DNA from: an uncultured archaeon
GTDB taxonomy: Archaea; Asgardarchaeota; Lokiarchaeia; Sigyniarchaeales; SOKP01
NCBI GenBank assembly: GCA_964493715.1
Contig: CAZBPC010000081.1
Location: 1-15,367, forward strand
Length of the DNA: 15,367 nt
Direction: 5' to 3'
Positions within the stretch are counted from its first letter, which is position 1; the number at the start of each line of letters is the position of its first letter. Below, in pieces: positions 1 to 15,367 of the stretch. The notes beneath the pieces are model-generated. The model was not told where the DNA came from, ran no database searches, and saw nothing but the letters and a program-made list of their open reading frames with translations. A program made the position numbers and the translations under genes.

Positions 1-86
1 AGATTATCTATTGCAATTTCAAAAGAAGGTACCCTGTCTGGTTCTTCATGGTTAATGCTTTTTAAAATTCTTTCTTTAGCATCCAT
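1..86 (-). CDS. Uroporphyrinogen decarboxylase / MtaA-CmuA family protein, N-terminal part (runs off the window)
   Basis: Not in the ORF track. Manual translation from ATG at 86: MDAKERILKSINHEEPDRVPSFEIAIDN. The ERxxxxxxHEEPDRVP start is typical of URO-D-fold proteins. Only 28 codons are visible. Confidence 0.75.
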   Translation of the reverse strand, partial: MDAKERILKSINHEEPDRVPSFEIAIDN

Positions 87-386
87 AATAATTAGTTTAA
101 ACGCGCGAATTATTAAATATACTTATAATTTTAAGTGATCTTTCTTTAATTTTAGATGCATATATTTTTTTATATATATTTAAAAAGTCGGAAAAAGAGC
201 ATTTTTAAGCTGATTCTTTTATATTTTATTTTAATACAAAACATTTAAATATATTATTCTAATAATTATAAATGAAGTATATAAATTAATATATGAAATG
301 TTAAATAGATTTTAATTATCAGTATACTTAGTAAATGCACAAATATCCTTATCAGTTTAAAAAAAAAATAAAGAGTGTTAGGAATA

Positions 387-1151
387 ATGAATGTGTATGA
401 TTTGTTTTTTAGCATATGTTTGGGGTTATTTATCGGGGGGATTATCATGTCAATAATCTCAATGATTCTTGCTGAAATTTCAACTCATGATACTTCCGCA
501 TCGGACCATATTGATCACATCGATCATTTAGATCATATTGTTGACCATATTGATCATATCGATCATTTTGACCATATCGATCATTTTGACCATATCGATC
601 ATTTAGATCATGTTGACCAAGTTGACCACATCGATCATCCTGATCATCCCGATCATCCCGATCATGTGGATAAATATGATCATTCAGATTCTTCAAAAGA
701 TTTTAATCATCTTGATGACACTACACCTGCTCCTTTCATGTTATTATTTTCTACATCATTATTAATTTTTGGAATCTCAGGAATCGTGTTATATTATTCA
801 TTAGGAGAATTATTCAGATTTTTATTATTCATATTTACTCCGGCTATTACATACGCAATTACCAAATTGATTTCAGTGGGGTGGAAAAAAATGGCTAAAT
901 CTAGATATTATGAGATCTCTTCAACTTCTTATCAAATCGGAAAAGTTGGTGAAGTAATATTAAATGTTGATAAGAGGGGTGGAGTAATTGAAATTCCCTC
1001 CCAAACACCATTAAAGTTTGAACAATTACATGTAAAGCCTTATCGAGAATCAGACATTTTTGAAAGGGGAACAAAAGTTTATATTTGCGATGTTCAAGGT
1101 GATTATTTATTAGTAGATACCAATAAGAATTCAATAAGGAAGAGGAAATAA
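387..1151 (+). CDS. NfeD/YqiJ(YuaF)-like membrane protein (flotillin partner) with an Asp-His tandem repeat loop
   Basis: Three hydrophobic segments (LFFSICLGLFIGGIIMSIISMILA, FMLLFSTSLLIFGISGIVLYY, FLLFIFTPAITYAITKLISVGW). C-terminal NfeD-type OB-fold pattern (IGKVGEV...GGVIEI...GTKVYICDVQGDYLLV). Lies directly upstream of an SPFH gene. Start is ATG 387 or GTG 375. Confidence 0.8.
   Translation: MNVYDLFFSICLGLFIGGIIMSIISMILAEISTHDTSASDHIDHIDHLDHIVDHIDHIDHFDHIDHFDHIDHLDHVDQVDHIDHPDHPDHPDHVDKYDHSDSSKDFNHLDDTTPAPFMLLFSTSLLIFGISGIVLYYSLGELFRFLLFIFTPAITYAITKLISVGWKKMAKSRYYEISSTSYQIGKVGEVILNVDKRGGVIEIPSQTPLKFEQLHVKPYRESDIFERGTKVYICDVQGDYLLVDTNKNSIRKRK
504..686 (+). repeat. Coding tandem repeat with a 9-bp / 3-aa period (D-H-x), 20 units
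   Basis: DHI DHI DHL DHIV DHI DHI DHF DHI DHF DHI DHL DHV DQV DHI DHP DHP DHP DHV DKY DHS; 18 of 20 units begin with DH. An exact 18-bp unit CATATCGATCATTTTGAC occurs at 555-572 and 573-590, with a partial copy at 591-604. Confidence 0.95.
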
Positions 1152-1295
1152 GGTAAAATTGAAAAATAACATTAAGAAGTTAATTTTTTTTGTAAATAAA
1201 GCGTTTATTAAATGGGTTTTGGAGTCACGGGAACAAATTTTTATTTGTTTTTCAAATTTAAAAAAAATCGAACTAAATAAATTAAATTATTAAAA

Positions 1296-1302
1296 AAGGA
1301 GG
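1296..1302 (+). promoter_or_regulatory. Shine-Dalgarno-like site for the SPFH gene
   Basis: AAGGAGG 12 nt upstream of ATG 1315. Confidence 0.55.
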
Positions 1303-1314
1303 AAAGAAACAATA

Positions 1315-2490
1315 ATGTTACTACAAGAAGTAAATGGGATGGTAGTAGGTCTAATTATTACAGGGATATGTATTTTCTTTATGATCGTAATCTTTATGGT
1401 TACAAGATATAGAAAATTTAAAACTAACCAATTTGTCATTCATTTGAGAAACGGTAAAGTAAGACATGCTGGATTAGGAGGTAGTATGTGGTTATTACCA
1501 CTAATAGATGAATATATTGTGATCCCAACTACGAGTATTCAAACAATTTTGGAGGCTCACGAGCAAGTTGTATCAATGGAATATCAGAATATTTCAATCG
1601 TAGGAATGTTAATTTGGAAAGTCATAGATCCTGAAAAAGCTTTCAGTGCAGTTTCATGGCTCGAACGAGAAGAAAATTATGTTGATAAAATTTTAAAGAA
1701 TGCCGCTGAAGCAATTATTAGAACAACTTGTGCAAACATGCCACTTGAAAAAATAATTCGGGAACGACGTGAAATAATTGAACTTGTTAGTAAAGAATTA
1801 CATGAACTAACTGCTAATTGGGGAGTCGTTATAGAATCAATTGAGATCAGAGAAGTTAATATTTTAGAACCAGAGCTAAAAAGTAATATGGAAGCAACAA
1901 AAAAAGCAGTTGAGTATAAAAAAGCTCGTATAGCAAAAGCTGATGCAGAACTTACATCAAAGTTAAGAGAATTGGAAGTAAGAAACGAAGTTGGTACTCA
2001 AGAACAGAATGTTGAAAGAGAGATCCTATTGCGTGAAAAAGAAAAGCAAATCGCTATAGCTGAAAGAGAACGCGAACGTAAGCAAATTGAAGCGGATGGA
2101 GAACGGCAAAAAGTAGTAATTGAGGCCGATGCTCAAGCATCTGCTATTAAGAAAAAGTTAATTGCTCAAGCAGAAGGTGAAGCTGAAGGCATAAGGCAAC
2201 AAATGCTTGCTCAAGCAGAAGGATTCCAAGAGCAAGTAAACGCCATGAGTCATGCTGACCAAAGATTCTTAGCAGTACAATTAACCAACATATTACCTGA
2301 AATATTTAAGCATTTAAGCCCTGATAAAATGTTCATTATGGGTAATGGTGAAGAGGCGTTTAGTTCCCTTTCGAAAGCAATTTTACCGTTCATGCAATTA
2401 TTGCCTGAATACTCAGATAAAATAAAGAAATTTTTAGGGAACGGAGATATGGCATCCAAGGTTAAAGATTTGTTAACTATTCAAGAATAA
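1315..2490 (+). CDS. SPFH/Band-7 domain flotillin-like membrane protein
   Basis: Single N-terminal TM helix. SPFH core (WKVIDPEKA, AEAIIRTTCANMPLEKIIRER, WGVVIESIEIREV). Long E/K/A/R-rich coiled coil with flotillin-type AEGEAEG repeats. Confidence 0.92.
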   Translation: MLLQEVNGMVVGLIITGICIFFMIVIFMVTRYRKFKTNQFVIHLRNGKVRHAGLGGSMWLLPLIDEYIVIPTTSIQTILEAHEQVVSMEYQNISIVGMLIWKVIDPEKAFSAVSWLEREENYVDKILKNAAEAIIRTTCANMPLEKIIRERREIIELVSKELHELTANWGVVIESIEIREVNILEPELKSNMEATKKAVEYKKARIAKADAELTSKLRELEVRNEVGTQEQNVEREILLREKEKQIAIAERERERKQIEADGERQKVVIEADAQASAIKKKLIAQAEGEAEGIRQQMLAQAEGFQEQVNAMSHADQRFLAVQLTNILPEIFKHLSPDKMFIMGNGEEAFSSLSKAILPFMQLLPEYSDKIKKFLGNGDMASKVKDLLTIQE

Positions 2491-2521
2491 TTATATATTT
2501 TTTTCATAAAATTTTTTTTTA
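2491..2521 (+). terminator. Oligo-T archaeal-type terminator region after the SPFH gene
   Basis: Two T tracts (T7 and T10) immediately after the stop, between convergent genes. Confidence 0.45.
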
Positions 2522-2543
2522 TAAATCTATGAACATATTTATT

Positions 2544-3392
2544 TCAAATTTTAGTTGAGCTTGCAAATATAGCATTGATTCCGTTAGTATGAAATTCGAC
2601 TAGCTCTGGTAGTGATGATAGGATCGCCATTGGAAGTTTTACAGGAAGTGGGATCTTAAAAAAGCTTTTTTTATCATCAACAAGAATTATTCCAAATATT
2701 TCCTTTATGTTTAAAGCTAGATCTTTGATTATTTGAAAAGAATATGCGTTTCCATGCTCAGGTGGAAGAAAATGTTCAATTTTAGAGATAATTTCTTTGA
2801 TTACATCAAATGCCGGAGTATTAAGACGATACAATCCTAAATGTTTATATTGCTCAATAAATTCATCTGAAACATCATCTAATAGAATTATTTTAACATC
2901 AATATCTCCAATTTTTTGTGTCAATAAAGTGAAAATCTTTGTATTAAAGAAATTGAGTGGAAAAAAGGATATAAAAGATTTTTTTGCGGCATCAATTAGC
3001 ATGTAGATAAAATCTTGGATTGCTTCTAACCCCGCTACGCCCATAAAAGGAATTTCTTCCGCTTCTTCAGTGCTGTATATTTTATCAATAATTTCTAGAC
3101 TTTTATTACTAATTGCTTGAATATTCCTTGAAAAATTAAGAAAGTACTCTTGAATCTTTTCTTTTGGCTTAATCATAAACAATTTCTTTTTCTTTCTATG
3201 AATTACATCGACTAATCCTTTTTTTTGGAGAAGCAAAAGATTCTCATAGGTTTTTGGTTGAGGAACTCCACTATATAGATGAATTTCTCTTGCACTTAAC
3301 ACAATATATCTAATTAGAGTTTCTAGAATTTGAGCCTCATATTTTGTAAAATCAAATTCTTTTAACAGCGGTTCTAAACGATCCATATTCAT
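2544..3392 (-). CDS. TrmB-family transcriptional regulator
   Basis: N-terminal wHTH LKEFDFTKYEAQILETL...SAREIHLYSGVPQPKTYENLLLLQKKGLV, typical of TrmB. It is followed by a coiled linker and an effector-like domain (LIDAAKKS...LVDDKKSF). Start is ATG 3392 or 3386; the ORF track uses TTG 3398. Confidence 0.88.
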   Translation of the reverse strand: MNMDRLEPLLKEFDFTKYEAQILETLIRYIVLSAREIHLYSGVPQPKTYENLLLLQKKGLVDVIHRKKKKLFMIKPKEKIQEYFLNFSRNIQAISNKSLEIIDKIYSTEEAEEIPFMGVAGLEAIQDFIYMLIDAAKKSFISFFPLNFFNTKIFTLLTQKIGDIDVKIILLDDVSDEFIEQYKHLGLYRLNTPAFDVIKEIISKIEHFLPPEHGNAYSFQIIKDLALNIKEIFGIILVDDKKSFFKIPLPVKLPMAILSSLPELVEFHTNGINAIFASSTKI

Positions 3393-3415
3393 ATTCAAAA
3401 TATTTTTATACTATT

Positions 3416-3431
3416 TACTACTTAAGTAGTA
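3416..3431. promoter_or_regulatory. Perfect 16-bp palindrome, candidate TrmB-family operator
   Basis: TACTACTTAAGTAGTA lies in the ~70-bp divergent gap between the regulator and the ABC operon. TACT/AGTA half-sites resemble characterised archaeal TrmB sites. Confidence 0.75.
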
Positions 3432-3462
3432 TAATATTTTAATTTTTGGTTTTGAAAAAAAA

Positions 3463-4464
3463 ATGTCAGAATCAGTATTAAATAATCAAAATAAACAACA
3501 AGAACTAATTACCATTAAAAATATAACAAAGAAGTATCCAAATACAGTTGCATTAGAGGATATATCATTTAACATTCGGAAAGGAGAGATTTTTTGCATT
3601 ATCGGTCCAAATGGGGCTGGTAAGTCGACCATCGTTAAAATACTAACTGGTCAGATTAAAGCATCAAAAGGGGAAATAAGAATACATGAGTTCCATACCA
3701 TAAAGGATAGGAAAAAGATATTAGGAATGTTCGGGTTAGTCCCTCAAGAAATTGCATTATATAATGAATTAACCGGCAGAGAAAACTTGGAATTTCATGG
3801 TCGTCTCTTTAATCTTTCCAAACAATTTATGACCCAAAAAATAGATGAACTTCTAACCATGGCTGGACTTATTGATCGCCAGCATGATTTAGTGAAGACA
3901 TATTCTGGTGGCATGAAGAGAAGACTACAGTTAATCCGCGCATTATTGCATCAACCAGAAATAGTAGTTCTGGATGAACCAACCTTAGGTGTTGATGTAC
4001 AGTCTCGAAATGCAATACATAAATATATACTAGATTTACCTTCCAAAGGGAAGACTGTAGTATTAACCACTAATTACATGGAAGAAGCAGAACGGTTAGC
4101 TGATCGCTTAATAATTTTAGATACTAAAATTATAGATGGTCCAGGAAGATTATTAGAAATTCAAGAGAGAGTGTTTCCTAATTTAATTATAGAATTTAAA
4201 ACTGAACGCGCCATGTTAAAATCTGAATTTCTTACTATATTTCTCCAAGATGAATTGAAGGGAAAAGTCATTTCAGAGAAAGATATGAGTGAAAGACATG
4301 TAATTCTTCAAATCATTTTCGATACTACTCATATAGAAGAAATTTTTGAGAAATTTATTGCATATACTAAAGCTAACGACATTCCAATTGAGGAGTTCAC
4401 GATAAAGAGACCTAATTTAGAAGACGTGTTCATAAAATTAACAGGAAAAGAATTTCGAGAGTGA
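3463..4464 (+). CDS. ABC-2 type (DrrA/LnrL-like) exporter ATP-binding subunit
   Basis: Walker A GPNGAGKST, Q-loop VPQE, signature YSGGM, Walker B VVLDEPT, and a C-terminal LEDVF motif of DrrA-like ATPases. Confidence 0.95.
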   Translation: MSESVLNNQNKQQELITIKNITKKYPNTVALEDISFNIRKGEIFCIIGPNGAGKSTIVKILTGQIKASKGEIRIHEFHTIKDRKKILGMFGLVPQEIALYNELTGRENLEFHGRLFNLSKQFMTQKIDELLTMAGLIDRQHDLVKTYSGGMKRRLQLIRALLHQPEIVVLDEPTLGVDVQSRNAIHKYILDLPSKGKTVVLTTNYMEEAERLADRLIILDTKIIDGPGRLLEIQERVFPNLIIEFKTERAMLKSEFLTIFLQDELKGKVISEKDMSERHVILQIIFDTTHIEEIFEKFIAYTKANDIPIEEFTIKRPNLEDVFIKLTGKEFRE

Positions 4465-5660
4465 TAATACTGAATAGTGTCCTAGAGGAACAAAAAAAAC
4501 TAAAATATAAAATAAGTAAATGGTTTCGAGATTTACGCACAATAATCAATAAGGATTTGATTTCTACCAAAAGAGTAAAAAAATATTTCTTTTCGGGTGT
4601 AATTCCTCCTCTAGTTATGTTAATTGTGTTCACTTCATTTTTACAGGTAAGCAATCCAGAAACGTACACCGTGATCGTGGTAGATGATGACAAATCACAA
4701 TATTCCGGAATTATGTTGAATTATGTTGCAAATATTAGTAGCGATTTTGCTCCTTGGTTTTCAATTATAAAGATTGATACATTTGATGAAGCAATGGCTC
4801 TATTGCAAGACTTTACCTATTTAGGGTTAATCTACATACCTTCTGGCTTTGAAGCAAATATAACATCTGGGATCGAAAATCAAAAGGGAATAATTCACTT
4901 AATAGTACAAAACATCAACAATGATTATGTAAAGAACTATATGCAGCGTTTAGATGAAGCAGTCCTAACTTTTAATGAAGATGTACATGTATCAGTTGGT
5001 TCGGTAGATCTTTTTGCTATAAGTCTGGAAAAGACATACGTGATCGATCAACCAGTCAATAATGCAAAAAGTATTACCTTGGGCATTATAGCTATGTACG
5101 GAATTATTTGTGGGATGGTGTTTGGTGCCTTGAATATTGCAAAAGAATACGAAGATTCCACTATTCTAGAGATAGCTAACAGCCCAGTCCGACGAACTGC
5201 CTATATGGCTTCAAAACAATTAATTGCGGTAATTCTCGGAGGATTAGTAATCTTAATTTTCTCCATTCTTCTATTCTTGATTTTTCATATCGAATTTCGA
5301 GGAGATTTATTTATTGTTATAATCTCATTTATACTTATTACTTGGATTCACTCAGGGATAGGTTGCTTAATTGGTTTAAAATTTAAACGTACCATGCCAG
5401 TAATTTTGGTTTGTATAGTTGCTTCAATGTTACTTTGGTTTTTTACGGGTGGTTTTGCACCCTTGAATATGCTAGGCGAAAATGTTATACTAGTTTCAAG
5501 ATTCATTCCTGCTACTTATTGGACAGAAATTTTGGTAGCAGAGACACTTTATCCATCAATCACTTACGTTCTGCCCCGTTTATTAATTTTAATAATTCTA
5601 AGTATAATAATTACGTTAATTTCATGGTATTTAATTTCTAAGGAGGGTTTTAGAGTATGA
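4461..5660 (+). CDS. ABC-2 type exporter permease with large extracytoplasmic loop
   Basis: One N-terminal TM, a soluble loop starting VIVVDDDKS, the IAKEYEDSTILEIANSPV motif, five further TMs and the FTGGFAP...IPATY motif. GTGA overlap with the ATPase stop. Confidence 0.9.
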   Translation: MIILNSVLEEQKKLKYKISKWFRDLRTIINKDLISTKRVKKYFFSGVIPPLVMLIVFTSFLQVSNPETYTVIVVDDDKSQYSGIMLNYVANISSDFAPWFSIIKIDTFDEAMALLQDFTYLGLIYIPSGFEANITSGIENQKGIIHLIVQNINNDYVKNYMQRLDEAVLTFNEDVHVSVGSVDLFAISLEKTYVIDQPVNNAKSITLGIIAMYGIICGMVFGALNIAKEYEDSTILEIANSPVRRTAYMASKQLIAVILGGLVILIFSILLFLIFHIEFRGDLFIVIISFILITWIHSGIGCLIGLKFKRTMPVILVCIVASMLLWFFTGGFAPLNMLGENVILVSRFIPATYWTEILVAETLYPSITYVLPRLLILIILSIIITLISWYLISKEGFRV

Positions 5661-6892
5661 ATCCATATAGAATGAAGAGAAGAAGTAAAACTTTAAGACT
5701 TTTCTTGAACGAGATAATGAAAAATATCCGAACTATAATTCGGGGACCCACACGTACAATTTTGATCATTTGCATACTTTTTCCATTACTTTATCTGACT
5801 TTCATGAACATGATCTTCGGAGTATTAAACTTTAATTATCCAATGGCAGTAGTAATACCAGATTATAACTCGAATGAAGAATTGCATAATGCGCTTGAAT
5901 CTAATAGCATTCCTAATACTGTACAGTTTTTGGATTATTTAGACAATAATAGTGTTGTCGGGCAAACCATTGTAAAAAGCCATATTAGTGCATTAGGTAT
6001 ATCGGAAGAACAATTTGACGAAAGATTGAAATTGCAGGAACTCTCATTAATAGTGACGCTACCCTTTAATTTTAATGATATAATCGGCCAAGTGAAGAAT
6101 GGTACATGGACAAATGGAAGTATCACAATTAAACTTAATATTTTAAACCTACATGAGGATTATTTGAAAAATATTTATTTTGGATTCCAAAGAAAATTGA
6201 AAGCGTATTACGATGAGGTGCTATCTAACGAAACAGAAATAAATTATGTGTATTCAAATGCTGATCCAAATCGTATTACTTTTCCACGAATGTGGACCAT
6301 TGGTTCAGGTGCTTTGGTTTACTTATGCTTAACTTCTTCTATGATCATCGCAGCATCTTTCATTTTTAATGAGAAAACAGATCAGATGAAACAAGAATTA
6401 GCGTTAGCATCTTCAAAAAACCAGACTATAACTTTTTTTGGCAAGATAAGTGCTACTGTAATTTTAACTGTGGGATTAAACTTTATAATTGGAGCTTTAA
6501 TTGTTTTTTTTTGGATTGGTCTTCCAGTACCCGTTGATTTATTGGGGTTTTCATTGATAACAATAGTAACTGTGTTAATAGGTGCTTTATTCGGTTCTAT
6601 AATAGGAGCATTAATCCCAGAACAAGTTTTTACTGTCCCAACTGCAGCTTTTATTGCATTAACTACATTATTTTTATGTGGTGGTTTTATGGATATTCAA
6701 TTATTTAATCCAATCCTCCAATCAATTATAGAATGGGTTCCATTCACTTATTTATACGCAATTTTCAAAAATACAATATTAACTGGGGATTTTGCTCCCC
6801 CAACATATATTGGTGGCATAATTCTTTATATTGCGATATTTACTCTCATAGGATTGTACCTATATCGTAAATTTGTGATATCATCAAAATAA
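5657..6892 (+). CDS. Second ABC-2 type exporter permease
   Basis: Same 1+5 TM layout, IFNEKTDQM, GKI and LCGGFMD...VPFTY motifs. ATGA overlap with the previous gene. Confidence 0.9.
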   Translation: MNPYRMKRRSKTLRLFLNEIMKNIRTIIRGPTRTILIICILFPLLYLTFMNMIFGVLNFNYPMAVVIPDYNSNEELHNALESNSIPNTVQFLDYLDNNSVVGQTIVKSHISALGISEEQFDERLKLQELSLIVTLPFNFNDIIGQVKNGTWTNGSITIKLNILNLHEDYLKNIYFGFQRKLKAYYDEVLSNETEINYVYSNADPNRITFPRMWTIGSGALVYLCLTSSMIIAASFIFNEKTDQMKQELALASSKNQTITFFGKISATVILTVGLNFIIGALIVFFWIGLPVPVDLLGFSLITIVTVLIGALFGSIIGALIPEQVFTVPTAAFIALTTLFLCGGFMDIQLFNPILQSIIEWVPFTYLYAIFKNTILTGDFAPPTYIGGIILYIAIFTLIGLYLYRKFVISSK

Positions 6893-6908
6893 TTTCTATT
6901 AAATTAGG

Positions 6909-6950
6909 TTTTTTTATATTAACTTTCTTTATTTTTTACAAAAAAAAATA
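6909..6950. terminator. Possible bidirectional T/A-tract terminator region
   Basis: T tracts on + followed by an A9 tract (T tract on -) between convergent operons. Confidence 0.4.
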
Positions 6951-6961
6951 ATTTATAACTA

Positions 6962-7492
6962 TTATTGATCTGGAGGAATAGATACAGTATAACTCCCACT
7001 TTCGATATTTTTTCGCAGTTCCATCAGGTTTATACCGACTCCGTAGCAATAAAGGTTTCTTTTGGGTATAATTTTGATGAAAACAGGATCTTCATATTCG
7101 GAATTCATTTTTCCCACTTGTCTAATATTCATTTTAAGAATTTTTGGACCAGCAAAAAATGCTTGTTGTGCTTCAAAATTACTGTAAGGCATGATTTCGC
7201 CATATCCTTGAAACTGCACGCAATTAGCGGGAACAAAGCGTAGAAAATGGTGAGGGAAAGGAATGACAAAAGAAATTGAGTTATTATTCTCTACATTTTT
7301 TACTTTTCTATAGTGCTTTTCAGTCAGTATGTAAAGTGCGAATTTAGATTCGGGTGGGGATACCGCATATAAAATACTTGTGGAATGTGAATTCCCATTT
7401 TGATCAATAGTACTTAATATACCATACGTCTTTTTTCTTATCTCTTTTTCAATAAACTCAAAATTCAGTGTTTTTTTCGACATATCCTTCAC
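6962..7492 (-). CDS. Pyridoxamine 5'-phosphate oxidase-like (split beta-barrel) protein
   Basis: YGILSTIDQNGNSHST...LYILTEKHYRKVKNVENNNSISF matches the family pattern LxTxxxxGxP...YxxT...RKxxNxxxNxxVS. Start is GTG 7492 or ATG 7483. Confidence 0.85.
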   Translation of the reverse strand: MKDMSKKTLNFEFIEKEIRKKTYGILSTIDQNGNSHSTSILYAVSPPESKFALYILTEKHYRKVKNVENNNSISFVIPFPHHFLRFVPANCVQFQGYGEIMPYSNFEAQQAFFAGPKILKMNIRQVGKMNSEYEDPVFIKIIPKRNLYCYGVGINLMELRKNIESGSYTVSIPPDQ

Positions 7493-7501
7493 TTATCTAT
7501 A

Positions 7502-8185
7502 TTAAACTTTTCTTAATTCTATTTTCAACCATATGGGTAAATTTACTAAGGTAATTTTGTTAATTGAGTAATTTCCCTTAAAAAATGATTTTTTTATGAT
7601 TTCTTTTAGTTCATCAATTTCATAAGTCATCTTTAATTGCTTTTTTAAAAAACGTGGGATTATTTTTCTATTAAAATAACTTTCTTTTTGTAGATTTTTT
7701 TCAATAGCTTCATCAAGTTCATCCTCATTATATTCCTTATGAGACTCGAAAAGGATGGCATTACTTTGGGGTTTTAAAATGCGATAAATCTCATTTAAGG
7801 CGTCTATAGGAGAATTCCAGAGATAAAAACTCCCTGTACATGTTATAAGGTTGAAGTAATCATCGTTAAAATCAGTTTTTGTTATATTTCCTTGTTTTAA
7901 ATTAACTGGTATATTTTTAAGATTTAATTTGGCTAATTCAATCATTTTTTCTGAAACATCTAATCCATATAATTCAATTTTAGAGTTTTTTTCAAATATT
8001 TCTGCCAATAATCTTCCATGTCCCGTACCAATATCTAGTAATCTCCCTTCATTAATGTGTTGCGTTAATTCTTCTGCAATTTGAACCCGTTGAATCCTCA
8101 TTGCATCTTTTTTCATCATTGAATCGTACAATTTAGCTGCAAATTTTGGAAATTTAATGAAACTGTTTTCTCCTCGATCACTCAT
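7502..8185 (-). CDS. Class I SAM-dependent methyltransferase (UbiE/Methyltransf_11-like)
   Basis: Motif I LLDIGTGHG, GLDVSEKMIELAK, FNDDYFNLITC and ALNEIYRILKP. Start is ATG 8185 (ORF track uses TTG 8194). Ends 9 nt before the PNPOx-like ORF. Confidence 0.92.
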   Translation of the reverse strand: MSDRGENSFIKFPKFAAKLYDSMMKKDAMRIQRVQIAEELTQHINEGRLLDIGTGHGRLLAEIFEKNSKIELYGLDVSEKMIELAKLNLKNIPVNLKQGNITKTDFNDDYFNLITCTGSFYLWNSPIDALNEIYRILKPQSNAILFESHKEYNEDELDEAIEKNLQKESYFNRKIIPRFLKKQLKMTYEIDELKEIIKKSFFKGNYSINKITLVNLPIWLKIELRKV

Positions 8186-8552
8186 AAAAAACAACTAAGT
8201 TGATTTCCATTTAAATTTTATCCAACAAATTCCAACTGCTTAGGATATTTATAATGGGTTATATTCTCTTTATTCCACGCAATTAAACTTTCTGTTGTAA
8301 CAAAATATTGGATATAAAAACAACATTAAAAATTATTCAAGAAGGAGGTGAAACTGAGATATTTAAAAAATTAGGTAAGAAATACAATTTTATGAAACCA
8401 GAATAAGTTAGAAGCGTTTAAATTTCAGCATAATTATTAATGAAGTTAGAAAATAAATGATTTTTGCGATGAAAAAGTGAAAATTTTGTATAGAGTTATT
8501 CTAGAAGTATACGATTTCATCCAGTATTTTTAATTTTTAACTATAAAAAAAA

Positions 8553-9383
8553 TCAAATGATTTGACTACAATAATTTCCACCAAATGGTCGCTTGGAAAT
8601 GGGTTTGATCGTCTGGAATTGCTTTTTCCAGATGATATCACTCGGAATGCCAAAAATCTTGCAAAATTCGTCAATGAATGGGGAGATTTCTGCGATCTCT
8701 TCCTCCGTAATATCAAATACCTTAGCACCAATTCCTAATTTGTCTTCGAGAGATACGTCCGTTCGAAGAAATATTTTTCCCCCATGAATACCCGCGCCCA
8801 ATTCATTTCCACATATTGGTTGGTCGCTTTCCTGGAAGTTTCCGTTTTCAAACTTTAATCCGAGAACGATGATAAGTCCTCCTGCCATATACTCCCCTAA
8901 AAAATCATTGATTGTTCCCCCAATAATTAGCAAGGGAAACTTATCCTCATATTCTTTCATATGAATACCAACTCTATAACCAACATCACCTTTGATAAAG
9001 ATTTTTCCCCCTCTTGAAGATAATCCTATTACATCTCCACCATCACCATTAATAATTATTGTTCCATGATTCATCGTGTTTCCAGATTGATCCTCGCAAT
9101 TTCCATTAACTATGATTTTCGGACCATCCATAAAAATTCCTAAATCATTTCCGGGAATACCATTAATTGTGATTTCTATGTCACCTTTTAGAGCAGCACC
9201 TATAAATCTTTGACCACAAACATTATTCAATATAATAGATTTATAATTATTGTTTACTGCTTCATGTATCATGGCATTTAGTTCTCTAGAATCAATTGGA
9301 TTCCCATTGGGAGCAGCATTTATCTCTATTATCTCCTCCAATCCAATCTCAAAAATTTTTTCCTTAATTTCATTTACAATCAT
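8553..9383 (-). CDS. gltB3: Glutamate synthase large subunit domain 3 (GXGXG beta-helix), stand-alone
   Basis: GQRFIG, GIPGNDLGIFMDG, GDVGYRVGIHMK and DFLGEYMAGG glycine repeats. ATG 9383 is preferred because AGGTGA lies 7 nt upstream; the ORF track start is 9401. Confidence 0.9.
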   Translation of the reverse strand: MIVNEIKEKIFEIGLEEIIEINAAPNGNPIDSRELNAMIHEAVNNNYKSIILNNVCGQRFIGAALKGDIEITINGIPGNDLGIFMDGPKIIVNGNCEDQSGNTMNHGTIIINGDGGDVIGLSSRGGKIFIKGDVGYRVGIHMKEYEDKFPLLIIGGTINDFLGEYMAGGLIIVLGLKFENGNFQESDQPICGNELGAGIHGGKIFLRTDVSLEDKLGIGAKVFDITEEEIAEISPFIDEFCKIFGIPSDIIWKKQFQTIKPISKRPFGGNYCSQII

Positions 9384-9387
9384 TCTT

Positions 9388-10908
9388 TTATTCACCTGCA
9401 TGTTTTACTTCTAGAATTTCCGCTATTCGTGGATTTGGACCAATGTATCTTAAGCGGTCTCTATTTGATCGGAGAGATTCAACAGAATCAATTCCCATCG
9501 CTCCTAAAACATCTTTTAATTCTTCATTCCATGAATGAAATAAATTTATTATTCTATTTTTTGCAATAGTAATATCTAATCTTTTTACTAGAAATTCATC
9601 TTGAGTAGCTATTCCCCATGGACAAAGCCCTCTAAAACATTGCTGACAAACTCTACATCCCATTGCAATTAATACAGGCATACAGCACATCGCAACATCG
9701 GCGCCTAATGCAATAACTTTTATTAAATCTGCAGAATATCGAATTGATCCACCAGCAATTAAAGTTATTTGTTCTCTTAGATTTTCTTCTCTAAGACTTT
9801 TATCCACAGCTGCAATAGCTAGCTCAATAGGAATACCAGCATGATCTCTTATAATTCTTGGGGCAGCACCAGTTCCACCTCTGAATCCATCGAGAGTTAG
9901 GAAATCTGCTCCACTTCTCACTATACCTACTGCAATTGGAGCTGAGTTATGAACTGCTGCAATTTTTACGCCAACAGGTATTTTATATCTTGTAGCCTCT
10001 TTTAATGCTGCGATTAATTGAGCCAGATCTTCAATTGAATAGATATCGTGATGCGGATAAGGAGATAATGCATCACTTCCTTCAGGAATCATTCTTGTTT
10101 GGGAGATCAAACTGCTAACCTTTTCTCCTGGTAAATGCCCTCCATGCCCGGGTTTTGCTCCTTGTCCAATTTTTATCTCTATAGCTACTGCATTGTTTAA
10201 ATAATTAAGATCAACCCCAAATCGTCCTGAAGCAACTTCAGTAATGATGTTTGGTGCATATTCATAGAAATCAGGATGTAATCCACCTTCTCCCGAACCT
10301 GCTACAATGTTTAATTCTTTTGCAGCTTGATAGATTGCTTGACATGCATTATAACTAATCGAACCTAAACTCATATGCCCAATCATAATTGGCATCTCTA
10401 TTTCAAAATTGACTGAATTGTTTGTTTTTAATGATACTTCATTCACGTCATTGGATGCTGTAGTAAAATCAAGTTTCTTTGGTTTTCGTCCAAAAAATAT
10501 CTTAGTTTCAATAATTTCACGGATCGGATCAATACTGGGATTAGTTACTTGACAAGAGTCAAGGAGCAAGTCATCAAATATCGATCTAATTGGTCTATCA
10601 TTTCCAGTTGCGGAAATTAAAACTCCCCCAGTACCAGACTGGGCCCAAATGATATTACGGATTTTTTCCGTATAATTACCATGGGGAGGTAAACATGATT
10701 CACTCTGAGAAATATGGATTGCCTTCCCAGGGCACATTACAACACACCTCTGACAAGCTACACATTTGTAATGTTCAGCAACAATTTGTTTTCCGTTAAA
10801 GGAAAAAACACCAAAAGAACAATTGTTAATACACCTTTTACATTTCTTACAGTCCTCTCGATTAACATTAACTTTAAAATGTGAAATAATTTCATGTGTT
10901 AGCGCCAC
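9388..10908 (-). CDS. gltB2: Glutamate synthase FMN-binding subunit (archaeal type) with N-terminal 2[4Fe-4S] ferredoxin domain
   Basis: CKKCKRCINNC and CVACQRCVVMCP; MSLGSIS, SGEGG, VASGRFGV, IEIKIGQGAKPGHGGHLPGEKV, SPYPHHDIYSIEDLAQLI, DGFRGGTGAAP; C-terminal CRVCQQCFRGLCPWGIATQD. Confidence 0.95.
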   Translation of the reverse strand: MALTHEIISHFKVNVNREDCKKCKRCINNCSFGVFSFNGKQIVAEHYKCVACQRCVVMCPGKAIHISQSESCLPPHGNYTEKIRNIIWAQSGTGGVLISATGNDRPIRSIFDDLLLDSCQVTNPSIDPIREIIETKIFFGRKPKKLDFTTASNDVNEVSLKTNNSVNFEIEMPIMIGHMSLGSISYNACQAIYQAAKELNIVAGSGEGGLHPDFYEYAPNIITEVASGRFGVDLNYLNNAVAIEIKIGQGAKPGHGGHLPGEKVSSLISQTRMIPEGSDALSPYPHHDIYSIEDLAQLIAALKEATRYKIPVGVKIAAVHNSAPIAVGIVRSGADFLTLDGFRGGTGAAPRIIRDHAGIPIELAIAAVDKSLREENLREQITLIAGGSIRYSADLIKVIALGADVAMCCMPVLIAMGCRVCQQCFRGLCPWGIATQDEFLVKRLDITIAKNRIINLFHSWNEELKDVLGAMGIDSVESLRSNRDRLRYIGPNPRIAEILEVKHAGE

Positions 10909-10909
10909 T

Positions 10910-12103
10910 TTAACAAGCCTCTTCTTGTATTAAATTATTCTTTTTTACTGTTGTCTCAAGTCCATTTTTTATTAATCCATTCCCAAGTTCTGCGATAACA
11001 GCATTACCACTTCTCGGATGCCAAATATCTTTTAAATTGAAATCACGGTCGTTAATCATCAATCTTCTAAAAGATGCTTCTTCACTACTCATATAAATAG
11101 TGTTCTCATCCTCAGAAATTCCTACCACTAATGGACGCAATTTTTTTCTATCAGATAATCCAATCATTGTTGGAACTGGGTTTGAATACCCAACTACAAT
11201 AGAAAATGGGCCATTTAACATTGCACTCCTATAAGTCGCTCTTATACTTTTGAATAATATTTGAGATTTTTTATCTAATTTTTCAATATCTTCAAATAAT
11301 GGTGGTGCTAAAGCAATGGTAGCGATAGACATTGGAATATTATGTTTACGGCATAATAGATCAATTAAGTATGCGATGACTTCTGTATCAGTAGATAATG
11401 TGCATTTATATCCAAAAGATTCTAAATACCTTCTATTAGTTCCATAAGAAGTTATTTCTCCATTATGAACTACTGAACAATTTAGTAAATTAAAAGGGTG
11501 AGCACCAGCCCACCAACCAGGTGTGTTTGTTGGAAACCTCGAGTGTGCTAACCACATATAAGCTTTATACTCTGAAATTTTATAAAAATCTGCAATTTCG
11601 TTTGACCATCCATTCCCTTTAAATACACCCATATCCTTTCCCGATGACATAACAAACGCATTTTTAATGTTCGTATTAATATCCATTACAATTTTTACTA
11701 TTTTTTCATCATTATTTGGATTATTAATGCTTCCAAGTTCGAAAAATACTCTCCAAATTATTGGGAGATTGTCAATATTGACGGGTTTTTTTGTCGGAAT
11801 CGGTTCAGATTGAATAATATTACCTTTTTTTTCAAGATATTCTAAAACTTGTGTTTTTGCAATCTCATCATCAAGAAGAAAATGAAAAGCATAATAATCT
11901 TTATATTTAGAATAGATACCATAGGCAGCATACCCTGCACCAAGTCCATTTTCCCTTTCTTTTAAAATACATAACATCTCAATTACTTTTTTGCCCGAGA
12001 CTCTGTTTCCATCAATATTTATGAAACCCGATATTCCACATCCGTCAAACACTCTCTGATTCCTAAATTTTTCAGGTAAAGAAGTATAATTTTCCCATCT
12101 CAT
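10910..12103 (-). CDS. gltB1: Class II (Ntn) glutamine amidotransferase, glutamate synthase domain 1, stand-alone
   Basis: DGCGISG (Cys22), ERENGLGAGYA, LAHSRFPTNT...AHPF, VVHNGEI, TDTEV, NGPFS and DRKKLRP. Confidence 0.92.
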   Translation of the reverse strand: MRWENYTSLPEKFRNQRVFDGCGISGFINIDGNRVSGKKVIEMLCILKERENGLGAGYAAYGIYSKYKDYYAFHFLLDDEIAKTQVLEYLEKKGNIIQSEPIPTKKPVNIDNLPIIWRVFFELGSINNPNNDEKIVKIVMDINTNIKNAFVMSSGKDMGVFKGNGWSNEIADFYKISEYKAYMWLAHSRFPTNTPGWWAGAHPFNLLNCSVVHNGEITSYGTNRRYLESFGYKCTLSTDTEVIAYLIDLLCRKHNIPMSIATIALAPPLFEDIEKLDKKSQILFKSIRATYRSAMLNGPFSIVVGYSNPVPTMIGLSDRKKLRPLVVGISEDENTIYMSSEEASFRRLMINDRDFNLKDIWHPRSGNAVIAELGNGLIKNGLETTVKKNNLIQEEAC

Positions 12104-12523
12104 AACATGTTCACTTCATTAAATTTTAAGAATCCTGTTTGATATGTTCTTTTCCTATTAAATTAAATAATTATTTCAAATCTCCTACTTCTGTTTTAGT
12201 AAACTTTAAACCAACATTTTTTCGGGCTGTTCTTGATAATATCCCTATAGTCCCTGTTTGATAAAAAGAATTAAATTCTGATTCATAACCTTTTGTTATA
12301 AAATCTTTTTCTGCTGCTAAATTTCGTAAGATCGTAAAAATTTAAACAACCTCTTGCTTAATTTTTTTACCACTTTTTTACTTTACATAGAGATATTAAT
12401 TAAATACAAAGTATCTTCATCACACTTCTGACTTTTTTAGATGATCAGTATTTTTTCCATTTTAAAATTTGTAGCGGGAATAGTTTCCCATCTGAACATT
12501 ATCTTAATTATTGTACAAAAAGC

Positions 12524-12531
12524 TATTTAAA
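12524..12531 (-). promoter_or_regulatory. Candidate TATA box upstream of the glt operon leader
   Basis: Minus strand reads AATAAAC-TTTAAATA, then 24 nt, then ATG 12499. This is the usual spacing for a leaderless archaeal transcript. The AT-rich background lowers confidence. Confidence 0.35.
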
Positions 12532-12787
12532 GTTTATTACGATAAAAATGTATTGATGGTTTGTTTAGAATAAATGATTTTTCTTTGAACGATTCGATAA
12601 AATAGTATCAAATTTCACCACAATAATATGAAGATTTTCAGTTAATTCGATGATTTTTGTCGATTTGGAGCTATTTTAAAAAGAATAAGTGAAAATTTAA
12701 TATAGTGTTAATAAAAAAATAATATAAAGAATGGATATGGCATTCAGTCTAAAATAAATTTAGGTTCGGTATCTTAGATACTTTATT

Positions 12788-13231
12788 GGGTAATCCGATT
12801 TTATCAAGCTCAACTTTTCCATTAAAAGATCCTGCACTGCCTGTTGTTTTGCATTCAATTAAACCGTAGACTTCAACAAGCTTACCCCATCCTACTGCTT
12901 CGCATTCATTTTTTACTGGTTTATGAAGATCTCCTGCTCCACTTACACATAATCGAAACATATTTTTAAGTCTTGGTTCGGGATTGTTTTTTAAATAACG
13001 GGTTAATCCGATGAATAAATTTTCAACTCCGGGTAGAATTACGCCACCTTCCGGACCGACTTCTTAAATTGTATCTACTACTGCTTTCATTGATGAAGAA
13101 GGTTTTAGAAAAAGAATATTATAATCTGTTCCTTCAATAACAACATTTTGAACAATTGTCATGTAAAATGCGTGAAACATTGGTAAAATACCAATAGGTG
13201 CCATTGGATGTTTTGCATCAGGCATCCAACA
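12788..13231 (-). pseudogene. Decayed internal fragment of a long-chain acyl-CoA ligase, paralog of the gene at 14610-15367
   Basis: One frame reads CWMPDAKHPMAPIGILPMFHAFYMT...VVDTI*EVGPEGGVILPG...MFRLCVSGAGDLHKPVK...YGLIEC...IGLP, with an in-frame TAA at 13064-13066. 38/58 aa are identical to the downstream paralog over the shared stretch. The P-loop and C-terminal domain are absent. Confidence 0.88.
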
Positions 13232-13319
13232 GTTTTTATTAATTTGAGAGTTTAGTATCCATATCTATATAAATAAGATTATAATAATTATATCTTAAAT
13301 ATACAAACTAATTGATAAA

Positions 13320-13721
13320 ATGTCAAATAATTTTTCAGGATCGGGATGTTTAATATCAAGCTTATTAATTCTGGTTTACGGATTCTTAATTATCTGTAAG
13401 GTCCCTTTTTCATTAATATGGCTTTTGCCCGTGATATTATGTGTTATTACAACATTTCTCTCTATAGATTATTCTTCAATGGGAGCTGAACATTATAAAC
13501 ACGTAAAAAACAAAAATGATCAAGATCAGCATAAACGACGTCCAATAGTGAACTCTAATATTGCGAGAAACTCGGTTAGAAGCTATGCAAACACTTTATT
13601 GGTAGAAGATATCAAAGGTTTAGAGCCTGTAAAATCGATAGCCCTCTATTGCCAATTTTGCGGAACGCGGAGAGAAAAAAATGCAAAATTTTGCCACCAA
13701 TGTGGATCCAAGTTGGAATAG
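13320..13721 (+). CDS. Small two-TM membrane protein with C-terminal zinc ribbon
   Basis: Two N-terminal hydrophobic segments, a polar linker, and YCQFCG-x8-FCHQCGSKL-type CxxC...CxxC motif at the C-terminus. Confidence 0.82.
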   Translation: MSNNFSGSGCLISSLLILVYGFLIICKVPFSLIWLLPVILCVITTFLSIDYSSMGAEHYKHVKNKNDQDQHKRRPIVNSNIARNSVRSYANTLLVEDIKGLEPVKSIALYCQFCGTRREKNAKFCHQCGSKLE

Positions 13722-13927
13722 TAATAATAATTTTCAACGTTTCACTCTTTCCAGATCGGTTTGTTTGAATTAGTCTTTTTTTTACTTTTCCAATCATTAA
13801 TTTTGGAAAAATTTCTGTAAGAATGAGTGAGAAGAAAGATTTTTAATTAGTTTGGTGAAAAAATAACTATATTAAAGATTAGTATTATAACATATGTACT
13901 TAATTTAACCTTTCAAGGTAGTTTTAA

Positions 13928-14467
13928 ATGAAAGAAGTTATGTACAACTTCAAAGTAATTGTTATAGGTCCTTCTGCAGTCGGCAAAACCAGTATAATTA
14001 ATCGCTTTGTTAATGATACTTTTTCCATGAAGTATCAGTTTACCATGGGAGTAGATTTTCTTGCTAAAACAATAGTATTAGAATCAGGACAAATTGCCAA
14101 ACTCACAATTTGGGATATTGGAGGACAAGAACGATTTGAATTTTTGCAACGCAGTTTCTATGCGGGTGCAAATGGAGCAATATTGGTATTTGATTTATCA
14201 AGAGAACATACTTTTATAGAAATTGATAAATGGCTTAAGGATCTTCGGAAACAAATGGCGGACGATGTTCCGTATATATTACTAGGGAATAAGTCTGATT
14301 TAATTCCTCAAATAGGGGAAATTATAGATAGAAATGAGATTTTTAATTATATAAAAGTTCAAAAAGCAATCTTTCTTGACACCTCTGCCAAAACCGGGGA
14401 AAAAATCGAAACTGCATTTAATCAATTGATTGACCAAATGATAAAAAAAATGAAAAAGAACAAGTAA
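13928..14467 (+). CDS. Ras-superfamily small GTPase, Rab-like (eukaryotic signature protein)
   Basis: G1 GPSAVGKTS, G2 FTMGVDF, G3 WDIGGQERF, G4 GNKSD and G5 TSAKTG. RabF-like motifs are present. No C-terminal cysteine. Confidence 0.95.
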   Translation: MKEVMYNFKVIVIGPSAVGKTSIINRFVNDTFSMKYQFTMGVDFLAKTIVLESGQIAKLTIWDIGGQERFEFLQRSFYAGANGAILVFDLSREHTFIEIDKWLKDLRKQMADDVPYILLGNKSDLIPQIGEIIDRNEIFNYIKVQKAIFLDTSAKTGEKIETAFNQLIDQMIKKMKKNK

Positions 14468-14609
14468 GAAAATAAAATTATAGATCTAATCAATTCTATC
14501 TTTTCAACATTGCAAATTAGATATAATGATCTTTTAAGATGCCTAAGAATAATAAATAGACTTCTCACTCAATTAATCATTTAAAAAGTAAAAAAAAAAT
14601 AACATCTAA

Positions 14610-15367
14610 TTATTGTGAATCTCCATACTTTTCTTTCCAAATTGGATCGTTGATTTGCAACTCTCTTCTTTGCACTTTTCCAACCATCGATTTTGGAATT
14701 TCCTCAACTATCTCCAGATACTTAGGGCATTTATAATGAGTTATGTTTTCTTTACACCAAGCAAGTAAATTATCTGATGTAACGCTTGAATTTTCCTTCA
14801 ATTGTACCCAAGCCTTCACCATTTCTCCAGTTTCTAAGTCTGGGAGACCAGCCACGGCGACTTCCATTACATCAGGGTGAGACCCTAATAATTCTTCTAC
14901 TTCTTTTGGAAAAACGGAATATCCCTTATACTTGATCATTTGTTTCTTTCTATCTCTAATAACCATTTGTCCATGTTCATCCATGTATCCAAGATCTCCC
15001 GTTAAACACCACAATCGCCCTTTCCATTCTCTTAAAGTTTCTGCAGTAGCTTTAGGTCTATTCAAATAACCTTTCATTACTTGTGGACCACACACTGCTA
15101 TTTCTCCAGTAAAATCTATTCCATAACCTTCTAATGGCCCCTTGTTGAAATCTTTTGAATCAAATATTGCCCAATCAACACCAGGAAATGGTAACCCTAT
15201 TGTACCCGGTGTATCTGTCCCATCAAAAGGACCTGCACTAACCGCTGTTGTACATTCAGTTAGACCATAAGCTTCGACTAATTTACCTCCACTTATTGCT
15301 TCAAAAGCATCTTTCACGGGTTTATGTAATGGTCCAGCACCACTTACACATAATCGAAACATATTTT
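14610..15367 (-). CDS. fadD: Long-chain-fatty-acid--CoA ligase, C-terminal part (5' end outside the window)
   Basis: SGAGPL, EAYGLTE, GEIAVCGPQVMKGY, TGDLGYMDEHG, DRKKQMIKYKGYSVFPKEVE and IPKSMVGKVQRREL. The frame is open to the window edge, so the Met at 15362 is internal. Confidence 0.93.
   Translation of the reverse strand, partial: NMFRLCVSGAGPLHKPVKDAFEAISGGKLVEAYGLTECTTAVSAGPFDGTDTPGTIGLPFPGVDWAIFDSKDFNKGPLEGYGIDFTGEIAVCGPQVMKGYLNRPKATAETLREWKGRLWCLTGDLGYMDEHGQMVIRDRKKQMIKYKGYSVFPKEVEELLGSHPDVMEVAVAGLPDLETGEMVKAWVQLKENSSVTSDNLLAWCKENITHYKCPKYLEIVEEIPKSMVGKVQRRELQINDPIWKEKYGDSQ

Follow-up and report, generated by a model that had tools for sequence, protein, structure and literature searches.

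A periodic Asp-His loop in an NfeD-like membrane protein paired with an SPFH protein in Asgard archaea, a candidate cation- or proton-responsive scaffold module

A stretch of Asgard archaeal DNA of 15,367 nucleotides (the window) carries two neighbouring genes that would represent, in Asgard-archaeal form, the NfeD-SPFH membrane-scaffold module known from prokaryotes; the first of the two genes encodes a regular Asp-His array in the loop between its first two transmembrane (TM) helices. The pairing of NfeD-like and SPFH genes is strongly conserved in Asgard archaea, and the Asp-His array appears to be one flavour of an acidic repeat loop present throughout the NfeD-like family. The best overall explanation, which is preferred tentatively and with slightly less than even confidence, is a scaffold module whose anionic loop may be titrated by cations or protons. 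The features on which the argument draws are the following, in coordinates of the window.

387..1151, forward strand: gene for a putative YqiJ-type short NfeD-like membrane protein of 254 aa (ORF, AF2, Foldseek and profile evidence)
393..485, forward strand: TM1, aa 3-33, the AF2 helix extending to aa 40 (hydropathy; AF2 pLDDT 92-98)
486..725, forward strand: low-complexity acidic/His loop, putatively cytoplasmic, aa 34-113 (composition, AF2, positive-inside rule)
504..686, forward strand: (Asp-His-hydrophobic)n array, 18 DH units, period 3 (sequence)
726..896, forward strand: TPAP motif and TM2/TM3 hairpin, aa 114-170, with WKKMAKSR at its end (AF2 pLDDT ~97)
945..1118, forward strand: predicted C-terminal NfeD-type OB-fold beta-barrel, aa 187-244 (AF2 pLDDT 89-98, Foldseek)
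1152..1314, no strand assigned: AT-rich spacer of 163 nt with T-runs and GGAGG just 5' of the SPFH start (sequence)
1315..2490, forward strand: gene for a flotillin-like SPFH/Band_7 protein of 391 aa (Pfam Band_7, E 1.1e-27)
13320..13721, forward strand: gene for a membrane protein with a C-terminal zinc ribbon (Pfam Zn_Ribbon_1)

An earlier note on this DNA had described 18 Asp-His (DH) dipeptides at a near-strict spacing of three residues, a description that is borne out: the dipeptides fall within residues 40-99, with 17 spacings between them, of which 14 equal 3, one equals 4, and two equal 6. Its formula (Asp-His-X)20 conveys the regularity of the array correctly but is slightly generous in the count, given that there are 18 DH plus DQ and DK variants. 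The residue that follows DH is Ile in eight units, Pro in three, Leu, Phe and Val in two each, and Ser in one. Loop residues 34-112 (79 aa) comprise 25 Asp, 20 His, and 2 Lys; when these residues were shuffled in 100,000 rounds, none reached 18 DH (maximum 14), and in all the other ORFs of the window, 13 in number and 3,971 aa together (His 1.7%, Asp 4.4%), there is a single DH. Across 504-665, Tandem Repeats Finder detects repeats with periods of 9, 18, and 27 nt, and nucleotide identity among the 18 units stands at 86% for the D codon, 93% for the H codon, and 40% for the third codon. A minus-strand ORF at 445..696 (83 aa) was rejected as a gene, being the repeat read from the opposite strand.

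The AF2 model and the hydropathy profile agree on three TM helices in the NfeD-like protein and, as the earlier note had proposed, on the placement of the array between TM1 and TM2. The ORF opens with an ATG at 387, and an alternative in-frame GTG lies at 375; it is the MNVYD/MDIYD position, as opposed to the GTG option, at which the homologues start. In the AF2 model (mean pLDDT 77.7), helices at 3-40, 117-138, and 144-170 precede strands at 187-244, and the loop (aa 41-116; pLDDT 42-52) is devoid of secondary structure. Across homologues, the ICLGLFIGG motif of TM1 is kept, and P114, P116, G129, G132, and W166 of the TM2-TM3 region are invariant.

Fold and profile comparisons support the view that the window protein is NfeD-like, as the earlier note had named it, despite Pfam scores that stay below threshold. 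Foldseek ranks 1-5 and 7 among PDB entries are all NfeD-type (8z5g YbbJ, 3cp0, 3wwv, 2k5h, 2k14, and 2exd), with 3cp0 matching the OB barrel of the AF2 model at TM 0.85 and an rmsd of 1.3 A, and the family profile likewise retrieves 3cp0 from the PDB at E 2.5e-4. No Pfam or NCBIfam model rose above its cut-off, whether the entire protein or separate segments of it were scanned: Pfam NfeD (PF01957), with a cut-off of 29.1 bits, scored 13.1 (E 0.11), and this only when the C-terminal 87 aa were scanned alone. This cut-off was passed by none of 28 relatives (best score 25.3 bits), for which Pfam returned two sub-threshold NfeD matches together with low-complexity noise (Bactofilin, Gp5_trimer_C). 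The YqiJ family (DUF1449) is represented by Pfam PF21001 and PF07290, two models that give 58.2 and 54 bits for E. coli YqiJ; the window protein remains below cut-off for YqiJ_N (8.6 vs 23 bits) and has no YqiJ_OB match at E<=10. Profile-to-profile comparison reaches further: hhalign aligned the wide family alignment (A1) with E. coli YqiJ at a probability of only 81.6% (E 1.1e-5, 133 columns) and the Asgard family alignment (A2) with a profile of distant relatives (A4) at a probability of 100% (E 2.7e-52), and the hits of the A4 profile include P0328, P0330, and P0333 (E 1e-19 to 4e-9), all of which pass Pfam YqiJ_N. E. coli YqiJ-YqiK appears to be the closest named relative of the Asgard pair. 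One distant relative of the NfeD-like family bears a Myxococcota name.

The gene that the earlier note took for an SPFH/flotillin gene does follow the NfeD-like gene, at the coordinates and with the Band_7 score given above. Its product has an N-terminal TM helix (aa 9-30) followed by RYRKFK, an SPFH domain (aa 36-212), and a long helix (aa 184-309), the last predicted by AF2 at pLDDT 66-87 within a model that is poor overall (pLDDT 55.5), the underlying alignment being shallow (26 sequences, ~80% identity); an AQAEGEAEG-type sequence is also visible. The PDB sequence matches (QmcA, 1.6e-11; stomatin, 3e-10; flotillin-1, 4e-9) do not discriminate among SPFH types, and the NCBIfam FloT model gives 26.3 bits against a cut-off of 700. 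Homologues number 625, with the top 120 at 77-100% identity, and carry the source names 'flotillin' or 'SPFH', the former having been assigned by JGI in several cases.

Synteny, for which the earlier note had called, was tabulated across 68 related loci gathered with the closer alignment (A2). Their lineage is Asgard, in agreement with the lineage related to eukaryotes of which the earlier note spoke. An SPFH homologue (66-89% identity) is present in 67 of these loci: 62 have it downstream of the NfeD-like gene on the same strand and 5 have it upstream. The one other locus stops at a contig edge. Pairwise identities of the NfeD-like and SPFH proteins correlate over 62 loci (r = 0.77), a level of correlation for which shared species history could suffice. 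The intergenic spacer measures 39-564 nt in related loci, and the 163-nt spacer seen here, with its T-runs, may be a sign of separate transcription of the two genes. From homology and synteny, the OB domain of the NfeD-like protein is predicted to bind its SPFH partner.

The array loop probably faces the cytoplasm, in line with the orientation proposed in the earlier note, as the positive-inside rule fits both 3-TM and 4-TM homologues. Of the 92 full-length homologues, 79 have an extra N-terminal TM preceded by RWK(R/K)KD, and WKKxAKSR follows TM3 in the homologues, just as RYRKFK comes after the TM of the SPFH protein; the Lys/Arg-rich N-terminus of the 4-TM forms, taken together with WKKxAKSR, would thus leave the loop inside. 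The cytosolic domains of NfeD are described as facing the cytoplasm in a study of the staphylococcal protein (PMC11222466). In the opposite topology, the loop would lie outside the cell and scavenge or sense environmental metals, a reading to which the window's 3-TM form lends something, being nearly without an N-terminal tail so that its orientation rests on few charges. The charges of the 4-TM homologues, however, put the loop inside, and a cytoplasmic location is predicted for the SPFH domain as well as for the OB domain that would partner it, which makes an external loop very improbable indeed.

Comparison across homologues places the array in a broader context, for an acidic repeat occupies the TM1-TM2 position in every homologue examined. 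Among 70 loop rows (the window included), 34 contain His and 34 are built on D/E only, the His-free flavour being (Asp/Glu-Val/Ile)n with a period of 2. The earlier note had named a lack of His in close homologues as grounds for refuting its proposal, and about half of the orthologous family does lack His, which weakens the proposal. Asp/Glu alternating with small hydrophobic residues therefore looks like the family trait and His like a lineage-specific addition; as His is absent from about half of the orthologues, the family's core function cannot lie in its chemistry. On a tree of the conserved C-terminal part, the flavour changes 5-7 times, as against ~24 for shuffled labels (0 of 500 shuffles were as low as observed), and each flavour persists through clades that share only 45-65% identity in their conserved domains; both flavours also occur in tandem within one genome (L010). 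Following DH, one of V, I, A, L, F, or M is found in 407 of 456 cases (89%; 30 proteins). The acidic repeat of every examined homologue, the hydrophobic third residue, the codon pattern, and the small number of flavour changes together suggest that the loop is a selected trait.

Loop length, by contrast with flavour, shifts freely, ranging from 37 to 125 residues in homologues and differing in 53 protein pairs that reach 95% identity or more in the C-terminal part (e.g., near-identical proteins of 244 vs 303 aa and of 286 vs 320 aa), and periodicities of 2, 3, 6, 8, and 9 residues occur in the wider family. The position of the loop is not itself new, a point already made in the earlier note: E. 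coli YqiJ has LDAHLDHYD here, and at the matching position long HDHDHD loops are seen in bacterial YqiJ_N proteins. One of these proteins (P0328) gives, with its loop, 24.2 bits against the His-rich loop region of Pfam Zip (sub-threshold; cut-off 35.1), and the His-free loop of a family member (P0122) gives 19.8 bits against Bactofilin, a beta-helix model (below the cut-off of 27.9). A search of the open-access literature found no paper linking NfeD with His-rich, Asp-rich, or low-complexity loops, and the open-access papers retrieved on YqiJ/DUF1449 and on SPFH proteins in Asgard archaea are those cited here.

The wider gene neighbourhood adds a recurrent third component. A beta-carbonic anhydrase gene (Pro_CA, Pfam E 1.5e-18) lies directly after the SPFH gene in 53 of the 68 loci, of which 25 have DH loops, 26 have D/E loops, and 2 are unclassified. 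CxDxR and HxxC zinc-ligand motifs are present in 46 of these 53 enzymes, and the C-terminus forms a conserved (hydrophobic-Pro-Lys-Ile)n tail, with at least two P-x-hydrophobic repeats in 52 of the 53 and a net charge of 0 to +10 over the last 40 residues. No carbonic anhydrase gene was found within the 15.4 kb of the window or in ten loci with downstream room, and no open-access paper joining carbonic anhydrase to SPFH or NfeD was found. A homologue of the zinc-ribbon membrane protein is encoded directly upstream of NfeD in 46 of the 68 loci and 12 kb away in the window (the product of 13320..13721 matches L002:3486-3911 at BLASTP E 3e-15 and tblastn E ~1e-14). TrmB and an ABC-2 transporter, downstream in the window, were considered as functional context and set aside, being neighbours in 0 of 68 loci. 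The window has no tRNA genes and no Rfam matches.

Under the preferred explanation, the cytoplasmic OB barrel of the 3-TM NfeD-like protein would dock on an oligomeric SPFH protein held by one N-terminal TM anchor, and the loop, which is probably intrinsically disordered and close to the lipid bilayer, has a strong negative charge, and changes rapidly in length, would most likely bind or buffer cations and protons beside or under the SPFH assembly, with low affinity and at many sites. Adjacent Asp/His pairs could act as chelators of Zn, Ni, Co, or Fe(II), and by calculation the net charge of the His-flavour loop is about -18 at pH 7 and about -2 at pH 5; the His flavour would accordingly be the one responsive to pH and transition metals, while the His-free flavour would see hard cations only or act as a fixed polyanion. 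Metal or pH sensing by the loop, as advanced in the earlier note, is a plausible candidate role. The same data have nevertheless to be read against a passive spacer, that is, a slippage-prone polyanionic tether or entropic bristle of which disorder, negative charge, and rough length alone matter, which might keep the OB domain distant or repel anionic membrane, and whose DH and DV flavours would be frozen amplification accidents. The lack of His in about half of the family, the free length variation between near-identical proteins (53 pairs), and the short loop of E. coli YqiJ all fit such a loosely constrained element, as do the varied periodicities of the wider family and the unstructured loop in the AF2 model. 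It is harder to reconcile with the regular return of V, I, or F after one or two other residues, a pattern that spacers rarely keep (89% of post-DH residues are hydrophobic), with the maintenance of each flavour over diverged clades, with a third codon that drifts while the D and H codons are conserved, or with the coexistence of the two flavours in a single genome; a mere spacer is judged unlikely, if still to be taken seriously.

Two further readings assign the repeat a more specific task. As a docking platform, it would recruit cationic-tailed partners, chiefly the beta-carbonic anhydrase, to an SPFH microdomain, a proposal encouraged by the presence of that gene downstream of both loop flavours and by the zinc-ligand motifs and repeat tails of its products; yet the window and ten other loci with room for the gene do without it, anionic lipids are an equally possible target of the tail, and the gene order may stem from shared ancestry inside one phylum, so that the proposal seems improbable. 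The array might alternatively, once its charge is neutralised by cations or low pH, fold into an extended PPII or beta assembly that joins adjacent NfeD protomers and gates SPFH oligomerisation, which corresponds to the self-assembling element suggested in the earlier note. The period-2 alternation of Asp with hydrophobic residues in the His-free flavour is a classic amphipathic beta-strand pattern, the Pro allowed at the third position suits an extended conformation and not an alpha-helix, and the sub-threshold Bactofilin match of P0122 points the same way. AF2 shows no such structure in the loop, though, periods of 3 and 2 are incompatible with one beta geometry, the freely varying length speaks against a defined fold, and the low-complexity Pfam matches are all sub-threshold; a regular fold is rated quite improbable. 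The titratable-loop account can also be extended to a bolder picture, offered as a long shot, in which the NfeD loops of Asgard archaea, roughly equal in number to the SPFH subunits and so perhaps twenty or more in each cage, would form, under a fenced patch of membrane, a dense Asp/His polyelectrolyte that collects or buffers protons, or holds Zn, and recruits the co-encoded carbonic anhydrase via its cationic (Pro-Lys-Ile)n tail, the flotillin basket would be a membrane-bound CO2/bicarbonate/pH microcompartment, and the two flavours would tune the titration range.

The family offers a natural experiment, wherein an identical chassis of TM helices and OB domain bears either an Asp-His or an Asp/Glu-only loop, sometimes with both in one genome, and wherein the loci usually adjoin the gene for a proton-producing zinc enzyme (carbonic anhydrase). 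If the loop binds metals or protons and thereby alters the scaffold, a prokaryotic flotillin module would for the first time be seen to take an input of the ligand type, and this in the archaeal lineage closest to eukaryotes, where a recent preprint describes basket-like SPFH structures on the inner face of an Asgard plasma membrane (bioRxiv 10.1101/2025.11.06.686947); if it is merely a spacer, it would be a curiosity of low-complexity sequence evolution.

Several known systems invite comparison. The loops of ZIP/CDF transporters and the tails of the Ni/Zn storage or chaperone proteins Hpn, HypB, SlyD, and UreE are His-rich and bind several metal ions with modest affinity. The likeness to the ZIP/CDF loops, a disordered His/Asp stretch on the cytoplasmic side, may be taken as an analogy of working principle only; unlike these transporters and the Hpn-type proteins, the window protein has no transporter or chaperone domain, and a repeat that keeps strictly to three residues, the last of them hydrophobic, is unusual.

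Similar in architecture are the Firmicute pairs B. subtilis YuaF-FloT and S. aureus NfeD-FloA, which combine a short NfeD, made up of TM helices and an OB barrel on the cytoplasmic side, with a flotillin from the same operon, YuaF (2k14) being Foldseek rank 5 for the window protein model. In the S. aureus pair, NfeD binds flotillin and aids its oligomerisation, the flotillin coiled coil being bound by the NfeD OB domain (PMC11222466); help with oligomerisation and the stabilisation of unfolded proteins are the roles proposed for NfeD in that study and in another (PMC13086221). These pairs differ in that an acidic/His repeat loop is reported for them in no open-access paper found, and the window SPFH protein falls far below the NCBIfam FloT cut-off. 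E. coli QmcA-YbbJ resembles the Asgard pair on both sides, in that the YbbJ chain (8z5g) is the best structural match of the NfeD-like model (E 4.6e-4; 135 columns covering TM and OB regions), albeit through a loose alignment (rmsd 9.2 A, 15% identity), and QmcA is the best PDB sequence match of the SPFH protein. In the QmcA-YbbJ complex, 26 heterodimers are described as making up a cage that projects into the cytoplasm (PMC13086221).

E. coli YqiJ-YqiK differs from the Asgard pair in that the window loop is long and strictly periodic (DH-hydrophobic), the window protein lies under the YqiJ_N and YqiJ_OB cut-offs, and YqiK is a flotillin-family protein of 553 aa as compared with 391 aa for the window SPFH protein (22% identity, E 8e-4). 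In the literature, NfeD2/YqiJ genes are placed in an operon with those for SPFH2 proteins (PMC2636767; the SPFH2 class is taken from Hinderhofer et al., 2009), and a Shewanella DUF1449-SPFH pair is tied to iron metabolism (PMC1468410). The two pairs nevertheless share the gene order (NfeD-like, then SPFH), the architecture of TM1, loop, TM2-TM3, and OB domain, and the presence of both Asp and His in the TM1-TM2 loop, a short stretch in YqiJ and a long array in the window protein.

The periodic Asp-His array reported in the earlier note, which had placed it between TM1 and TM2 of an NfeD-like protein encoded ahead of an SPFH gene, is borne out in the window. The two genes are as follows:

387..1151, + strand: NfeD-like gene (ORF, 254 aa; the first protein)
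1315..2490, + strand: SPFH gene (ORF, 391 aa; Pfam Band_7/SPFH, E 1.1e-27)

Within residues 40-99, the first protein holds 18 Asp-His (DH) dipeptides, spaced by exactly three residues in 14 of 17 intervals; after 17 of them comes I, L, F, V or P. This count is far from chance: when the residues of the loop were shuffled 100,000 times, no shuffle exceeded 14 DH, and elsewhere in the window a single DH occurs among the 3,971 residues of the 13 remaining ORFs. In the DNA, the array is a degenerate tandem repeat of 9/18/27 nt, with codon identity between units of 86% for Asp, 93% for His, and only 40% for the third codon. An 83-aa ORF with DRYGQND... units lies opposite the array (window 445-696, - strand); it was rejected as an independent gene, being the array repeat read in reverse. 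An AlphaFold2 model of the first protein (alignment of 71 relatives, mean pLDDT 77.7) predicts the following segments:

aa 3-40: TM helix
aa 41-116: unstructured stretch, pLDDT 42-52
aa 117-138 and 144-170: TM hairpin
aa 187-244: beta-barrel, confident

The NfeD-like assignment holds by fold and profile and falls short by curated models, as Pfam and NCBIfam scans of the first protein returned no model at its cut-off (Pfam NfeD, 13.1 bits against 29.1; Pfam YqiJ_N, 8.6 bits against 23). NfeD-type proteins occupied ranks 1-5 and 7 when the model was compared with the PDB using Foldseek, with these matches:

8z5g: YbbJ in the E. coli QmcA-YbbJ complex
3cp0: TM 0.85, rmsd 1.3 A
3wwv: PH1510 C-terminal domain
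2k5h: MTH693
2k14: B. subtilis YuaF
2exd: PH0471

The family profile of the first protein also matched 3cp0 by sequence (E 2.5e-4) and E. coli YqiJ, taken from the K-12 genome, over the TM2-TM3-OB part (81.6% probability, E 1.1e-5), while a profile of distant relatives shows clear homology to that of the Asgard family on profile comparison (probability 100%) and retrieves proteins above the Pfam YqiJ_N cut-off. Because the Foldseek and profile evidence ties it to NfeD structures, to YqiJ, and to YqiJ_N-positive proteins, we class the first protein as a probable short, divergent YqiJ-type NfeD, on fold and profile rather than through curated HMMs. Some Helarchaeota-type homologues (P0120, P0129, and P0139) have a zinc ribbon fused to the NfeD C-terminus. 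Near its N-terminus the SPFH partner has a hydrophobic segment (aa 9-30), with RYRKFK and then the SPFH domain after it; beyond that domain AlphaFold2 predicts a single long helix (184-309) in a model that is poor overall (pLDDT 55.5). Its description as an SPFH/flotillin gene stands in the first term; "flotillin-like" is a loose label, partly derived from source names, because the PDB sequence matches do not separate subfamilies (QmcA, 1.6e-11; stomatin, ~3e-10; flotillin-1, 4e-9) and the match to NCBIfam FloT reaches 26 bits where 700 are required.

Searching with the non-repeat part of the first protein (aa 108-254) yielded 125 proteins at E<=0.01 from 176 candidates; among the 120 listed, source names, where present, are those of Asgard MAGs. 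With each species represented by one genome, a scan gave 68 related loci, 67 of them titled as Asgard or uncultured archaea. The other, L040 (DATKTP010000246.1), bears the title of a bacterial MAG (Ca. Deferrimicrobium) but groups with Helarchaeota-type sequences, which may reflect mis-binning or gene transfer; its SPFH gene precedes NfeD, and its DHI array is very long. The proposed conservation of the NfeD-SPFH pairing is upheld: an SPFH homologue (66-89% identity) occurs in 67 of 68 loci, downstream of the NfeD gene on the same strand in 62 (spacers 39-564 nt) and upstream in five, and the locus without one (L058) has a contig edge there. Pairwise identities of NfeD and SPFH are correlated (r = 0.77, 62 loci), as shared species history alone could produce. 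The nearest relative of the window is L002, from a Hermodarchaeota MAG (NfeD 82%, SPFH 89% identity).

A low-complexity acidic repeat lies between TM1 and TM2 in every relative examined, and two flavours are distinguished, namely (Asp-His-hydrophobic)n, with variants such as DHxDHxDLGH, and a period-2 (Asp/Glu-Val/Ile/Ala)n repeat without His. The expectation that the loop contains His in close homologues therefore holds in part: across 70 tree rows (68 loci, one contributing two copies, and the window), 34 are His-type, whereas 34 are D/E-only and 2 are unclassifiable. The labels of L039 and L055 are based on partly masked stretches; masked N runs lie within the arrays of many loci (e.g., L002, L012, L019, and L063), leaving some only partly visible. 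When flavour is mapped on a tree built from the conserved C-terminal part, 5-7 changes suffice, against ~24 for shuffled labels (0/500 shuffles as low). One locus, L010, carries two tandem NfeD copies upstream of a single SPFH gene, each placed in the clade of its own flavour:

L010:2827-3669: NfeD paralogue with a His-free D/E loop, first of tandem
L010:4001-4870: NfeD paralogue with a DH loop, second of tandem

Loops were parsed in the 92 full-length proteins among 121 (the 120 listed relatives and the window protein). In the 30 that are His-type, 407 of 456 DH dipeptides precede V, I, A, L, F or M; across the 92, loop length ranges from 37 to 125 residues and is unequal in 53 protein pairs with C-terminal parts at least 95% identical. 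In-frame array expansion or contraction is seen in P0004/P0005, P0064/P0065, P0008-P0018, and others (e.g., 244 versus 303 aa). Other periodic Asp/His repeats (e.g., GHDVSHDIG, DHDLSV, and SGHDAS) occupy the same site in distant relatives (66 representatives, E<=1e-3). Given the two flavours, their stability within clades, and these distant repeats, the conserved trait of the loop is a length-variable repeat of Asp alternating with small hydrophobic residues, with His as a stable, lineage-specific addition. No description of these repeat loops was found in the open-access literature searched.

In 53 of 68 loci, a beta-class carbonic anhydrase gene (Pfam Pro_CA, E 1.5e-18) lies 3' of the SPFH gene and in the same orientation; of the other 15, 5 end too early to judge and 10 have room for it. 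Both flavours are accompanied (25 DH and 26 D/E of the 53), CxDxR and HxxC zinc-ligand motifs are present in 46 of the enzymes, and 52 end in a cationic tail of conserved (hydrophobic-Pro-Lys-Ile)n repeats. No carbonic anhydrase was found in the 15.4 kb of the window. The anionic NfeD loop and the cationic tail of this proton-producing zinc enzyme form a candidate pairing, the basis for a speculative reading that joins the two; no carbonic anhydrase-SPFH link was found in the open-access literature searched. Upstream, a small protein with two TM segments and a zinc ribbon at its C-terminus directly precedes NfeD in 46 of 68 loci, and a divergently oriented ~248-aa protein of no Pfam family, with an N-terminus that is ribbon-helix-helix-like by eye only, occurs in 46 of 68. 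The TrmB and ABC-2 transporter genes that follow the SPFH gene in the window are conserved there in 0 of 68 loci. Further features are:

L001:2312-3145 and L003:6196-7110: carbonic anhydrase genes, two of the 53
L002:3486-3914 (and 45 other loci): zinc-ribbon membrane protein
L002:2417-3163, - strand (and 45 other loci): ~248-aa conserved protein
Window 8553-12103, - strand: split glutamate synthase of archaeal type, three consecutive genes (GXGXG, FMN/4Fe-4S [Glu_synthase], and class-II amidotransferase parts)
Window 13320-13721, + strand: zinc-ribbon homologue (E 3e-15), 12 kb from NfeD and adjoining a Ras-like GTPase
Window 13928-14467, + strand: Ras-family small GTPase, a typical Asgard signature gene (Pfam Ras, E 6.6e-45)

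The 1.2 kb at window 12104-13319 has a single ORF of at least 60 aa (12749..12961, - strand, 70 aa), and neither a tRNA nor an Rfam match was found there.

The reading that fits the loop best is a disordered polyanion close to the membrane, which would be tethered to the SPFH scaffold. Calculated from nominal pKa values, the net charge of the window loop is about -18 at pH 7 and about -2 at pH 5; adjacent Asp/His pairs are, by established coordination chemistry, ligand sets able to bind Zn, Ni, Co, and Fe(II), and in one relative the loop matches, below threshold, the His-rich loop region of the ZIP transporter model. A putative function as a cation or proton binder is the favoured single reading, a serious possibility that stops short of probable. 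A passive spacer, for which the His-free half of the family, the freely varying loop length, and the short loop of E. coli YqiJ all speak, is the less likely main alternative; a docking platform and a regular assembly element are each less likely still.

An outward-facing loop is likewise given less weight than the spacer. An extra N-terminal TM follows a Lys/Arg-rich segment (RWKRKD) in 79 of 92 full-length homologues, and WKKxAKSR stands directly after TM3; under the positive-inside rule, both would put the loop and OB domain in the cytoplasm, in 4-TM and 3-TM forms alike, so that the orientation claimed for the array is favoured rather than settled. This placement agrees with a cytoplasmic SPFH domain, with the binding of flotillin by the NfeD cytosolic domain (PMC11222466), and with baskets seen on the inner face of an Asgard membrane (bioRxiv 10.1101/2025.11.06.686947).

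In summary, the array is a real and conserved feature, and a YqiJ-type NfeD with an SPFH partner is of an already known kind. Knock-out of the SPFH gene tied a Shewanella DUF1449-SPFH pair to iron metabolism (PMC1468410). The bacterial homologues with acidic/His loops at this site, mentioned in the earlier note, are represented by YqiJ_N-positive proteins with HDHDHD runs; the loop of E. coli YqiJ, which the family profile matches over TM2-TM3-OB, is short.
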